Positions 1-64,000 of a DNA stretch of 64,000 nucleotides are shown piece by piece. Each line of letters begins with the position of its first letter. Within the stretch, counting starts at the first letter, position 1. The notes beneath the pieces are model-generated. The model made no database searches, had not been told where the DNA came from, and worked only from the letters and a program-made list of their open reading frames with translations. Source of the DNA: Escherichia phage KarlGJung; sequence record MZ501089; one strand, written 5' to 3'. A program made the translations under genes and the position numbers.

Positions 1-692
1 ACCGTGACCGTGTACGCATTAACGGTTCTGGATGGATTGCTAGACAACCGGGTGATTGGGGCAACCAATGGCGAGTAGAAGCTCCATTATTCGTTGATCA
101 TGGTTATGTTTCACAGGATTGTTATTATCCTATTCTTAAAGCAAGAAGCGTTATAACCAATCAAGGATATAGCACCGCTGTTGACTTTGGTATGCGTCGT
201 ATTCCATCACAGTGGGGGCAAGCAATCATTCGTGTCGGATCCACGGAGGCTTCTCCTGATGCTGGACACCCACAAGCTGTGTTTGAATTCCATCATGATG
301 GATTCTTTTATACACCAGGAAATGGTAGCTTTAGCGATGTGTATATTCGTTCTGACTCCCGTCTCAAGATTAATAAAGAAGAATTAGAATATGGAGCGGT
401 CGAAAAAGTTTGCCGACTGAAAGTTTATATTTACGATAAAGTTAAGTCTATTAAAGACCGTAGTGTTATTAAACGTGAAGTTGGTATTATTGCTCAGGAC
501 CTTGAAAAGGAATTACCGGAAGCTGTATCTAAAGTTGAAGTTGATGGATCTGATGTTCTGACAATTTCTAACTCTGCTGTGAATGCTCTTTTAATTAAGG
601 CTATTCAGGAAATGAGTGAAGAAATTAAAGAATTGAAAACGCCTCTCTTTACTAAAATTGCTCGCAAAATTAGTAAATATTTTAAATTCTAA
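1..692 (+). CDS. 37: Long tail fibre distal subunit gp37, C-terminal fragment (5' end outside window), ending in an intramolecular-chaperone-like domain
   Basis: Frame 3 open from nt 3 to TAA at 690-692; C-terminal motifs SDSRLKINKEELEYGAVEKV...GIIAQDLEKELPEAV...LLIKAIQEMSEEIKELK; followed by gene 38 and t. Confidence 0.7.
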   Translation, partial: RDRVRINGSGWIARQPGDWGNQWRVEAPLFVDHGYVSQDCYYPILKARSVITNQGYSTAVDFGMRRIPSQWGQAIIRVGSTEASPDAGHPQAVFEFHHDGFFYTPGNGSFSDVYIRSDSRLKINKEELEYGAVEKVCRLKVYIYDKVKSIKDRSVIKREVGIIAQDLEKELPEAVSKVEVDGSDVLTISNSAVNALLIKAIQEMSEEIKELKTPLFTKIARKISKYFKF

Positions 693-696
693 CAAC

Positions 697-715
697 AAGG
701 GGGAAATGCCCCCTT
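697..715 (+). other. G5/C5 stem-loop between genes 37 and 38, just 5' of the gene 38 Shine-Dalgarno
   Basis: Inverted repeat aagggggaaatgccccctt read directly. Confidence 0.45.
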
Positions 716-728
716 TGGAGTATAAATT

Positions 729-1511
729 ATGGCAGTAGTTGGTGTTCCTGGTTGGATTGGAAGTTCAGCCGCAAATGAAACAGGACAGCGCTGGATGAGT
801 CAAGCGGCTGGTCAATTAAGATTGGGTGTTCCTTGCTGGATGAGTCAATTTGCAGGTCGCTCACGAGAAATTATTCACACGCTTGGAGCAGACCATAACT
901 TCAATGGTCAATGGTTCCGAGATAGATGTTTTGAGGCAGGTAGTGCACCTATAGTGTTTAATATTACGGGTGATTTAGTATCATATTCTAAAGATGTTCC
1001 TTTATTCTTCATGTACGGAGATACACCAAATGAATATGTTCAGTTAAATATACATGGCGTAACGATGTATGGACGTGGCGGTAATGGTGGTAGCAATAGT
1101 CCTGGCTCAGCTGGAGGTCATTGTATTCAAAACGATATTGGTGGGAGACTAAGAATTAATAATGGTGGAGCTATTGCTGGCGGCGGTGGCGGCGGTGGCG
1201 GCGGATATTATTCTCCTTTTTCACAAATGAGATTAACCTTTGGCGGTGGTGGTGGGCGTCCGTTTGGTGCACCTGGCGGATCTATTGATATGCAATCAGG
1301 CGCAACTGCTGGTACTATTTCTGCACCTGGCTCAGGATCCGTGAATGGTATCTATAATGGTGGAAACGGTGGTGAAGTAGGTTCCGCGGGAGGTAGATGC
1401 AATATTCGCGGTCAAGGATCTGAATATAATGGCGGCGCTGCTGGTTATGCTGTCATAGGGTCTGCTCCAACGTGGCAAAATGTTGGAGCAATATATGGTC
1501 CAAGAGTATAA
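729..1511 (+). CDS. 38: Receptor-recognising adhesin gp38, T2/T6 type with glycine-rich motifs
   Basis: 260 aa track ORF; SD GGAG; several Gly-rich blocks including nine consecutive Gly (nt 1179-1205); position between 37 and t. Confidence 0.75.
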
Positions 1512-1541
1512 TGTGAATAAATACCCTTAAAAGGAGGGTCT

Positions 1542-2198
1542 ATGGCAGCACCTAGAATATCATTTTCGCCCTCTGATATTCTGTTTGGTGTTCTAGATCG
1601 CTTGTTCAAAGATAACGCTACCGGGAAAGTTCTTGCTTCCCGGGTAGCTGTCGTAATTCTTTTATTTATGATGGCGATTGTTTGGTATAGGGGAGATAGT
1701 TTCTTTGAGTACTATAAGCAATCAAAGTATGAAACATACAGTGAAATTATTGAAAAGGAAAGAAATGCACGCTTTGAATCTGTCGCCCTGGAACAACTCC
1801 AGATAGTTCACATATCATCTGAGGCAGACTTTAGTGCGGTGTATTCTTTCCGCCCTAAAAACTTAAACTATTTTGTTGATATTATAGCATACGAAGGAAG
1901 ATTACCTTCAACAATAACTGAAAAATCACTTGGAGGATATCCTGTTGATAAAACTATGGATGAATATACAGTTCATTTAAATGGACGTCATTATTATTCC
2001 AACTCAAAATTTGCTTTTTTACCAACTAAAAAGCCTACTCCCGAAATAAACTACATGTACAGTTGTCCATATTTTAATTTGGATAATATCTATGCTGGAA
2101 CGATAACCATGTACTGGTATAGAAATGATCATATAAGTAATGACCGCCTTGAATCAATATGTGCTCAGGCGGCCAGAATATTAGGAAGGGCTAAATAA
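1542..2198 (+). CDS. t: Holin T
   Basis: 218 aa; SD AAGGAGG; N-terminal cytoplasmic segment, one TM (VAVVILLFMMAIVWY), large periplasmic domain; matches T4 holin length and layout. Confidence 0.85.
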   Translation: MAAPRISFSPSDILFGVLDRLFKDNATGKVLASRVAVVILLFMMAIVWYRGDSFFEYYKQSKYETYSEIIEKERNARFESVALEQLQIVHISSEADFSAVYSFRPKNLNYFVDIIAYEGRLPSTITEKSLGGYPVDKTMDEYTVHLNGRHYYSNSKFAFLPTKKPTPEINYMYSCPYFNLDNIYAGTITMYWYRNDHISNDRLESICAQAARILGRAK

Positions 2199-2471
2199 TT
2201 ATTTGTTCGTATACATCTCTAGATATCGATATACACCCTCAAAACCCTCGTTGAATTCGTCGATGAGGGTTTTCTTATCTTCTTGAGTTAATTCAGAAAC
2301 AATTTTACGGAATGAATTCTGATTTAATTTTCTACCTTCATGCGTTACTCCAATCTCATTCAGAAATGCAATAAAATTAGCACGATTCTCAACAATATCT
2401 TCTCTGGAAAATTTAATCAAAATAGACGCAACAGTAATAATTTCACGAACTGTATCAATGTTTTTATTCAT
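2199..2471 (-). CDS. asiA: Anti-sigma-70 factor AsiA
   Basis: 90 aa MNKNIDTVREIITVASILIKFSREDIVENRANFIAFLNEIGV...; convergent with t with no intergenic nucleotides. Confidence 0.85.
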   Translation of the reverse strand: MNKNIDTVREIITVASILIKFSREDIVENRANFIAFLNEIGVTHEGRKLNQNSFRKIVSELTQEDKKTLIDEFNEGFEGVYRYLEMYTNK

Positions 2472-2483
2472 TAACTATACCAC

Positions 2484-2636
2484 TCAATTAGTTGACTTTG
2501 TTATAATATCATCAGACGTTTGATTTGTAAACTGGTCTGTGCTATTTTCTTCAAAAATTTTTTCTACGAATTCCTTGAACGACTTACGTTCCTGAGCTAC
2601 ATTATGCTCGATTACTTTTTCAAGATTATGACTCAT
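2484..2636 (-). CDS. Hypothetical 50 aa protein (below track cutoff)
   Basis: Hand-translated MSHNLEKVIEHNVAQERKSFKEFVEKIFEENSTDQFTNQTSDDIITKSTN; its ATG overlaps the upstream stop (ATGA). Confidence 0.3.
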   Translation of the reverse strand: MSHNLEKVIEHNVAQERKSFKEFVEKIFEENSTDQFTNQTSDDIITKSTN

Positions 2637-2911
2637 TCGAAATAATCTTCAATTTCATAATCATGGACATAAATCATTATAGTTTTTAATACATCATCAA
2701 TACTTTTTCCTGGAGCTGGAATTACGTAAAAATATCCTGCTTTTGAGAGGTCTTTATAAGTTCCAATCAAGAAATCATTATTCTCAAGATGTAACTCTTC
2801 AACTAATTCATTGACAATTGAATGGTATAGGTTTGGTAGAAACTTATATAGCTTTTCTAGAATATCAATTTTGATTGTGTATTGAACCACGGACTGAGAA
2901 TCAATAATCAT
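2633..2911 (-). CDS. arn: Arn-like acidic protein (candidate anti-restriction DNA mimic, McrBC inhibitor in T4)
   Basis: 92 aa, 16 Asp/Glu vs 7 Lys, SD AGGGGAAGG; size and position (after asiA) as T4 arn; sequence identity not verified. Confidence 0.5.
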   Translation of the reverse strand: MIIDSQSVVQYTIKIDILEKLYKFLPNLYHSIVNELVEELHLENNDFLIGTYKDLSKAGYFYVIPAPGKSIDDVLKTIMIYVHDYEIEDYFE

Positions 2912-2988
2912 AGACCTTCCCCTTATGTTTCTGTTTGCGATTAGATTCTTTAAACGCTTTCTTCTTATCCTTATGGACAGAAGCTTTA

Positions 2989-3213
2989 TTAAAATTGTGT
3001 TTTGCGACTAAATTGTTCATAGTGCTGAATTACCTCTCTCAAACACTTGCATGTGAATGAAAACTTTTTAGCTACACCACATTCAAATATATGTTCTCTT
3101 AAATCACGTGTGTCAGTATATCCCATCTCAACAATAAAATGTCTTATTAGATTTTTATCTTTATCATTGAGAGAATTAAAATAATCGGATTTTGAATTAA
3201 TTTCCCTGGCCAA
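2989..3213 (-). CDS. Hypothetical protein, 74 aa
   Basis: Track ORF on early strand in the arn-motA interval. Confidence 0.4.
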   Translation of the reverse strand: MAREINSKSDYFNSLNDKDKNLIRHFIVEMGYTDTRDLREHIFECGVAKKFSFTCKCLREVIQHYEQFSRKTQF

Positions 3214-3493
3214 ATTGAATCACCTTCAGTTGACGTTTTAGTTCTTTTATCATTTCTTCGTTCATCGCAATATAAAGATCGCGTAAAGCAGGTTTTAACA
3301 TTCCATTTACTGGAGAACTAAATGGACATACATAATCTTTTCCTACGAGCTTTTTGGTGAATTCCATATCACAGAACTGAAATGCCGGTTCATTGGCATA
3401 AATTCCCCAATTAGTTGACATCATTTTATTGGCATATTCCAACGCCTGGATTTGATTCTTAATTCCATCAATTTGAAACTTTTTAATATTCAT
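3197..3493 (-). CDS. Hypothetical protein, 98 aa
   Basis: Track ORF on early strand; stop overlaps next start. Confidence 0.45.
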   Translation of the reverse strand: MNIKKFQIDGIKNQIQALEYANKMMSTNWGIYANEPAFQFCDMEFTKKLVGKDYVCPFSSPVNGMLKPALRDLYIAMNEEMIKELKRQLKVIQFGQGN

Positions 3494-3954
3494 TAGTAAA
3501 GGTCCTCAGAGTAAAGTTCTTTTTCACTACCACCGCGTTCAATACGTACTTGTCCGGCGTAAGTTGCAATAATCATTGCTTCTTCACGTGTCCAGTAATT
3601 GCTATACTGATCAATAAACCCTTGGTCATCATCACAAACTTGCTGAGTAACTAATTGGGGTTTAACTACATCTAAAACTTCTGCCATATCTTTAGAATAA
3701 TGACGAGCACCTGGAATAACAAGAGTTCGTCCATCTTTTAATTTAAAACGGTTGGCGGCACAAACAATTCGTCGTTGATACTTTTGGTTTTCATCCCAGT
3801 ATGCGGTCTGCCAACAGATTTCAGGAACTTCTTTTAGAATATCTTCTTCTGTGCATTTATAACCATGCGCTTTAAATTTTTCAACAAGACTTTCTGGAGT
3901 TTCACGACATAAAGGAACATTCAGCATTTTTAAACGATTAATAAATGGGTTCAT
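3493..3954 (-). CDS. Hypothetical protein, 153 aa
   Basis: Track ORF on early strand; stop/start overlaps with neighbours. Confidence 0.5.
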
Positions 3955-4280
3955 TTAAACCATCCTTTAATACGTTGCCATAAAGTTTTCTGTTGAGCTT
4001 TGTTAACACCAATTGAACGAATAACTGGTTGAGATTCCTGAAATTCTTTATAATCAGCAAGGTAAATTTCGTAAGCTGCATCCGTAAATGAACTTATCGC
4101 TGCCATAAAATTATTGCGAATACCTACTGGAGCATCTTTACTTTCACGAATAATCATGTATTTACCAGTCTTAATCTTTACGATAGTTCCAAGATAAGCT
4201 CCATGGTACCAGATGTCCCAACCCTCTTGAGTAGGTTCTACACAACGACGAAGTTCATTGACAATTTCTAACTTGTTCAT
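3951..4280 (-). CDS. Hypothetical protein, 109 aa (immediately downstream of motA)
   Basis: Track ORF; stop overlaps next start. Confidence 0.45.
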
Positions 4281-4290
4281 TATTTATTCC

Positions 4291-4926
4291 TCACAGTTCA
4301 GATGCTACAGTGATTACAGCTTCAATGTTTTCTGCCGAGCGTTTAATGTCAAGATACACATTACCGTTTTTAGCGATTTTACATGACATTCCGATATCAG
4401 TAAATTTCTGAATATGATGTTCCATCATTTTGTATCCAAAAATTCGCATATTTCCATTATTGTTAATTTCAAAATTACGAATTCCGTGAGTGCGTTTTTC
4501 TAAAATGGCAAGATAATTACTACGATAAGTTTCAACCTTTTTAAGAACAAATCCATTTTCATCTAAAAGTTTTAACATGAGGTCTTTATCTTCTTCCATA
4601 TCAGAAGTAATCTCACGAGCTTTACGAGTTGCTCGTTTTTTCAGTAGTTCCGGAGCATTTTCCTGCGCGTATAAAGTTGCTGCGTTTGAAATAATATCTT
4701 GAGCTTCACCTGTAATGATTAATCCATCACCAGATTTCTCCACCAGGCCTTTTTTAATCAATACCCCAATATTACTATTAACTACTGCGTTACCTAAATC
4801 TGGATGCACCTCACGAACTTCTGCAGCTGTAATGAAATCTTTCTTAGCAATGGTAATTAAAATCGCAGCAGTTTTTTCATTCAGAACATCGTTAGAAGCT
4901 TTGATGATGTAAGTTACTTTAGACAT
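4291..4926 (-). CDS. motA: Middle-transcription activator MotA
   Basis: 211 aa MSKVTYIIKASNDVLNEKTAAILITIAKKDFITAAEVREVHPDLG...; ATG start checked. Confidence 0.85.
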   Translation of the reverse strand: MSKVTYIIKASNDVLNEKTAAILITIAKKDFITAAEVREVHPDLGNAVVNSNIGVLIKKGLVEKSGDGLIITGEAQDIISNAATLYAQENAPELLKKRATRKAREITSDMEEDKDLMLKLLDENGFVLKKVETYRSNYLAILEKRTHGIRNFEINNNGNMRIFGYKMMEHHIQKFTDIGMSCKIAKNGNVYLDIKRSAENIEAVITVASEL

Positions 4927-4963
4927 TTTAATCTCCGTTTCAGTTCATTTATTTGATAGGTCT

Positions 4964-4992
4964 ATAGTATCATGTTTAAAGCAGAAGTAAAC
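4964..4992 (-). promoter_or_regulatory. Early promoter upstream of motA (GTTTAC-N17-TACTAT)
   Basis: gtaaac at 4987-4992 and atagta at 4964-4969 on + strand, i.e. -35/-10 on mRNA strand; AT-rich upstream. Confidence 0.55.
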
Positions 4993-5031
4993 ACTTTTTT
5001 GCACTCTTTTTCAAGAGCTCTAATAAAGTAC

Positions 5032-5259
5032 TTACTTAATGTTCAGATTACGAACTTCGATTTCGTCTTCATGGGCAAAATCAAACTGTTTGAATTCTGT
5101 GTCACCTTTAAATTTAAAAATCATTGTGAAGAAAGTCAGAACACCAGGTTTTTCTTCACGAACTCCACAGATATCATATTCAATACCATCTACAACCAGT
5201 TTGTTAGCAGTCAGAGCATTTTTAGCTTTAACGATTTCGTTTTCGATTTTAAATTTCAT
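5032..5259 (-). CDS. Hypothetical protein, 75 aa
   Basis: Track ORF with own early promoter and ATG start. Confidence 0.45.
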   Translation of the reverse strand: MKFKIENEIVKAKNALTANKLVVDGIEYDICGVREEKPGVLTFFTMIFKFKGDTEFKQFDFAHEDEIEVRNLNIK

Positions 5260-5308
5260 TTTTTGTATCTCCGGGTTGTTTGTTTCAGTTCATTTATTTG
5301 ATAGTTGT

Positions 5309-5338
5309 ATAGTACCACAGTATGCTTTGGTTGTAAAC
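5309..5338 (-). promoter_or_regulatory. Early promoter (GTTTAC-N18-TACTAT)
   Basis: gtaaac 5333-5338, atagta 5309-5314; upstream AT-rich tract. Confidence 0.55.
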
Positions 5339-5368
5339 CGTTTTGTGAAAAAATTTTTGAAATAAAAA

Positions 5369-5390
5369 AGGGAGAGCCGAGGCTCTCCCT
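5369..5390 (-). terminator. Intrinsic terminator hairpin followed by U-run on mRNA strand
   Basis: gggagagc-cgag-gctctccc stem-loop; mRNA continues tttttatt. Confidence 0.6.
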
Positions 5391-5394
5391 AAAA

Positions 5395-5544
5395 TTACTG
5401 CATGACTGTGATAACTGTCATGATAACACGTTGAATTCCGAACGCAAGAAGACCTCCTGCTACGGCAGGAACAACACCTAAACCCGCCAGTAAAATGCCA
5501 CCAGATACTAATGCAGCGCTTGTGATACCAATGAATGGACTCAT
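5395..5544 (-). CDS. 49 aa glycine-zipper membrane peptide (below track cutoff)
   Basis: Hand-translated MSPFIGITSAALVSGGILLAGLGVVPAVAGGLLAFGIQRVIMTVITVMQ; ATG overlaps gp52 TGA (ATGA); terminator follows. Confidence 0.45.
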   Translation of the reverse strand: MSPFIGITSAALVSGGILLAGLGVVPAVAGGLLAFGIQRVIMTVITVMQ

Positions 5545-6869
5545 TTGATTTCCTCTAAATCTTTGGTGTATTCTGTAACTACATCAGTAGTTTTCCAATA
5601 TTCGTTTTCTTCTTTTTTGGCTTTAGCTTCTTCAGCAAGTTTCTTTGCTTCGTCGGAAGTCATATGAAAAATGTTCATTCCAACTAGTTTATCAACATAA
5701 GAAGAATACATATCAATTTTAGAAAGTTCTTCGGTCAGTTCTTTGCGAGTTTTACCTTGTACAACAATTTCACCTGAAATTACTTTCTTAATGAAATGTG
5801 CCTTGGCAAAAGCTAAACGAAATGCTGATTCAGTTTCTTTGATTTTGTTATCAATTCGTTTTTGGACATAAGTTTTACGAACTTCAACGAAGTCTTTGAT
5901 TAAATCAACTACATTATCGTAAACTTGCAGCTTTCCTTTCTCATTAATGACGGTAATATTCTGGGAACGACGCTCAATCAACCCGAAGTCTTTCATAATT
6001 TTTGCATGGCGTTCTTCTTCATTATCGCTCAAAGAGTATTCTTTTCGGAATTTAACTTTGAAGCCAAAGCCATGCTCACCACAAGCATCATCCCATGTAA
6101 TGAAGCCTTTATCTTCAAGCGGGTCTAAGATTTTACTCACATAAGTTTCACGATCATACTTATATGGAATCTCAGTGATATGCATTTGAGTTCGTGAAGT
6201 AAACTTATATGTTCCACGAATTTCATATTGCCCATCAATTTCAACGACTTCACCACGAAATTCTGGGAATTCTACCTTCGGTTTAGTTACTTTCTTTCCT
6301 TGAAGAGCTTGCAGTACAGCTTTCTTGACAGAAGAAACACTATGAGGAAGAATGTAAGTTGCATAACCAGTTGCAATACCGGAAACGCCATTAAGAAGAA
6401 CAGTAGGAATAATAGGCAAATAGAAAGCAGGCGGAATGTGTTCTTTATCTTGATGTACTGGAGCATATTCAGTATCTTTATATACGTTATAGAAATTTTT
6501 ACTTACACGAGCAAAAATATAACGACTTGCTGCTGCCTTTTGGACAGTACGAGAACCAAAGTTTCCTTGACCGTCTAACAGAGGAAAGTTATTATTCCAA
6601 GTGTTAGCCATCAAAGCACCTGCGTCTTGCGCAGAGTTTTCACCATGATGATATCCAAGGTCCGCTACACCGCCTGCGATAGAAGCGAGTTTGTGAAACT
6701 TATCTTTATTTCCTCGTGCCAAATCAAGAGCTCGAGCAATAACAAATCGTTGAACTGGCTTAAATCCGTCAATCATATTTGGAATGGCACGATTTTCAAC
6801 CGTGTACATAGCATAAGCCAATGCTTCATTATCAATGATACTTTTTAAATCACGATTATTCAGTTGCAT
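5541..6869 (-). CDS. 52: DNA topoisomerase II medium subunit gp52 (GyrA-like)
   Basis: 442 aa; MQLNNRDLKSIIDNEALAYAMYTVENRAIPNMIDGFKPVQRFV...; active-site region ASRYIFA. Confidence 0.9.
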   Translation of the reverse strand: MQLNNRDLKSIIDNEALAYAMYTVENRAIPNMIDGFKPVQRFVIARALDLARGNKDKFHKLASIAGGVADLGYHHGENSAQDAGALMANTWNNNFPLLDGQGNFGSRTVQKAAASRYIFARVSKNFYNVYKDTEYAPVHQDKEHIPPAFYLPIIPTVLLNGVSGIATGYATYILPHSVSSVKKAVLQALQGKKVTKPKVEFPEFRGEVVEIDGQYEIRGTYKFTSRTQMHITEIPYKYDRETYVSKILDPLEDKGFITWDDACGEHGFGFKVKFRKEYSLSDNEEERHAKIMKDFGLIERRSQNITVINEKGKLQVYDNVVDLIKDFVEVRKTYVQKRIDNKIKETESAFRLAFAKAHFIKKVISGEIVVQGKTRKELTEELSKIDMYSSYVDKLVGMNIFHMTSDEAKKLAEEAKAKKEENEYWKTTDVVTEYTKDLEEIK

Positions 6870-6873
6870 AAAT

Positions 6874-7014
6874 TTACCATACTAGTGAATGTAGTGCCAT
6901 AATAACATCAGAAATGAAAAGCACGACTTGAATTAATCCGAACATTATTCCGTAATATAATGCTATCAATAAAATAGCAAGGGCTAATGAATAGCCCAAG
7001 ATTTTCTTAATCAT
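6874..7014 (-). CDS. 46 aa membrane peptide (below track cutoff)
   Basis: Hand-translated MIKKILGYSLALAILLIALYYGIMFGLIQVVLFISDVIMALHSLVW. Confidence 0.4.
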   Translation of the reverse strand: MIKKILGYSLALAILLIALYYGIMFGLIQVVLFISDVIMALHSLVW

Positions 7015-7165
7015 TAGTAGATAACAACACAAATGTTAAATATGCACACATACCCTGAGCTAAAGCTTGCGAAAACACACTGCTGGCATCAATACAGATA
7101 GTTAAAACACATGCTACTATCCAACAAATAAATGAAATAACTCCTAATAATTTTGCGATATTCAT
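7007..7165 (-). CDS. 52 aa membrane peptide in the position of T4 ac (below track cutoff)
   Basis: Hand-translated MNIAKLLGVISFICWIVACVLTICIDASSVFSQALAQGMCAYLTFVLLSTND; SD GAGG. Confidence 0.4.
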   Translation of the reverse strand: MNIAKLLGVISFICWIVACVLTICIDASSVFSQALAQGMCAYLTFVLLSTND

Positions 7166-7172
7166 ATTTTCC

Positions 7173-7253
7173 TCACTGGCGTCCGAAGACGCCTTTAGTT
7201 TTAAGATTATTACGATAGAACTGCATCACGTGTTCGTTGTGGAAATTACTCAT
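7173..7253 (-). CDS. stp: Stp peptide (26 aa; activator of host PrrC anticodon nuclease in T4)
   Basis: Hand-translated [26 protein letters not shown], matching recalled T4 Stp; TAATG overlap with ndd stop. Confidence 0.7.
7178..7193 (-). other. UUCG-tetraloop hairpin spanning the 3' end of stp
   Basis: ggcgtc-cgaa-gacgcc on + strand (loop UUCG on mRNA). Confidence 0.45.
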
Positions 7254-7711
7254 TAATACGCCTGCAAAACGAATTTAAAATTATCAGCCAACATACGGTT
7301 CATTTCTTCAAGTGTTTGATACTCAGAATGATGATTACGAGTAAACGCTAAAGCTAACTGTCCTTTTCCAAATCCCGTCGTCAGAGGTTTCATCTTAGAA
7401 GCAGGCAGATAAAATACTGTGTATACCATATTGTTATTTGCAATAGTACATGCAAGCTGAGACCGACGTTGACGAATATGACTTAGAACTGCACTGAATC
7501 CTTGCTTAGAACGCTGATTACCTACATAAAATCGTGCAGACACACATGGATTACTAAATGGACGACCATCTAATTTACTTACTAAAAAATAAAATCCAGG
7601 TTTAGATAAAATATCTTTATGCGGAGTTCCCAAAAACCACTCACCACCCTTGATTGTACCAATAACAGTAGCGCCTGCATTATTCAGATCAGTAACAGTC
7701 ATGTATTTCAT
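7253..7711 (-). CDS. ndd: Nucleoid disruption protein Ndd
   Basis: Track ORF 7253..7759 trimmed to internal ATG with SD GAGGA: [43 protein letters not shown]... Confidence 0.7.
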
Positions 7712-7771
7712 ATTAATTTCCTCTAAATTATTTTCTACTCCAAGGCCGCATGAATACACGCGGCCATTAAA

Positions 7772-7987
7772 TTAATCGTCGCAGTCGACGCTCAATTCCC
7801 AAAACTCTTCTACGGTATAAGTTTCAGTATCATTTTCAATACAGAAACGTTCATTACTGTTATTTGCTAAAGTAGCATTAACTGTCATTTTTTCGCTAGT
7901 GCTCTTAAGAGGTGAAATACGAATTAACTGATCACCGTTATCTAAACAAAAAATTTCACCAACTTTTACATCTTTAAAACTTTTCAT
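7772..7987 (-). CDS. Hypothetical protein, 71 aa
   Basis: Track ORF on early strand. Confidence 0.4.
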   Translation of the reverse strand: MKSFKDVKVGEIFCLDNGDQLIRISPLKSTSEKMTVNATLANNSNERFCIENDTETYTVEEFWELSVDCDD

Positions 7988-8102
7988 AATTCACCTCAAG
8001 GAGTATAAAATCCAAACGCAGTTGTTGACCATCCCATCCAATATGGAAAATTTGCACCAATGTAAAACATAAGAATATAAAACCAACCGCTCAGCAAATT
8101 CA

Positions 8103-8321
8103 TCATTTTACACCATTCCAAATTGTTTCAACCACGGATTTTAAACCATTTTGATGAATATCAATTCCGACTACTGTCATCAAATAGATTCCAACTACAA
8201 CTGAACCTAAGGCAAAAATCAGCATGAAAATGAATAAAGCCGGAAAAATATTATCGAAAAACCATTCAATAAATGTAAAAGCACTGCGTTTACGCTTCAT
8301 ATTTTCCTCACATAAATCCAA
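8103..8321 (-). CDS. Hypothetical small membrane protein (start uncertain)
   Basis: Track ORF with hydrophobic core FPALFIFMLIFALGSVVVGIYLMTVVGI. Confidence 0.3.
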   Translation of the reverse strand: MDLCEENMKRKRSAFTFIEWFFDNIFPALFIFMLIFALGSVVVGIYLMTVVGIDIHQNGLKSVVETIWNGVK

Positions 8322-8421
8322 AGTAAGCGTTTAATACATCAATCATTAAAACGATTGGGAATATACTCAAAACTACTAGTATTATAACTACATTCCATAT
8401 AGCTTTAACAATCTTTTTCAT
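8308..8421 (-). CDS. 37 aa membrane peptide (internal ATG of track ORF 8308..8556)
   Basis: MKKIVKAIWNVVIILVVLSIFPIVLMIDVLNAYFGFM; SD GGAGG; early promoter just upstream. Confidence 0.3.
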   Translation of the reverse strand: MKKIVKAIWNVVIILVVLSIFPIVLMIDVLNAYFGFM

Positions 8422-8449
8422 TTTCTGTTCCTCCGTAGTTGATAGGGTA

Positions 8450-8479
8450 ATAGTACCACGGAAGAACAGTCTTGTAAAC
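8450..8479 (-). promoter_or_regulatory. Early promoter (GTTTAC-N18-TACTAT)
   Basis: gtaaac 8474-8479, atagta 8450-8455. Confidence 0.5.
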
Positions 8480-8664
8480 AACTTTTTTAAAAATATTCGT
8501 AATAAATGTGAATACCAACTACTACCGCTGAAACCTGTGCAACCAACCACGCACAAGCAATAAGTACAGAATTCAAAATTTTCATAATAACCTCATTACA
8601 AAAGTAAATGTTAAACAAATTAATGGAATACTAATTAACCAAACAAAACACCACCATAATGAAC

Positions 8665-8928
8665 TCATAGTTCAATCTCAGCGATTTTCATTTCATTATT
8701 GTTAATAGCATTTTTAAGACTATCCGAAAGAATTACATTCCAGTGGTCATTCATATGACCATTAACTAAGCGTGTAATTTCTTCGGGAGTTGAAAAATAA
8801 GGCGTATCAGACTCCCAATGCGATAATCCTAAGCGAGTATAAATCATGCCTTCATCATCGCTAGAATATTCAACTGACACAAACTCATCAGTTATTTTAT
8901 GTTTAACGTAAAAGAACTTAAATTTCAT
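8665..8928 (-). CDS. Hypothetical protein, 87 aa
   Basis: Track ORF; SD GGAGG; early promoter upstream. Confidence 0.45.
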   Translation of the reverse strand: MKFKFFYVKHKITDEFVSVEYSSDDEGMIYTRLGLSHWESDTPYFSTPEEITRLVNGHMNDHWNVILSDSLKNAINNNEMKIAEIEL

Positions 8929-8956
8929 TTTCTGTTCCTCCGTAGTTGATAGTTGT

Positions 8957-8986
8957 ATAGTACCACGGTCCTTGTGGTATGTAAAC
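8957..8986 (-). promoter_or_regulatory. Early promoter (GTTTAC-N18-TACTAT) with a small hairpin in the spacer
   Basis: gtaaac 8981-8986, atagta 8957-8962; spacer contains ccac..gtgg inverted repeat. Confidence 0.55.
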
Positions 8987-9003
8987 TGTTTTATGAAAAT
9001 TTT

Positions 9004-9561
9004 TTAAATGGAAAGATACCATCCGCTGTAGTTGCTTTTTCTTACAACTTTACGAAGGTCTTCTCTGTCACCGATGAACTTCGGAGTGTACTGGATGACA
9101 CCTGGATGAATTTCTTTAGTGTTGAATATAATTATACAGTCGGCGACTTGATGATTTAGAATGGGCCCTAGATTTATTCCAGAACCATATTGATACTCTC
9201 CGCTGCATCCCGTTGTTACCGAAATCCAACGCGAGTCAGTTTGATGTGTCTTAACTTCTACGCGAAGCCCACAGTATTTTGGATGTGCTAAAACATCCCA
9301 TGCATATGTGTACGGATCATCGACATCTTCTTGGCCTTTATTGACATATCCGCTTAGCCAATCTGCCACGAAAAACTCGGCGTACACAGCGATACGGCAT
9401 CTTTCGATAACTTCTGCCTTATCCTGATTTGGGTTTTGTTTTAAAGAGTATCTTGCAGTATCAGCAATTTTGACCTTCATTTCACTAGTCAAGTCACTGT
9501 TCGATAGGGTAAATGACGGAATCTGAAATAGTCTCTGCAAACCCGGATTCGTTTTCTGCAT
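9004..9561 (-). CDS. denB: Endonuclease IV DenB-like
   Basis: 185 aa track ORF; size and position (between ndd block and rIIB) as T4 denB; sequence identity not verified. Confidence 0.5.
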   Translation of the reverse strand: MQKTNPGLQRLFQIPSFTLSNSDLTSEMKVKIADTARYSLKQNPNQDKAEVIERCRIAVYAEFFVADWLSGYVNKGQEDVDDPYTYAWDVLAHPKYCGLRVEVKTHQTDSRWISVTTGCSGEYQYGSGINLGPILNHQVADCIIIFNTKEIHPGVIQYTPKFIGDREDLRKVVRKSNYSGWYLSI

Positions 9562-9628
9562 TTAAACTTTCCTTTTATGTCTGAATCACTGGTATTCATA
9601 TAATAAATCATAATTTCTCTTAAAACAA

Positions 9629-9644
9629 AAGGGCCGAAGCCCTT
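9629..9644 (-). terminator. UUCG-tetraloop hairpin / probable terminator
   Basis: aagggc-cgaa-gccctt, T-rich flank. Confidence 0.5.
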
Positions 9645-9647
9645 ATT

Positions 9648-9842
9648 TTATTTGAATTGTGCAATTCTTTTCTCTAGACATTCAGCATAAGATTTCATTG
9701 AGATGAACTGTGAAAGTAGCAGTTCTTGCTCAACTGCACTAACTGTTAGAAACTTTGCGCTTTCTAAAAATTTACTCAGTGCATTAATTTTGAGCATTAA
9801 TTGATCGTATTCTTCTTTTACTCGTGCTTGATAACCTAACAT
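9648..9842 (-). CDS. Hypothetical protein, 64 aa (rIIB-distal)
   Basis: Track ORF; SD AAGGAA. Confidence 0.4.
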   Translation of the reverse strand: MLGYQARVKEEYDQLMLKINALSKFLESAKFLTVSAVEQELLLSQFISMKSYAECLEKRIAQFK

Positions 9843-9856
9843 AATTTTCCTTAGTT

Positions 9857-9872
9857 AAGGGCCGAAGCCCTT
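9857..9872 (-). other. UUCG-tetraloop hairpin overlapping the rIIB stop codon
   Basis: aagggc-cgaa-gccctt. Confidence 0.5.
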
Positions 9873-10809
9873 ATTTAAATTGTTCAGTAACGTCTTCAAC
9901 TACTTCGTATTGGCAGGTACGCATTTTAGCATCGTTGTAATCAATCGGAATTGATACTACATCACGCGGATGTACTTTAACTTTTACGACTAGGCTGGTT
10001 GAACTGCCAAAGTGACGAATATAAGATTTAGAACACACATGCAGACCACGAGAACAAGTTTGTGTATCATCGTCATTCACACGAGTACGTGGCATTTTAA
10101 CTACTTTACCCGGACTGTTATCAAAGGTGTTTGAGTGACAGTCAAAGTAATTGCTGCGAACTACTTTCCAAGCATAGAAGTAACCATCTTCTGTAATTTC
10201 AATATCGTTTGCTACCAAGAAATCAAAGAGTCGAGATACCGCTTTTTGGCTTGGGTTTTCCAGCAGATTTTCCAAGAACGGAAAATAAAATTCAAAGTTT
10301 TCGCCTTTTTCCATCGAGTCAAGAATACGATCAACCAAACCAGACCGCAATTCGATATTTTGATAGAACAAGCTTCCACCTTCAATTCGAACATCGCCGG
10401 AAATATATTTTTCAACAGCACGGCGAACATTAATTTTTTGTGCAGCTTCTTCCAGCTTATCCGCTACAAGCAGATTAAGAATTTCCTGGAAGTTTGAATG
10501 AGTATTAGGAGTTGCGTTATAAGTTACACCGTCAACAGTAATTGAAATGAATTTTTTAGATGCATTCCAAATAATGTCAGATTTAGCAACTGGAGCAATA
10601 ACTGCATCGCTATTAACTTTAACTGTAATATCACCGCTAATAGTAACTTTAGGGCGTTTAGCTTCTTCAGCATTTTTCAAAACACGACGGATTGTGTCAA
10701 CCGATACATCCTTCCAATAAGCTAATTCCTGTTGGGTATAATTACCACTTGAATACAGTTTAACAATTTCAGCTTGTTCGTTTTTGGTCAGGCATTTAAT
10801 ATTGTACAT
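9871..10809 (-). CDS. rIIB: rIIB protein
   Basis: 312 aa MYNIKCLTKNEQAEIVKLYSSGNYTQQELAYWKDVSVDTIRRVLKN...; follows rIIA. Confidence 0.85.
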   Translation of the reverse strand: MYNIKCLTKNEQAEIVKLYSSGNYTQQELAYWKDVSVDTIRRVLKNAEEAKRPKVTISGDITVKVNSDAVIAPVAKSDIIWNASKKFISITVDGVTYNATPNTHSNFQEILNLLVADKLEEAAQKINVRRAVEKYISGDVRIEGGSLFYQNIELRSGLVDRILDSMEKGENFEFYFPFLENLLENPSQKAVSRLFDFLVANDIEITEDGYFYAWKVVRSNYFDCHSNTFDNSPGKVVKMPRTRVNDDDTQTCSRGLHVCSKSYIRHFGSSTSLVVKVKVHPRDVVSIPIDYNDAKMRTCQYEVVEDVTEQFK

Positions 10810-10820
10810 AATTTTCCTTA

Positions 10821-12998
10821 TTAGGCCGCAAGGGCCTTCATAGTTTTAGCGATTTGGGAAACTTCATCATCACTTAAAGAGTTGCGATAACCGATGAAGT
10901 CGGAAACAATACGGAATTTCTTGGTAAACTCAGCAACCATTTTATCACTATTTTTTGAAGCATTACGTGATAATTCATCAAAAAGATTAGTTACCGTCCA
11001 GATGTCATGACCGATGGTATCTTTTCCACCATTAAAATATACACCGCGCAATGAACTAACTATATTAGCGAGTCGTGTATATTCTTCAGAAACTTCATCT
11101 GTACTGAAGTACTTCATCATAAAATCTAGTTCAGGATGCTTGATAATTTTATCAATATATCGTTGAGCTGAACTTGAATAACCTACATACTTATCATAAT
11201 CTACATCATCAAAAGCATCTACATATAAATCACGCAAAGCTTCAAAAATACATTGGCACTGACCGAGCTCTTTTACCTTTTTCTGCAAAAGCGGACGAAT
11301 AACATAAAATTCATTAATGCCAATAAGATTAGCCATACGAATCAAAATATTCATAGATGGATGACAAAGCGATGTAGTACCATCCATAGAGAAAATATCA
11401 GAACGATGCATATACGCTACATAACCAGTAATTTCATCTGCTTCTGACGTAAGTGTAAATAGTTCCTCTTTTTCCCAGCGCCCGTCTTTAATTTCAAACT
11501 TAAATGCTGTAGCAGCTTTAGGACGAGGAGCTTTACTTTTAACTACCTTTGGAATATAACTTTTTACTAAAGCTTCAATTTCTGACAAATAGTGAATGTT
11601 AACTTCATCACTTTCAAACATCGCCATAATATCAGGGAGTAAATCAATCTGCGATTCTACTTCCGGATTAATAAACAGAAGACGCTCATTGTGATGAATA
11701 TTTAAAGTGTTATTAAATTCACTATCATCTAACGCATGTGCTAATCCACGGACAATATTAACACGATTTTTAATATTATCAATAACGATATTAATTTTTG
11801 TTGTATTAATACCAAACAGACGATAACTTGATGCAACGGCTGAAGTTTCATGACTTTGCTTAATACGCTTCAGTCGAGGGTCAAGATTTACTTCATACAC
11901 AACCCCTGCATTGCATAGCTTACTGTCAGGTTCAAACATGCTCTGCATTTTCTTATATGACAGATTTTTAGTCGTGAATTTGACTGAATTACTAATCATA
12001 TAATCTCGAGCAGAATACCCCATCTTCATCAATTCACGATATGTATGACGAGGAGATGTAGATTCTTTAAATCGTTTTACATCTTCATTAAATGCTTTCT
12101 CACTAAGCTCTTTAACTCGTTCAATAATATTTTTACGAGTACGATCATCCAATGAAAGAGCTTCACGTGATGGAGCAATATCAAGTGAACCCATTGGAAA
12201 CTTAATGTAATTTACTTCATTGCGAATGCTTAGCCAGTTACGGTCTCTAATAACACCATCGATAGGATAAACAATACCGCCATAGATAGCATATAATCCA
12301 CCACGATCTGGCCAGTATCTTTCTGGATTTACACCGTAATAGTCATCAAAATCCGGAAAATAATCAATTTCGCGGTCAAGACCATTAATGATAGCCAAAT
12401 CTTTGAACGGTCGCATGATATAAGAAACTTCATAAGCAAAGTTTCTAAAGTCTTTTTCTTCAACTGGAACTACGATTTCAATACCAGTTTTATCATCTGG
12501 ACCCATTTCTTTCACGAATGTAGGTTTAATTTGTGGACCATCGCCATCCATGTAAGCTACATAACCACGAATTTCACCTTTATGATACGAAGTAATACTA
12601 AATGTATCAGTATAACTAAACGGAGATTTAGAACCTAAACCAAATCCGCCAATGAAATCGTTAGATTCAGCCTTAGATGAACTGAAGTATGAATTATACA
12701 AACCAGGAGAATTATCATCACCCTGAATATCAAAATCACTCATACCCGGACCAAAATCTCGACAAACAAATCGCGGATCTAATCGTCCTGGAACTTGTAT
12801 GATAAATTTTTCAGGATTTCCATTAAGTGCATGGGCATCAATCATATTAGTAATTAATTCACGGACTACTGCACGAATCTTGTTTGTATACAAATCAGAT
12901 GACAGAATTTTAAATACTTTAGGAGATGCTGTGATGCTAAATGCTTTTGATTTAGAACCATTGCCAAGAATTGTTTCTTTTTCAGTGGTGATAATCAT
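10821..12998 (-). CDS. rIIA: rIIA protein
   Basis: 725 aa [56 protein letters not shown]... (GHKL-type ATPase-like N-terminus). Confidence 0.9.
10823..10837 (-). other. GC hairpin between rIIA and rIIB
   Basis: aggcc-gcaag-ggcct. Confidence 0.4.
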
Positions 12999-13008
12999 AA
13001 TTTCCTCA

Positions 13009-13212
13009 TTAATTCATATTACGCTTAATAACTTCAGCAACTTCTAGTAATTCATCTTTAGTTGCAGTGTCGGATTGAATTTTATCTCTAATATCTTTAA
13101 AGCGGTTTTTAAATTCTTCGGCTTCTCCCATATCGAAAAAGCGTTGAATGATTCTATATTCTCGATGAACTGCTTTATCAAAAAGTTCTAAATTTACTTT
13201 ATATGATTTCAT
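13009..13212 (-). CDS. rIIA.1-position hypothetical protein, 67 aa
   Basis: Track ORF with ATG start and early promoter upstream. Confidence 0.5.
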
Positions 13213-13237
13213 TTCAATATCCTCATTTGCCCAATTA

Positions 13238-13267
13238 ATTATACCACATCCTTGTGGTAAAGTAAAC
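13238..13267 (-). promoter_or_regulatory. Early promoter (GTTTAC-N18-TATAAT) with spacer hairpin
   Basis: gtaaac 13262-13267, attata 13238-13243; spacer accacatccttgtggt. Confidence 0.55.
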
Positions 13268-15084
13268 TACTGGCTCATCCATTCTTTACGAAGGTCAGCA
13301 TTATCTCCCATGAGCATTTCAAAAAGCTCTTTCCAGTTCTCAGGAAGTTTAACAACATCATATACTGGATTTTGAATCATCTCACGATATTCAGATTTTT
13401 CCAAAGAGCCAAGTCCTTTAATATAACGGATGCTATGTTTAGGTAGAGCATCTTTAGCACTCTCATATTCAGCGACTGTATAAAACCATTCTTGTTTTTT
13501 ACCGACCTGAGCGATGATTACAGGAGTTTTGACAAAACGAATTCTTCCTTGCTCAAACAGTTCTGGCCAATTACTAAAAAACCCGAGCAGAGAAGGATAA
13601 ATGCTTCCTAGACCATCATGGTCAGCATCAGTCATAATAGCAATATTATGATAATTCAAGTTTTCAGCTTTTTCACCGAGAACTAATCCAGTGATTGCGC
13701 AAATATCAAATAGTTCTTTGTTTTTAAGCATATCTGCATAAGACATACCCCAACTGTTGAGAACTTTACCGCGCAATGGATAACCACCGTGAAGTTCTTT
13801 ATCACGAACATCAATAAGATATCCGATAGCCGAATCACCCTCAGTCAAGAAAAGAGTAGTGTCAGCATCTTTACCACAAAGATTCGCTTTGATATGTTTA
13901 TGAACCTTAGCTTTAGAAGCCTTTTTAGCTGCTTTAGTTTCTGCTGCTTTTTCTGCCGCCAATTTACGAGCCAAAGCAGCTTCAATAATCGGCATTAGAA
14001 TTGCTTCATTATTTAGAATAGCGCGTGAAATCTTTTTAGCATCAAGTTGAATATGACTACGAATTTCGCCAAATGGAGAAGTCAAACGCTCTTTAGTTTG
14101 AGAATCAAATCGCATGTTTTTCATATCACGAACAAACATAACGATAGTCAAACATTCTTTAACACGCGCTTTAGTTACATCAATTTTGAACTTACGTTTG
14201 ATTTGTGGAATAAGGTCTTCACAAATATCATCCATAACACAGTCAATGTGATGGCCACCATTCTTAGTGTGAATGTTATTGACGTATGTTAATTGACGAA
14301 AACCATCCGGTGAACGACCAACCGCAATAGAACAATTTTCTTGTTCTTGAACAATAGCATGCTCATCATATTGGCGTGCATATTTCTTAAAATTGCCCTG
14401 AACCTTTTTACCATTAAAGGTAAATTGAATATCAGGATAAACTACTGCAAGTGTCTGGAGACGATCTAGTGTAATGTCAAGATAAACTTGGGACAGCTCA
14501 TTAGTTTCAAATGACATAAAATCAGGAATGAAAGTAACACGAGTTCCTTTCCATTTTCCAGGAATAGTTTCCCATGATTTATTTTCCATGCCATTTGAAC
14601 AACGAACTACAATATTATTTTGACCATCACCAGTTTCACCGACAAACATCACAGAAAAAATGTTTGTCAAACTAGAACCAACACCATTCATACCGCCAGT
14701 GACGCGTTCTTTATCATCACCGAAGTTACCACCTGCTTTTGGAATAGTCCATGCAGCAACAGGACCAGGAATTTCTTCACCGGTAGGTGTTTTAACCATC
14801 GCCTGCGGAATACCACGACCGTTATCTTCAACTGTTACTTGATTGTTTTTAATAGTAACATTAATTTTATTTGCGAATTTAAACTTAGTACGAATACCTT
14901 CATCTACTGAGTTATCGATAATTTCATCAATAAGCTTAACAAGACCAGGTACATACTGAACACTTTCCCATTTACCAAACAGAAAGCGCTCATGCATTTC
15001 ATTAGCAGAAGAGCCAATATACATGCCGCTACGCTTTTTGATATGTTCAATATCGCTCAGAATTTTAATTTCATTCTTAATCAT
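13267..15084 (-). CDS. 39: DNA topoisomerase II large subunit gp39, contiguous GyrB-like ATPase plus Toprim (no gene 60 split)
   Basis: Track ORF 606 aa from GTG; ATG one codon in gives 605 aa; GHKL motifs (VEDNGRGIP), Toprim (LFLTEGDSA), C-terminal region continuous. Confidence 0.9.
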   Translation of the reverse strand: MIKNEIKILSDIEHIKKRSGMYIGSSANEMHERFLFGKWESVQYVPGLVKLIDEIIDNSVDEGIRTKFKFANKINVTIKNNQVTVEDNGRGIPQAMVKTPTGEEIPGPVAAWTIPKAGGNFGDDKERVTGGMNGVGSSLTNIFSVMFVGETGDGQNNIVVRCSNGMENKSWETIPGKWKGTRVTFIPDFMSFETNELSQVYLDITLDRLQTLAVVYPDIQFTFNGKKVQGNFKKYARQYDEHAIVQEQENCSIAVGRSPDGFRQLTYVNNIHTKNGGHHIDCVMDDICEDLIPQIKRKFKIDVTKARVKECLTIVMFVRDMKNMRFDSQTKERLTSPFGEIRSHIQLDAKKISRAILNNEAILMPIIEAALARKLAAEKAAETKAAKKASKAKVHKHIKANLCGKDADTTLFLTEGDSAIGYLIDVRDKELHGGYPLRGKVLNSWGMSYADMLKNKELFDICAITGLVLGEKAENLNYHNIAIMTDADHDGLGSIYPSLLGFFSNWPELFEQGRIRFVKTPVIIAQVGKKQEWFYTVAEYESAKDALPKHSIRYIKGLGSLEKSEYREMIQNPVYDVVKLPENWKELFEMLMGDNADLRKEWMSQ

Positions 15085-15136
15085 CACTTATCCTCGTTTG
15101 GTTTCGGGAATATTATACTCCAGTAATCATAAAGCT

Positions 15137-15154
15137 AAAGGCCCGAAGGCCTTT
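15137..15154 (-). other. UUCG-tetraloop hairpin upstream of gene 39
   Basis: aaaggcc-cgaa-ggccttt. Confidence 0.5.
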
Positions 15155-15424
15155 TTATTTAAAACGAATAGTTGAATCCTTAAAGAACAGCCCAGAACAT
15201 ACTGTTCCTTCTACTTTCTGCCCGGTAGGTCCAACAGCACGAAATCCAGTATGTTGGAAATCATTTTCAGAGCAACCAAACCAGTTATATCCAGTGATTT
15301 CAATATTCGTAAAACCACTTGATGATAAAATTTTAGTTGCATTATCAGCATCAGTACATCCTACTAAAGATACTGCTAATACTAATGCTGCGATAGAACG
15401 ATTAACATATTTCATAATTTTCAC
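15155..15424 (-). CDS. Putative lipoprotein, 89 aa
   Basis: Signal peptide plus lipobox: MKIMKYVNRSIAALVLAVSLVGC. Confidence 0.5.
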   Translation of the reverse strand: MKIMKYVNRSIAALVLAVSLVGCTDADNATKILSSSGFTNIEITGYNWFGCSENDFQHTGFRAVGPTGQKVEGTVCSGLFFKDSTIRFK

Positions 15425-15792
15425 TTAAATTTAATGGCTTGAAGGAGACTAATAATTCTTAAACGGCTTCTTTCATCTTTAACTGTAAAAGAAAGAGGAT
15501 CGCCAGATTTCATAGTGATAGTGCATTCAAAATCAAAATCTTCGGAAACTTCTTTGAAGAAGTCAAATTCTTCATCATAAATTAGAACATTACTCTGACA
15601 ACTATGAAGAATTTTTCCATCATTTCCAGATGCTGTACTAATCATTGTAACATTATGACCTTTCATATCTTCAACGATAAATTCACTAGTCAATATTACA
15701 GCATTAATAGAACTATTCCTATTACTAGCAGAAAGTAGATATTTCTGTTCTTCACCTTCACGAATGCAATATTTCTTACCGATTTTAAACAT
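15421..15792 (-). CDS. Hypothetical protein, 123 aa
   Basis: Track ORF; ATG start. Confidence 0.45.
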   Translation of the reverse strand: MFKIGKKYCIREGEEQKYLLSASNRNSSINAVILTSEFIVEDMKGHNVTMISTASGNDGKILHSCQSNVLIYDEEFDFFKEVSEDFDFECTITMKSGDPLSFTVKDERSRLRIISLLQAIKFK

Positions 15793-15794
15793 AA

Positions 15795-15971
15795 TTACCC
15801 TTTAAGTAAGTCGTAAAATCCACCATTCACATGCTTAGGAGCAGAAGGCCGACGAGTAGACAAACGATGACATTTAGGGCAAACATCATTTTCTCGTTCA
15901 GAAATCTTTTTAATTTTTTCATATTCATGCCCGCAATCTTCGGATTGGCATTTATAATCATACATTGGCAT
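15795..15971 (-). CDS. FmdB-like CxxC zinc-ribbon protein, 58 aa (below track cutoff)
   Basis: Hand-translated MPMYDYKCQSEDCGHEYEKIKKISERENDVCPKCHRLSTRRPSAPKHVNGGFYDLLKG; SD AAGGAA. Confidence 0.5.
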   Translation of the reverse strand: MPMYDYKCQSEDCGHEYEKIKKISERENDVCPKCHRLSTRRPSAPKHVNGGFYDLLKG

Positions 15972-15973
15972 AA

Positions 15974-16393
15974 TTATTCCTTAAAGTGTGCTTTCAGCAT
16001 TTGATACAAGGACCATGCCTGTTCATTATTTTCAATAGTAACTTTCATGACAGGAAATTCTGTGAAATCTTCTATTTGTTCTTGCTCTTCCTGCTCTTGT
16101 TCTTCAGCTGCCTGGTATGGATTTTCCACTTCATCAAAGAATTCAGCTTCGCTAGTAGAAAGCCAAATAAAATCTTCATCCAAAATATCTTTACCGGAGG
16201 ATAATGCCAATCTTCCAGTAGATGTCACAATTTTAGTAGGACGACCAAGATAGTCAATATCTATAACTTTAAAAGGTTCCATACCTAAACGTCGTGCATA
16301 AATTCCGTTTTCAGTATGGTCTTTAATAAAAGCTTCTTGAGCTTGTTTATTTTTAAATTGATACCATTTATTAACTTCAAATTTAATAGCCAT
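15974..16393 (-). CDS. Hypothetical acidic protein, 139 aa
   Basis: Track ORF; [10 protein letters not shown] acidic tract. Confidence 0.45.
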
Positions 16394-16608
16394 TAATAAA
16401 TTTCCTTCCAGTAAGTTGTTCCATCTTCAGTAATTTCACGAAATACACCATAAATTGGTTGTTTATCACCAACCTTTTCATACACATAAACCGAAGTCAA
16501 GTGAGTAAACTTGATGGTGTGTTCCTTTTGAACTACTACCAAATCTGGATTGAATAATACATCTTCAAATTCGTCATTAGTGCAGTTCTGAACAATTTTA
16601 CGTTTCAT
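16393..16608 (-). CDS. Hypothetical protein, 71 aa
   Basis: Track ORF; start overlaps upstream stop. Confidence 0.4.
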
Positions 16609-16621
16609 TACAATTTCCTCA

Positions 16622-16891
16622 TTAATTGAACAGTGGAGCGATGCGTTTCAGAAGAGTAGCAGCACCTTTGGCAAATTTTACATCATGAAAAACAGTTTCT
16701 TCTTCCGTTACAACACGAGCTTTAATGTTTTCACAATCCCAATTTTTGCGAACAATCTTCAAAAGCTGCAGTAAATCTTTACATTCAGCAATATCGATAA
16801 CACATCCACGAGAATCTTCCATTATCGCACGATAACCGTAAGCCATACCATAATCATTAAAAGATTGCTCGATGATAATTAAGTTTTCCAT
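16622..16891 (-). CDS. Hypothetical protein, about 89 aa
   Basis: Track ORF 16622..16903 trimmed to internal ATG behind the shared leader ggagaataaaATG. Confidence 0.4.
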   Translation of the reverse strand: MENLIIIEQSFNDYGMAYGYRAIMEDSRGCVIDIAECKDLLQLLKIVRKNWDCENIKARVVTEEETVFHDVKFAKGAATLLKRIAPLFN

Positions 16892-16988
16892 TTTATTCTC
16901 CAAGTTATTTTCTGTATCAGTAGTTGATATTGATATAGTACCATAATCAACTACTGATGTATATAGTTTTATGAAAAAATTTTAAACT

Positions 16989-17480
16989 TTATGCATAGCG
17001 AGCTTTGCTGTAGTGTTTAATCCAACTTTCAGGAATGACTTTGTATGTTCCTAAAAATACCGCGTTGTATAACTTAACGCCATCTTCTACCCATTGATCG
17101 GTAATGTATGCACACATAGCGCGAGTACGGTTAACAACACCTTCCTCACCTTCAGTAAATTCAAACTCATAAGGAGCAACGAACTTGATAGCTTGACCGA
17201 GTTTCCACTTAAAGTCTACACCTACATGCGAAGTATCAATCGTTTCAATTCCTTTAGCGGGAACAGCTTTCAAAAACGCAGGCTCAAGAAATTTCCATCG
17301 AACATAACCAAACTGAGGTTTAGACATTCCATCTTTAGGAATGATACGCACTTTTACTTCAGAATCTTCATCTTTAACACCATGTTTAAGCTGAATGCTT
17401 ACGACTTCAACCAATTTTCCTGCTGCCTTAGAACGGGATTTATCAGATACACGAGCAATTTCACCGATATTAATATTCAT
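16989..17480 (-). CDS. motB: MotB-like protein
   Basis: 163 aa; size and position between the 39 block and dexA as T4 motB; sequence identity not verified. Confidence 0.5.
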   Translation of the reverse strand: MNINIGEIARVSDKSRSKAAGKLVEVVSIQLKHGVKDEDSEVKVRIIPKDGMSKPQFGYVRWKFLEPAFLKAVPAKGIETIDTSHVGVDFKWKLGQAIKFVAPYEFEFTEGEEGVVNRTRAMCAYITDQWVEDGVKLYNAVFLGTYKVIPESWIKHYSKARYA

Positions 17481-17553
17481 AATTATCTCTCACTTGTTAA
17501 AAAGATTTTATACTCCGCAGGACCATTATACTCTGGTCCCAAGAGTTTGTAAA

Positions 17554-18054
17554 CTAGCTTACACGAACATTAATCACTGCGCTGCGAGGAACTACAGAGT
17601 ACTCTCCAGCATGAACTACATTAAGAAGTTCAACGCCATCTTCAACCCACTGGTCAGTTACCCAACCGCCAACCGGATTCGCGAATGGACGACGAATATA
17701 AACTGCCTTACACAACAAATCAGTCGGGTCTTCAATTTTTTCAACTGGTGTTACATACATAGAAACTAAATCCATATCAATATGGGATTTTTCTTGTTCT
17801 TCTTTTTCAATTTCTGTCAATAAATTGAAATCTTCTTCATAGATGATGAATGATGATACCCTTCCATAATAGTTTCTAATTTCCATGTACACTGTACCAA
17901 TGAGAATTCCGCTATTAACACTAATAACAGTAAAAGGATATCCGCCAGTTGTACCAAGAAGTTCCCAAAACTTGCTATCAGTCGTATTCGACATTGTCTG
18001 GAAATCAATTTCAGATGGTTTTTTCATTTGATACGTAGTATTAATTTTAATCAT
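17554..18054 (-). CDS. MotB paralog (shared C-terminal domain)
   Basis: 166 aa; C-terminal WVTDQWVEDGVELLNVVHAGEYSVVP matches MotB YITDQWVEDGVKLYNAVFLGTYKVIP. Confidence 0.5.
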   Translation of the reverse strand: MIKINTTYQMKKPSEIDFQTMSNTTDSKFWELLGTTGGYPFTVISVNSGILIGTVYMEIRNYYGRVSSFIIYEEDFNLLTEIEKEEQEKSHIDMDLVSMYVTPVEKIEDPTDLLCKAVYIRRPFANPVGGWVTDQWVEDGVELLNVVHAGEYSVVPRSAVINVRVS

Positions 18055-18064
18055 AATTTTCTCT

Positions 18065-18568
18065 TTAGTCTAAGGTAATAAAGCCTTTTAGTTCGGCATG
18101 AGATTTGCGGAACATTACTTGATGCCCGCCAACGATAACTTGGTCATCTGGTACTTCGTATACAGCGAGATAAAATCCTTTAGAAGATAATTCTTCCCGC
18201 TCTTCTCGTGTGAACCATCTCATCATATCATATTCGCTAGCGAAAGCAAAATGATAAAGAGCTATAAACCATCCGGGAATATAATGATCTACGCCTACAT
18301 ATTCTTCTTTCTCAAAGTTAGTATTAATTGCTATATTAGCATTTTTAACTAATAATTTGTCTTCGCGCGGAAGAGGAATTCTTTTATTATCATTACTATG
18401 ATGCATAAAATTAGGTCTGTCATAACCTACACGTAATAACCACTCTTCACTCCATGAATCTATTATACTTCTATATGGCGTTATTTGAACACAAAGATCT
18501 CGACGTATTGTTATAGCATCTTCATAATTAAGAATACTAAATGATGATTCAACACGATAAATTTTCAT
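18065..18568 (-). CDS. Hypothetical protein, about 167 aa
   Basis: Track ORF 18065..18607 trimmed to internal ATG with SD GAGGA. Confidence 0.45.
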   Translation of the reverse strand: MKIYRVESSFSILNYEDAITIRRDLCVQITPYRSIIDSWSEEWLLRVGYDRPNFMHHSNDNKRIPLPREDKLLVKNANIAINTNFEKEEYVGVDHYIPGWFIALYHFAFASEYDMMRWFTREEREELSSKGFYLAVYEVPDDQVIVGGHQVMFRKSHAELKGFITLD

Positions 18569-18595
18569 TTTATTATCCTCAGTAGCTATGGTGTT

Positions 18596-18625
18596 ATAAT
18601 ACCACAACTAACCGAGGAAGTAAAC
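18596..18625 (-). promoter_or_regulatory. Early promoter (GTTTAC-N18-TATTAT)
   Basis: gtaaac 18620-18625, ataata 18596-18601. Confidence 0.5.
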
Positions 18626-18631
18626 AACTTT

Positions 18632-19315
18632 TTATCGTTTTGTTGGAAGAGATAGAGGATCGCACTCTTCCTCTGACGGAGCATCTTCAAGACCCATAGC
18701 ATAGCGCAAAGCATACTTCATCATCAGGATGTCTTTCGCACAGTCATGAATAGAATCATGCGCAACGAATCCATCTAAAGTTCCTTTTGGAAGAGGACAC
18801 GTGGTCATATCACGAACAAGGAGAAGTGCTTCAATTCTGGTACGAATATCACGCTGATTCCAAAATTTACAAGGTTCTAACTTAAATGTATCAAGCTCAT
18901 TCTCGGAAACGCCGTTAAGACGTTGAATATCGCGAATGAGATCGACTAAAATTGGAAAATCAAACGACATTCCACGGCACCAGCCTTGAGATTTCCAAGG
19001 ATCGATATTATGCGCATTGATGTAATCATTAAATTTTGCAATACCATCGATAGTGCTTACATCTTCATCTGATGGCGCAATATTTTTTCGAGCTTCAGGA
19101 GATTGATTCTTCCACCATTCGATAGTGCTTTTAGTAAAAAGACGATGTCCTTTTTGGCTTTTTAAATCAAATTTGATTTTAATGCCACGTGAAACTAATT
19201 CATCAAATGTTTCAACGACTTCTGGATTAGGGTCAAAAGCAATTACAGCCAAATCAATAACAGCTGCTTTTTCACCGCTTCCCATTGTTTCAAAATCTAT
19301 AATAAAATCAAACAT
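18632..19315 (-). CDS. dexA: Exonuclease A (DexA), DnaQ-like 3'-5' exonuclease
   Basis: 227 aa MFDFIIDFETMGSGEKAAVIDLAVIAF... (DEDD exonuclease motif I). Confidence 0.8.
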   Translation of the reverse strand: MFDFIIDFETMGSGEKAAVIDLAVIAFDPNPEVVETFDELVSRGIKIKFDLKSQKGHRLFTKSTIEWWKNQSPEARKNIAPSDEDVSTIDGIAKFNDYINAHNIDPWKSQGWCRGMSFDFPILVDLIRDIQRLNGVSENELDTFKLEPCKFWNQRDIRTRIEALLLVRDMTTCPLPKGTLDGFVAHDSIHDCAKDILMMKYALRYAMGLEDAPSEEECDPLSLPTKR

Positions 19316-19590
19316 TAAATTTTCCTTGCTAAATCGCGAATTTGACCTACAGTATAATCTTGGATATAAACTTTATTAATAGGCTCATCAATAAATTTTG
19401 CCATAGATTCAATATCTTTTTGTATCTCTTCAAGACTGTATACTATCTTTAAAGCTTTTTCGCGAATAGTAATATTTTCAGGACTAGAATTTTCCTCAAT
19501 GACAGCTTTAACATTTGTCATAAGAGATTTAAACTGATGCAAACTTAATTCAATCATTAATAACCGCCTTATAAAGATGGCTAATTTCAC
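19315..19590 (-). CDS. Hypothetical protein, 91 aa (paralog of next ORF)
   Basis: Track ORF; shares L-EEI-+D...V-I-DY--G-I motif with 19550..19810. Confidence 0.4.
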   Translation of the reverse strand: MKLAIFIRRLLMIELSLHQFKSLMTNVKAVIEENSSPENITIREKALKIVYSLEEIQKDIESMAKFIDEPINKVYIQDYTVGQIRDLARKI

Positions 19591-19810
19591 CTAAAGCATA
19601 ATCACTGATTGTGACAGTTTTCACTTCACCACAAAAGAATTCTAACGCAATCAAATCTCGTTCAATTTCTTCCAATTGAAGCATTAACTTACCAGATTCA
19701 ATTTTTACATTTCTACGATTTTTACTATAAGCTATTTCATAAATTTCGCTCACTTTATCTTGAAGAAGATAAAACTGATCTTTAGTTATTTCCACGAATA
19801 GCTTCCTCAA
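19550..19810 (-). CDS. Hypothetical protein, 86 aa (paralog of previous ORF)
   Basis: Track ORF; tandem paralog. Confidence 0.4.
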   Translation of the reverse strand: MRKLFVEITKDQFYLLQDKVSEIYEIAYSKNRRNVKIESGKLMLQLEEIERDLIALEFFCGEVKTVTISDYALGEISHLYKAVIND

Positions 19811-20042
19811 ATTTAATTAGTAATTTACAGACACTTTCATCTAATGTAATTACTGTATCTGTATTACTATGATATGATTGTTTTTCAATTCGTTTAATTG
19901 CTAATATAGTATCACTTATAAGATAAAGCTTATGAAGGAGCTCAGCTCCTGTTACCATAACATTAAGATTATCTTGCTTATTAGTATGCTTCCTTATACC
20001 ATCTATTAGACGATTTAAATATTTTGAATTGATGTTAATCAT
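19782..20042 (-). CDS. Hypothetical protein, 86 aa
   Basis: Track ORF immediately upstream of the dexA.x paralogs. Confidence 0.4.
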   Translation of the reverse strand: MININSKYLNRLIDGIRKHTNKQDNLNVMVTGAELLHKLYLISDTILAIKRIEKQSYHSNTDTVITLDESVCKLLIKFEEAIRGNN

Positions 20043-20048
20043 ATATCC

Positions 20049-21368
20049 TCACACATAAAATACGTCATAACGACCACGGGTAACACCAACATAAAGAAGT
20101 TGTTGAGCTAATTCAGCATCTGCATAATGAATGCAAGGCGTATAAATGAAAGCACGGTCTACAGACATACCCTGAGCTTTATGGAATGTTGATGCAGGAA
20201 GTGCTTTCACTTTACTAAACTGTGATTTAGCATCCCAAAAATCACTCCATGGAGCTTTTCCGCCTTTGTTCCAATTTTTATAAGTTTCTGCCGTTTTACC
20301 TAAAAATAGGTTAAACTTATACAGTTCTTCATCAGATGAAATTATTTTAATCTTTTCACGATAATATTCATCATCGCCATAAGTTTCTACTGTTAAATCC
20401 CAATGACGAATTAGATATTCTCCAGGAACACCACGAGCTTTAACAAACGTCGATGTATACTCTGCTTCTATAATACGAACTAATTGTCCGTTATTAAAAA
20501 TAATTTCTGACACAGGCTTTCCATCAATTTTATATGTTTTAATTAATGGTTCCTGCATTACAATAATTTCACCGACAATAAAATCTTTATCAGTTTCAAA
20601 AATCTTTTTACGAATAATGCTATTTAACTTGTCAACAGATTTATTCGTAAATGCCATTACGCGATTTTCAAACAAATCATCTAGTGATTTGACGATTGAA
20701 AAATAATTTACCATAAAATCGCGTAAAGCGGTATCACCAGTAAATCCACGTACTCCATGACCGTCAACAACTTTATCATAAATCCACTTACCGTTGCGAA
20801 CATCAGTAGCTACATCAATAATAGGAGCATTACTGCGTTTAACTTCAGTAAGTTCACACTGATAAAAATCTTTGTGTGTAAAGAATGGACTGATATAAGC
20901 AGTATTTTCTCCTGGATCAACAGGTCTAATTTGCTTATTATCACCTATTCCAATTATAGTACACCAAGGTGGAATAGTTGAAAGCAGAATTTTAAATAGC
21001 TTTCTATCATACATTGACACTTCGTCGCAGATTAATACCCTGCATTTAGCTAAATCTGGTACTTCCTTCTGTTCAAAAAGAACGTTTTCTTCATACGTAA
21101 CTGGGTTAATTTTAAGAATACTATGAATAGTACTTGCTTCTTTCCCTGATAGTTTTGAAAGAATCTTTTTAGCTGCATGAGTAGGAGCTGCTAAAATAAT
21201 ACCAGTTTCACCCGTAGATATTAAAGCTTCAATGATGAACTTAGTAAGAGTAGTCTTACCGGTACCGGCAGGTCCATTAATAGTTACATGGTGTTTCTTT
21301 TCTTTAATAGCCTTCATAACAGTGTTAAAGGCATTTTTCTGGCCTTCGGTCAAATCATCAAATGTCAT
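20049..21368 (-). CDS. dda: Dda DNA helicase (SF1B)
   Basis: 439 aa MTFDDLTEGQKNAFNTVMKAIKEKKHHVTINGPAGTGKTT...; Walker A GPAGTGKT. Confidence 0.9.
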   Translation of the reverse strand: MTFDDLTEGQKNAFNTVMKAIKEKKHHVTINGPAGTGKTTLTKFIIEALISTGETGIILAAPTHAAKKILSKLSGKEASTIHSILKINPVTYEENVLFEQKEVPDLAKCRVLICDEVSMYDRKLFKILLSTIPPWCTIIGIGDNKQIRPVDPGENTAYISPFFTHKDFYQCELTEVKRSNAPIIDVATDVRNGKWIYDKVVDGHGVRGFTGDTALRDFMVNYFSIVKSLDDLFENRVMAFTNKSVDKLNSIIRKKIFETDKDFIVGEIIVMQEPLIKTYKIDGKPVSEIIFNNGQLVRIIEAEYTSTFVKARGVPGEYLIRHWDLTVETYGDDEYYREKIKIISSDEELYKFNLFLGKTAETYKNWNKGGKAPWSDFWDAKSQFSKVKALPASTFHKAQGMSVDRAFIYTPCIHYADAELAQQLLYVGVTRGRYDVFYV

Positions 21369-21676
21369 CGTAAATTCCCTGCAATTGGTATACTAACAAT
21401 ACGCCCAGTATCTAAAATTCGCTGATATAATCTTTGCGTGTCTACGTCAGGCTTAACATGTTTAACTTCTATTTTATTAAACCAAAATTTACGTGGAGTC
21501 TCAACTAATCTTGGAATTCCCTTACCTAAAGCTAGTCGATACTGCTCTTTAAGAGTAGTAAATACTTTATCAGCAATATTCCATTCAAAAAATACAGCAG
21601 GACGATGTTCATCAAGCGGAACTGGCGCCGTAAATCCGTCTTTGTCTCGGTAAACTATCGCGTATACATAAACCAT
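21365..21676 (-). CDS. dda.1-position hypothetical protein, 103 aa
   Basis: Track ORF; stop overlaps dda start. Confidence 0.5.
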   Translation of the reverse strand: MVYVYAIVYRDKDGFTAPVPLDEHRPAVFFEWNIADKVFTTLKEQYRLALGKGIPRLVETPRKFWFNKIEVKHVKPDVDTQRLYQRILDTGRIVSIPIAGNLR

Positions 21677-21677
21677 A

Positions 21678-22424
21678 TTATCCTCGGATAAGTTTAAAAA
21701 TTGAACAATTTAGCGGGTATCCTCTTTTCAGTTTAAGTTTATCAATAAAAGACAAGTTTTGATACCGCTCTACACCTTGAATAATTTTATCACACATATC
21801 ATATTGCATTTCTGCTTCTGACAACTTTTTCACAATTTTCCAATCCGAGCCTTTAAGAAGAACGTTCAATTTAACAACTTCAGCACCTTCTGCTATGCGA
21901 GAACCATCAATACGAGCTTTGAGTGCTATAATCCTTAGCTTAATGTCAGATGTCTGTTTTGATTTAGAAAGCTGAGAAATGTGTTCAATTCGGTTTTCAC
22001 GTTTTTTCTGTATAGCTTTAATTTGATTATAAGTCTTTTTGATTTTAGCCCATTTCTTTTCATCTAAATTTAGTTTATGAACTTTTTTCGCAGATGAATG
22101 ACCAATTCGCAAAGCAAATAAATCACGCTTTTCAATCAACTCTTCTAAAGTATAATCAGAACGAAATGTATTATACTTTTTCTTTACTGCAATAACATTC
22201 CCTTTAATGTATCCAACGTTATTATCAAAACGTTCTAATGATAATTTCTCTCCTTCAATACGATTATCAAAAGGTTCTCCCGAGTAAGCACAAACTTTTT
22301 GATCTAAAATGTTCTTAATGTAATTGAAGTCTAAGTTAAAATCTTTAGAACGTCTTTTTGCAGATGCCTGAGTATGCTCTAGACGACGTTTAATTTTACG
22401 AATTTGGTTATTAGACAGCTTCAT
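21678..22424 (-). CDS. Hypothetical basic protein, 248 aa, in the position of T4 srd
   Basis: Track ORF; position between dda.1 and modA; Lys/Arg-rich; identity with Srd not verified. Confidence 0.4.
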   Translation of the reverse strand: MKLSNNQIRKIKRRLEHTQASAKRRSKDFNLDFNYIKNILDQKVCAYSGEPFDNRIEGEKLSLERFDNNVGYIKGNVIAVKKKYNTFRSDYTLEELIEKRDLFALRIGHSSAKKVHKLNLDEKKWAKIKKTYNQIKAIQKKRENRIEHISQLSKSKQTSDIKLRIIALKARIDGSRIAEGAEVVKLNVLLKGSDWKIVKKLSEAEMQYDMCDKIIQGVERYQNLSFIDKLKLKRGYPLNCSIFKLIRG

Positions 22425-22460
22425 ATTTTTCTCACATCTTACGGACGGTTAACTACTTAT

Positions 22461-22490
22461 ACTATAACATTTTTACCTTAACTTGTAAAC
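22461..22490 (-). promoter_or_regulatory. Early promoter (GTTTAC-N18-TATAGT)
   Basis: gtaaac 22485-22490, actata 22461-22466. Confidence 0.5.
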
Positions 22491-22546
22491 AACTTTATGA
22501 AAAATGCTTTAAAACTTTCATGGTATAATGAATCTAAGTCCTTCCA

Positions 22547-23149
22547 TTATAGATTAAATCCTTCAAAATCAAGAGTATAGATAGTGTATGTTGAATACTT
22601 TTTATACTCGTATCTATCCGCAATTCTAAATACACTTCCAGCTGGTATCATTACTTCTTGTTCATCTGAAACTAATTCCATATTACGATAGCGATGGCTA
22701 TCCGGAAACTTAAAACTCGGACTATATTCTTTACAACGTAGAGCTTTTATAGCATACTCCTGGAAATTGAATACCATAGGAGCTTTGAATTCAAAAATAA
22801 CTTGTGTGTTATACTCTAAACCGGAAGCAAAATGTAGAGCTATATTTTTATCATATGAAGCTGATACGACTTTATCAAATGTAATAATATCAATTCCTTG
22901 ATTTAATACTTGCTTAGTCTCAGCTGGAACACCTCTCCAAAGAGGTTTATCGTTTGGTTCCAAACGAGATTTGATTATTTCATTTAACCAAGTATGGTCA
23001 TCTGGTTTATTAGTAATACAATGAATTAAAAGTTCAATTTCAGATAAATTAAACCCTTCAGAAAGTAATTCTTCACGAATAGAAGCACGCACCGATGCAT
23101 CCATTGATTTGATTTTAAAATCTTTTAATTGCATTGCTGAATATTTCAT
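22547..23149 (-). CDS. modA: ADP-ribosyltransferase ModA
   Basis: 200 aa; R (LWRGV), S-x-S (SAS) and EQEVMIP catalytic signature; ATG start. Confidence 0.65.
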   Translation of the reverse strand: MKYSAMQLKDFKIKSMDASVRASIREELLSEGFNLSEIELLIHCITNKPDDHTWLNEIIKSRLEPNDKPLWRGVPAETKQVLNQGIDIITFDKVVSASYDKNIALHFASGLEYNTQVIFEFKAPMVFNFQEYAIKALRCKEYSPSFKFPDSHRYRNMELVSDEQEVMIPAGSVFRIADRYEYKKYSTYTIYTLDFEGFNL

Positions 23150-23769
23150 TCAACTACCTCAATATCATACACTTTAAATGTTCCAAATGAATCGTGTAAT
23201 TTTTCTTTTGAAATAGAAGTTATTCTATACTTTCCAATTGGAATCATCCATTCTTGTTCACGCACAATCATCATTAAGTTATCAGTACGCTCTGAATCTA
23301 ATCCATCAGTATCTTCATATGTATACTTAAATTCAGTATTAGGAGAAGAAAGTATAATATCGCTGATATGGTCAGAATAATTAAAAGCTTTATCAGTTTT
23401 TAAGCGAAATATTATTTCAGTGAAATACTCAACATAAGAAAAACCACATGCTGTGTGCAAACTAGTAGTAAATGAATCTACTCTGTTCGTTGAAAACACT
23501 TCTCCGACTTGTAAATCTTTAATGAGTTCTTTTGTCGATTTTGATATACCACGATATAGCTGATAAGGCGATTTAGTTAAATGCTTTTTAACGATTTTAT
23601 TCAACTGCCGATGAAGAGCTTCATTCTTTTTGGCTTCCATACACTGCCAAAGAACTGACTGTTCAAAGTCAGTAAATTTTTCACAGACCTTTTTGTACAT
23701 ATCATATTGAAAATCAACACTTTCAGCTTTTATAGATAACTGTTCAACATCTGCGAGATTAATAATCAT
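23146..23769 (-). CDS. modB: ADP-ribosyltransferase ModB
   Basis: Track ORF 23146..23781 trimmed to internal ATG with SD GGAGG (207 aa); LYRGIS, STN, EQEWMIP motifs; stop overlaps modA ATG. Confidence 0.65.
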   Translation of the reverse strand: MIINLADVEQLSIKAESVDFQYDMYKKVCEKFTDFEQSVLWQCMEAKKNEALHRQLNKIVKKHLTKSPYQLYRGISKSTKELIKDLQVGEVFSTNRVDSFTTSLHTACGFSYVEYFTEIIFRLKTDKAFNYSDHISDIILSSPNTEFKYTYEDTDGLDSERTDNLMMIVREQEWMIPIGKYRITSISKEKLHDSFGTFKVYDIEVVE

Positions 23770-23795
23770 GATAGCCTCCATATACTTCAGAAGCT

Positions 23796-23825
23796 ATCAT
23801 ATCATTGTTAGGAAGGAAAGTAAAC
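23796..23825 (-). promoter_or_regulatory. Early promoter (GTTTAC-N18-TATGAT)
   Basis: gtaaac 23820-23825, atcata 23796-23801. Confidence 0.45.
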
Positions 23826-23836
23826 AACTTTTTGAA

Positions 23837-24019
23837 TTATTTTGCCCAGGGAGCCCAAGGCGGAGGGTCAAGATGGTATGAAGCTAGTTCTTCTAGAAGA
23901 GCATCTGGGGCTTCAATTCCATAATTCTGTAATACTATACGGTACTCTTTCTTATAATCACTAGAATCATTCTGGATATTCGTAGAATGATTATCTTCTA
24001 ACATCTCAAATAAATCCAT
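23837..24019 (-). CDS. Hypothetical acidic protein, 60 aa
   Basis: Track ORF. Confidence 0.3.
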   Translation of the reverse strand: MDLFEMLEDNHSTNIQNDSSDYKKEYRIVLQNYGIEAPDALLEELASYHLDPPPWAPWAK

Positions 24020-24027
24020 ATTAATTC

Positions 24028-24510
24028 CTAGCGATAAAAACCAAAATAACGATTAGCTTCAATAATCTTTCTTTCTTCTTCAGATATTCTCCAGCGTAGT
24101 CCAACATCAAAATGAGCCCAGACCATCTTAACAAATGCATTTATATCTTTAATATCTTCAATAATGAATGTTTTACTTTTAGAAGGTTGACCTGCTAAAT
24201 TAAGTGCTAATTTAACTTTATCGTCTTCAAACAGGGCAAAAAGACCATATTCATGAGCTCTTTTATAGCCTTTAATAGTTAAAGCTTCAGAAGAAGAAAA
24301 CGGTGAATCAGTATTCTGTAAAATATCTTCAGTATGCTTTATAATTAGAATAACATTTTCTGGATATTTTCTTTCTTTTATATCTTTAATTAAAAGATCC
24401 GGATTTTCTGCTAAAGGAATAATTAATGAGCATTTTTTATCAAGTGCATTTACTGATTTACCTTCTTTAGACATAAATTCTATTGAATAATGTTTTGCTA
24501 CTTCAATCAT
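24028..24510 (-). CDS. Hypothetical protein, 160 aa (mrh region)
   Basis: Track ORF; ATG start. Confidence 0.4.
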
Positions 24511-24667
24511 GTGATTTCCTTTTGCCTACTAATGGGCCGTCAGGAATTTTGTTTTCCTGGATATATTTCTCATTTTCTTCCATCATTTTACTGCCAATTT
24601 TAAGAAGCAAATCCAGTGCTTCATTTGCTTTAGCCTTGGCCTCTTCTAGCGTCATATCTCTGTTCAT
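24503..24667 (-). CDS. Hypothetical 54 aa protein (below track cutoff)
   Basis: Hand-translated [54 protein letters not shown]; ATGA overlap upstream. Confidence 0.3.
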
Positions 24668-24867
24668 GATTTATCCCCATAGATATCTCTCATCAATTTA
24701 AGCGCTGAGCGTTCTAATTTCTTTTCTTTCTCAGCACTAATCATTGATTTCATCCATTCTTCTGATTCGTTCTGCATTTCTTTATTTGCTTGTTCAACCC
24801 AACCATCATCAATATACATCGAGTTTGGTCTATTGAACCATTCAAGCATCTTCTTCAGAGCTTTCAT
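24664..24867 (-). CDS. Hypothetical protein, 67 aa
   Basis: Track ORF. Confidence 0.4.
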
Positions 24868-25339
24868 TTGTTTTACCTAAAACAACAGTAGGAGCATCAT
24901 CAAATTCATGAATTTTGAGCAAATTTGGATGTAAACTATTCCATACAGAAGAAATAAAGTATGATAAAGCATCTTCACTCGCAATTATAAATTTATTTCC
25001 TTTATCTATTTTCCAACTATATACTGAATCGTACGAATAAAAAGATAAAGGTTTATCATTATATTGTTCTGCGCTAACATTAATGTATTCTGATTTAGTA
25101 AATGCTTCAATTGCTCTAAACGGAATATTTGGTACAGTTTCAATAATACCAATCTTTTTAAGTTTTATTTCAGCATCTTCTGGAACTGGCATTGAAACGA
25201 AATTTTCTACGAGATACATTGGGTCACAATAACCCTTATCAATCATTACTGCTACAGTAATTGGAACATCTTTAGCAAATGACAAACTATTACTGCTAAT
25301 ATACATTTCAAACAAAATCGCTTCCATAATTTTCCTCAA
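24842..25339 (-). CDS. Hypothetical protein, 165 aa
   Basis: Track ORF. Confidence 0.45.
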
Positions 25340-25677
25340 TCACAAGATGTAGATGAACAACTAGAATCACAAGAACTTCCACATGAATCGCCCGTCCACA
25401 CATGAACAGGAACATTAGTATCATATGAATCAGAACTAGACTGTGTATTCTGCGTATTAGATGATGTAGTAGGTGTTGACCAGCGCCAAGGATTTTTATA
25501 ATATTCTTGGGCTTCTTCATAAGTCATAGTAACTGCTTCTACTGTTCCATCTCCCATATAAACATACTCAACTACAGTTAAAGGAAGGTAGTCATTTGAA
25601 ATAGGAACTACACCTTCTCCGGGAGTTGTAGAGAAAAAATCTGTAAAGAAACTTTTAAACCAATTAAAGATAAACAT
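25336..25677 (-). CDS. Hypothetical protein, 113 aa, with Ser/Cys/Asp-rich C-terminal tail
   Basis: Track ORF; tail [19 protein letters not shown]. Confidence 0.45.
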
Positions 25678-25883
25678 TACAAAAAGCCTTTCTTGAATTC
25701 GACTTGCTTCTCACCATAATCATATCGAATTTCTGCATTAAATTCGACAGAACCATCTGCGTACATCATAAATGAATGCACAACAACTTCTGTAGACCAT
25801 GGTTGTAGTTCATATTTCTTCATTACGTGTCGTGAAATGATAATATCTAAATCTTCATTCGGTTTAATCCAACGATTTAACAT
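25677..25883 (-). CDS. Hypothetical protein, 68 aa
   Basis: Track ORF with early promoter upstream. Confidence 0.4.
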   Translation of the reverse strand: MLNRWIKPNEDLDIIISRHVMKKYELQPWSTEVVVHSFMMYADGSVEFNAEIRYDYGEKQVEFKKGFL

Positions 25884-25909
25884 AGCGCTCTCCTCTATAA
25901 GATAATTCT

Positions 25910-25939
25910 ATTATACCATACTCATTTTGGAAAGTAAAC
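25910..25939 (-). promoter_or_regulatory. Early promoter (GTTTAC-N18-TATAAT)
   Basis: gtaaac 25934-25939, attata 25910-25915. Confidence 0.5.
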
Positions 25940-25953
25940 CATTTAAATGAAAA

Positions 25954-25975
25954 AAGGACTCCCGAAGGAGTCCTT
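25954..25975 (-). terminator. Intrinsic terminator downstream of soc
   Basis: aaggactcc-cgaa-ggagtcctt; mRNA continues ttttcattt. Confidence 0.6.
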
Positions 25976-25981
25976 GAATTA

Positions 25982-26227
25982 TTAACCACCAGTTACTTTC
26001 CACAAATCTTCGTTTGCAGCAATCCATTCAGTACGCTGATTTTCTTCATATACAGTAGTATATGCTGCTTTTTCTGAAGGGAACGTCTGGTAATGAGCAC
26101 CAGAAATTTTGTGAACGTCAGAATAAAGAGGGAAAGCTACTGAAATTTCCTTTCCTTCAATTTTCTTATTTCCATCTAATTTCTGCTCAAATGTTTTGAT
26201 ATTAACATAACCGCGAGTACTAGCCAT
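25982..26227 (-). CDS. soc: Small outer capsid protein Soc
   Basis: 81 aa MASTRGYVNIKTFEQKLDGNKKIEGKEISVAFPLYSDVHKISGAHYQTFPSEKAAY... Confidence 0.9.
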   Translation of the reverse strand: MASTRGYVNIKTFEQKLDGNKKIEGKEISVAFPLYSDVHKISGAHYQTFPSEKAAYTTVYEENQRTEWIAANEDLWKVTGG

Positions 26228-26257
26228 GTAATTCTCCTTTTATTTAAATTACATGAT

Positions 26258-26265
26258 TATTTATA
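26258..26265 (-). promoter_or_regulatory. Late promoter TATAAATA for soc
   Basis: tatttata on + strand = TATAAATA on mRNA strand, about 30 nt upstream of the soc ATG. Confidence 0.6.
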
Positions 26266-26295
26266 ATAAATTCTCGCGGCTTTTAAGACGAGCTG

Positions 26296-26814
26296 TTAAT
26301 AACCTCGGTCTTGACGAACGAAATTTTCAGCATTTTTCAGATAATAAAGTTTAAAGATTTCTTCTGCTGTAAGACCAAGACCTTGAAACATGTTCAGAAC
26401 AAAATGGAGAATATCAATCATTTCGAATTTGATTTCTAACTGGTCCTGTGGAGACAAATCAGTAATCAGAGTTTCACGACGTTCACCATGCTGAGCTTTC
26501 CACGGCTTCCATACAGCAGATGCATCTTTTTCGCCATTGCTCATACCACCAAGAGAAGTCAGAAGTTCGCGGAATTCATCATCAATATAATCTTTCTGAT
26601 TACGCAGCCAATCAACAACTTCACCTGCAGTAGCCAAATCATCAGGATGACGGTTATATTCAGGTTTATCTTTAGCTAAACGAATCTGCAGAGATTTCTG
26701 CATGTCAAGCATTACCTGCAGCGGGTCTTTTTCATCACCGAGAATATCCCAATATTCATTTTGAGCTTTATCAGCGCCTTCGATCAGTTGACTACATTCG
26801 TTAAAGTAAGCCAT
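26296..26814 (-). CDS. 56: dCTP pyrophosphatase gp56
   Basis: Track ORF 26296..26829 (TTG) trimmed to ATG: MAYFNECSQLIEGADKAQNEYWDILGDEKDPLQVMLDMQ... Confidence 0.85.
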   Translation of the reverse strand: MAYFNECSQLIEGADKAQNEYWDILGDEKDPLQVMLDMQKSLQIRLAKDKPEYNRHPDDLATAGEVVDWLRNQKDYIDDEFRELLTSLGGMSNGEKDASAVWKPWKAQHGERRETLITDLSPQDQLEIKFEMIDILHFVLNMFQGLGLTAEEIFKLYYLKNAENFVRQDRGY

Positions 26815-26874
26815 TATTTTTCCTTTCAATTCATTAATAAGTTAAATAATTATATCATTTGAGTATGTAAGCAA

Positions 26875-27663
<789 letters not shown>

Positions 27664-27667
27664 TCAT

Positions 27668-27862
27668 TTATTGCAGCAAAAAAAATGAATTATACAATTC
27701 ATCATCATATGTATTTGATAGTAATACTAACACGTTTTGCGATTTAGCATATTCATTAAACCTCGCCTGAATAGTTGGATTATCAGTAAATGATTCTCTT
27801 TTTGTCCATTTATTACGTGGATAATATCCGCATGGTAAAAAATCTAATATCATCCTCAGCAA
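27668..27862 (-). CDS. Hypothetical protein, about 61-64 aa (start uncertain)
   Basis: Track ORF begins at TTG; ATG three codons in; early promoter upstream. Confidence 0.3.
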   Translation of the reverse strand: MLRMILDFLPCGYYPRNKWTKRESFTDNPTIQARFNEYAKSQNVLVLLSNTYDDELYNSFFLLQ

Positions 27863-27880
27863 TTTATTTTATAATACCAT

Positions 27881-27910
27881 AACAAGCTGAAAAAGTAAAC
27901 AAATTTATGA
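27881..27910 (-). promoter_or_regulatory. Early promoter (GTTTAC-N18-TATTAT)
   Basis: gtaaac 27905-27910, ataata 27881-27886. Confidence 0.5.
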
Positions 27911-27944
27911 AATTTGTGATAAATATTAATTTAAAGGAGGACAT

Positions 27945-28145
27945 ATGGTACAAAAATTAATGGCACTTGTTAATGCCATAAAAGGTAATAAAAAACGTAT
28001 AGCTTTTACTATTTCTGCTATGGTAGGAATTTTACTCTGGAATTTTGTTTTATCGCCAATTGCTATTGCTCACGGCGTTAATATTCCAGTAATTACTCTT
28101 GATACATTCGTAGATTTAGCATTTGCTTTGGTTGGGTTAATTTAA
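27945..28145 (+). CDS. Plus-strand small membrane protein, 66 aa
   Basis: Strong SD AAAGGAGG 4 nt before ATG; two hydrophobic segments; stop shares TTAA with the gene 61 stop. Confidence 0.45.
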   Translation: MVQKLMALVNAIKGNKKRIAFTISAMVGILLWNFVLSPIAIAHGVNIPVITLDTFVDLAFALVGLI

Positions 28146-29170
28146 ATCTTGGCATATTTAGATAGCCTCATTTTAGCCATCAACCCTTGGGCAATATTAT
28201 TTTTCATATATTCCATAATTTGTTCAGGGGTTGCACCTTCCTTTCTAATCATATCATTAACATCTTTTGATTTCCAGGGAGATTTATCCCAAAACATAAC
28301 CCTTTCTCCTGCATCAACTAATTTAGTCATTCGCTTAATTGTATCAGGGTGACGAGGTTCATTATCTAAGACCCACACTCGTCTATCTTTAAATGGAACA
28401 ATTTCTAGGTCTAATTGACCACCCGTAATAGCTATACCATTTTCAATAAAAAGTGAATCTATAGGTCCTTCTAGAACATATACATCGCCATCTTTAACTC
28501 GTTCGACTCCATAGATTTTTGTTGCCTCAGGATAAGCTTTGATGGTGATATATTTTTGAGGAGCATCTTTCTTTAATGCACGTCCTTGAAAAGACTCAGC
28601 TTTTCCATTAGCATTATAAATTGGAATAACAAGACGAGGCTCAGAAATTTCCTTTTTGTATGTTCCCGGTGCTATGCTATTAACTAATTTAGGCCATTCG
28701 GTTGTAAACCAAAGATATTTCCATTTATCCTTTGGAATACAACGAGCTTTTACATATTTTATAATTGGATGGTCTTCCGCCAGTTTATCTAATCTAACGC
28801 ATGACGGAAGAGATTTAATTATTTTCTTCTCAGGTTGTTTAGGAAGTTCTTTAGGTTTTTCTACTGGACGACTTTTACCTTTTTCTTTTCTTATTTCAAA
28901 GATATACTCACGATATAAATCAGGTTCAAACTCCTTTAAATATATTCCGATTGGTGCATGATAGTTACAGTTATAACAATGAATATTTCCTTCATTATTA
29001 TCGCCATAATACCATCCACGAGCTTTATTCTGGTCGGTTTTTGAATCTCCACAAACAGGGCATCTAAACCGTAATTTAAAAGTTGAACTATTATTTACTT
29101 GTGTGAATTTAGGTAAATGAGCTAATGCACGGTATGCAAACTCATTATCAATCCAAGGTATTGATGACAT
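28142..29170 (-). CDS. 61: DNA primase gp61
   Basis: 342 aa MSSIPWIDNEFAYRALAHLPKFTQVNNSSTFKLRFRCPVCGDSKTDQNKARGWYY... (zinc ribbon plus Toprim). Confidence 0.9.
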   Translation of the reverse strand: MSSIPWIDNEFAYRALAHLPKFTQVNNSSTFKLRFRCPVCGDSKTDQNKARGWYYGDNNEGNIHCYNCNYHAPIGIYLKEFEPDLYREYIFEIRKEKGKSRPVEKPKELPKQPEKKIIKSLPSCVRLDKLAEDHPIIKYVKARCIPKDKWKYLWFTTEWPKLVNSIAPGTYKKEISEPRLVIPIYNANGKAESFQGRALKKDAPQKYITIKAYPEATKIYGVERVKDGDVYVLEGPIDSLFIENGIAITGGQLDLEIVPFKDRRVWVLDNEPRHPDTIKRMTKLVDAGERVMFWDKSPWKSKDVNDMIRKEGATPEQIMEYMKNNIAQGLMAKMRLSKYAKI

Positions 29171-29172
29171 TT

Positions 29173-29337
29173 TTACTCTTCTTTTTCTTTAGATTCCTCT
29201 TTTTTCTTTTTAGGAATCTGTTCAGGACCTTTATTTACTACAGCGCCTGATGTTGTTCCAGTAGAGATATTTTCAGGATTACCACCTGAATCTCCAGCGA
29301 CCATATCTTCTTTGATAAATTCTTTATATGTTTTCAT
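29173..29337 (-). CDS. Hypothetical 54 aa protein with Lys/Glu-rich tail (61.1 position; below track cutoff)
   Basis: Hand-translated MKTYKEFIKEDMVAGDSGGNPENISTGTTSGAVVNKGPEQIPKKKKEESKEKEE. Confidence 0.35.
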   Translation of the reverse strand: MKTYKEFIKEDMVAGDSGGNPENISTGTTSGAVVNKGPEQIPKKKKEESKEKEE

Positions 29338-29338
29338 A

Positions 29339-29695
29339 TTAACCTCTATTCATAAAAGCATTAAAAATTTGGTCATCAATAGATGGTGCAGTAATATTTT
29401 CTGCATCATTTAGCAAATCATTAATTTCATCAGATAGCATAACACATGTACCTTTATTTCCTGTAATTGTTACTGCGCAATTACGAACGTTTTCTTTATT
29501 AAATTTTAGGTTAATATTTTCGTAATGAAAATCCTTTAATGCCGAATATATCTTTAAAATGAAATTGTCTTTTACTACAATAAACCCAACCTCACTATTA
29601 AAACGTGGTTCATGGAAACTGTAATAAACCTTTTCATCTATAAAATCGTATGAAATTTTTTCCATTTTTAAATATGAAAATTCAGAACTATACAT
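29339..29695 (-). CDS. Hypothetical protein, 118 aa
   Basis: Track ORF. Confidence 0.45.
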   Translation of the reverse strand: MYSSEFSYLKMEKISYDFIDEKVYYSFHEPRFNSEVGFIVVKDNFILKIYSALKDFHYENINLKFNKENVRNCAVTITGNKGTCVMLSDEINDLLNDAENITAPSIDDQIFNAFMNRG

Positions 29696-29707
29696 ACTAA
29701 CCTCTAA

Positions 29708-30001
29708 TTACTCACCTACCACTTCAGCGATGATATTTTTGTTATTAAAGTTTTTATCGCAATACAGAACATAATTATACTGCATTACACCACCAGACTT
29801 AAGCTGTTTTTGCACTTCGGCTTTCATTTCAGGACGATCGCGCTCAACGATATTCATAATATCTGCTTCAATTTGAGTTTCAACCTCAGTCTGATCCGCA
29901 GTCATAGACCATTCGCACAAATCTTTATCATAGCCTGCCATAGCAGGCTGAGCAGCACAAGAAGATAAAGCAAAAATTGTAGCAAAGATAAATTTTTTCA
30001 T
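29708..30001 (-). CDS. sp: Spackle-like periplasmic protein
   Basis: 97 aa with signal peptide MKKFIFATIFALSSCAAQPAMA; position 61.3; size as T4 Sp. Confidence 0.6.
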   Translation of the reverse strand: MKKFIFATIFALSSCAAQPAMAGYDKDLCEWSMTADQTEVETQIEADIMNIVERDRPEMKAEVQKQLKSGGVMQYNYVLYCDKNFNNKNIIAEVVGE

Positions 30002-30059
30002 GATAATCTCCTCAGTAGTTTATGTTTATAGTATCTCAATTTCCAACAAAAGTAAACAG

Positions 30060-30317
30060 TTATTTTAAAACTTCTGCATAATCACATGTTACAAACTGTT
30101 TCTCTAGCTTAACGATCTTACGAAAATACCTTTTACACTGACGAATCTGCCGCTTCGTAGGACGTACAGCAAACTTAATAAATTCCACTCGACCAGATGG
30201 AGGACTTTCTTCTGGTGGAATATCTAATACCAATTCCCACGTATCTGCAATAAGTGCTTTGAATTGTGTATTTTTCCTGACGTTATACGGAGTAGGTTTA
30301 AATAAAACAATATGCAT
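30060..30317 (-). CDS. Hypothetical protein, 85 aa (61.4 position)
   Basis: Track ORF. Confidence 0.45.
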   Translation of the reverse strand: MHIVLFKPTPYNVRKNTQFKALIADTWELVLDIPPEESPPSGRVEFIKFAVRPTKRQIRQCKRYFRKIVKLEKQFVTCDYAEVLK

Positions 30318-30318
30318 A

Positions 30319-30501
30319 TTATCCTCGGCAATCTACTTCACACACTTTCTTGTCATCAATGAAAGCTTTAACTAATGCTTTATTAACTTCAGCATACTGA
30401 GTAGTAGCCCATTGAACGTCATCTTTCATCATTGTGGTTTCTTTAGTAAACATGCTTTCATTCTTAAACCACCCCATAAAAACTACCTTTAGCAATTCCA
30501 T
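30319..30501 (-). CDS. dmd: Dmd-like antitoxin (inhibitor of host RnlA/LsoA toxins in T4)
   Basis: 60 aa MELLKVVFMGWFKNESMFTKETTMMKDDVQWATTQYAEVNKALVKAFIDDKKVCEVDCRG; position 61.5 next to gene 41. Confidence 0.6.
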   Translation of the reverse strand: MELLKVVFMGWFKNESMFTKETTMMKDDVQWATTQYAEVNKALVKAFIDDKKVCEVDCRG

Positions 30502-30530
30502 AACAATCTCCTCATTTAACCAACAAGACT

Positions 30531-30560
30531 ACTATACCATAGTCTTGTCAGCTTGTAAAC
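30531..30560 (-). promoter_or_regulatory. Early promoter (GTTTAC-N18-TATAGT), -35 overlapping the gene 41 stop
   Basis: gtaaac 30555-30560, actata 30531-30536. Confidence 0.5.
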
Positions 30561-31987
30561 TAAAATTTTAATTCATTTGCCAAAGCATCTAACTGAGCTC
30601 GAGTCGATTCGTTTCTTTGATAGCGATTCTGCTCAGCTTGTATCTGTTGTGAACCTGCTACCTCACTCACTTCAGTTGGAGTAGAATCTTGTTCAATTTC
30701 TACCCATTTCTGATTTCCTTTTTGAACACCCATCAAAAACTTATTCCATTTGTTCTTATCGCCATATCGTGATTTGATTTGCTTAATGAGTTGTTGTTCA
30801 GCAGCTGCTAGCTCCTCGGTTTCAATGACCGCAAGCATAAAATCAGCTGTTGCTGGAAGACCGGCAGATTCTGCAATATCGCTCATGTTAACATCAGAAG
30901 AATCCCAAGCTTGTTTACCAACCTGTGCTGCAGTCCAAAGAACAGTTTCGGTTTCAACAGCAAGAGCACGTAATTCCTCTGCAATGGCTTTAACAGTTGT
31001 GTAACTATTTTCTGAGTAAACTCTAATGCGGCAAGATTTACAAATACCCAGATAGTCGACAATAATGATTGTTGGAACAAAATTCTTCTTGAGCTTTAAT
31101 TCGTTTAAAAGCGATCGAAATGTATTAGCATCTGCTCCACCAGTAGGATACTGTTTAACTATTAAACGACCGAGAGTAGATTTCTCGCGCCATTTTTCCA
31201 TTTTTCCTTTATACTCAGCGTAAGAAATATGCCCGTCATCAATGTCATCAAGAGAAACATCAAGCATATTAGCATCAATACGCTTAGCACAGACTTCTTC
31301 TGCCATTTCCATGGAAATGTAAAGAACATTATGTCCGAGCTGCAAATAATCTGCTGCCAATGAACACAGACCTAATGACTTACCGACGTTAACACCAGCC
31401 ATTAAAACGTTCAGTGTTCCAGTTTCAGCTCCACCTTTAGTAATTTTATTTAGAATTTTGAGTCTAAATGGAACCTTACGAGCTTTATTCATATAAGATA
31501 GCCAACGTGCTTCGTAGTCATCCATCCAATCATGACCAACGTAACTATCAAATGAAATTGATAATGCTTGGCGCATGATGTCAGGAATAGCACCTACATC
31601 TGGCATTTTCTTATTTCGTTTTTCCGGAGGAAGCTCAGCATTAGTTTGAATTTCAATTATTTTAGACGTAGCATTAAACATCGCCCTTTGCTGAACATAT
31701 TTTTCTGTTTCTTTTACTAACCAGCTATGGTCTTCTGGAGAATCGGCTAGTTTCGAAATAAGTGTTTTTACACCAGAATATTCTGTTTCAGTAAATGAAC
31801 TATTTTCTAATGCAACATTTAACGCATTAATAGATGGAACGCTATGGTACTCATTAACATGAGATTTAATTAATTTGAACGTATTTTTAGCTGGACCACT
31901 TTCAAAATATTCTGAATCCATATATGGCCAAACTTTTGAAAAATAAGCTTGATCAAATATGAGATGAGAAAGAATAATTTCTACCAC
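30560..31987 (-). CDS. 41: Replicative DNA helicase gp41 (DnaB-like)
   Basis: 475 aa MVEIILSHLIFDQAYFSKVWPYMDSEYFESGPAKNTFKLIK...; Walker A GVNVGKS; apparent GTG start. Confidence 0.9.
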   Translation of the reverse strand: MVEIILSHLIFDQAYFSKVWPYMDSEYFESGPAKNTFKLIKSHVNEYHSVPSINALNVALENSSFTETEYSGVKTLISKLADSPEDHSWLVKETEKYVQQRAMFNATSKIIEIQTNAELPPEKRNKKMPDVGAIPDIMRQALSISFDSYVGHDWMDDYEARWLSYMNKARKVPFRLKILNKITKGGAETGTLNVLMAGVNVGKSLGLCSLAADYLQLGHNVLYISMEMAEEVCAKRIDANMLDVSLDDIDDGHISYAEYKGKMEKWREKSTLGRLIVKQYPTGGADANTFRSLLNELKLKKNFVPTIIIVDYLGICKSCRIRVYSENSYTTVKAIAEELRALAVETETVLWTAAQVGKQAWDSSDVNMSDIAESAGLPATADFMLAVIETEELAAAEQQLIKQIKSRYGDKNKWNKFLMGVQKGNQKWVEIEQDSTPTEVSEVAGSQQIQAEQNRYQRNESTRAQLDALANELKF

Positions 31988-31996
31988 ACTTACTCC

Positions 31997-32341
31997 TTAA
32001 AAGAATTTAAATTTTTTCTTTGACCTTTTATTAAATGCATCTTGTAGTTGCATTGTAATACATTTTTCTACATGAGGAGCTAACTCAGCTTTTCTTTCTT
32101 GGTCAAGAACAGCAAAGTCCATTACGACTTTTCCATCAACCCAATCTAATTTTGTCACATACACAATGTGTGTAGAACCGTCTTCTAGTTTAATGACAAT
32201 CTCCTGGATAACATTTTCCATGGCAGATTTAATTATCTTAAGAGATTCATTAAAAAGACGTTCTTTTCTTTCTTCTTCCCCCTCCGAAGAGGGGGATTCA
32301 TCGATAATTTCTAGATCTAAATCTAAATCATCTTTATTCAT
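31997..32341 (-). CDS. 40: gp40 (head-assembly-associated protein)
   Basis: Track ORF 31997..32359 (GTG) trimmed to ATG overlapping the uvsX stop; 114 aa MNKDDLDLDLEIIDESPSS... Confidence 0.55.
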   Translation of the reverse strand: MNKDDLDLDLEIIDESPSSEGEEERKERLFNESLKIIKSAMENVIQEIVIKLEDGSTHIVYVTKLDWVDGKVVMDFAVLDQERKAELAPHVEKCITMQLQDAFNKRSKKKFKFF

Positions 32342-33515
32342 TAAATTCTTCCATATCACTTAGCTGATCTAGGTCAGTTTCTAAATCAGCAGCTGATTTA
32401 CTTTTACTTTCTGGAGATTTAAATTTTTCAACCTTTGAGTTAATCAATTCATCAACTTCAGCTTCAACAATTTCATTACTATCAATAGCACCTAACTGAT
32501 AAGCACGTTTAATAGCATCTCGGAATGGTTGATGCTTAAATAAAGGACCCCAGAATGTAGTGCAGTTGGTATCTTTTGCACGCCAAGATTTTTCTTCGCG
32601 AATCATCTCACCGGTTTCTTCATCAAGAAATTCACGGGCATACCAGCCATTTTTAGGTTTTACTACAAATCCTAATTCTAGAGCCATATCTAACAATCCA
32701 GAATAAGGATCGATACCACCGTCAAATTTAACATCAATAAAGAATTTACTTTTTTCTTTAACGGTACGAGATTTTTCTACATTTAGAACAAATTGATACC
32801 CCTGAAGATCAGAACCATCTTTAATTTGACGTTTACCGATAATGAATACAGTATCAGCCGAATACATTACGCCTGTACCGCCTGTCATCACGGTTTTACT
32901 AAACATTTCAATTGTTTCAATTGTATGGTTAACCGCAACGCACGGAATATTTTTAATGCTAAAGTAAGGAGTAACAATACGGAATAATGACTTCAGTGAT
33001 TTAGCACGAGTCATATCTGCCACAGATTTTTCATTCAAGGCATCTTCCGTTTCTTTCTTAGAAGCCATATTACCAATTGAGTCGATGAATACTATAACCT
33101 TTTCACCACGCTCAATAGCTTCAAGCTGATTCACCATATCAATTTTCAGCTGTTCAACTGATTGAATTGGCGTATGAATTACACGTTCCGGGTCAACTCC
33201 CATGGATCGCAAATAAGCTGGAGTAATACCAAATTCGCTATCATAGAATAGACAAACCGCGTCAGGATATTTGTTCAAATATGCCGCAACCATAGTCAAA
33301 GACATATTTGATTTAAAGTGTTTAGAAGGCCCTGCGAAAATAGTTAAACCAGACTGCATACCGCCATCAATCGCACCAGAAATAGCAATATTAAGCATTG
33401 GAATTTTTGTACGAATTACATCCTTTTCATTAAAGAATTTAGATGTAGTCAGTTCAGCAGTCATTTTAGAAGTGGAAGCTTTAATCAAACGGGATTTTAA
33501 ATCTGCAATAGACAT
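32334..33515 (-). CDS. uvsX: UvsX recombinase (RecA-like)
   Basis: 393 aa MSIADLKSRLIKASTSKMTAELTTSKFFNEKDVIRTKIPMLNIAISGAIDGG...; Walker A GPSKHFKS. Confidence 0.9.
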   Translation of the reverse strand: MSIADLKSRLIKASTSKMTAELTTSKFFNEKDVIRTKIPMLNIAISGAIDGGMQSGLTIFAGPSKHFKSNMSLTMVAAYLNKYPDAVCLFYDSEFGITPAYLRSMGVDPERVIHTPIQSVEQLKIDMVNQLEAIERGEKVIVFIDSIGNMASKKETEDALNEKSVADMTRAKSLKSLFRIVTPYFSIKNIPCVAVNHTIETIEMFSKTVMTGGTGVMYSADTVFIIGKRQIKDGSDLQGYQFVLNVEKSRTVKEKSKFFIDVKFDGGIDPYSGLLDMALELGFVVKPKNGWYAREFLDEETGEMIREEKSWRAKDTNCTTFWGPLFKHQPFRDAIKRAYQLGAIDSNEIVEAEVDELINSKVEKFKSPESKSKSAADLETDLDQLSDMEEFNE

Positions 33516-33592
33516 TCATTTTTTCCATAGGCATCATTATATTTTCCTCACTGGTTAAAGATAGAGTAATTATAACACAATAAATTTAGGCA

Positions 33593-34435
33593 TTAATCAA
33601 CTGCTATTGGATGAATAGCATTAAACTTATGAAATGCTTCTGATTTTTCTTTGCGCGAAACACACATGCGAAGAACCTTTAATGGCTCGTCTTCTTCACC
33701 CAACGATTTTCGTTTTTCGATATTAGAAGTTTTCCAACGAGCTTGCTCTGGAAACTCTCTATTGATTTGCTCAAGCGCTCTATTATGTTTAGAATTACTA
33801 CGAATTGAACTGCACCCGCCAGGAGCTTGTGCTTTTCCAGATACAACCAGATATTTGAACAAGGCCAAATGCGGATAACCTTGATTAATTAAATTGAGAA
33901 ATGCATACATATCTTCGCATAAATCAATTTTTCCATACCCAATTTGTTCTGTCGTAAGTTTTCCAAGGTCATACCATGTATTCGTGAATCCATATGAATT
34001 TTCACGATAATTACCCCAAGATGAAGTAATTTTAAAAATTGGTAGGCGAGCATGACCGTGATAATACCCACAATCCATGGCATCTTCGACGTATTGAATC
34101 AATTCATAGAACTGTTCACGAGTCAATTGATTGACTTTATCCACACAACGACGATCATCTCTTTTTCGCATTGAACTCATACGAATAGTAGTATCATCGT
34201 CAATCATCCAGATTCGTTGACCTGCATACATATCAGTAATTGCTTTACGAGTACCGGCAATTCCGTTTACATCATCAGGAATAGTTATAATTTTAGCTCT
34301 AGACCCATAGGCATCATAATAAGCTTTTTCTTCATGTTCACGCACTACAATATGGGGTTCATAATCAGTCGGAAACATATCAAGGGCAGAAACTGCCCCG
34401 ACACGCTGATAACTTGGAATTACGAATTGAATCAT
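33593..34435 (-). CDS. GT-A-fold glycosyltransferase in the beta-gt locus (candidate hmC-DNA sugar transferase)
   Basis: Track ORF 33593..34441 (GTG) trimmed to ATG overlapping the gp42 stop (ATGA); VIPSYQR N-terminal motif and IWMIDDDTTIR DxD motif; 280 aa. Confidence 0.55.
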   Translation of the reverse strand: MIQFVIPSYQRVGAVSALDMFPTDYEPHIVVREHEEKAYYDAYGSRAKIITIPDDVNGIAGTRKAITDMYAGQRIWMIDDDTTIRMSSMRKRDDRRCVDKVNQLTREQFYELIQYVEDAMDCGYYHGHARLPIFKITSSWGNYRENSYGFTNTWYDLGKLTTEQIGYGKIDLCEDMYAFLNLINQGYPHLALFKYLVVSGKAQAPGGCSSIRSNSKHNRALEQINREFPEQARWKTSNIEKRKSLGEEDEPLKVLRMCVSRKEKSEAFHKFNAIHPIAVD

Positions 34436-35172
34436 TTCCACTCACCTTTATAGTCTTTTTTCACAATATGAGTTTCGCCAGTATTCCACCAATGATCAAC
34501 CAAGTAAAAATGACGAGAATATACATGAAGACTTCCAACATTCCATATAATAGAACCTGCTTTATACTGACGAGTTGAATCGCCTGCATTCAAATCAGAT
34601 ACTAATTTATCTAATACGTATTTTTGCCATGCATAATCATTACGGAATCCGAAGACCACGTCATTTGAGCGCATGCTTACTACTGCATTGACTTTCTTAT
34701 CACGAATCAGGTACTGTACTGTATTAGTACACATGAAATCTGACATACCATCTTTATTGTAGTCAAATTGCATGGATGGACGAGTATAAATCATGATACC
34801 ACGTCGAGAATCAGGATTTTGACCAAGTTCAGCTAAACACATATCATACTGGGCATAGTTATCTTCTGACCAGATAGCCCAGCCATAATTCGAGTTAATT
34901 TCACCTTTAGAAGATGCTACTTGTTGCCAAATCTTCGGTGTTTCACCCGGAATATCTTTAACGAACAAGCTCTTAGATTTATACCATTCAAGTTCACGCT
35001 GAATGTATTCATCATTAAGAGCGCCAAAAATAAACGGTTCATCTGCTATAAATGATGCGCCAATAATTTCAATAGTTTTAACGCCAGTTTTATCAACTAC
35101 GAAATCTTTTTCTTTTAATGCAAGCCCCAAATAAAGACGGATTTCTTCAACTGTCATAGAGTCACTAATCAT
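34432..35172 (-). CDS. 42: dCMP hydroxymethylase gp42
   Basis: 246 aa MISDSMTVEEIRLYLGLALKEKDFVVDKTGVKTIEIIGASF... Confidence 0.9.
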   Translation of the reverse strand: MISDSMTVEEIRLYLGLALKEKDFVVDKTGVKTIEIIGASFIADEPFIFGALNDEYIQRELEWYKSKSLFVKDIPGETPKIWQQVASSKGEINSNYGWAIWSEDNYAQYDMCLAELGQNPDSRRGIMIYTRPSMQFDYNKDGMSDFMCTNTVQYLIRDKKVNAVVSMRSNDVVFGFRNDYAWQKYVLDKLVSDLNAGDSTRQYKAGSIIWNVGSLHVYSRHFYLVDHWWNTGETHIVKKDYKGEWK

Positions 35173-35325
35173 TTAAACCTCAATTGATACATTCATATTT
35201 AACTTGTAACAGTAATAAACCCCAGCCTAAAATAATAGTTGGAATCATAAGAGGAACCGTTACACTATAGTATATACTTATTATAATCATCAAGATTAAA
35301 AGCAACACTGCTATAATTTTGCTTT

Positions 35326-35577
35326 TCATTCCTTCTCTCTGATGATAATTACCTGATTTGGTTGTGCAGACTTTTTAGTTTCACCCGCAATTGACCAAAT
35401 AAATGTAATAAACCAACCAATAATTGACCAGTTAAACAGTAAAGATGTGAAAAAGATTCCTATTGTCGATTTTGACCCACGCATCAAGGCGATAAACCAT
35501 GGAAGCATGTATATAATAATAGCCAACACACCTGAAACTAAAACCATAAAAATTGAACCTGCTACTAAAGTTTCCAT
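35326..35577 (-). CDS. imm: Superinfection immunity protein Imm
   Basis: 83 aa two-TM protein METLVAGSIFMVLVSGVLAIIIYMLPWFIALMRGSKSTIGIFFTSLLFNWSIIGWF... Confidence 0.8.
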   Translation of the reverse strand: METLVAGSIFMVLVSGVLAIIIYMLPWFIALMRGSKSTIGIFFTSLLFNWSIIGWFITFIWSIAGETKKSAQPNQVIIIREKE

Positions 35578-35584
35578 GTTTTCC

Positions 35585-35965
35585 TCACTTAGTCAAATTT
35601 TTTACACATGAATTATAAGAATTCACTACATACTCCATCGGAGCATTTTTACCGGTACGCCATTGGTAATTATTAGCCCAATTAGCCCAAATTTCGGCGC
35701 AGTAGTTTTCAATTTTTTCTTCGCGTGTAATTACATCAGAATTACGATATGCTTGAGCAGATTCATCTGGACGAATAGCTTCGTCAAAATTCGCCTGCAT
35801 TTGTTCTACTGTCTGTTTTGGAGCTTCTTTATAACACTTGACATTAGGATTATAAAATTTGCTTGAACAATTTACAATTTTTCCTACATCAGACTGATTT
35901 ACTACCGGTCCTTGAGCTACACAACCAGTAAGACCTAATGCAATAACCAAAATAGCGATTTTCAT
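35585..35965 (-). CDS. Putative lipoprotein, 126 aa (imm.1 position)
   Basis: Signal peptide/lipobox MKIAILVIALGLTGC. Confidence 0.5.
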   Translation of the reverse strand: MKIAILVIALGLTGCVAQGPVVNQSDVGKIVNCSSKFYNPNVKCYKEAPKQTVEQMQANFDEAIRPDESAQAYRNSDVITREEKIENYCAEIWANWANNYQWRTGKNAPMEYVVNSYNSCVKNLTK

Positions 35966-35975
35966 AATAATTTCC

Positions 35976-36212
35976 TCAAATGCAAGTAGTAATTACTCCA
36001 GTAGTGCTTATGCAGGTATTACCCATTTGCACACCTAAAGATCCATTTGTATTCACATGAAGATTATCATCAATTTTAACTGATATTTTACCATTAGTGT
36101 GAATAACGGTGCTAGATTCAATCACAGGTTGAGTATCATTTTCAACACTAACAAATGGAACTGCTGCTAATGCAACTAAACAAACTGCTAAGCATCCCAT
36201 AACAATTTTCAT
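35976..36212 (-). CDS. Small secreted/membrane protein, about 78 aa
   Basis: Track ORF 35976..36224 (TTG) trimmed to ATG; signal-like MKIVMGCLAVCLVALAAVPFVSV. Confidence 0.4.
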   Translation of the reverse strand: MKIVMGCLAVCLVALAAVPFVSVENDTQPVIESSTVIHTNGKISVKIDDNLHVNTNGSLGVQMGNTCISTTGVITTCI

Positions 36213-36246
36213 TTTATTCTCCAAATCCGTATTAGTTGATAGTTGT

Positions 36247-36276
36247 ATAGTACCATGGAAGAACAGTCTTGTAAAC
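36247..36276 (-). promoter_or_regulatory. Early promoter (GTTTAC-N18-TACTAT)
   Basis: gtaaac 36271-36276, atagta 36247-36252. Confidence 0.55.
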
Positions 36277-36362
36277 AGTTTTGTGAAAATTTTTTAGGGA
36301 ATTCTAAAGGTCCAGAATCATCTGTTTTTCATAAGTATAGATTTATATTACTTGTATGAAAA

Positions 36363-36380
36363 AGGGACCCGGAGGTCCCT
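36363..36380 (-). terminator. Hairpin/terminator downstream of gene 43
   Basis: agggacc-cgga-ggtccct; mRNA continues ttttcat. Confidence 0.55.
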
Positions 36381-36392
36381 AGATTTATTCTA

Positions 36393-39089
36393 TCAGCCAA
36401 ACAGGAAGTCTAACGAAGCTTTTTCTTCATAGTCCATGCCAGCCGATTCACACATACCCGCAAGCGGTTTAACAAACGATTTTTGGAACAAAGTTGAGTA
36501 GTCAATCCAAGACAGTACGTCAGAACGAATTTCTTTTGGAAGTTCTGTACCCGACGGCCAAGCAATGCATTTGTCACCAAATGGATTTCCTTCACGCAAT
36601 GGAAGAACCATTACTTTATTTCCATCCAAAATTGGAGCTACACCTAAACCGCTAACAGCTCGACGATAAGTTAGCACACCACGAATATGGAACGGACATT
36701 TAAATCCTGGCCAACCTTTATCATCATATTTCGCTATATCGTTCGCAGTTTTTACTTCAGCAATAACTTTATAGTCAAGTTGACGATATTCTTTCTCGAA
36801 GTTCTTGTAATATTCTTGGACAGACTCTTCACCTTCCTGAAGAATACGACGAATACTTTCTTCGAGAGCTTCTTGGACCGCTTTAGGCGTTGAACTCTGC
36901 TGAGTTTCCATACCCATGATTTTTAGATGTGGTTCAGCAAAACGCTTATCTTCCATATCATAAACGTTCAGAGCATAACGCTTTTTCGCTTTCCAAAATC
37001 CACCAACGCCCTTTGAACCAAGTGGAGGGCAAGAAATAGCTTCACGGTCCATATGCATCAGATGCTCGCGGTTATTCATATAATCACATAACTCACGATA
37101 TGCAACATCAATCATAGGTTCCATCTTTTTCTTACCGAACTGATTCATAAATTCAACCAAATCGTTCTGCTCTTTGAATCGGTCAAGACCAACTTTTTCA
37201 ATAACTTTATCTACACAAACATATACCGAATCAGTATCACCTGCTGCGATGAAATCTTCGCCATTAGTTCCACATACTTTATTCAGATACTCATTAATTT
37301 TACGAGCAATCCACTGAATACCAACTTGGCCGAAAATTGTGATAGCAGTAGCATTTCGCAAATCATAGTAACGGAAATGAATATTACCAAGAGCACCATA
37401 AAGGCTGTTAATAAGAATTTTACGGTTCAGCTGATTTGTATTAGCAAGTGTAGCCGCTTTTTCACATTCTTCAATCAAACTATTGAGAACAGATTCAGTA
37501 TAATTCGATAGTTCATTTAAGAAATCATCACTGAACTTAACATATCGTTTAACTTCAGGTTTAGTTGAACAAGACCCTGCGCCTTTCATAATAATCTTTT
37601 TAATAGCTTCGGCATTCATTTCTTCAGCGAACATTTTCTTTTTCCAATCTTTACGCTGGAAAAATACTTTAGCGATTTCCTTTGGAATGATACCTTCTTG
37701 ATGCTTATCATACATCCATCCATTCGGAGAACAAGAATATTCATCACTCGGTTTAGGAGCTGTTCCTGCGATATATTCATGAATTGGATGAACTTTAAAC
37801 TGACCACGAATAGTCTCAGGACTAATGTTAACCTGACGAATAATGCTAGGATACAGAGACGTCAAGTCAAAACTCATAATATATCGACGAGCAATTGGTT
37901 TAGGTTCAAACACAAATGCACCCGGAAAACTTTGTTTAACGTGCGAACCTTGTTGAGGAATAACCTTATGTTCACCTTTCAATGAGTTAAAAATAATAGC
38001 ATCCCAAGTTTTAATAGGACTCATTACACCGGAAAAAGGCATTTTAGCGTAATAAGACATACTTAAAACTAGATCGATAAACCCGCGAATTTTATCAATT
38101 GCTTGAACTGATTCTACGTCAATGATGTTATAACTGATATATCGTTGATGATTAGTCTCACGAAGTTTATTAATAGGACCATCGTACGGTAATTTACCTT
38201 TTTTGGTTTCATGCTGAGCAACTGATTCCAAAGAGAATGACGGCAAATTAGTAAATGCGAATTTCTTATACAAATCTAAATAATCAAGAATAGATACGCC
38301 ATCAATAGAATAAATTTCTTTGCTACCGTACATATTTTGAATTAGTTTAGATTTTACTCGACCGATTGGAGAGAAGCGTTTCATACTACGTTCACCGAGA
38401 ACCATTTTAACACGATTCATGATATACGGAACGTCAAATCCCTCAATATTCCAACCAGTAAAAATAGCAGGTCGTTTCTGTTCCCAGAGATTAATATATT
38501 CCATGAGCATATCACGCTCATTATCAAATGGCATATAAATTACTCGGTCAAGAATTTCTTGAGGAACTTCATCACCACCTTCACAGTCAAGCTTAGCAGC
38601 TAACTTTGCATCCCATTTTGATACTGAACCGTACATTGAATTCAAAAGGTCGAAAACATAAAAACGATCATCAATTGAATCGTAATGAGTGATAGCATCA
38701 ATTTCATATTCAGCTTTCATTGGGTCAGGAAATTTATCACCAGTAACCTCAATGTCACAGTTAGCTACACGAACAAATTTTCGGTCATAAACAATTTCTG
38801 AACCATACGTATCACTGATATAAGCGAGTTTAAAATCGTTCATACCGAGAGCTTCGAGACCGATGTCTTCCATTCGCTTCATCCAATCTCGAGCATCTTT
38901 CATTGATGGAAATTTTTGAGGAGCGCAATTTTTACCATAGATGTCTTTGTACTTTGACTCTTCCTTACAATGTCTAAACATAGTTGGAAGATATTCTACT
39001 TCGCGAGTACGTTCCTTTCCATTTTCATCAATATAACGTTCAACAATGTTATTTCCGACTGTTTCGATAGAGATATAAAATTCTTTCAT
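36393..39089 (-). CDS. 43: DNA polymerase gp43 (family B)
   Basis: 898 aa MKEFYISIETVGNNIVERYIDENGKERTREVEYLPTMFRHCKEESKYKDIYG...; exo motifs FDIET-like, pol motifs DTDS. Confidence 0.95.
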   Translation of the reverse strand: MKEFYISIETVGNNIVERYIDENGKERTREVEYLPTMFRHCKEESKYKDIYGKNCAPQKFPSMKDARDWMKRMEDIGLEALGMNDFKLAYISDTYGSEIVYDRKFVRVANCDIEVTGDKFPDPMKAEYEIDAITHYDSIDDRFYVFDLLNSMYGSVSKWDAKLAAKLDCEGGDEVPQEILDRVIYMPFDNERDMLMEYINLWEQKRPAIFTGWNIEGFDVPYIMNRVKMVLGERSMKRFSPIGRVKSKLIQNMYGSKEIYSIDGVSILDYLDLYKKFAFTNLPSFSLESVAQHETKKGKLPYDGPINKLRETNHQRYISYNIIDVESVQAIDKIRGFIDLVLSMSYYAKMPFSGVMSPIKTWDAIIFNSLKGEHKVIPQQGSHVKQSFPGAFVFEPKPIARRYIMSFDLTSLYPSIIRQVNISPETIRGQFKVHPIHEYIAGTAPKPSDEYSCSPNGWMYDKHQEGIIPKEIAKVFFQRKDWKKKMFAEEMNAEAIKKIIMKGAGSCSTKPEVKRYVKFSDDFLNELSNYTESVLNSLIEECEKAATLANTNQLNRKILINSLYGALGNIHFRYYDLRNATAITIFGQVGIQWIARKINEYLNKVCGTNGEDFIAAGDTDSVYVCVDKVIEKVGLDRFKEQNDLVEFMNQFGKKKMEPMIDVAYRELCDYMNNREHLMHMDREAISCPPLGSKGVGGFWKAKKRYALNVYDMEDKRFAEPHLKIMGMETQQSSTPKAVQEALEESIRRILQEGEESVQEYYKNFEKEYRQLDYKVIAEVKTANDIAKYDDKGWPGFKCPFHIRGVLTYRRAVSGLGVAPILDGNKVMVLPLREGNPFGDKCIAWPSGTELPKEIRSDVLSWIDYSTLFQKSFVKPLAGMCESAGMDYEEKASLDFLFG

Positions 39090-39147
39090 AGATATTCCTT
39101 AGTTTATAGCCCGAGTTATTAGGCTCTTGATATATTATACTCCAAAT

Positions 39148-39165
39148 AAGGGGCCGAAGCCCCTT
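39148..39165 (-). other. UUCG-tetraloop hairpin between regA and gene 43
   Basis: aaggggc-cgaa-gcccctt. Confidence 0.5.
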
Positions 39166-39167
39166 GC

Positions 39168-39536
39168 TTAATTACCAATCGTATATTTAGGAACGAGTTT
39201 CCATTCATGTTTTTGTTTAAAAGAAATAACTCGGAAGTTATTAGTTAAATCTTTCATAAAAGTTCTTTGTCCAGGAACGATTTCAATCAGTCCCCAATCT
39301 TCTAACAGCCATGCAATCGAATCACGACGAACTTCATCTTCTTCTGTCATTTCAACTTGACGGCCATCCATACGAAGCATTTCTTTAAAATGAACGATAT
39401 AGTATAGTCCTTTTTTCTGAAGAATATGACAGGACTGATACAGAACTTTATCTTTATTATTAGCAATTCCCATACGAGTCAAAGTTTCTTTTACTTTCAG
39501 AAAATCTTCAGGTTTTTTAAGAGTAATTTCAATCAT
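39168..39536 (-). CDS. regA: Translational repressor RegA
   Basis: 122 aa MIEITLKKPEDFLKVKETLTRMGIANNKDKVLYQSCHILQKKGLYYIVHFKEMLRMDGRQ... Confidence 0.9.
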   Translation of the reverse strand: MIEITLKKPEDFLKVKETLTRMGIANNKDKVLYQSCHILQKKGLYYIVHFKEMLRMDGRQVEMTEEDEVRRDSIAWLLEDWGLIEIVPGQRTFMKDLTNNFRVISFKQKHEWKLVPKYTIGN

Positions 39537-39537
39537 T

Positions 39538-40101
39538 TTACCATTCCAATGCTAGTTTTTTGAGTTGTTTCTGTTCTTTTACGTTCTTAGTCACTTCTTT
39601 CAAAAAATCATCCGTGACTAATCCTTTAAGTTCTTTTAATACTAAAGGTAGTTTTCCATTTTTAGTAAGAATTGATTTATAGTTAATTGCATCATTTGTA
39701 TTAACTTGATACCGTTTAGCAAGTAACTTAATAATCAATACTTCGGTAGAATCTTCAACCAGTTTTGCCCATTTACCATATCTTTTACCACGAGGAACTG
39801 CAGCCATTAGATAATTAAAATGGGCTTCATCACTTAAGCCTGATCCAATTAAATTCATAGCATATACAGCTGGCATGCACTCTGGAAATTGTGATAATGC
39901 ATTTTCAACCATGAATTTTGAATAATCTTTTTGAGCAATAGAGCATTTAGTTTTATTATTAATAGCTCCAATTATTTCAAAAAACTCATTTTCAGCTTTT
40001 TCTTTAAAAGAATCAGCAGCGGATTGGACAGCTGTCCAATCTTTTGAATACCAAGCAACTTGATGCTCGTTTAATTGAATATCATCTTCAAATAAGCTCA
40101 T
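39538..40101 (-). CDS. 62: Clamp loader small subunit gp62
   Basis: Track ORF 39538..40122 (GTG) trimmed to ATG: [45 protein letters not shown]... 187 aa. Confidence 0.85.
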
Positions 40102-40102
40102 A

Positions 40103-41062
40103 TCACTTCCACTGCATTTCACATGCTAACTGAATGAAAAGATAAGCTAGATGCAATTCAGTATTAGCTGCAATACCATGATACTGGTTATTTTCACCAA
40201 CAATTTCATACATACGAATAATACTTTGCGGAGTTACGCGTGTATAGATTTCTTCGGCAAGTTTACCCACGAACCACGAATAATCAGCTGCATATTTTGG
40301 TGCTAAAGCTCTGAGTTGTTTAACATCTTTATTTTTGAGAGACTCAAGAACATCATCAATAGCACCACGATCGTTAGTAACCAGTGATAAAATACCAGCA
40401 TCCAAAACACCTTTAGATGAATAACTATCGAGCTCGCCAATAGTTTTACGAAAATCAGGAAAATTCTTTTTAACCAAAGCTGCTACAACTTTCATATCAG
40501 CTATAGCAATACCTTCATGTTTACAGATTTCGGTCAACCGACGAATCATCTGCTTCATCATTTCAATTTTATCTTCATCGGTCGGTTGACCGAATGTGAT
40601 AACTCGGCAGCGTGACTGAAGCGGTTTAATAATACCATCAATATTGTTAGCAGTAATAATAATACTACAGTTTGAGCTGTAAGCTTCCATAAAGGAACGA
40701 AGATGTCGCTGAGATTCTGCTAAACCTGAACGGTCAAATTCATCAATAACGATTACTTTTTGACGACCATCAAATGAAGCGGCGCTGGCAAAATTAGTCA
40801 AAGGACCACGAACGAAATCAATTTTACAATCTGACCCATTCACAAACATCATATCAGCATTTACATCATGACACAATGCTTTTGCTACAGTTGTTTTACC
40901 TGTTCCTGGAGAAGGAGAATGAAGAATAATATGTGGAATCTTACCTTTACTTGTAATAGATTTAAAGGTTTCTTTATCAAAGGCGGGAAGAATACATTCA
41001 TCGATAGTAGATGGACGATATTTCTGTTCAAGAATGTGTTCTTTTTCATTTACGGTAATCAT
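40103..41062 (-). CDS. 44: Clamp loader ATPase gp44 (AAA+)
   Basis: Track ORF 40103..41077 (TTG) trimmed to ATG: [58 protein letters not shown] 319 aa. Confidence 0.9.
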
Positions 41063-41096
41063 AATTTCCTCATTCAAGTTTTAGTGTAAATTATAA

Positions 41097-41110
41097 AGGG
41101 CCGAAGCCCT
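41097..41110 (-). other. UUCG-tetraloop hairpin between genes 45 and 44
   Basis: agggc-cgaa-gccct. Confidence 0.5.
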
Positions 41111-41113
41111 CTA

Positions 41114-41800
41114 TTAAAAATCGTGGGTAGAATCAGCTTCAAGAGCTACTACATAATTCGCATGTTCACCTTCAAATTTAGCAGCGCCTTGTTTACCTTT
41201 TGCCCAGAGCAGAAGTTTATAATTTCCTGGTTGCATTTTCATATTTGCCATATTGATAATGAAATTAAATGTGTTTTCACCATCATAATCACCAAGAGTC
41301 AAAGAATATTTAACACGAGTCAAAGCAGAATCTTCTACTTTATTAAAACCGTTAATTACGATTTTACCTTCTTTTACTGTGATAGCAATTGTATCAATCT
41401 GCAGACCGCGAGATACACGCAACAGCTGTTGAAGGTCTTCAGCTTTAATTTCGGTAACAACAGATGCTACCGGGAATGGAATTGGTTTATTAGGAGCAAC
41501 TACTGTACTCGGATCGGCTGCTGGCCAAAAAATTGTTGAACGGGCATCAGCAATTTTAATATTTCCATCTTCTGACTGGGAAATTTCTGCATCATCATTA
41601 ACTAGAGACAGAATACCGAGAAAACCGTTCAAATCGTAAATTGCTACATCAAAATCAATAGTGTCAGAAATATTTGCTTCCGCGTAAGTTGTACCATTAA
41701 CTGCGCGAGTCATAATAAATTGACCGGATTTAAGCATAATACCAGAGTTAATAGTAGCGAAATTTTTGAGCAGAGCAGTAGTATCTTTAGACAGTTTCAT
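41114..41800 (-). CDS. 45: Sliding clamp gp45
   Basis: 228 aa MKLSKDTTALLKNFATINSGIMLKSGQFIMTRAVNGTTYAEANISDTIDFDVAIYDLNGFLG... Confidence 0.9.
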   Translation of the reverse strand: MKLSKDTTALLKNFATINSGIMLKSGQFIMTRAVNGTTYAEANISDTIDFDVAIYDLNGFLGILSLVNDDAEISQSEDGNIKIADARSTIFWPAADPSTVVAPNKPIPFPVASVVTEIKAEDLQQLLRVSRGLQIDTIAITVKEGKIVINGFNKVEDSALTRVKYSLTLGDYDGENTFNFIINMANMKMQPGNYKLLLWAKGKQGAAKFEGEHANYVVALEADSTHDF

Positions 41801-41855
41801 GTAATTTCCTTCAATTCAAATGAGATTTAATTTTATAACTAATTTAATAAAGCAA

Positions 41856-42245
41856 TTAACGATTAAAATCAGCCGCAATTGTTTCCGCAACAATTTGAGC
41901 AGCAACAATTAGACGTTCATCTGCATTACCGCAATAATCATCTTCAAGACGTTCACCACATGAAGTCATAATAAATTTAGCACCGGCGTTTAGGGATTCT
42001 GTAGTATGTTTGCGCATTAGTTCAATCCATTTATTACTTACTTCACGATCGATAGCTTCATAATATGCATGACGAGCAGGTGCAGATTTAATTTTGTTCT
42101 GAATAACTTCCATTGCGTTATCAGAAAGAGACAAAACCCATGCTCGACGAATTTTATTTTGGTTTTGTGGATTTGATTCAGAACGCACGTGTTTTGGCTG
42201 AATATCTTTTACATCAACAGTATAATTCACAGTAATTTTAGTCAT
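41856..42245 (-). CDS. rpbA: RNA polymerase-binding protein RpbA-like
   Basis: 129 aa; size and position between 45 and 46 as T4 rpbA; identity not verified. Confidence 0.5.
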
Positions 42246-42254
42246 AATACACCT

Positions 42255-42443
42255 TTAGTCATAATAATCAGTAACAGTCCAAGCTTCATTTCTATTGGAC
42301 ATTATTTTTGTATATTCTGCTTTAAATGCATTCCTAAGCATAGATTCAGTAACTATATGCTCTTCATTAGAAAAATTATTTCTCAGAATATATCGTTTTA
42401 TTTCAGGAATAGTTAATAGATGCTGTCCGGTTGAATATTCCAT
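42255..42443 (-). CDS. Hypothetical protein, 62 aa
   Basis: Track ORF. Confidence 0.4.
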   Translation of the reverse strand: MEYSTGQHLLTIPEIKRYILRNNFSNEEHIVTESMLRNAFKAEYTKIMSNRNEAWTVTDYYD

Positions 42444-42498
42444 GTTTTTCCTCCATAGAGATTATACTCTAATAAATTAAAGCATAATCTCTTATAAA

Positions 42499-44181
42499 TT
42501 AAACCATTACAGTAAATCGACCAACTTTCTTCATTTGAAGATGCTGACCATATGCTTGTGGGTCATGGTCTCTATGCGAAATAACAAAAACATTAGTATT
42601 TTTTAAACTATCTAAAATAGTTGAAATAGCTTTTACACCTTCAACATCGGTCGCTGAATCAAAAACTTCGTCAAGAATTAACGTGTTTATTTTAACACCT
42701 GAAACTTTTTCAGCAATATCACGCCAAGTAAATAAAAGAGCAATATCAATTCGTGCTTTTTCACCTTGACTGAATGAAGCATAACTAAAATCTTCACGAC
42801 CACGGGATTTAATTGTCTCATTAAATTCTTCATCTAATGTAAACACATAATCCGCTTCCATTATTTTAAGATAATGGTTAATCTGCTTATTAAATAATGG
42901 AATGTACTTTTTAATAATAGCACCTTTAATACCAGAATCTTTGAGCATATCAGTCAAAATTCCTCGGTGGTATTTTTCCATTACTAAATTAGTTTTTGTC
43001 TTAACAATTTTATCAAGTTCTTCTTGAAGCAGTGCTATTTCATCAGCATGGTCAATAAACTCAGAAGATGCTTTTTCTATAGCCGCTTTAACTTTTTTAG
43101 CTTTATCTACCGTCGTGATTAGAGATTGCTTTTTATTGCGAATATCATTTGCCAACGACTGTTGGGTTTTAATATTATCTCGGTATTCATCAACAAGAAC
43201 TTTTAAATTATCACGATGTGTTGAAAGCTGTTCAAACGAATGCGTACATTCAGAAACTTTATCTTTAATTTTAGAAACAACTTTATCACCGGAACTCAAT
43301 TGTGACAAACAGGTTGGACATAATCCACCTTCGTGATACATATTAATGACTTTATTATACGAGTCAATTTTTGATTTAATTAAAACTGCTTCTTGACCGA
43401 TTTTATTAAATGCATCAGTCGGGTCTTCATCTAAAACAATATTAACTAATCTTTCGTTAGCTTCTTCTATTTCCGATTTTAGCGTTCTAGCTTCTTTTGC
43501 CAAATCATCATACATATTTTGCAGACGAGTAAGGTTGTCACCAGTTAATTTTTTCTGGCGTTCAACATTATCATTATATATTTTAATTTGTTGAATAATA
43601 CTATCTTTTTTAACATCAAGCACTTGATTCTGCGAATTTAATTCACGTATTAGTGCTTTATTAAGCTTATCCATTTCAGCTAATGTTCCTACCTCAAGCA
43701 GGTCTTCTACAAGCTTTCTTCGCGCAGGGGTCGACAAACCCATGAAAGGGGTATACCCTGCTGTACCAAGGACAACAATCTGCTTGAAACTGGCATATGA
43801 CATTCCGATAAGCTGTTCAAATTCTGCTTGGAAATCTTTACTGCTGGCAGATTCATTAAGACGTGTACCGTTAACGGTGATTTCGAAAACGTTTGGTTTT
43901 TGTCCTCTTTTGATATAGTACTTTTTCTCATCATATTCCATCCACAGTTCAACTAAAAGTTCTTTCTTATTTGTGCTGTTTATTAATTGACCTTTCTTTA
44001 CATCGCGAAATGGCTTGCCAAAAAGCCCAAATGTGATGGCTTCTAGCATAGTAGACTTACCACCGCCATTTCGTCCAGTAATAAGAGTTTTTTGAACCTT
44101 ATCTAATTGAATGTCAATAGGATTTCCACCTACTGACATTATATTTTGATACCTAACTCGGTTTAGTTTAAAATTCTTCAC
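42499..44181 (-). CDS. 46: Recombination/repair ATPase gp46 (Rad50/SbcC-like)
   Basis: 560 aa; Walker A GRNGGGKST, coiled-coil middle with CPTC zinc hook, C-terminal ABC signature; apparent GTG start overlapping upstream TGA. Confidence 0.85.
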   Translation of the reverse strand: MKNFKLNRVRYQNIMSVGGNPIDIQLDKVQKTLITGRNGGGKSTMLEAITFGLFGKPFRDVKKGQLINSTNKKELLVELWMEYDEKKYYIKRGQKPNVFEITVNGTRLNESASSKDFQAEFEQLIGMSYASFKQIVVLGTAGYTPFMGLSTPARRKLVEDLLEVGTLAEMDKLNKALIRELNSQNQVLDVKKDSIIQQIKIYNDNVERQKKLTGDNLTRLQNMYDDLAKEARTLKSEIEEANERLVNIVLDEDPTDAFNKIGQEAVLIKSKIDSYNKVINMYHEGGLCPTCLSQLSSGDKVVSKIKDKVSECTHSFEQLSTHRDNLKVLVDEYRDNIKTQQSLANDIRNKKQSLITTVDKAKKVKAAIEKASSEFIDHADEIALLQEELDKIVKTKTNLVMEKYHRGILTDMLKDSGIKGAIIKKYIPLFNKQINHYLKIMEADYVFTLDEEFNETIKSRGREDFSYASFSQGEKARIDIALLFTWRDIAEKVSGVKINTLILDEVFDSATDVEGVKAISTILDSLKNTNVFVISHRDHDPQAYGQHLQMKKVGRFTVMV

Positions 44182-44441
44182 AAAAGATTCCTTTTAATGT
44201 ATCTTTTAGACCATTCTATCATATCATCATAATCTAAAAAGTATTCATCAAATTCAGCCATGCAAACAACGCCTTGTGCTGTTTTTGATGTAATATAAAT
44301 TATTCCAACATATCTAGAATCTTCTTCGGTATAATCAATGTTTGCTATGAATTCATCATTAATGTTAAATGTCGAAAACTTCACAGTATGCATCCTTAAT
44401 ACAAGATACAGCCATATCTCGTAATGATTTAGGTGTGTCAT
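44178..44441 (-). CDS. Hypothetical protein, 87 aa
   Basis: Track ORF between 47 and 46. Confidence 0.45.
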   Translation of the reverse strand: MTHLNHYEIWLYLVLRMHTVKFSTFNINDEFIANIDYTEEDSRYVGIIYITSKTAQGVVCMAEFDEYFLDYDDMIEWSKRYIKRNLL

Positions 44442-44628
44442 TATCTAAAATGTTGAAGTTAAAAGATACAGCCCAGTCAGTGCAGACAGTAACCTTTTTA
44501 ATACAATTATCTTCAACCTCTAACGGTTCAAACCAATATTCAATAATTTCTTTATGCCCAATATCATCTTTTACTTCGCATTCAAAATGTTGACTCATCA
44601 TAACATTTTTAAATTCATCAAAAGTCAT
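44365..44628 (-). CDS. Hypothetical protein, 87 aa (start may be internal)
   Basis: Track ORF; overlaps downstream ORF. Confidence 0.4.
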   Translation of the reverse strand: MTFDEFKNVMMSQHFECEVKDDIGHKEIIEYWFEPLEVEDNCIKKVTVCTDWAVSFNFNILDNDTPKSLRDMAVSCIKDAYCEVFDI

Positions 44629-45644
44629 TGTGTTGCCTCTACATATAACTGATTTGCATATTGAATAAGTGCTTCACGGTCAGAATCAGTGATGTCTGGA
44701 ATTGCATTAATATACTCTTCCATTAATGTCTGAAGCGATTGAACTTCAACTTCTTCACTGTCATCTGACTCGACAGAGTTATCAATCTTTGACACAACTC
44801 GTAATGAATGCACAACTTTTTCTAGTTCAGATTCGAACTTCGTTAGATTTTTGTCTACTTCAGTTACTATAACACGTACTGATAGATTTGTAAAATCTTT
44901 ATAGTCAATTTTTCCTTTAAATGGATAATGAATTCTGCGATGCCAAGTAGTGTTGTTTGGAATAAATTCCATTCGTTCTGTTTCTGTATCAAACATCCAG
45001 AACCCGCGAGGGTCATTCTCGTCACCTGCAGTTAGTGTCCATGGTGTCCCAATATATCTGACATTTGCAGCCTCAGAGATAGTATGGAAGTGACCAGACC
45101 ACACCTCTTTATAAGTCTTAAGGAAATCAGGTTCAAGACCGTGAGATTTCATTCCTTTATAAAAATAAAATCCATTCAGCTCCCAGTGACCAACACAAAA
45201 AGAAGCAGATGAAGTTTTGATGTGTTCAAGAATTTCACCAGTATTTTCTTCACACATCCAAGGAATTAAATCAATCAAACATCCGTCAAAATCTACTGTA
45301 GTAGGCTTATCATATACTTTAACATTATGATATTTAGCCAAAAGCTCAGTAGAGGCATTTGGAGTTAAAGTATTTTTAAAGTGCATATCATGGTTTCCTA
45401 CAACAGTATGTAGGGTAATACCAGCATCATCAAGCATTTGAACTATTTCACGAGCGAACTCCATAGTTTTATGCGTGATTGCTTTTCGCACATCAAAAAT
45501 ATCGCCGTATTGAATCCAGGTAGTAATTCCATTTTTCTTAGAATATTCTATCGCTTGCTTAATTCCATCCAACTGAATGGATTGAACCCACTCATCATCG
45601 GCTTTAACGCCTAAATGCCAATCACCTAAATTTAAAATTTTCAT
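44625..45644 (-). CDS. 47: Recombination nuclease gp47 (Mre11/SbcD-like)
   Basis: 339 aa MKILNLGDWHLGVKADDEW...; phosphoesterase motifs GDWH, GDIFD, GNHD. Confidence 0.85.
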   Translation of the reverse strand: MKILNLGDWHLGVKADDEWVQSIQLDGIKQAIEYSKKNGITTWIQYGDIFDVRKAITHKTMEFAREIVQMLDDAGITLHTVVGNHDMHFKNTLTPNASTELLAKYHNVKVYDKPTTVDFDGCLIDLIPWMCEENTGEILEHIKTSSASFCVGHWELNGFYFYKGMKSHGLEPDFLKTYKEVWSGHFHTISEAANVRYIGTPWTLTAGDENDPRGFWMFDTETERMEFIPNNTTWHRRIHYPFKGKIDYKDFTNLSVRVIVTEVDKNLTKFESELEKVVHSLRVVSKIDNSVESDDSEEVEVQSLQTLMEEYINAIPDITDSDREALIQYANQLYVEATQ

Positions 45645-45781
45645 ATATCAAGAACCGTCATTGAAATGCAAAATAAAATTATTGAAATAAATCCATCTGG
45701 AGTGCTAAAGAACCCAATCCAACATGCTCTAGTGAATAGATAAAATGCAAGAAAAAGTATCACATATCCAAGAAATATCAT
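45641..45781 (-). CDS. 46 aa membrane peptide translationally coupled to gene 47 (below track cutoff)
   Basis: Hand-translated MIFLGYVILFLAFYLFTRACWIGFFSTPDGFISIILFCISMTVLDI; ATGA overlap. Confidence 0.4.
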   Translation of the reverse strand: MIFLGYVILFLAFYLFTRACWIGFFSTPDGFISIILFCISMTVLDI

Positions 45782-45804
45782 TATATCAAACTCCGTATAA
45801 AGCT

Positions 45805-45822
45805 AAAGGGCCGAAGCCCTTT
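45805..45822 (-). other. UUCG-tetraloop hairpin overlapping the agt stop codon
   Basis: aaagggc-cgaa-gcccttt. Confidence 0.5.
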
Positions 45823-47023
45823 ATTTTGTAATAATGTCAAACTGTTCTTTAAAGCAGAAGCTTGAATCTTGATGCTGATACAAAAATTCATATGCTTTTT
45901 CACGCTCACGGTCATAAAGAGCTCGGTCAGATGACAGTTCTTTAATACGTTCAAATGTTGATTCCATATCATTTTCATCAAACCAAATGATACCGCTATC
46001 ATGCGAGGTCAAAGGAGTATTATCAACACGGAATTTTAAATTTTCGCCAGTAGATTTCCAAAATACCGGAATTGTTCCACATGCACCAAGCTCGAGATGA
46101 GTATATTCTAAAGAGCGCTGTAGATATTTTTTATCCAACTTACTCAACTGATAACCAAATCCGGATTTACTCATACGTTCAAGCATTTCGCTATTTACAT
46201 AACGATCGAGAATTTGCGTTGGTAAATTAGGAGCAATTTTAATTTGGTCTACTTGATGAAGACGATAATACTCGTATGGAATTCCTTTTTCTTTAATAGG
46301 AATGAACGCTGGAGAACGTTCCAGACCTTCCATAATAGTACTTAGTCCTGCAGGTTTAAGATGTTTTTCGTGAAAATCAAACATCTGATAAAAACCTTTC
46401 CATGTAGTCGTACGACCAATCCAACGGTTGACATTCATGTTAATTTCAGAAACATCTTTCCAGTAGGTTGACCGAACCTTCGCAATATCCATAGGAGGCT
46501 GAAAGTTATATACGGTCGGCGCTTCTTCAATATCATCAAACAGAGAAACAGTTTCTGGATACCATTCTTTCATCAGAACTTTATTAAAATCACCATTATC
46601 AGAATGGCTAAAAATAACATCAGCTCGACTAACAGTTTCTTCTAATCCCAAATTTCGACGCAAAGAAAGAGAAGAATGGTCATGTTGATAAACTACAACA
46701 CGAACCGAAGGTTTAATGTTATCAATAATTTTTTTATAGTTATTAATAGTGTCTTCTTCAACTGAAGTAGCAGGAACTGAATTGATAATTAGAATATCAC
46801 AATCATTTACCAGCTTAAGTGTTTTATCGTATTCTTTTGCCAATAAAACCGGAATTGAAAATGATTTATAATCATGTGCACAGTTACGAGTAAATGATTT
46901 ATCTTTAGCATAAACCAAAGTTACTTCATGACCATTTTTAATAAACCAATCACGTTGCTCGAGCGAGAATTTTGTTACACCACAACCTTCAAGACCTCGA
47001 GCCATAAAAATACATACTTTCAT
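45821..47023 (-). CDS. agt: DNA alpha-glucosyltransferase (hmC alpha-glucosylation)
   Basis: 400 aa MKVCIFMARGLEGCGVTKFSLEQRDWFIKNGHEVTLVYAKDKSFTR... Confidence 0.9.
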   Translation of the reverse strand: MKVCIFMARGLEGCGVTKFSLEQRDWFIKNGHEVTLVYAKDKSFTRNCAHDYKSFSIPVLLAKEYDKTLKLVNDCDILIINSVPATSVEEDTINNYKKIIDNIKPSVRVVVYQHDHSSLSLRRNLGLEETVSRADVIFSHSDNGDFNKVLMKEWYPETVSLFDDIEEAPTVYNFQPPMDIAKVRSTYWKDVSEINMNVNRWIGRTTTWKGFYQMFDFHEKHLKPAGLSTIMEGLERSPAFIPIKEKGIPYEYYRLHQVDQIKIAPNLPTQILDRYVNSEMLERMSKSGFGYQLSKLDKKYLQRSLEYTHLELGACGTIPVFWKSTGENLKFRVDNTPLTSHDSGIIWFDENDMESTFERIKELSSDRALYDREREKAYEFLYQHQDSSFCFKEQFDIITK

Positions 47024-47074
47024 TTAATATCCTCTTTGTTTTGGTTTATTTTACCAAAAATTTATAAAGCAATA

Positions 47075-47092
47075 TAGGAGCCGAAGCTCCTA
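47075..47092 (-). other. UUCG-tetraloop hairpin upstream of agt
   Basis: taggagc-cgaa-gctccta. Confidence 0.45.
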
Positions 47093-47263
47093 TCCGCATA
47101 ATACGCCATACAGAGGCTCGTTAGAACTTTTAAATTTTATGCGCTTATATGTTATAGTTCCTTCTGCTTTAGCTTTATCATGAGACTCTTTAAAGCGTCT
47201 CAGCATTTCCTCTTTAGAGGAATGAATTTTATTATAATCTATTTCAGAAGTCTGGGTGTTCAT
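47090..47263 (-). CDS. Hypothetical 57 aa protein (below track cutoff; weak SD)
   Basis: Hand-translated MNTQTSEIDYNKIHSSKEEMLRRFKESHDKAKAEGTITYKRIKFKSSNEPLYGVLCG. Confidence 0.3.
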   Translation of the reverse strand: MNTQTSEIDYNKIHSSKEEMLRRFKESHDKAKAEGTITYKRIKFKSSNEPLYGVLCG

Positions 47264-47266
47264 CTT

Positions 47267-47473
47267 TCACAGTTGCCACCATTTTTTAACTTGATAAGAA
47301 TCAACCCACACTTTCATATTAGGGTCTGCTCTTACAATAGGAGGATTAACTTCTTTAATTGAACTATCATGGTATTCTTTTTCAGAAATTTTCACACAAA
47401 GATGACCATTCAAAGATTCAGTAAATCCTGCATTAATTTTAAGACGCTTGAATTTTACGTGTGTAAGCATCAA
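47267..47473 (-). CDS. Hypothetical protein, 68 aa
   Basis: Track ORF. Confidence 0.4.
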   Translation of the reverse strand: MMLTHVKFKRLKINAGFTESLNGHLCVKISEKEYHDSSIKEVNPPIVRADPNMKVWVDSYQVKKWWQL

Positions 47474-47756
47474 TCATATCCTCAATTTGCGATCTAGTAG
47501 TCTTCCAAAGAATACTGATAAGTTCATCGTTATATGGCTGTTTTAGAATATCCCGACTTTTCTTGATAGCATATTCGTATTGAGCAAAATTATTATTTTC
47601 AGCTGCGATCTGAGCGTGCTTATAAAGACGATTCAGTTCGCGTTTGTTTTTAGACAATAACTTATTTGCTTTTCTTTCTGCTTCAAGACGGTTCTTTTCT
47701 TCAATAGAAGAAATAAGCTTTTCCACTTCATCATTAATTTCGGGTTTATCAGTCAT
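47439..47756 (-). CDS. Hypothetical protein, 105 aa
   Basis: Track ORF. Confidence 0.45.
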   Translation of the reverse strand: MTDKPEINDEVEKLISSIEEKNRLEAERKANKLLSKNKRELNRLYKHAQIAAENNNFAQYEYAIKKSRDILKQPYNDELISILWKTTRSQIEDMIDAYTRKIQAS

Positions 47757-47757
47757 A

Positions 47758-47976
47758 TTATTTCTCTAATATAAAATAAAAATCATCATCTGTTAAATGA
47801 TACCGATAGTTTAATTCTACACCATTAGATTTAAAAGCGGTATCATACGGATTTTCTGGATCAATATCAATGTCAAGAGCTAAAACTTCCCTGAGATACA
47901 TTTTAAGTAAATAGGGAATAGCTTCAACTTCAGGTATTTCTTCCAAGAATCCGGAGAGGTTAATCGTTAGCCTCAT
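47758..47976 (-). CDS. Hypothetical protein, 72 aa (55.1 position)
   Basis: Track ORF. Confidence 0.4.
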
Positions 47977-48517
47977 ATAAAAAATCCAAACTAGGAGAAT
48001 CGTCTACAACACTTTTCTTTTCAGCCCCCGGTGTTCTATAGGTTGATTCTTCGTAATGCGTCATTTTATCGTAGATGTCTTGAATAAAAGTTTCATCTAC
48101 TAACGCAACCATATCGTCGTCACGACTGTCATAGACATTGTGAACGAAGTAACTATATTTCTTTGCAACTTCCTTACGTTCTTTTTTAATACGCTGGACG
48201 AATGCATTAAAACAAGCTTGAGTTATATACGCATGTGGGTTTTTATATTTCGTTTCATCAAAATTATGAAGCCCCTTAATAGAAGCTTCTATACCATCTG
48301 CAATCATTTCTTGTTTCCAAGACTGGGTGTATCCTGAAAAGTTGAAACGTTTAGATAAGCCTTCTGCAATAAGCATAATGGCTAATCCAATAGTATCATT
48401 TTGACGAACTACTTTATTTGGGTCTTTATTATTTGCTAATTCTGTTTTCCAATCAATAATAGCTTGTAAAAGCTCTTTATTGTTTACGTAATTATATTTA
48501 GGCTTAGTTTCTGACAT
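47960..48517 (-). CDS. 55: Late-transcription sigma factor gp55
   Basis: Track ORF 47960..48523 (GTG) trimmed to ATG with SD AGAGGTG: [53 protein letters not shown]... 185 aa. Confidence 0.85.
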
Positions 48518-48595
48518 TTTCACCTCTTAGCTCAATTCATAGATCTATTATATCATAATATTTGAAGATCTATCTTAAAGCATAGAGGATATCAG

Positions 48596-48865
48596 TTATC
48601 TAAGTAAACAGTATGCTTGGAATACTTTTTCCATCATCTTTTTAAATTCATGAATATCTATATAATGACTAGTTAAATCAGCATGATATAAAAAGTCTAA
48701 AAACTTTTCATGTGTACTAACATATTCACTTTCATTTAATTCAGAAACATGACTTTCCCAATATCCAACACCAGTTTTATTTGGGAAAAATGAAATTTTC
48801 ATGTATTGGTCAACATAGAAAATGCCATAATTTTCAATAGTAATAGAAATATTAATAAATTTCAT
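48596..48865 (-). CDS. Hypothetical protein, 89 aa
   Basis: Track ORF. Confidence 0.4.
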   Translation of the reverse strand: MKFINISITIENYGIFYVDQYMKISFFPNKTGVGYWESHVSELNESEYVSTHEKFLDFLYHADLTSHYIDIHEFKKMMEKVFQAYCLLR

Positions 48866-49077
48866 ACATTCATCAACTTAGCCGCTTCAAGAGCTGCATC
48901 TAGTGAATCAAATTGGTCAACATATTCAATCAATTCGCCATAATTGGCATATAACCACCATTGGCTAAATTCATACTCAAGGATGAATCCATTTCCTTCA
49001 ATTTGAGTTAAACCATTGCCGTTTGTATTTACTTCATACCCAGCGAGACGTAAATCGTTAATAAGAGCTTCGTTCAT
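48862..49077 (-). CDS. Hypothetical protein, 71 aa
   Basis: Track ORF; ATGA overlap. Confidence 0.4.
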   Translation of the reverse strand: MNEALINDLRLAGYEVNTNGNGLTQIEGNGFILEYEFSQWWLYANYGELIEYVDQFDSLDAALEAAKLMNV

Positions 49078-49079
49078 AA

Positions 49080-49406
49080 TTATACCTTAGTAATTTTCAG
49101 GTCTGCAAATTTTTTCTTGCGTTGATTTTTCATGCGACGAATAGTTTTATCGGAAATTTCATGCTTTTGATAAGCTTTAGATTCTACACCAAAAGCTTTA
49201 ACATCAAATTCTGACAAGATATATTGAACCAACAATTCACGGATAGTATTACGTCCAATCTTCTGATCATTCTGTTTCATCGTCTGATGAAGCTCTTTTT
49301 CCCATTTATCCAAAATTTGAGGAGTTACAATATCGCCTTTTTCTAGCAAAGAAACTACTTTATCATATGCGTAAGAATTAATGACGTTTTTAATTTGAAT
49401 AGTCAT
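49080..49406 (-). CDS. Hypothetical protein, 108 aa
   Basis: Track ORF. Confidence 0.45.
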   Translation of the reverse strand: MTIQIKNVINSYAYDKVVSLLEKGDIVTPQILDKWEKELHQTMKQNDQKIGRNTIRELLVQYILSEFDVKAFGVESKAYQKHEISDKTIRRMKNQRKKKFADLKITKV

Positions 49407-49444
49407 ACATTATCCTCAATTACGTTAAAATTTTATTATCCAAA

Positions 49445-49460
49445 AAGGGCCGAAGCCCTT
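49445..49460 (-). other. UUCG-tetraloop hairpin
   Basis: aagggc-cgaa-gccctt. Confidence 0.5.
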
Positions 49461-49659
49461 AGCTAAACTTTTTGGCACCCTTCCAGCCTTCATACATCAT
49501 TGCGGCTGATATTAATATTGCTCCTGAGCAACTTGAATATTTGTGATTCCAAAACCAGTTTAGAAAAACTTCATCATTAATACCTTGGGCTATCATATTT
49601 TCAAAGAACTGACGACGAGATTCGGCAATTCGTTGTGATAATTTAGATTCAGGATTCAT
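49459..49659 (-). CDS. Hypothetical protein, 66 aa
   Basis: Track ORF. Confidence 0.4.
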   Translation of the reverse strand: MNPESKLSQRIAESRRQFFENMIAQGINDEVFLNWFWNHKYSSCSGAILISAAMMYEGWKGAKKFS

Positions 49660-49791
49660 TTAAATTTTCCAGTTACCGTTTTCATCAATAAATTTAATCC
49701 AGTCATTTACTGACCACTTAGTTGTATCACCTTTTGGAGTAACATTTAAAGTGTATAACCCCTGCTTAAAAAGCATTCGTTTGATATTCAT
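49660..49791 (-). CDS. Hypothetical 43 aa protein (internal ATG of track ORF 49660..49875)
   Basis: MNIKRMLFKQGLYTLNVTPKGDTTKWSVNDWIKFIDENGNWKI; SD GAGGAA. Confidence 0.3.
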   Translation of the reverse strand: MNIKRMLFKQGLYTLNVTPKGDTTKWSVNDWIKFIDENGNWKI

Positions 49792-49798
49792 AATTTCC

Positions 49799-50092
49799 TC
49801 AGCTGTAACGATAACACTCGTTTGATTTACGTTTAGCAACTCGTTGAGAAGTATTATAATCAAAATCATCGTCAATGTAAACTGATTTTTTCAACTTTCT
49901 TACTTCACCACGTAATTGGCGATTTAGCTCATCTTTAACTTCTGAATCAATACCTTTCATTCTACGCCATTTATCTGAGCGAAAAATGTTTTCAACCATA
50001 TCTTTATGACTTACACCATCAGGAGCTTTACGCTTTCCGAAATAGTCATAATCACGCACTTTTAAGTCTTTACGACGATACGTTTTACCCAT
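49799..50092 (-). CDS. Hypothetical basic protein, about 97 aa
   Basis: Track ORF 49799..50131 trimmed to internal ATG with SD AAGGAAA: MGKTYRRKDLKVRDYDYFGKRKAPDG... Confidence 0.35.
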   Translation of the reverse strand: MGKTYRRKDLKVRDYDYFGKRKAPDGVSHKDMVENIFRSDKWRRMKGIDSEVKDELNRQLRGEVRKLKKSVYIDDDFDYNTSQRVAKRKSNECYRYS

Positions 50093-50267
50093 AGAGTTTA
50101 ATTTCCTTAGCAACTGAACTAAATGCAGCACGATCGCAAATCATGCGTTTATGTAACTTGAGTATAATATAGCAAACTTCAAAACTATTTACATGAGTAA
50201 CACGAACAGCATTACCATTAATGAGATAATACTGTCCCTTTTTAATTTCTTTATCAACCATAACCAT
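50085..50267 (-). CDS. Hypothetical protein, 60 aa
   Basis: Track ORF with early promoter upstream. Confidence 0.35.
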   Translation of the reverse strand: MVMVDKEIKKGQYYLINGNAVRVTHVNSFEVCYIILKLHKRMICDRAAFSSVAKEIKLYG

Positions 50268-50297
50268 ATCAATTCCTCAAAGGTAATTCATATGTTA

Positions 50298-50327
50298 ATA
50301 ATACCACGGTTTGAACTTATTGTAAAC
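50298..50327 (-). promoter_or_regulatory. Early promoter (GTTTAC-N18-TATTAT)
   Basis: gtaaac 50322-50327, ataata 50298-50303. Confidence 0.55.
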
Positions 50328-50408
50328 AACTTTGTGAAAAATATTTTAGGGAATGACAAGAAGGGAACGATAGCTTAGAATGGTAATATACAGAATGTAA
50401 GAAAGAAA

Positions 50409-50421
50409 GGCCCAGAGGGCC
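50409..50421 (-). other. GC hairpin just downstream of nrdH
   Basis: ggccc-aga-gggcc. Confidence 0.4.
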
Positions 50422-50425
50422 CGCC

Positions 50426-50734
50426 TTAGTCTTCTATGATATCTCTATCGTATCCAAGTGAAATGAGAGTTTCTTTGAAGTGTTTAATGTTCTTTTGTCT
50501 AGAATCATTGATGAAAATGACTGGATAACGAATGTTAAGAGATGTGAATCCAGCGCGTTTAGCAAGAGATACAATCAGTGGACGATCATACTCAATCTTA
50601 CCATTATTTGTAAGAACTTTATAGAAAGTAAAAGGAGCATTGAGCTCCTTTAGAAGTTTTGTAACTGATTGACATCCAGGACAACGACCTACTTCATCTG
50701 GAATTCCATAGACTTCAATCTTATTTTGTTTCAC
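50426..50734 (-). CDS. nrdH: Glutaredoxin-like protein NrdH
   Basis: 102 aa with CPGC redox motif (EVGRCPGCQS); apparent GTG start with SD AAGGAA; upstream of nrdG/nrdD. Confidence 0.55.
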   Translation of the reverse strand: MKQNKIEVYGIPDEVGRCPGCQSVTKLLKELNAPFTFYKVLTNNGKIEYDRPLIVSLAKRAGFTSLNIRYPVIFINDSRQKNIKHFKETLISLGYDRDIIED

Positions 50735-50736
50735 AA

Positions 50737-50949
50737 CTATTCCTTACTAAGAGCAGCATTCAGCTTGTTAGTAATTTTATCCAGACGCTCATTGAACTCA
50801 CTAGAAGATAAGCCCTTTTCTGGAGAAATCAAACTAATCACGAAAAATATAGCAATAAAAGGAATAAGGAAAATAGCTCCAACTGCCATAAACAGAAAGA
50901 ATGTTACAGTTGTAAGAAAATCAGCTAAACCTTTACGAAATTTATACAT
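50737..50949 (-). CDS. Small membrane protein, 70 aa
   Basis: Hydrophobic TFFLFMAVGAIFLIPFIAIFFVISLI. Confidence 0.4.
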   Translation of the reverse strand: MYKFRKGLADFLTTVTFFLFMAVGAIFLIPFIAIFFVISLISPEKGLSSSEFNERLDKITNKLNAALSKE

Positions 50950-51064
50950 ATTTTACCCTTAATTGATTAACCAAGCATTGATAAGCACTAAACTATATTG
51001 AGAATAAAATTCTGGACCAAAATGAAAAATCATATCATTTATAGTATCCATAATGCAATTCAAT

Positions 51065-51535
51065 TTAATCATGTTTCCACACCCCATCGGTATTTGACCA
51101 AAGTCGCTGATTATCTGATCCTCGCCACAGCTTTTTAGTCGGAAGATTTTTCTCATACTTCCCATCAATAATAACATCAACATATTTAAGCATTTCTAGT
51201 TGTTTAATATCTTCAAACTTATATCCTGTCCATAACCAAATGCTTTTATTGGGATAAAGATTTTTTACTGTTTGAACAATGCAATGAATAACATCTCGAT
51301 TATCCGGATAGAGAGGGTCTCCTCCAGTTATAGTCAATCCTTCTATATAATCATTATTCAAACATTCAATTAATTGTTCTAGTGTTTCACCAGTGAATGG
51401 AATACCATTTCTAGCATTCCATGTTGATTTATTATAACACCCTTCGCATTTATGCAAACAACCTGTAACGAAAAGAACGACCCTGCAACCAGGGCCATTC
51501 ACAAAATCGCAAGGATAAAATCTATCATAATTCAT
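51065..51535 (-). CDS. nrdG: Anaerobic ribonucleotide reductase activating protein NrdG (radical SAM)
   Basis: 156 aa MNYDRFYPCDFVNGPGCRVVLFVTGCLHKCEGCYN; ATGA overlap with nrdD stop. Confidence 0.85.
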   Translation of the reverse strand: MNYDRFYPCDFVNGPGCRVVLFVTGCLHKCEGCYNKSTWNARNGIPFTGETLEQLIECLNNDYIEGLTITGGDPLYPDNRDVIHCIVQTVKNLYPNKSIWLWTGYKFEDIKQLEMLKYVDVIIDGKYEKNLPTKKLWRGSDNQRLWSNTDGVWKHD

Positions 51536-53349
51536 TGATGCTTAACCCTATGCATGATTTCTTTATTTTTGCCGAGATTAAATCCACGTTCGTTCGGATT
51601 TCCCAAATAACCACATGTTCTTCTTATTGTGTTCATCTTTTTAGGATCAGTTTCTCCACAAATAGAACAAACAAATCCGTTTTCAGTAGGAGTCATTTCA
51701 TGGGTACTTCCACATGTAAAACATTTATCTACTGGCATATTAACACCAAAATAATCTAAATGTTGTGCAGCATAATCCCATACGGCCTCAAGACCCTTTA
51801 AGTTATTTTTCATATCAGGAAGTTCAACATAAGAAATGTGACCACCTGTCGCAATGAAATGATATGGCGCTTCACGAGAAATCTTTTCAAACGGAGTAAT
51901 ATTTTCTTCTACTGAAACGTGGAAACTGTTAGTGTACCAGCCTTTATCGGTAACATCTTTTACACTTCCATATTTTTCTGTATCAAGTTTACAGAAGCGA
52001 TAACAAAGGTTTTCAGCAGGAGTCGAATATAAACTAAAAGCAAATCCAGTTCTTTCAGTCCACTGTTTAAGATGAGCATTCATCTTAGTTAAAATTTCTT
52101 GTCCAATATCACGACCTACAAGAATATTCAATTCGTGAATACCAATGTATCCTAGAGACACTGAACTTCTGCCATTTTTAAATAACTCAATTATATCGTC
52201 ATCAGGTTTAAGACGAACCCCGAATGCACCTTCTTGGTAAAGAATAGGAGCAACAGTCGCTTTAACTCCTTTTAAGGAACTAATTCTACACATCAATGCT
52301 TCAAAACATAAATCCATTCGTTCATTGAACAATTCAACAAATTTCTGTTCATTGAATTGTGTTCCAATATAAGAATCTAACGCGATACGAGGAAGATTCA
52401 GTGTTACAACACCGAGATTATTACGTCCATCAAGAATTTCATTGCCAGTCGAATCTTTCCATACGCCCAAGAAACTACGACAACCCATTGGAGAAACAGG
52501 AATAGATGAGCCGGTGATAGCTTTATTGTTCTTAGCTGAAATAATGTCAGGATACATCCTTTTGCTTGCGCACTCTAGAGCAAGCTGCTTAATATCATAG
52601 TTCGGATCGTCTTTATAAAGATTAACACCTTCTTCAACGAACATAACAAGCTTAGGGAAAATAGGAGTTATCCCATCACGACCAAGACCTTTAATACGAT
52701 TTTTCAGAATTGCTTTCTGAATCATTCGTTCAGTCCAGTCAGTTCCCGTACCAAATGTAATTGTTACAAAAGGAGTCTGTCCGTTTGAACTAAAGAGAGT
52801 ATTTACTTCATATTCATAAGCTTGGAATGCATCGTATACGTCTTTTTCTGTTTTAGATTGAGCATAATTCAACGCATCGGCGATTTGCCATTTTTCTGCA
52901 TCCTCAATATGTTTTGCATAGGTGCGTTTAACATAAGGAGAAAGTACTTTATCTACATTCGCAAAAGTCGTTCCGCCGTATTGGTGAGAAGCAACCTGTG
53001 CGGTAATTTGTGCCATAATTGCAGTAGCAACACCGATTGATTTAGGAGTTTCAATCTGTGCATTACCAAGCTTAAATCCATTCTCAAGCATTCCTTTTAA
53101 ATCTACTAAACAACAATTAGTAAATGGAAGAGCAGGGGAATAATCAATATCGTGGAAATGGATAATTCCGCTTTCATGCGCTTTCATAATAAAAGACGGG
53201 ACCATATTTTTGGCAATGTGTTTAGACACAATACCAGCCATAAGGTCCCGTTGAGTTGGAAAAACACGAGAATCTTTATTAGCATTCTCGTTTAAAAGGT
53301 CTTTATTAGTTTTATGAATCAATCCTTCAATTTCTTTTTCAATTGTCAT
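51532..53349 (-). CDS. nrdD: Anaerobic ribonucleoside-triphosphate reductase NrdD (uninterrupted)
   Basis: 605 aa continuous ORF; C-terminal zinc ribbon CFTCGSTHE...CSICGE and glycyl-radical motif RTCGYLG. Confidence 0.9.
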   Translation of the reverse strand: MTIEKEIEGLIHKTNKDLLNENANKDSRVFPTQRDLMAGIVSKHIAKNMVPSFIMKAHESGIIHFHDIDYSPALPFTNCCLVDLKGMLENGFKLGNAQIETPKSIGVATAIMAQITAQVASHQYGGTTFANVDKVLSPYVKRTYAKHIEDAEKWQIADALNYAQSKTEKDVYDAFQAYEYEVNTLFSSNGQTPFVTITFGTGTDWTERMIQKAILKNRIKGLGRDGITPIFPKLVMFVEEGVNLYKDDPNYDIKQLALECASKRMYPDIISAKNNKAITGSSIPVSPMGCRSFLGVWKDSTGNEILDGRNNLGVVTLNLPRIALDSYIGTQFNEQKFVELFNERMDLCFEALMCRISSLKGVKATVAPILYQEGAFGVRLKPDDDIIELFKNGRSSVSLGYIGIHELNILVGRDIGQEILTKMNAHLKQWTERTGFAFSLYSTPAENLCYRFCKLDTEKYGSVKDVTDKGWYTNSFHVSVEENITPFEKISREAPYHFIATGGHISYVELPDMKNNLKGLEAVWDYAAQHLDYFGVNMPVDKCFTCGSTHEMTPTENGFVCSICGETDPKKMNTIRRTCGYLGNPNERGFNLGKNKEIMHRVKHQ

Positions 53350-53819
53350 TTTAAACTCTTTCTAAGCTGCTTCTTGAATGAAGCTATTAATTGTGTTTTG
53401 GTGTCAGATTCATTATATTCAAATCCTCTTTGAAGCATCTCGGCCATCATTTCCTCTTTTCCTAAACGAGAAAATTCCTTTGATTTATCTCCAACAAAGT
53501 TAGGGTGAATATTATTTTGGGTGTAATCGGATTTTAAATAAGTAAGTAAATTTTCTAACCATTCAAGATAATCAACACCTTGTCCCTTTAAGCCAGAACG
53601 ATTAAATTTATGCTTCATTTGACCTTCTGCGGCATTGCATAGATTACAAAGCAATCCACGTACCTTTCCTGCTTTTGGTCCATTTAATTCATGGTCATGA
53701 TCAAGATGATTAGCTTGAACATCAGGATTTAGTTCTCGTTGGCAAATTAAGCATTTACCGTTTTGTGCATTATAAAATTTTTGTTTTTCTTCTTTGTATA
53801 ATTTGCCAGTCAATAACAT
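53346..53819 (-). CDS. 49: Endonuclease VII gp49 (Holliday junction resolvase)
   Basis: 157 aa MLLTGKLYKEEKQKFYNAQNGKCLICQRELNPDVQANHLDHDHELNGPKAGKVRGLLCNLCN... Confidence 0.85.
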   Translation of the reverse strand: MLLTGKLYKEEKQKFYNAQNGKCLICQRELNPDVQANHLDHDHELNGPKAGKVRGLLCNLCNAAEGQMKHKFNRSGLKGQGVDYLEWLENLLTYLKSDYTQNNIHPNFVGDKSKEFSRLGKEEMMAEMLQRGFEYNESDTKTQLIASFKKQLRKSLK

Positions 53820-53861
53820 AATAAAACCCTTACCTTAAATAGATAAGGGTATTTATTATTT

Positions 53862-54038
53862 TTAAGTATTGTAAAACATTCGATGCAATCGTTTATACTG
53901 TCGAATCATCTTTTTAGTAGGACGAGAATAAGTTCCTACGCAAGTGGTCATATGAGGGTCCGTAGAATGTCCTTTAATAAAAAGTTTCCAAACCTTACCG
54001 CCATTTAACTTTTCAGTATAAACCAATTCGGTTTTCAT
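53862..54038 (-). CDS. Hypothetical 58 aa protein whose C-terminus duplicates that of the next ORF (below track cutoff)
   Basis: Hand-translated MKTELVYTEKLNGGKVWKLFIKGHSTDPHMTTCVGTYSRPTKKMIRQYKRLHRMFYNT. Confidence 0.3.
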   Translation of the reverse strand: MKTELVYTEKLNGGKVWKLFIKGHSTDPHMTTCVGTYSRPTKKMIRQYKRLHRMFYNT

Positions 54039-54074
54039 TAAAATGTCCTGTCAGAAAAAGAATTTTGAGTTTTT

Positions 54075-54578
54075 TCAAGTATTATAAAACATTTGATGCA
54101 ATCGCTTATATTGCCGAATCTTTTGGTCAGAAAAAGAAATTTGAGTTTCAAGCCATTCAATGTACTCTGCGGCAGCTTGCATCAGGTTACCTTCATAGCC
54201 ATCGTTATTTTCTTGTGCAGCTAATTTAGCTAATGCGTATGAAATACGTTCACCTTGAAAACCGGCTTTAGGCTTCTGAACAACTTGATTAGTTCGCTCT
54301 ACAACTTCTTCAATTTCGCCATTTTCGACTGATTCAGTATTCCACAAGCACCAATACGTAATTGGCTTATCGTAGATGTTAATAATCTTTCCGTCGGAAA
54401 GTTCAATTTCAATAATTCCAGTGTCAGGCTCTATATCATCTTCACATTCTTTTACAAGTTCACGAACTTTAAAGACAGTACCTGCACTAAGTTCCGGCCA
54501 GTAATTACATAGCCCTGTATCAACACGATTAATTCTAAACCACTTATCTACTGTAATCATGTCCCATCTCCATATCAA
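54075..54578 (-). CDS. Hypothetical protein, 167 aa (49-nrdC interval; start uncertain)
   Basis: Track ORF; C-terminus KIRQYKRLHQMFYNT. Confidence 0.4.
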   Translation of the reverse strand: MIWRWDMITVDKWFRINRVDTGLCNYWPELSAGTVFKVRELVKECEDDIEPDTGIIEIELSDGKIINIYDKPITYWCLWNTESVENGEIEEVVERTNQVVQKPKAGFQGERISYALAKLAAQENNDGYEGNLMQAAAEYIEWLETQISFSDQKIRQYKRLHQMFYNT

Positions 54579-54855
54579 TTAAGTCATTTATCGTTGGTTC
54601 ATTATATACTGTTTCTTCATCAGTGTAAACCGGTTCTTCCGGCTCTGGCTCTACAGTTTCCCATCTAGCCGCCCACCAAGGTTTAACCCCGAAGCTTATT
54701 AAGTTCTTCATAATCAATCCAGGATTCTAATCCTGATGGCAAATCAGATTCAATTTCCCAAAGAAGCTCTTCAATTTTCTGAAGACGATCTAGTTCTTCG
54801 GCTGGAATAGTAACCATTGACGGAGCTCGTGATACATTAATATCGTAAATCATAT

Positions 54856-55071
54856 TTACCCCAATTTAACCATACAATCGCCGTATTTCCACTTAGAAAT
54901 AGACTTTTCACCATTAGAATAATAAACTTCGAGTTTAGCACGATTATTTTTAATTTGAATAACCTTGGCTGTCATCAAAGTTCCATACCCATAATAAACT
55001 GCAACTTCATCACCTACATATACCGCGCTTCCGCGGTAATCATGAATATAGTCAGTTCCTTCGAGCATCAT
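54856..55071 (-). CDS. Hypothetical protein, 71 aa
   Basis: Track ORF. Confidence 0.4.
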   Translation of the reverse strand: MMLEGTDYIHDYRGSAVYVGDEVAVYYGYGTLMTAKVIQIKNNRAKLEVYYSNGEKSISKWKYGDCMVKLG

Positions 55072-55331
55072 TTAAAATATTCTCGCAGTTGGTCAAATCC
55101 ACCAATATGACTTCCATCAGGAGCAAATACCTGGGGCATTGTCAAGCCGATTTGAGTATCACGACCTAGTTTAGTCAGAAGCTCAGCAATTTTCTCATCA
55201 TCAAAAACACCTTTTTCCGGCATAATGTTGATAAATTCAAACGGCTGTTTCTTCACGGTCAAAAGACGTTTTGCATTATCGCAATACACACATTTATGAA
55301 TGTTGCTATCATAACCATATACTTTAAACAT
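55068..55331 (-). CDS. nrdC: Thioredoxin/glutaredoxin NrdC
   Basis: 87 aa MFKVYGYDSNIHKCVYCDNAKRLLTVKKQPFEFINIMPEKGVFDDEKIAELLTKLGRD...; CVYC active site. Confidence 0.85.
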   Translation of the reverse strand: MFKVYGYDSNIHKCVYCDNAKRLLTVKKQPFEFINIMPEKGVFDDEKIAELLTKLGRDTQIGLTMPQVFAPDGSHIGGFDQLREYFK

Positions 55332-55332
55332 A

Positions 55333-55575
55333 TTATTCCTTAATTCCTAGTACTTGTTTAAAAGTCTCGTCGTAATCAAGACTTTGGCCCGTTTGTTCTT
55401 TATGTTTGTATATAATATCACTTACTTCTGATAGCATATTTTTATATGAACGAGTTAAAGCAGATTTAAGCACGCTGTATCTATCAGGAAATTTACCGTG
55501 TTCATTATAATAAGCTATTGCTAATTCACGGACTGCCTTTTCAGCAGCCTCCATATATTCTTTACGCTTGGTCAT
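55333..55575 (-). CDS. Hypothetical protein, 80 aa
   Basis: Track ORF. Confidence 0.45.
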
Positions 55576-55577
55576 TT

Positions 55578-55967
55578 TTAATCCAAAATATTATTAGGCA
55601 TTGGTTGAACACTCACAAGTTCTTTAAAGAACTCAGTAGAGTCAGGCAATTTAACCATTTCCGGAGCATGCTTACTGAATTTATGTTTACATTGACGGCA
55701 TTTATATTCAAGCTCTGGTTTACGCCAGTTAATCAATTGAACTTGTTCAGTACCGCATTCAGGGCAATTAGGAACGTTTTTAGAAGCTCTTTCACGTCGT
55801 TCAACCATAGCCATAATAGCATCCCATGCTGGAGGTTTAAAATCTAAATCGTCGCAGCCGTGAATCTTTCCACGCATTTCCATATCATCTTCCTCACCAG
55901 CCATAATAATTTTAATTAAACTGGAATTACTTGAAGCTGCAATGTCTTCTAATAAACGCTTTTTCAT
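55578..55967 (-). CDS. Hypothetical protein, 129 aa, with CxxC...CxxC zinc ribbon
   Basis: Track ORF; CPECGTEQ...CRQCKHKF. Confidence 0.45.
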
Positions 55968-56893
55968 TTCAATACCTCAATAGCATTACGTAAACCATTT
56001 GCTTTTGCATTAAGAGCTTTTAACAATTTGGTGTGTTCTGCAATTTGGGCTTCAACTTCAGTCAAACGGGCATTGAGATATTCACGTTCTTCACTCAGAT
56101 TATCAACCTTTTCTACTTTAGGCTCTTTTACAACTGTCTTATATGTATTAGGGTTCTTCAGTTTAATTAGAATGCGTGAACTGTATAACATTGAACCATT
56201 ATCTTCGGTTTCGTCATACATTTCCACTACGTCCATAATTTTTAACATCATGCGGAGTTTATAAGACAACGAACGAATAGTTTTGTTGTGCTTATTAATT
56301 TCTTTAGCTGTCATGGTGCCAAGATTACGTGAGTAATAATAAGGAACCTGGATATTAATTAATACTGATGAACCACCTGGCTTGTGTGTTACTTCATCAG
56401 CAATAACCCAGTCCTTAACATGAACTGTATTTGTACGGTCATCGCCCGCGGTAAATAGTTTGCGAGCATGCTTAAAAAGCATATTCACTTGGGTATTGAA
56501 TTGACAAGCAAATTTATCAGCAAATTTAGTTTCAGGAATGGTAGATAACCAATCAGCCAAATGGGTCTTTTTAACATCGTTAACAATAGTAAATTGAACC
56601 AAATCGGTTATAGATGTCTCAGATTTAATGAAGCTCGGCTTCATAAAGTTTTTAATGTTATCACGAGCTACAGTAGAAGATAACATACGAGAACGTTTAA
56701 ACCATTCAAGCAAATTGCCTAACGAATGAGAATAAGCGTTTTGAGTATCTTTACAGATATGATTTTCCTGGCCAACATATTGAAGGAAATCACGAAGAAT
56801 ATTATTGATTACTGCTCTGTGTCCGATTTGATAATTACGGTGTTTAGTAATAAGACTGTCAAAATAATCAATATAATGTTTACGAGTTTTCAT
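55964..56893 (-). CDS. Paralog-family protein A (309 aa): unique N-domain plus C-terminal PVE/coiled-coil module
   Basis: Track ORF; tail [54 protein letters not shown]. Confidence 0.5.
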   Translation of the reverse strand: MKTRKHYIDYFDSLITKHRNYQIGHRAVINNILRDFLQYVGQENHICKDTQNAYSHSLGNLLEWFKRSRMLSSTVARDNIKNFMKPSFIKSETSITDLVQFTIVNDVKKTHLADWLSTIPETKFADKFACQFNTQVNMLFKHARKLFTAGDDRTNTVHVKDWVIADEVTHKPGGSSVLINIQVPYYYSRNLGTMTAKEINKHNKTIRSLSYKLRMMLKIMDVVEMYDETEDNGSMLYSSRILIKLKNPNTYKTVVKEPKVEKVDNLSEEREYLNARLTEVEAQIAEHTKLLKALNAKANGLRNAIEVLK

Positions 56894-56945
56894 GTTCTTC
56901 TCACTTGGTTAATGGTTTATACTCCGAGCCATCCTTGGCTTTAAA

Positions 56946-57947
56946 TTACTTAATTAACTGTAAAGCTTGTTCAAGACGATCCAGGCGATTAACAGATTCT
57001 TCCCAAATCCTTTTAGCCTGCTCATATTCTTTCTGTGCTTTATTAGAAATTTCTAGAACTTCTTTATAAGCTTTTTCTAGTGCAATAACTTCTGGACGAA
57101 TTTCTACCGGTTCAGGTGAATCGTCAAGATTATCCATTAGTTCCTCAAGGGTAGTTTCTTCTTTAGGAGTATTCACAATTTCATCACATTTTTGTTGATA
57201 AATTTCTTTATCAGTAGGTGAGTACGCGCACTTTACTTCACGAAGACTAATTACAATTTTATATCCTTCCCAACCACCCATATTTTTGAAAGGATATGTA
57301 TGAATACTTTTTACAGTTTCCATACAATCCAAAGCCGTCTCTAATTGATGAGTTATAGTGCTAGCAATTGAGAAAAATTTATTAATATTCTTTTGGTTAG
57401 CTTCTGGTGTAAAAAATTCGTAATTCACAAAAACAGCTACTTTATTTTTATCAAGCTCATATTCTTTTACGATAATCATATCAGAAGCCAAAGGATGAAT
57501 TTGACGATAATCGCCATAACATAATTTAGAAGCTGATTTTAGAATTTGTCCTTTAAAAAGTCTGAAATTACTAATCCAACGACGAGTAAAAATATTCTTA
57601 GGGTCTTCTTTGATATTAAGATGATAAGAATTAACATCACCGAACCAATTGTATCCTATTACACCTTTAGTTCGTTTAATTTCTTTCCCAAAATTACCAA
57701 GAATATCCCGATTAACCAAATATGAAAGAAGACGAGACCCTTTAAAGATTATCTTAATATCATCTTTATCTACACGGCTAGAAATTTCACGAACTTCATG
57801 AATAAATTTACTGGAAGAAACAATACTTGCATCAATACTGCTGAGCCATTGATTGATAATAGAAAGAACAGCGTTCTGACTAGACATGGGTTTAACTTTA
57901 TCATCAATAACGCTATTGAATGATTTGATATATTCGTTACGAGTCAT
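56946..57947 (-). CDS. Paralog-family protein B (about 333 aa)
   Basis: Track ORF 56946..57977 trimmed to ATG with SD GAGGAG; tail SPEPVEIRPEVIALEKAYKEVLEISNKAQKEYEQAKRIWEESVNRLDRLEQALQLIK. Confidence 0.5.
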   Translation of the reverse strand: MTRNEYIKSFNSVIDDKVKPMSSQNAVLSIINQWLSSIDASIVSSSKFIHEVREISSRVDKDDIKIIFKGSRLLSYLVNRDILGNFGKEIKRTKGVIGYNWFGDVNSYHLNIKEDPKNIFTRRWISNFRLFKGQILKSASKLCYGDYRQIHPLASDMIIVKEYELDKNKVAVFVNYEFFTPEANQKNINKFFSIASTITHQLETALDCMETVKSIHTYPFKNMGGWEGYKIVISLREVKCAYSPTDKEIYQQKCDEIVNTPKEETTLEELMDNLDDSPEPVEIRPEVIALEKAYKEVLEISNKAQKEYEQAKRIWEESVNRLDRLEQALQLIK

Positions 57948-57975
57948 ATTAATCTCCTCAGTAGAAAGTAAGAAC

Positions 57976-58005
57976 ATTATACCACATCCTTGTGGTAAAG
58001 TAAAC
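57976..58005 (-). promoter_or_regulatory. Early promoter (GTTTAC-N18-TATAAT) with spacer hairpin
   Basis: gtaaac 58000-58005, attata 57976-57981; spacer accacatccttgtggt. Confidence 0.5.
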
Positions 58006-59024
58006 TAGTTTAGTGCGTTTAGTGCGTTGTTCAGTTTAGAACGTTGCTTCGTGAGATTTTTGACTTTTTCTTGTGCTTTTTCTAGCATCTTTTCAGCTTC
58101 TAACACTTCATTGGTCGCTTTAACGAGTTCATCATCTACTGCCTTAAGGGACTTCTCAATCGCATCCGCGTGCCATTTTTCAACAGGTTTAAGACTCGGA
58201 TTTTCAATAGGAAGAAAATTCACTTTATTGAATTTCCATGCATCCTTATTACCTGAGCTATACATCCAAAATTTAGGATCGTTTGATGAGCAATTAGATA
58301 AATTTAAGTTATCTTGCACTTCCTGCTTTTTCTCTTGCGGGACTTCATCCTTTCTCAAAAAATCGTATTTAAATGAAACGATCATATCAAGTTCATACGT
58401 TGTTGTATGTTCCCAATTTCGCTCAAAATGAGGTAAAATCTTAGACTGAACAGCGGCAACAACATCCATATACTTAAATGCTTCTGTCAACTGTGATTTA
58501 AGGCATTCACAAATTGAAAGAGAATTTTTTGTATTAGGTTTAAAGCTAATTCGTGCAGTTCTATTATTTTCTTTTAATGGTCTTACTTCCATCTGAAGAG
58601 TATAACCATCAAATTTCAGGTTCTTTAAGTTAATGTCAGAACCTTTTAATCGACTAGCCGTCGACAAAATTTGCTTTAATTGTTTACGGAATAGAGCAAT
58701 AAATCTCCATTCAAGACGGTAATGATTTGGATTAAAAAATCCTGTTGATAAATCAACCTTACTCTGACCAACGCCTTGAACAAATAGAGGATTTTTATAA
58801 TCAATAGTTTTACAGAAATCGGTGAGCTGTTCGCGAGCAGTCATTTGCGTAATATATCCAGCTTTATCAAAATGTCGCAGCCATTCACTGCTATTCATAT
58901 ACTTAAAGTGAATGGAACTATTAACTCTATCAGGGTCTAAATTATTTTGGCACAAAAATGTCATAACATTACGGGTATAGCTGGCATTACGAACCATATC
59001 TTCAATTTGAGAACGAGTTTTCAT
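58005..59024 (-). CDS. Paralog-family protein C (339 aa)
   Basis: Track ORF; tail SLKPVEKWHADAIEKSLKAVDDELVKATNEVLEAEKMLEKAQEKVKNLTKQRSKLNNALNALN. Confidence 0.5.
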   Translation of the reverse strand: MKTRSQIEDMVRNASYTRNVMTFLCQNNLDPDRVNSSIHFKYMNSSEWLRHFDKAGYITQMTAREQLTDFCKTIDYKNPLFVQGVGQSKVDLSTGFFNPNHYRLEWRFIALFRKQLKQILSTASRLKGSDINLKNLKFDGYTLQMEVRPLKENNRTARISFKPNTKNSLSICECLKSQLTEAFKYMDVVAAVQSKILPHFERNWEHTTTYELDMIVSFKYDFLRKDEVPQEKKQEVQDNLNLSNCSSNDPKFWMYSSGNKDAWKFNKVNFLPIENPSLKPVEKWHADAIEKSLKAVDDELVKATNEVLEAEKMLEKAQEKVKNLTKQRSKLNNALNALN

Positions 59025-59032
59025 AGTGTTCC

Positions 59033-59935
59033 TTAAGATTTAAGTAAATCAACAATTTTAATTAATTTTTCACGCTCAGATTTAGCTTTACTACTCAATC
59101 CAGATAGTCTGAAAATTTCATCGTCATACTGTTGAATAGAAATATTTAGCTCTTCAATTTGCTTATTAAAATAATCAATTTGCTCAGAATGTTTTTCATT
59201 ACTGCGAACTGGTACAGGTTTTGTAGGCAATTTAGTTAAACTGGATTCATCCGGGCGATAAATTAAAATACAACTTGAACCAATCGGGCATTTAGCACCA
59301 GACACATATTCTAATGTTCCGGCTTCTTTTAAAACTTCAAAAGCTAAACAGAGATGATGCCCCATATTAACATAATCTGTAGAGCGAGCTCTGACGTAAT
59401 AATCATCGCCGCGAATACTAAATTTAAAGCATTTAAGGTCTTCTGTATTATTGGTCTTAAAAATCATTTGTTTATCTAGACCTTTAGCTAATCGAGCGCC
59501 TAATGCTAATAATCGTCGTTGATTTTCCCACAAATCTGCGATCATTTGGTCAAATGATAATTTCGGCATTAGTCGACCATAAAGGTCATATCCTTTATTA
59601 TAATTGCGAAGAATTTCACTTGCATTAATACGAGACAATGCTCCAATTTTATTAAGGGCTTTCATAATGCGATTAGATAAACCCATTCCAGACCCGTTTG
59701 TTCGCTGTAAATGTTTTTCTAATCCAAATCCAATATCAACTTTAAATTTATCTAAAATTTCAGCATGAACATCTCTGTCAATAACATTCAAATCCAAAGT
59801 TGGGTTAAATCTATGAAAAAATTTATCTGGCTCTCCACGACGAAGTACAGTCCATTCATTCAATTTTTTATTAACTAAAGATTTAATTACTGCATTGACA
59901 TTATTAATTACTACTGACATATTTTCCTCACTCAA
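59033..59935 (-). CDS. Paralog-family protein D (300 aa)
   Basis: Track ORF; tail PTKPVPVRSNEKHSEQIDYFNKQIEELNISIQQYDDEIFRLSGLSSKAKSEREKLIKIVDLLKS. Confidence 0.5.
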   Translation of the reverse strand: MSEENMSVVINNVNAVIKSLVNKKLNEWTVLRRGEPDKFFHRFNPTLDLNVIDRDVHAEILDKFKVDIGFGLEKHLQRTNGSGMGLSNRIMKALNKIGALSRINASEILRNYNKGYDLYGRLMPKLSFDQMIADLWENQRRLLALGARLAKGLDKQMIFKTNNTEDLKCFKFSIRGDDYYVRARSTDYVNMGHHLCLAFEVLKEAGTLEYVSGAKCPIGSSCILIYRPDESSLTKLPTKPVPVRSNEKHSEQIDYFNKQIEELNISIQQYDDEIFRLSGLSSKAKSEREKLIKIVDLLKS

Positions 59936-59947
59936 TTTTCAATTTTA

Positions 59948-60337
59948 CTAAATACGCAGAATATGATGGAAAAGACTAATATAAGCACCGCATACAGATT
60001 GAACTAATACCATTCCAAAGAACCAAACAATATTATCAAACAATGTCTGTTTTACGTCGAAAGGACGTAAACTTACAGTAATATTATCACCTTTTTCTAT
60101 TGAAGAATACATCTCCGGTGAAATATATTCGCTAAATCTATAACCGTCATTTAGTTCATATACGGCAATAAACGATAAACTAGACCCCTTTCCTTGAGTT
60201 CCTGTAAAGGTATTAACTACAGTAACATCATAATCTTTATAATGCATATAATCATTAATTGCGTAATAACCATATGCAATTACTATACATAAACAACATA
60301 TCAATAAATTCAATCTTTTAATTATCAACTGTTTCAT
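59948..60337 (-). CDS. Membrane-anchored protein, 129 aa
   Basis: N-terminal TM LLICCLCIVIAYGYYAI and C-terminal hydrophobic segment. Confidence 0.45.
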   Translation of the reverse strand: MKQLIIKRLNLLICCLCIVIAYGYYAINDYMHYKDYDVTVVNTFTGTQGKGSSLSFIAVYELNDGYRFSEYISPEMYSSIEKGDNITVSLRPFDVKQTLFDNIVWFFGMVLVQSVCGAYISLFHHILRI

Positions 60338-60392
60338 AATAATCTCAATTAAAAGGGCTTAGAACCATTATACCATCCTTGGTATAAAGCGG

Positions 60393-60920
60393 TTATGCGA
60401 GTACCGTCTTTAACCGTTCTTCAAACTTCCGAAGAGTATTCTGGCGTTCGGCTCTTTGCTTTTTGTAAGTTTCAATACGCTCTGAAATGAGAGTGTATCG
60501 TTCATTTACTGATTCTTTCATAAAATCAGGAATTTCACGAGAAGCTTTAATCTCATTAAATTTATCAATAACAGCTTGCTCTTCAGCAATTAAGTTATCA
60601 TACATCAAAATATCTTTCTTGATGAACTCAATATCTTCTTGAGTTACACGAGATAACTTAGATGCTTTATCCTTTTTGTACTGTTCATTAGTATCACGAG
60701 ACCAGTGTAATGTACGATTTTTATTCGTATTCTTATAAATTTCTACAATACCAATCTCATCAATAATAACGATCCAATTCCAACGGGATTTGTAAATTTG
60801 TCCTCCATCAACTGTGATTTCACCTCCGATTGAGATGTCATTAAAGAACTTGCTTTGTGCTTCAGATTTAAATTTACCATCGTTGTAATTTACCAAGTTG
60901 AAAATATCTTTAGCGTTCAT
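60393..60920 (-). CDS. Hypothetical protein, 175 aa, with coiled-coil C-terminus
   Basis: Track ORF; ATG start; SD GGAGG. Confidence 0.45.
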   Translation of the reverse strand: MNAKDIFNLVNYNDGKFKSEAQSKFFNDISIGGEITVDGGQIYKSRWNWIVIIDEIGIVEIYKNTNKNRTLHWSRDTNEQYKKDKASKLSRVTQEDIEFIKKDILMYDNLIAEEQAVIDKFNEIKASREIPDFMKESVNERYTLISERIETYKKQRAERQNTLRKFEERLKTVLA

Positions 60921-60948
60921 TTTCTGTTCCTCCGTAGTTGATAGTTGT

Positions 60949-60978
60949 ATAATACCACAGAGGAACAGTCTTGTAAAC
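60949..60978 (-). promoter_or_regulatory. Early promoter (GTTTAC-N18-TATTAT)
   Basis: gtaaac 60973-60978, ataata 60949-60954. Confidence 0.5.
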
Positions 60979-60980
60979 CA

Positions 60981-61295
60981 CTAAAAGAAACTTCTTTCAC
61001 AATTTTTTCCACTGAACCAAGCGCTCACTGCTTTCTTAGTCTCAGGAGCAGTGTTATCCATAAACCATTCAAAGGCAGCCTTTTTATGATTCTGGAGGGC
61101 TTCTCGGGCTTTAATCTGTTCACGGTCTATTAACACTAACATATGAGCCTTTCTTGTCACCAAGGGCTTCTTATGATTTTTTGAATACTCCCAATCATTT
61201 GTCCATCGCATCGTTGTTGCGAACTGAAATACTGCTTCTTTAATTTTAGTTTCGTAAATTTCACGAGCCTTTGAGTATAACATCATTACCTCCAT
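60981..61295 (-). CDS. Hypothetical protein, 104 aa
   Basis: Track ORF; ATG start. Confidence 0.4.
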   Translation of the reverse strand: MEVMMLYSKAREIYETKIKEAVFQFATTMRWTNDWEYSKNHKKPLVTRKAHMLVLIDREQIKAREALQNHKKAAFEWFMDNTAPETKKAVSAWFSGKNCERSFF

Positions 61296-61384
61296 TTACC
61301 AGTTTAATTCTAGTCATCTTTTTGATGGCAGTCCATATAATCTATTTCTGAACTGCCTTTTTATCTTAGAAGGCCTCTTATGAA

Positions 61385-62353
61385 TTATTTCAGAAGAGTA
61401 ACCTCAGCGATTTCTTCCCAACCGTTTTTGTCGGTCATAATAAAGTCAGCAAGATAAAGAGCAGTACGCAGTGAAACATTGCGTAAACGATTAACATTGA
61501 CTTTCATCCATGATAATGCTTTATAAGTTTCTTCATCAGAAAGACCACGCTTTTGCATCATGTCAGTTGAAAGAATAACATCTTCAACCCTGACCATAAT
61601 TTCTTCATTAGTGTGAACACCCAAATCCAAATAAACTGAGCGGGACACTAATGCTTGTAAATGTGGAGCAAGTTTAGTACCACGGTCTAATTCGCGGTCA
61701 ATGTCAACGTTTGTGATAAAAACAATCGTTCCTTTAAATTCAAACTCACGCTCAATGCCTTTTTCTTCTAAGTAAGAAGATGCGGTGCTCCAGCAGACTT
61801 TACGGGTCTCTCCAGTGTCCAGAGCAGCTTTCAGAAGATTAAGAATGTCCATATCAGAGAAAACATCCACATCATCAATCAAAAGGACAGAATTCTCTTC
61901 ACGATTATTCCAAAGCTGCTCATAAAGACCAATACCAGAGATTTTACCATTAATGCTTTTATATTCAATGTATCCAATATCATTTGCTTTATTTAAAGCT
62001 TTATCTAAAGAATACGTTTTACCAATACCTGCTGCACCAGAGATAATTAATGAACGAATGTTTCCGTTAATAATACCATTCGTCATCATTCCCATAACAT
62101 TAAATCTTTTATTAATGCGGGTTTTCATATCTTCATACGATTCTTTAACTTCTTCAACTTTTACACCATCATATGAAATGTCTGATTTGTAAACCCAAAC
62201 ACCGCGACGTTTACCGTCAATTTCAACAAAAACTTTACCATCTCCTTGTGCATCTACCGGAGCATTATCTGGGAACCATTCGCCTAAGAGCTCAAAAGTT
62301 CCAGAGATTTCTTTACCGAAGTAGATACCCTTATTGATAGTTACAGTTTTCAT
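61385..62353 (-). CDS. P-loop NTPase (AAA-like), about 322 aa
   Basis: Track ORF 61385..62365 (TTG) trimmed to ATG; Walker A GAAGIGKT, Walker B VLLIDDVD. Confidence 0.55.
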   Translation of the reverse strand: MKTVTINKGIYFGKEISGTFELLGEWFPDNAPVDAQGDGKVFVEIDGKRRGVWVYKSDISYDGVKVEEVKESYEDMKTRINKRFNVMGMMTNGIINGNIRSLIISGAAGIGKTYSLDKALNKANDIGYIEYKSINGKISGIGLYEQLWNNREENSVLLIDDVDVFSDMDILNLLKAALDTGETRKVCWSTASSYLEEKGIEREFEFKGTIVFITNVDIDRELDRGTKLAPHLQALVSRSVYLDLGVHTNEEIMVRVEDVILSTDMMQKRGLSDEETYKALSWMKVNVNRLRNVSLRTALYLADFIMTDKNGWEEIAEVTLLK

Positions 62354-62387
62354 TTTATTCTCCAAATCCGTATCAGTTGATAGTTGT

Positions 62388-62417
62388 ATAGTACCATAAA
62401 GCTTTATGCTTGTAAAC
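62388..62417 (-). promoter_or_regulatory. Early promoter (GTTTAC-N18-TACTAT)
   Basis: gtaaac 62412-62417, atagta 62388-62393. Confidence 0.55.
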
Positions 62418-62446
62418 AGTTTTGTGAAAAATTTTTGAAATAAAAA

Positions 62447-62466
62447 AGGGAGCCCGAAGGCTCCCT
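62447..62466 (-). terminator. Intrinsic terminator (UUCG hairpin plus U-run)
   Basis: agggagcc-cgaa-ggctccct; mRNA continues tttttatttc. Confidence 0.6.
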
Positions 62467-62467
62467 A

Positions 62468-63481
62468 TCATTTATAATAACTTCGGTGGTTTTCAAGATA
62501 GACCTTCTCAAGGAAGTCATCCCAGAAACTCATGTCTACTGTTTTAGGCATACCATTCTTAGAAGCTTCAGTAGATGCTGCTTCTACTTGATCGACCACA
62601 TCTTCCAAAAACTCTTGAACTGTTTTAAATGGATGTTTACCCAACTTCACGTCGAGAATAAATGGAGCATCTTGGAGTGGATAAATCAAGTCGCCAGTTT
62701 TGTAAATTTCCAATAGTTGAAGTCCACCACGACAAGCATGACTTAGTGCTTTCCAATCAATACCTTCATTAGCTTCGGCCTTACGAGCACGTTCACCATA
62801 TTCAGCATCTAATTTGTTCAGTGACTGCTTAAGCTCAATAAGAGAAAGCGTTGTCTGATATTTACGACCCAACACTGTGTAAAACGTCTGTGGGCCTGTT
62901 TTCTCATGATTATGGAACACCCATTCACAGAATTCGTTTTCTGGAAGACGATGCTTAATATCTTCAACTTTAGTACGACGCTGCTTAATGGAACCGTCTT
63001 CTTGGTAATCAACCCATTGCTCAGGGATTTGATTAACTACTTTCAATACATCACGTAATGCAGCCAAACGAGAACCCTTGACACCGTATTTAGAAGCTTG
63101 CTTGCGGACATATCCTAAATAGGATTTCATGTTAGTCGTATAAAAACGAGAACGGTTGTCTTGAATAAACTTCCACACATCAGGCAAATCAGATTTAACC
63201 ACTAGTTCAGGTGGAGTGTGAAGCATATCCAATGCTACAGTTTCACCATCTGCTGCTAATTTAAAGAAATATTTAAGACTGTATAGTTCATGGTCAATAT
63301 CATCTTTAGTGTTTTTAGATGATGTGTTGTTAGTGTTTTTACTCATGTGCTCTTTGACATTTCCGACAAGAATATCGCGAGCAGGAGGAACAAAGATTTC
63401 TTTAAAATCTACATCAGATTCTGGGGTAGAAGTTCCATAAAGATGACTACCAAAATAGCTTTTCATTACTGTTTTCATCAT
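62468..63481 (-). CDS. Predicted pol-beta-superfamily nucleotidyltransferase, 337 aa
   Basis: N-terminal YFGSHLYGTSTPESDVDF (G-S ... D-x-D signature). Confidence 0.5.
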   Translation of the reverse strand: MMKTVMKSYFGSHLYGTSTPESDVDFKEIFVPPARDILVGNVKEHMSKNTNNTSSKNTKDDIDHELYSLKYFFKLAADGETVALDMLHTPPELVVKSDLPDVWKFIQDNRSRFYTTNMKSYLGYVRKQASKYGVKGSRLAALRDVLKVVNQIPEQWVDYQEDGSIKQRRTKVEDIKHRLPENEFCEWVFHNHEKTGPQTFYTVLGRKYQTTLSLIELKQSLNKLDAEYGERARKAEANEGIDWKALSHACRGGLQLLEIYKTGDLIYPLQDAPFILDVKLGKHPFKTVQEFLEDVVDQVEAASTEASKNGMPKTVDMSFWDDFLEKVYLENHRSYYK

Positions 63482-63939
63482 TCAGCCTTATATTCAATAA
63501 CAGGACATACTTTAGCTTTACGAGCTTTTAAAAATTCAACGATAATCGATTTCTTGGGTTGAATAGGAGGTAAACCTTTATTTTTCCTATCAATGTTTTC
63601 TACGTGTAAAGCATAATCCTTTTTCCATTTATAATCTTTATATTTTTCACGCAAATGTACAGGAATAACAAATGAACCAATAATAAGTAAAATAAGCAAA
63701 ATGGCAAGTATAAATGCTGATGGAATAAGAGTCCATAAACTACCAAAAATAAGCCATTTCTGTATGATTTCTGCACAGATAATAGTTAGACCTGCGAGTA
63801 TAGTACATCCGAAAAAAGAAACGAAAAATGTAGGGATAACAATAGACCAAAAGTATGCACACAGTGTCTTAGGTCGTTTCCATTCGTCGTTAAACAGTTT
63901 GAATAATTTATAGTGCCAAGAGTTTTCATTAATAATCAT
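63478..63939 (-). CDS. Multi-pass membrane protein, 153 aa
   Basis: Track ORF; hydrophobic segments FWSIVIPTFFVSFFGCTILAGLTIICA and LIPSAFILAILLILLIIGSFVIPV. Confidence 0.45.
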   Translation of the reverse strand: MIINENSWHYKLFKLFNDEWKRPKTLCAYFWSIVIPTFFVSFFGCTILAGLTIICAEIIQKWLIFGSLWTLIPSAFILAILLILLIIGSFVIPVHLREKYKDYKWKKDYALHVENIDRKNKGLPPIQPKKSIIVEFLKARKAKVCPVIEYKAE

Positions 63940-64000
63940 AATTATCCTTTCATTGAAGGTGTAACAGTTGTTAAATACTTAATCATAGCTTCAGCTTCTG

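Follow-up and report, generated by a model that had tools for sequence, protein, structure and literature searches.

The pin gene of Escherichia phage KarlGJung (sequence record MZ501089) ends in a helix that belongs to another protein family. In the window, a term which designates the whole 64,000-nucleotide stretch of DNA analysed here, the last 15 codons of pin very probably derive from a neighbouring gene of 58 codons, referred to as ORF58, and the interval between pin and gene 49 very probably joins a left half of the T4 type to a right half of the type found in phage ZCEC14. The T4 Pin protein (PinA, 161 aa) is a chimera of the same kind, composed of pin residues 1-146 and ORF58 residues 44-58 and produced through a 137-nt deletion, and ORF58 is a conserved gene and a new paralogue of TifA. 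On the minus strand the interval is read in the order pin core, X1, Y1, X2, N-terminal part of ORF58, Y2 and gene 49 leader, where X and Y are direct repeats (Table 1). The only ORF of the insert is that of the 58-aa DUF7279 protein, and an Rfam search of positions 53300-54800 returned nothing above threshold, the best score (26.5 bits against 50) falling over the gene 49 hairpin. Mobility of the homing-endonuclease or intron type was rejected on the grounds that the insert displays neither an endonuclease ORF nor an above-threshold match to a self-splicing RNA.

Table 1. Coordinates of the features discussed in the text (positions in the window).
Feature	Position	Strand	Description
Pin core, codons 1-146	54123-54560	-	PinA / Inhibitor_I24, host Lon protease inhibitor; C-terminal end ...EYIEWLETQISFSD-Q
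X1	54126-54148	-	Codons ETQISFSD, with which the pin core natively ends; one of the two 23-nt X copies
Y1	54075-54122	-	Pin codons 147-161 and TGA stop, KIRQYKRLHQMFYNT-stop; captured distal basic helix of DUF7279/TifA type, in frame with pin
X2	54039-54074	-	36 nt left over from the native pin 3' end, untranslated; now ORF58 leader
ORF58	53862-54038	-	Intact 58-aa DUF7279 (TifA-family) gene (Pfam, PHROG, dN/dS, AlphaFold2, hhalign)
ORF58 codons 1-43	53910-54038	-	Predicted three-stranded sheet and variable loop
Y2	53862-53909	-	ORF58 codons 44-58 and stop; tail copy in ORF58
Gene 49 leader	53820-53861	-	Late-promoter-like site and hairpin
Gene 49	53346-53819	-	Endonuclease VII, essential; downstream bound of the variable interval
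gp61.4/TifA homologue	30060-30317		Unlinked to pin/ORF58; dmd-adjacent copy; DUF7279 71.5 bits

Both direct repeats are established features of the locus. Repeat Y aligns positions 53862-53910 with 54075-54123 without any gap (41/49 identical), the next-best match of this 49-mer on both strands of the window being 27/49. Repeat X relates positions 54050-54072 to 54126-54148, with 22 of the 23 nucleotides identical and a next-best real match of 17. The highest values reached when the window was randomised 200 times under a first-order Markov model were 33/49 for Y and 20/23 for X. A preliminary description made from the sequence had reported a segment of about 45 nt repeated at about 85% identity, together with a second direct repeat; both were recovered, a few bases away from where it had placed them, and its concern that the identity might be no better than that of an AT-rich background is answered by the randomisation maxima, which both repeats exceed. 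It had also noticed that ORFs of 167 and 58 aa end in nearly the same peptide, which is confirmed (...QKIRQYKRLHQMFYNT and ...KKMIRQYKRLHRMFYNT, each followed by a stop codon), Y1 and Y2 both encoding the same helix in the same reading frame. The 167 aa ORF does exist when a TTG start is assigned mechanically, but the annotated pin starts at the ATG at 54560 and counts 161 aa, as in T4. An extended repeat search lengthens Y to 63 nt at 81% identity, and the extra 14-17 nt past the stop codons are an AT-rich resemblance only. The sole mismatch between X1 and X2 in the window is att versus aat (Ile versus Asn). This mismatch was dropped as a marker of two parental alleles, given that X1 of phage RB32 also reads aat, its two X copies being identical (23/23).

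The AT-richness of the region is the one point in favour of an assembly artefact or a chance match, a reading whose probability is practically negligible in view of the randomisations. An assembly artefact is moreover excluded because the same layout recurs in more than 100 independent Tequatrovirus genomes from many laboratories, a figure that belongs to a partial census in which allele counts were extrapolated from evenly spaced samples of the BLAST rankings. Independently sequenced phages such as RB32, RB33, PYPS2T, YUEEL01 and SG1 display the identical arrangement at 98-100% identity.

The chimeric nature of pin is apparent from its family matches. The protein of the window matches Pfam PF10465 over residues 4-141 (160.5 bits, cut-off 27) and the 146-position profile of phrog_2167 over residues 1-146, and the core is identical to the T4 pin at 425 of 438 nt (~97%). 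Residues 147-161 match positions 44-58 of phrog_3272, the PHROG of ORF58. The window pin and T4 PinA (Inhibitor_I24, PF10465) share their length of 161 aa and the same fused C-terminus, whereas the PF10465 family ends about 13-15 residues earlier and the last 15 residues of the T4 type are foreign to it (DUF7279). Native pins close on the pattern Y-I-x-x-L-E-x-Q-x-x-F-S-D-[RK]-x-F, from which the window pin diverges after D145/Q146 into the DUF7279 helix. Those of other T4-like genera and of many Tequatroviruses are tail-less and end in ...WLETQxSFSDRAF-stop; in at least eight further T4-like lineages the pins terminate in ..FSDRAF, ..FNSRKF or similar, immediately ahead of the gene 49 leader. 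The Y1 tail is absent from the native 148-aa pins and from the pins of the other genera sampled. In a structure model of pin the tail receives a pLDDT of about 50 and is predicted merely as a continuation of the last helix. T4 PinA, which is nearly identical to the window pin, inhibits the ATP-dependent protease Lon, as cited in PMC8835725.

The preliminary description had assumed a duplication of the 3' end of pin, whose copy was recoded to form the tail of the small ORF. The direction has to be reversed and nothing was recoded: at the level of sequence comparison, the tail is shown to be native to the ORF58 family and to have been acquired by pin. It is native to the family of the small ORF because it lies inside the DUF7279 model, is kept where pin lacks a tail, is the most constrained part of ORF58 and occurs in TifA. 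More precisely, the shared segment is the basic C-terminal helix of DUF7279 and recurs in the unlinked gp61.4/TifA gene. The ORF58 homologues of Mosigvirus (RB69) and Dhakavirus (VR5, MX01, ABTNLS3 and IMG/VR loci) keep the tail, and the pins adjoining them end in ..LERRLS or ..FSD[KE]AF. Y1 differs from the ORF58 tail of phage HMD-9, which carries a native pin, at one or two of 45 nt. The converse possibility, in which a local copy of the pin 3' end became the C-terminus of a small ORF, whether new or unrelated, is highly improbable. It would agree with the view from the window alone, where pin is long and named while ORF58 is short and unannotated, and with the GenBank notes of RB32 and Aplg8 which call the small ORF 'similar to ... 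pin'. It is contradicted by the presence of the tail in the DUF7279 model, in an unlinked paralogue and beside tail-less pins, by its absence from native pins of the same genus and of all other genera sampled, and by its constraint in ORF58, since the DUF7279-invariant residues R46, H52 and R53 vary in pin tails despite a pin identity of 90-98%. A single fusion would suffice for both tails, DQKIRQ in the window and DRMIQQ in T4, as the variant of the largest cluster, DQMIRQ, connects the two by single substitutions; two separate Tequatrovirus fusions, with DQKIRQ arising via GAT-GAT slippage, are unneeded given this intermediate. No description of the DUF7279 origin of the last 15 residues of PinA was found in the literature searched, whose coverage was incomplete, and this origin has apparently gone unreported.

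Membership of ORF58 in the TifA family is equally established. The protein matches Pfam PF23945 (DUF7279) over residues 7-56 with 62.7 bits (cut-off 24.5, E = 3e-17) and phrog_3272 with E = 3e-34. The gp61.4/TifA homologue of the window matches the same Pfam model (Table 1) and carries the RPTKRQIRQCKR motif too; an hhalign comparison between this protein and the ORF58 family gives a probability of 81% (E = 1.2e-5). Among 10 members of the ORF58 family R39, P40, T41, K42, I45, R46, K49, R50, H52 and R53 are invariant and K43 is nearly so; the segment R39-P40-T41-K42-K43-x-I45-R46 aligns with R52-P53-T54-K55-R56-x-I58-R59 of TifA, and ORF58 therefore possesses the Pro-Thr helix cap and the basic cluster of the family. 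ORF58 is under purifying selection, with dN/dS values of 0.05-0.45 over three genera, and the tail is its most constrained part (0.05-0.20, against 0.10-0.45 for the N-terminal part). AlphaFold2 predicts strands at residues 2-9, 15-22 and 31-37 and a helix at 42-56, the best model reaching a pLDDT of 81.7 and the other four 50-57 on a shallow alignment; no match below E 0.1 was obtained when the model was compared with the PDB using Foldseek. The ORF58 subfamily proper appears narrow: a word-index protein search returned 10 matches, and a HMMER scan of 1.8 billion representatives returned 9 at E <=0.001 and only three at E <=1e-10. In the literature searched, no paper names DUF7279 or RB69ORF087c in the context of ORF58.

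TifA consists of a three-stranded sheet and a basic helix with a Pro-Thr cap; the helix binds RNA, and the substitutions P53A/T54A or K55A/R56A/R59A abolish the inhibition of ToxN (PMC10853763). Like TifA (T4 gp61.4), ORF58 is small, phage-encoded and above the DUF7279 gathering score, bears the Arg-Pro-Thr cap and basic cluster, and has its variable region in the loop ahead of the last strand; going by its best AlphaFold2 model, it would also share the order of three beta-strands followed by a C-terminal helix. It differs from TifA in its length (58 aa against 85), in a much shorter loop, in lacking any extension after the helix, in its PHROG (3272 against 2375) and in its location, between pin and gene 49 rather than beside dmd in the 'anti-TA island' typical of TifA. 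The dmd-adjacent position is typical of TifA proper and is not defining for the Pfam family. By analogy, we infer that ORF58 most likely acts as TifA does, as a small RNA-binding neutraliser of a ToxN-like RNase toxin, with the variable loop setting the target.

Joint alignment of the locus establishes four alleles in the genus. Allele A combines a native pin with ORF58 (HY01, Aplg8, HMD-9, ZCEC14). Allele B has the fused pin only (T4, Shinka, L014-L018), and allele C has the fused pin, a stub of the native end and ORF58 (the window, RB32, SG1, L017). Allele D, found in GiZh, has a native pin only, with neither tail nor ORF58. Cluster members in the protein database number 657 for the fused form of 161 aa and 44 for the native one of 148 aa. 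All four alleles have the gene 49 leader in unchanged form. It comprises a motif similar to a T4 late promoter (AATAAATA, 53850-53857) and a terminator-like 10-bp hairpin at 53826-53850 that covers the gene 49 ribosome-binding site (-18.2 kcal/mol, z = -3.2) and occurs after Y2 only, never after Y1. These elements presumably have the regulatory role described in published work on T4 gene 49. Compared with the other alleles, the window has a 213-nt segment, bounded by direct repeats, that is missing from T4, and a 76-nt segment that is missing from A-type phages. The tandem duplication or recombination scar of the preliminary description can thus be retained as a scar, but not with the direction of duplication it implied. 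The segment formed by X2, ORF58 and the leader is ~98% identical to ZCEC14, and T4 is the closest match for the body of pin.

What remains of the native pin end is X2, which now serves as the leader of ORF58. In the old frame it reads K-T-Q-N-S-F-S-D-R-T-F-stop, the TAA overlapping the ORF58 ATG, and a single nucleotide distinguishes it from the end of the live pin in ZCEC14, an A-type phage (gaa act caa aat tct ttt tct gac agg gca ttt taATG). It is also homologous to the Dhakavirus pin end ..AQLRFSDKAF, where the same TAATG overlap is present. Neither a hairpin nor a promoter was found in X2, and the Y1-X2 spacer has no fold (-1.3 kcal/mol, z = +1.65). X2 contains AGGA at 54046-54049, 7 nt ahead of the ORF58 ATG. 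The idea that this motif is a compensatory Shine-Dalgarno change following the loss of translational coupling was abandoned, as the same 'agg' in ZCEC14 is an Arg codon at the end of its live pin, and the Dhakavirus sequence reads 'aag g' at this place.

The favoured history can be summarized as follows. Allele A would be ancestral, the stop codon of its native pin (...WLETQxSFSDRAF) overlapping the ORF58 start (TAATG). A 137-nt deletion from pin codon 147 to ORF58 codon 43 would have produced allele B, with the 161-aa PinA and the loss of ORF58. Allele C would result from the joining of a T4-like fused pin, on the left, to a ZCEC14-like A-type half comprising X2, ORF58 and the gene 49 leader, most likely by an unequal or illegitimate crossover during mixed infection. 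The junction would be located in an A-run beside the heptamer CTTGAAA of both parents, just past the pin stop codon; both the order of events and this exact crossover point are what we infer. The repeats would then be footprints, with two copies of the helix segment Y and two of the pin end X, of which one is live and the other an untranslated relic. They may act as substrates as well, since a crossover between Y1 and Y2 would yield allele B and one between X1 and X2 allele A. The joint reads CTTGAAAAAACTC, with six A's where a crossover within CTTGAAA, present at both parental sites, is expected to leave three. A parent whose pin carried one more AAA codon would turn the joint into a clean 8-nt microhomology product, but no such allele was found in IMG/VR or among GenBank phages, and this route was dropped.

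Events of this type are familiar in T4, where microhomologies of 6-10 bp give rise to segmental duplications and deletions in the course of a few passages (PMC9391042). The locus resembles the T4 cases (Srikant et al. 2022 and older T4 studies cited therein) by its short direct repeats at segment ends (CTTGAAA in the window, ACGTTT in the Mosigvirus locus L059, GTTTTA(C)AAT in GiZh), by its head-to-tail repeats or in-frame fusions and by the involvement of a TifA-family gene. It differs in that the alleles are natural and fixed rather than laboratory-evolved amplifications, with one extra copy and a joint of A6 instead of A3. Locus L059 carries an independent pin-tail fusion made at its microhomology (..YIEYLERR joined to FHRDFYNVY), and in locus L026 pin was lost via a crossover between the tails of two DUF7279 paralogues. 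In Shinka the tail combines, as a mosaic, the T4 junction with the Y2 of the window, and in the B-type loci L014-L018 it is identical to Y1 of SG1.

Two other routes to allele C were considered. A tandem duplication of the pin end, ORF58 and tail in an A-type genome, followed by deletion of the first ORF58 body, with allele B and some A alleles descending later from C, is unlikely. Microhomology-flanked tandem duplications arise readily in T4, CTTGAAA bounds exactly the duplicated unit in A-type genomes, the L014-L018 and Shinka tails fit crossovers between Y1 and Y2, and the X copies of RB32 are identical. This route nevertheless requires two rare events ahead of any selectable product, and a pin closest to T4 next to an ORF58 closest to ZCEC14 is better explained by a cross, although later recombination could mimic that pattern. 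Still less probable is the integration of a circle comprising X2, ORF58 and Y at the single Y of a T4-type genome, which would make ORF58 a PeSL or mini-circle cassette. The X1-Y1-[X2-N-Y2] topology is the one expected from integration through Y, and T4-type phages are documented to excise and re-insert ORFans located between flanking repeats, the mini-circles having been detected physically (Arbiol et al. 2010, PMC2839356). The locus further shares with PeSL shuffling (Arbiol et al. 2010; Comeau et al. 2014) a small accessory ORF, flanking direct repeats, a patchy distribution in close relatives and the gain and loss of the ORF through recombination between the repeats. However, these repeats are protein-coding whereas PeSLs are promoter plus stem-loop cassettes; no sigma-70-type promoter was found in or beside either copy, the sole hairpin lies after Y2, and the same position of ORF58 in three genera suggests a resident rather than a roaming gene. 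The locus was not classified as a PeSL cassette, as its repeats do not each carry a promoter and a terminator stem-loop.

The captured helix is most likely a tolerated passenger of pin, a neutrality suggested by the pattern of substitution: changes in the pin tail are mostly non-synonymous and fall at DUF7279-invariant positions. An adaptive capture conferring a new activity on PinA, for example RNA or toxin binding, would account for the dominance of the fused form and for the independent Mosigvirus fusion, and the frame is open in hundreds of genomes; we nonetheless consider it decidedly unlikely. The captured piece is devoid of the Pro-Thr cap and of equivalents of K55 and R56, which TifA needs for RNA, and T4 PinA has no equivalent of R59 either. 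Tail-less native pins persist in the genus, the D type having neither tail nor ORF58. The abundance of the fused form may reflect the sampling of T4-like laboratory and therapy phages, and fusions are the expected viable product of deletions that spare pin and the gene 49 leader. A bolder proposal, to which we likewise give little credence, is that the pin-gene 49 interval constitutes a second anti-toxin-antitoxin islet (a PHROG 'antitoxin' ORF, Pin and a TifA paralogue) where ORF58 would neutralise an RNase toxin, ToxN-like or of another kind, distinct from the target of TifA, the PinA helix being functional, for instance by tethering the protein to RNA, ribosomes or a toxin complex. If this reading were true, the textbook PinA would be a two-module counter-defence protein.

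The locus is a tidy case of ordinary recombination which introduces no new principle, and current views stand. It offers a natural example of microhomology recombination making fusions, relics and new leaders, in which four alleles would be connected via simple repeat-mediated steps. The PinA reagent of Lon biochemistry (UniProt P07068, 161 aa) has its last 15 residues outside the pin family; mapping of the Lon-binding surface and structures of the complex should heed this foreign tail, for which the natural 148-aa pins provide a ready control. Many T-even phages, therapy candidates included, carry a second TifA-family gene whose variable loop differs between alleles, and ORF58 is accordingly a candidate counter-defence gene that can be tested with toxIN assays.

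In gene direction, the interval reads pin core, X1 (ETQISFSD), Y1 (QKIRQYKRLHQMFYNT, stop), X2, the N-part of ORF58 (43 codons), Y2 (MIRQYKRLHRMFYNT, stop), a hairpin and gene 49, X and Y being two direct repeats present once on the pin side (X1, Y1) and once on the ORF58 side (X2, Y2). The window is a segment of a Tequatrovirus (T4-like) genome, 99.9% identical over the pin–gene 49 region to Yersinia phage PYPS2T and 98% to RB32. The Y copies are identical at 41/49 positions, compared with 27/49 for the second-best match in the real window and 33 for the best among 200 randomised windows. The X copies agree at 22/23 positions, the null maximum being 20. Both repeats of the preliminary description are thus genuine and, since many phages sequenced independently of one another show the same arrangement, an assembly error is ruled out.

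Features of the pin–gene 49 interval and related loci in the window
Feature	Coordinates	Strand	Description
gene 61.4 homologue	30060-30317	minus	85 aa
nrdD	51532-53349	minus	605 aa
gene 49	53346-53819	minus	endonuclease VII
ORF58	53862-54038	minus	58 aa
Y2	53862-53910		
X2	54050-54072		
pin	54075-54560	minus	inhibitor of host Lon protease, 161 aa from ATG at 54560
Y1	54075-54123		
X1	54126-54148		
promoter-like site	54601-54629	minus	inside 49.1; TTTACA, 17 nt, TATAAT
56-aa ORF	54683-54853	minus	two genes upstream of pin
71-aa ORF	54856-55071		
49.1, two small ORFs, nrdC		minus	beyond pin

The promoter-like site is a strong one of the sigma-70 type (11/12 matches); it precedes the pin start by about 40 nt and could serve pin and ORF58 as an early promoter. 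T4 genes 49.2 and 49.3 are replaced in the window by the 56-aa and 71-aa ORFs, the former matching phrog_3402 ('antitoxin from a toxin-antitoxin system', E = 3e-40). The interval holding this antitoxin-like ORF, pin and the TifA-like ORF58 may constitute a small anti-TA islet. The window nrdD is a single uninterrupted ORF, unlike that of T4, which is split by a group I intron carrying I-TevII.

Four alleles of the interval were distinguished among relatives. Allele A combines a native pin with ORF58: in HY01, Aplg8, HMD-9 and ZCEC14, of the same genus, the 148-aa pin ends in ...ETQ(I/N)SFSDRAF and its TAA overlaps the ATG of an intact ORF58. Allele B has a fused pin only; the comparison with T4 proposed earlier showed that T4 is devoid of ORF58, its pin ending in ...ETQISFSD-RMIQQYKRLHQMFYNT with gene 49 starting 41 nt later. 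Allele C (the window, RB32, SG1, locus L017) contains the fused pin, a relic of the native end and ORF58. Allele D has the native pin only, as in GiZh, where a 148-aa pin is retained and ORF58 is wholly absent, the deletion joint lying between gttttaAT and gttttacaAT. In a joint alignment, C equals A + 76 nt and B + 213 nt, and A equals B + 137 nt. Extrapolation from an evenly spaced sample of the BLAST ranking gives an estimate, not a count, of roughly 120 C, 70 A, 250 B and 70 D alleles among ~550 records.

The preliminary description regarded the tail of the small ORF as a recoded copy of the pin 3' end; several lines of evidence reverse this direction. ORF58 belongs to Pfam DUF7279 (62.7 bits, cut-off 24.5) and the model spans the tail. 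The pin models stop short of it (PF10465 aligns residues 4-141, phrog_2167 residues 1-146), and pin residues 147-161 match positions 44-58 of the ORF58 PHROG. The ORF58 homologues that precede gene 49 in RB69 (Mosigvirus) and in the Dhakavirus phages VR5, MX01 and ABTNLS3 retain RPTKKMIRQ[YF]KR[LF]HRxFYN; the adjoining pins end in YIEYLERRLS or in WLEAQLRFSDKAF, and the TAATG overlap recurs with the second of these endings. None of 44 IMG/VR loci fetched through gene 49 carries the tail on pin outside Tequatrovirus; most of these non-Tequatrovirus pins end in ...FSDRAF, directly followed by the gene 49 leader. In pairwise comparisons of ORF58 spanning three genera, dN/dS was 0.10-0.45 in the N-part and 0.05-0.20 in the tail; ORF58 is a genuine gene, with its strongest constraint in the tail. 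The pin tails vary where DUF7279 is invariant (R46 to Q, H52 to N, R53 to Q), the pins themselves being 90-98% identical. The tail therefore belongs to ORF58 and was acquired by pin. At IMG/VR locus L023 (150-aa pin), the ORF just upstream of gene 49 (~1380-1470) ends in ..PTKPTKAQIRRRKKWTRESWLYN, apparently a further-diverged basic tail of the DUF7279 type in another lineage.

The segment comprising X2, ORF58 and the gene 49 leader is ~98% identical to A-type ZCEC14, in which the bases of X2 encode the live pin end (ETQNSFSDRAF), and the window pin body is closest to T4 (425/438 nt). In the simplest history, allele B would have arisen first, when a 137-nt deletion in an A-type ancestor linked codon 146 of pin to codon 44 of ORF58. 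Allele C would then stem from an out-of-register join between a B-type genome and an A-type one resembling ZCEC14, immediately past the stop codon of pin, at a CTTGAAA present in both. T4 readily forms duplications and deletions at 6-10-bp microhomologies (PMC9391042). The allele C joint is not clean, as six A's are seen where three are expected, and no parental allele accounting for the extra A's was found in IMG/VR or among GenBank phages. The opposite order, in which a tandem duplication in A was followed by an internal deletion so that B derives from C, is considered unlikely; integration of a mini-circle through Y would also give the window arrangement and is held to be more improbable still. 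Our estimate of the order of events remains the two-step history, B then C.

The repeats are still recombining. In the B-type loci L014-L018, the gene 49 leader is immediately preceded by a tail identical to SG1 Y1, and the Shinka tail combines the T4 junction with the Y2 variant of the window. An independent fusion, ...YIEYLERR/FHRDFYNVY, is found in Mosigvirus-like locus L059 (Logan SRR20302901 contig, 1201-1626; protein P0047), where pin is joined at an ACGTTT microhomology to the last 9 codons of an ORF087c-type DUF7279 gene. In Mosigvirus-like locus L026 (IMGVR_UViG_2974739009_000001, ~1264-1461), pin is wholly missing and the upstream DUF7279 paralogue (RB69ORF089c type) ends in the tail of the downstream one (..HRNFY/NVY), which indicates that pin was removed by a crossover between the tail-coding segments of the two paralogues flanking it in RB69-type phages. 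We infer that in-frame joints inside the tail are the viable products of ORF58 deletion, because such a deletion must end before the gene 49 leader and leave pin undamaged. A single ENA protein (P0046, 191 aa) has an RB69ORF089c-type DUF7279 protein fused in frame to the pin N-terminus (..RNFYRGYD-MNISDTRGKWF..); this fits a single-base deletion where the stop and start codons overlap, and could be genuine or a sequencing error.

Other origins of the repeats were rejected. A PeSL cassette does not fit: neither repeat contains or adjoins a sigma-70-type promoter, and only Y2 is followed by the hairpin. A scan of 53300-54800 gave no Rfam match reaching threshold, and insertion by a homing endonuclease is ruled out, the inserted segment holding only the 58-aa DUF7279 ORF.

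The key to the identification of ORF58 is a second DUF7279 gene in the window, a distant paralogue retrieved by a six-frame search with ORF58-family proteins. This paralogue, which lies downstream of dmd and scores 71.5 bits against DUF7279, is the gene 61.4 homologue of the table. In T4, gene 61.4 is tifA; its product inhibits ToxN, the endoribonuclease of the toxIN defence system (PMC9391042). The TifA helix binds RNA, and the P53A/T54A or K55A/R56A/R59A substitutions abolish both RNA binding and ToxN inhibition (PMC10853763). The ORF58 model, of which one in five was confident, has the same order of elements (strands 2-9, 15-22 and 31-37, helix 42-56). Using hhalign, ORF58 residues 15-56 align with TifA residues 25-69 (probability 81%, E = 1.2e-5), placing P40 T41 K42 K43 R46 on TifA P53 T54 K55 R56 R59. 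Because of these matching elements and residues, repeat Y would correspond to the distal two-thirds of an RNA-binding helix of the TifA type. What pin acquired begins at ORF58 M44 and so excludes the cap and the first two basic positions; the T4 PinA tail has additionally lost the R59 equivalent. This argues for a passenger tail on PinA and against a functional RNA-binding module. A function can be suggested for ORF58 only from its family membership. The amino-acid differences between the window and A-type ORF58 (codons 24-38, 53924-53968) fall mostly in a predicted loop, GHSTDPHM versus GSPTDPNM or GNSTDPNM (positions 24, 25 and 29), with V34I (HY01, Aplg8) and T36I (ZCEC14) just past it; the loop region of TifA has been proposed to set toxin specificity.

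A GenBank annotation of 2006 describes the small ORF as 'similar to RB69ORF087c ... pin'. DUF7279 or ORF087c was not found in this context in the papers searched, whose coverage is incomplete, and a term search of the TifA paper (PMC10853763) returned no mention of paralogues or pin. The recombination processes and protein families involved are already known; what appears to be new is ORF58 as a paralogue of TifA and the chimeric origin of the PinA C-terminus.

Follow-up and report, generated by a model that had tools for sequence, protein, structure and literature searches.

Dsr1 is a defense protein of the SIR2 type that depletes NAD+. Another SIR2-type NAD+-depleting defense protein, DSR2, is reportedly blocked by DSAD1 of SPbeta, which is said to bind its sensor region. 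Infection of Dsr1-bearing Escherichia coli is restored by nrdC.5 of phage T4, an early, non-essential accessory gene (PMC9391042). In the literature that we searched, no binding or mechanism for NrdC.5 and no later mechanistic work could be found, and there was nothing on nrdC.3, nrdC.4 or nrdC.6, whose T4 products are 'conserved hypothetical proteins'. Encoded next to this locus is gp49.2, an anti-OLD inhibitor (PMC13096335). The noncoding elements most similar to those discussed below are the promoter-early/stem-loop cassettes (PeSLs) of T4-type phages (Arbiol 2010; Comeau 2014), with the consensus TTTACW-N17-TAYWAT in the T4/PST pair (PMC4122927). Here, we have examined four tandem genes in a window of 64,000 nucleotides, the whole stretch of Escherichia phage KarlGJung DNA that was analyzed.

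Gene identities and genomic setting

The locus was 97.5% identical in nucleotide sequence to that of RB14 over 5.9 kb, and other genomes matched likewise; by this identity, the window is that of a Tequatrovirus. Gene order was the same as in the RB14 and T4 annotations, with the array in synteny between nrdC/nrdC.1/nrdC.2 and nrdC.7–nrdC.11, and by sequence and position the four tandem genes are the known T4 genes nrdC.3, nrdC.4, nrdC.5 and nrdC.6. It should be noted that the locus itself is no discovery: its genes have long been annotated as T4 'hypothetical proteins' and one of them is a published counter-defense gene. The original prediction, which described four consecutive same-strand genes forming tandem paralogs in a hyperplastic region, agreed with our results for this early-gene region (minus-strand ORFs of 309, 333, 339 and 295/300 aa), as did its remark that two of the proteins start with MKTR; nrdC.4 begins with MTR.

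Both nrdC.3 (55964..56893, minus strand, 309 aa) and nrdC.4 (56946..57947, minus strand, 333 aa) matched phrog_1435 end to end (E 4.8e-115 and 1.3e-165, respectively), and their assignment to PF26897 comes from precomputed annotation on homologs. The nrdC.3 gene is an RB3/RB14-type allele in synteny with RB14, 61% identical to its T4 ortholog and 77% identical to a Mosigvirus homolog; identity to T4 was 89% for nrdC.4, 91.4% for nrdC.5 and 93% for nrdC.6. The ortholog of the T4 anti-Dsr1 gene, nrdC.5 (58005..59024, minus strand, 339 aa), belongs to Pfam DUF7235 (PF23882), for which membership was defined as a full-length match above the gathering score of 30 bits (412.7 bits, E 1.4e-123, residues 1–339 on profile positions 1–307). 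The most divergent paralog, nrdC.6 (59033..59920, minus strand, 295 aa from ATG), matched phrog_2257 over residues 6–300 (E 1.5e-152) and was assigned to PF26899 by annotation on homologs. Its reading frame extends upstream to a TTG at 59935 (300 aa), and the true start is likely the ATG at 59920, which is accompanied by a GAGG Shine-Dalgarno sequence and by M6/S7 (300-aa numbering) that are invariant among homologs. For nrdC.4, the start at 57947 also has a GAGG Shine-Dalgarno sequence and the upstream ATG is overlapped by the promoter; the 333-aa form is right because a 343-aa ORF would start within that promoter. When all members were scanned against Pfam and NCBIfam, DUF7235 was the only consistent domain, no catalytic family match for nrdC.3–nrdC.6 was found in Pfam, NCBIfam or PDB, and PDB sequence searches with the three family profiles returned designed helical repeats or noise only.

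Part of the array had also been proposed to have its own early promoter (57976–58005). Such a promoter is indeed predicted on the minus strand at 58004–57976, between nrdC.5 and nrdC.4, as TTTACT-N17-TATAAT with an extended -10 TG (scan score 10/12 with TG), and a stem-loop is embedded in it (hairpin 57997–57980, stem TACCAC/GTGGTA). This cassette is kept in T4 and RB14, and variant forms of it occur in VR26, JS98 and MM02. It shares with the T4-type PeSL, a promoter-terminator cassette, the consensus, the hairpin and the placement between accessory genes of the hyperplastic region. On the other hand, the nrdC.4/nrdC.3 junction holds a degenerate PeSL-like element (56912..56940, minus strand; ATTTAA..CCAAGGATGG..TATAAA), whose CCAAGGATGG spacer motif is shared with intergenic cassettes of MM02, JS98 and VR26, and the nrdC.6/nrdC.5 junction, a gap of only 8 nt, has no cassette. 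By analogy with published cases, duplication of the array may have been mediated by PeSLs.

Homology and common architecture

On the basis of sequence comparisons and structure models, nrdC.3–nrdC.6 are diverged full-length tandem copies of one small protein family of T4-like phages. The statement that the proteins have no obvious N-terminal similarity was wrong: plain BLASTP aligned 225 N-terminal residues of nrdC.3 and nrdC.4 (E 8.5e-6), profiles of the two families were homologous across the N-terminal ∼220 residues (hhalign 97.7%, E 2e-12), and all four proteins were collinear homologs. Comparison of nrdC.3/4 with nrdC.5 gave a collinear match of 67–333 against 51–339 (hhalign 73%, E 3e-5). 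The direct profile comparison of nrdC.6 with nrdC.3/4 was weak (E 1e-3 local, 2e-5 global), and bridging sequences, together with predicted structures, provide this link. The bridges joined nrdC.3/4 to nrdC.5 and nrdC.5 to nrdC.6 almost end to end at 93–98% probability: P0235 matched nrdC.3/4 at 96.4% and nrdC.5 at 96.6%, P0232 matched nrdC.5 at 96.5% and nrdC.6 at 96.8%, P0237 matched the same two at 93.3% and 97.7%, respectively, and P0239 was a further bridge between nrdC.6 and nrdC.5. Motifs common to all four proteins in a MAFFT alignment were SGxLSRxxAKxIL, ILxxAxRLxxGD, LxxALxxM, P-V and KLxxALxLLK.

Structures were predicted with AF2 for nrdC.4 (mean pLDDT 84.8) and nrdC.6 (mean pLDDT 77.7), which took the place of nrdC.5 because the homologs of the latter are too shallow (nearly all at least 82% identical). 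The nrdC.4 model consisted of an N-terminal helical bundle, an alpha/beta core, a disordered linker and a 48-residue C-terminal helix (285–332); in nrdC.6, the C-terminal helices spanned 247–276 and 282–299. Secondary-structure elements came in the same order in both models, and the independently predicted secondary structures agreed in 71% of aligned columns, compared with 42 ± 5% in shift controls. A Foldseek comparison of the nrdC.4 model with JS10 NrdC.6 gave E 1.8e-4 and prob 1.0, and BFVD matches were shared. We take all members to share one build, in which a helical bundle at the N-terminus is followed by a small alpha/beta core (hairpin-helix-hairpin), a disordered linker that contains Pro and differs in length between members, and a heptad helix of ∼50 residues.

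The superfamily had 27 representatives among 1.84 billion proteins, all at one syntenic locus, and on this evidence is specific to T4-like (mostly Straboviridae) phages. Copy number was one in Marfavirus and Kanagawavirus and three in Dhaka-, Gapriver- and Mosigvirus; Tequatrovirus genomes had three or four, and the window has four.

The C-terminal tail

The Pro-containing motifs reported for the four proteins (KEPKVE, SPEPVE, SLKPVE and PTKPVPV) were all present, each followed by a heptad helix of 47–56 residues. Heptad periodicity was significant in all four tails (period 3.45–3.50, z 4.0–8.4 against shuffles), from 9/14 to 15/16 of the a/d positions were hydrophobic, and the C-terminal register was identical. 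With at least 4–5 uninterrupted heptads, hydrophobic a/d positions and predicted helicity, the tails have the features of a coiled coil. Taken by itself, the heptad periodicity suggests that the proteins most likely form dimers or higher oligomers through this helix; the helix might instead be packed on the globular part, and monomer AF2 models cannot show oligomerization.

The C-terminal similarity taken as a sign of a shared module was not significant by itself. Tail identity among the paralogs was 10–29%, with conservation no higher than elsewhere in the proteins; between nrdC.3 and nrdC.4 the tail was the least conserved part (10% versus 21–28% in the N part). No match was significant when the last 62 residues per orthologue group were compared by hhalign (best 20%, E 1e-3 over 16 columns), and end-anchored ungapped BLOSUM scores of the tails reached z of only 0.9–3.6 against shuffles that also destroy the heptad periodicity. 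Thus, homology could not be established from the tail alone. A fifth protein, nrdC.8 (60393–60920), had been described as also ending in a coiled-coil-like tail; its heptad periodicity was absent (p = 0.25), it had no profile similarity to the four, and the superfamily HMM missed it, so it was not accepted as a fifth member.

Proposed anti-defense role and alternative readings

The suggestion that the array encodes host-takeover or anti-defense effectors had, as regards anti-defense, already been borne out for a single member, nrdC.5 of T4 (PMC9391042). To the extent that nrdC.5 has an assigned role, the array does contain a well-characterized homolog, in part contrary to the original prediction. 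The window gene and T4 nrdC.5 occupy the same locus and are both full-length DUF7235 members, with 9% of residues differing; from their 91% identity, the window NrdC.5 is predicted to be an anti-Dsr1 protein. The window genes nrdC.3, nrdC.4 and nrdC.6 are direct orthologs of their T4 namesakes by synteny and sequence.

With moderate confidence, we favor the reading that the array consists of full-length duplicates with early, PeSL-type expression, acting as oligomeric stoichiometric inhibitors that cover different host sensors. The four genes would be early genes, with PeSL-type early promoter cassettes driving at least part of their transcription. Each paralog, we infer, would be a non-enzymatic stoichiometric binder, produced ahead of the late structural proteins, that occupies the sensor part of a host immune protein or locks it. 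Growth of the array would have come about by duplication and divergence, probably aided by recombination at recurring promoter/stem-loop cassettes, and different copies would cover different host sensors. DSAD1 may serve as a working analogy for NrdC.5 action, in mechanism only, as its target is DSR2 and not Dsr1.

It is also conceivable, if rather unlikely, that anti-defense is a property of NrdC.5 only, the other copies either serving early infection in an unrelated way (in host takeover, regulation or the binding of nucleic acids, for example) or being dispensable duplicates that drift. Experimental support is indeed limited to nrdC.5, the number of copies differs between phages, and some Tequatroviruses lack nrdC.4. 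However, all orthologue groups have intact ORFs with motifs conserved in several genera, and this speaks for a retained function; other anti-defense genes adjoin the locus. A further point for this reading would be that nrdC.3 gave weak, sub-threshold matches to the SAM-like domain found N-terminally in tyrosine recombinases (Pfam E 0.08; NCBIfam E 9e-4), but these occurred in only 1 of 31 members and were taken as chance. Two further readings concern mimicry. It seems improbable that the array is a battery of oligomeric decoys whose tail-terminator-like core mimics virion proteins and plugs the trigger-binding sensors of different pattern-recognition defenses (Dsr1, or Avs7-like sensors with other effectors), and quite improbable that the alpha/beta core mimics a structural protein of the phage with a tail-terminator/gpU-like fold, which would make the proteins early decoys for host sensors of conserved virion proteins.

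Finally, a polymorphic family with a constant Pro-motif and coiled-coil tail for oligomerization or targeting, fused to unrelated, exchangeable N-terminal 'warheads', is hardly credible: the tails look alike by eye, those of pairs with nrdC.6 are somewhat better conserved (15–21%) than the core (4–14%), and a few database chimeric ORFs (P0241, P0230 and P0236) have the tail only, but the N-terminal parts align as collinear homologs, and the chimeras come from the same genes, as deletions, duplications or fragments. For example, P0056 is nrdC.5::nrdC.3 and P0058 is an internal duplication. P0241, with an unrelated N-terminus on an nrdC.5 tail, was rejected as evidence of modularity, its N-part occurring neither in the window nor in any of 50,697 phage records, which leaves an isolated chimera. 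An exhaustive profile search found no established family joining the tail to another domain; it returned full-length superfamily members of 288–345 aa, plus fragments or chimeras. The pattern of polymorphic effector or toxin-like families, in which one module is conserved and the other non-homologous, does not describe nrdC.3–nrdC.6.

The new insight here is a modest one, namely the paralogy of the four genes and the architecture that they share. Three separate database families of unknown function (PF26897, DUF7235 and PF26899) become one superfamily with a common architecture, whose array would have grown at a single locus from one copy to four, and the division into head, flexible linker and heptad tail gives a structural frame for working out how NrdC.5 blocks Dsr1. 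A cheap and concrete experiment follows, in which NrdC.3, NrdC.4 and NrdC.6 are set against defense panels, especially Dsr1 variants and Avs7/Dsr1-type sensors. If the array did prove to be a battery of decoys, tandem duplication through PeSLs would widen the range of defenses that T-even phages evade.

Identity and distribution of the array genes

The whole stretch matched Tequatrovirus genomes, with RB14 and vB_EcoM-BECP11 at 97.5% identity and 743 matching phage records. On the basis of RB14 and T4 annotation, the four array genes, all on the minus strand, are the already known nrdC.3 (55964-56893), nrdC.4 (56946-57947), nrdC.5 (58005-59024) and nrdC.6 (59033-59920/59935), and the 'fifth protein' downstream (60393-60920) is nrdC.8. 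The four ORFs, their Pro motifs (KEPKVE, SPEPVE, SLKPVE and PTKPVPV) and the MKTR/MTR starts were all present as in the original prediction, and so was an early promoter (TTTACT-N17-TATAAT with an extended -10 TG, 58004-57976), which is conserved in T4 and RB14. We placed the nrdC.4 start at 57947 (333 aa) because the ATG at 57977 falls within this promoter. Judging from the sequence, the most probable start of nrdC.6 is the ATG at 59920 (295 aa), with a GAGG Shine-Dalgarno upstream; its M6/S7 residues are invariant among homologues.

The products were 61% (nrdC.3), 89% (nrdC.4), 91% (nrdC.5) and 93% (nrdC.6) identical to their T4 counterparts, and flanking nrdC, nrdC.1 and nrdC.8-nrdC.11 were 97-100% identical. 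Two allele classes of nrdC.3 occur in Tequatrovirus; the window carries the RB3/RB14-type allele, which is ~60% identical to the T4/T2/PST allele and ~75-78% to Mosigvirus homologues. Because it is nearer to Mosigvirus than to T4 and lies among genes almost identical to those of T4, sequence comparison suggests allele replacement between genera.

The family was found at a single syntenic locus between nrdC and nrdC.10/nrdC.11. Marfavirus EI and Kanagawavirus IME523 each have one copy, JS98, VR26 and Mosigvirus have three, and Tequatrovirus has three (LYE-01, which lacks nrdC.4) or four. This copy-number pattern is that expected under tandem duplication and divergence.

Full-length relationship of the four paralogs

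It was previously proposed that the array joins unrelated N-terminal domains to a constant coiled-coil tail. Our analysis bore this out in part: it supported a paralog array, but contradicted both the unrelated N-terminal parts and the constant tail. With BLASTP alone, nrdC.3 could be aligned to nrdC.4 across 225 residues of the N-terminal part (24% identity, E 8.5e-6), and both proteins match the PHROGs family phrog_1435 over their full length. Using orthologue groups built from Dhakavirus JS98, Gaprivervirus VR26, Mosigvirus MM02/NHEP11 and database homologues, hhalign linked nrdC.3 with nrdC.4 (97.7%, E 2e-12). A profile combining these two matched nrdC.5 (73%, E 3e-5), collinearly from residue ~60 to the C-terminus. 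Direct profile comparison was weaker for nrdC.6 (E 1e-3 local; 53%, E 2e-5 in global mode). An exhaustive HMMER search with the superfamily profile against 1.84 billion representatives recovered only 27 proteins, several of which are intermediates: P0235, a Klebsiella Marfavirus protein, matched nrdC.3/4 (96.4%) and nrdC.5 (96.6%), and two further database proteins matched both nrdC.5 and nrdC.6 (P0232, 96.5% and 96.8%; P0237, 93.3% and 97.7%), all near full length with tails included. MAFFT aligned the four families collinearly, with common motifs SGxLSRxxAKxIL..F.K, N...IL..A.RL..GD and L..AL..M, an almost invariant Pro preceding the tail, and a C-terminal KL..AL.LLK common to all.

Predicted structures showed the same arrangement. 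The AlphaFold models of nrdC.4 and nrdC.6 (mean pLDDT 84.8 and 77.7) share the order of N-terminal helices, three short helices, beta-hairpin, long helix, second beta-hairpin, disordered linker and terminal helix, and their secondary structures, mapped onto the sequence alignment, agreed in 71% of columns, compared with 42 +/- 5% (maximum 56%) in circular-shift controls. In Foldseek, the nrdC.4 model matched JS10 NrdC.6 (E 1.8e-4, prob 1.0) and proteins of Mineola, Cronus, PS2 and Aeh1, and both models matched the same uncharacterised 300-335-aa proteins of the T4-like phages IME523, PM2 and Acj61. Searching the PDB with sequence profiles gave nothing meaningful.

The predicted heptad helices were found in all four tails (hydrophobicity period 3.45-3.50 residues, z 4.0-8.4 versus shuffles). 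In the uninterrupted registers, a/d positions were hydrophobic in 9/14 to 15/16, and all four paralogs end in the identical register. Tail helices were modelled at residues 285-332 (nrdC.4) and 247-276 plus 282-299 (nrdC.6); in both models, a low-confidence linker with the Pro motif precedes the tail. Region-wise identity among the window paralogs (N-terminal helices 14-28%, core 4-22%, tail 10-29%) showed that the tail is not a constant module; between nrdC.3 and nrdC.4 it was the least conserved region (10%), and tail-only profile comparisons between paralogs gave no significant similarity. The suggestion that nrdC.8 carries a similar tail failed, as heptad periodicity was not found (p = 0.25). 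Similarity of nrdC.8 to the four was not found either, and the superfamily-profile search did not recover it.

Rearrangements, cassettes and neighbouring variation

The few tail-only database ORFs were deletion fusions, an internal duplication or fragments (P0230 and P0236). P0056 is an in-frame nrdC.5::nrdC.3 fusion with nrdC.4 deleted (window 55967-56713 and 58212-58592), and P0058 is the 378-aa NrdC.6 of Shigella phage Sf25 with an internal duplication of ~83 residues (window 59036-59920); natural rearrangements do occur within the array. P0241, a 173-aa metagenomic protein, has ~120 N-terminal residues of unknown origin, with no match in the window or 50,697 phage records, followed by a NrdC.5 tail (window 58035-58166). 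Many Tequatrovirus NrdC.5 proteins have this exact tail, and the window copy matches it at 98% identity over 44 residues.

Promoter-early/stem-loop (PeSL) type cassettes lie at the array junctions. In the hyperplastic regions of T4-type phages, such cassettes have been reported to drive the shuffling of modules (PMC2839356, PMC4122927), and they might have caused the array duplications. PeSL-like cassettes recur between accessory genes (56912-56940, 57976-58004, 60360-60385 and 60949-60977), several with the spacer motif CCAAGGATGG, also present in MM02, JS98 and VR26 junctions; the cassette upstream of nrdC.7 appears truncated.

Other features were noted nearby. nrdC.2 (55578-55967), which overlaps the nrdC.3 region by 4 nt, encodes 129 aa (T4 NrdC.2, 104 aa, 76% identity) with a CxxC...CxxC zinc-ribbon signature (Zn_ribbon_8, 26.5 bits, below the Pfam gathering cut-off of 34.4 bits). 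Between its nrdC.9 and nrdC.10, RB14 has a gene for a seg-like homing endonuclease (L001, the RB14 comparison sequence, 8866-9585), which the window lacks at 61295-61385 (gap ~90 nt). nrdC.10 (61385-62365) showed weak AAA/novel-STAND-NTPase matches with a P-loop at ~residues 100-130; nrdC.11 (62468-63481) is annotated as a nucleotidyltransferase, and a strong bidirectional terminator-like hairpin (62447-62466) separates the two.

Candidate function of the superfamily

The proposed anti-defence role holds for one member, nrdC.5, and is already published; our literature searches turned up nothing on nrdC.3, nrdC.4 or nrdC.6 and no account of how nrdC.5 works. According to Srikant et al. (PMC9391042), a T4 clone with a deletion was unable to infect ECOR17 or MG1655 carrying ECOR17 dsr1, and T4 nrdC.5 restored infection of E. 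coli bearing Dsr1. Dsr1, a SIR2-domain protein, depletes NAD+; its sensor domain reportedly recognises the phage major capsid protein (2026 preprint, 10.64898/2026.01.04.697583). Upstream of nrdC (gp49.1 to nrdC.1), T6 contains gp49.2, recently reported to inhibit OLD (PMC13096335); at 53800-55071 of the window, as in RB14, RB32ORF081c/082c-type small ORFs replace T4's 49.3. Taken as a whole, the 49-nrdC-nrdC.x stretch thus resembles a variable island of counter-defence genes.

No catalytic signature was found in any library scanned. The phage protein DSAD1 blocks DSR2. Considering this analogy, the lack of a catalytic signature, early expression and an architecture of globular head, flexible linker and heptad oligomerisation helix, the paralogs would most likely inhibit host immune sensors stoichiometrically and as oligomers, NrdC.5 probably being specific for Dsr1. 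With PF26897 (nrdC.3/4), DUF7235 (nrdC.5) and PF26899 (nrdC.6) merged into one superfamily that shares an architecture and has expanded in copy number, the analysis makes a modest, testable addition.
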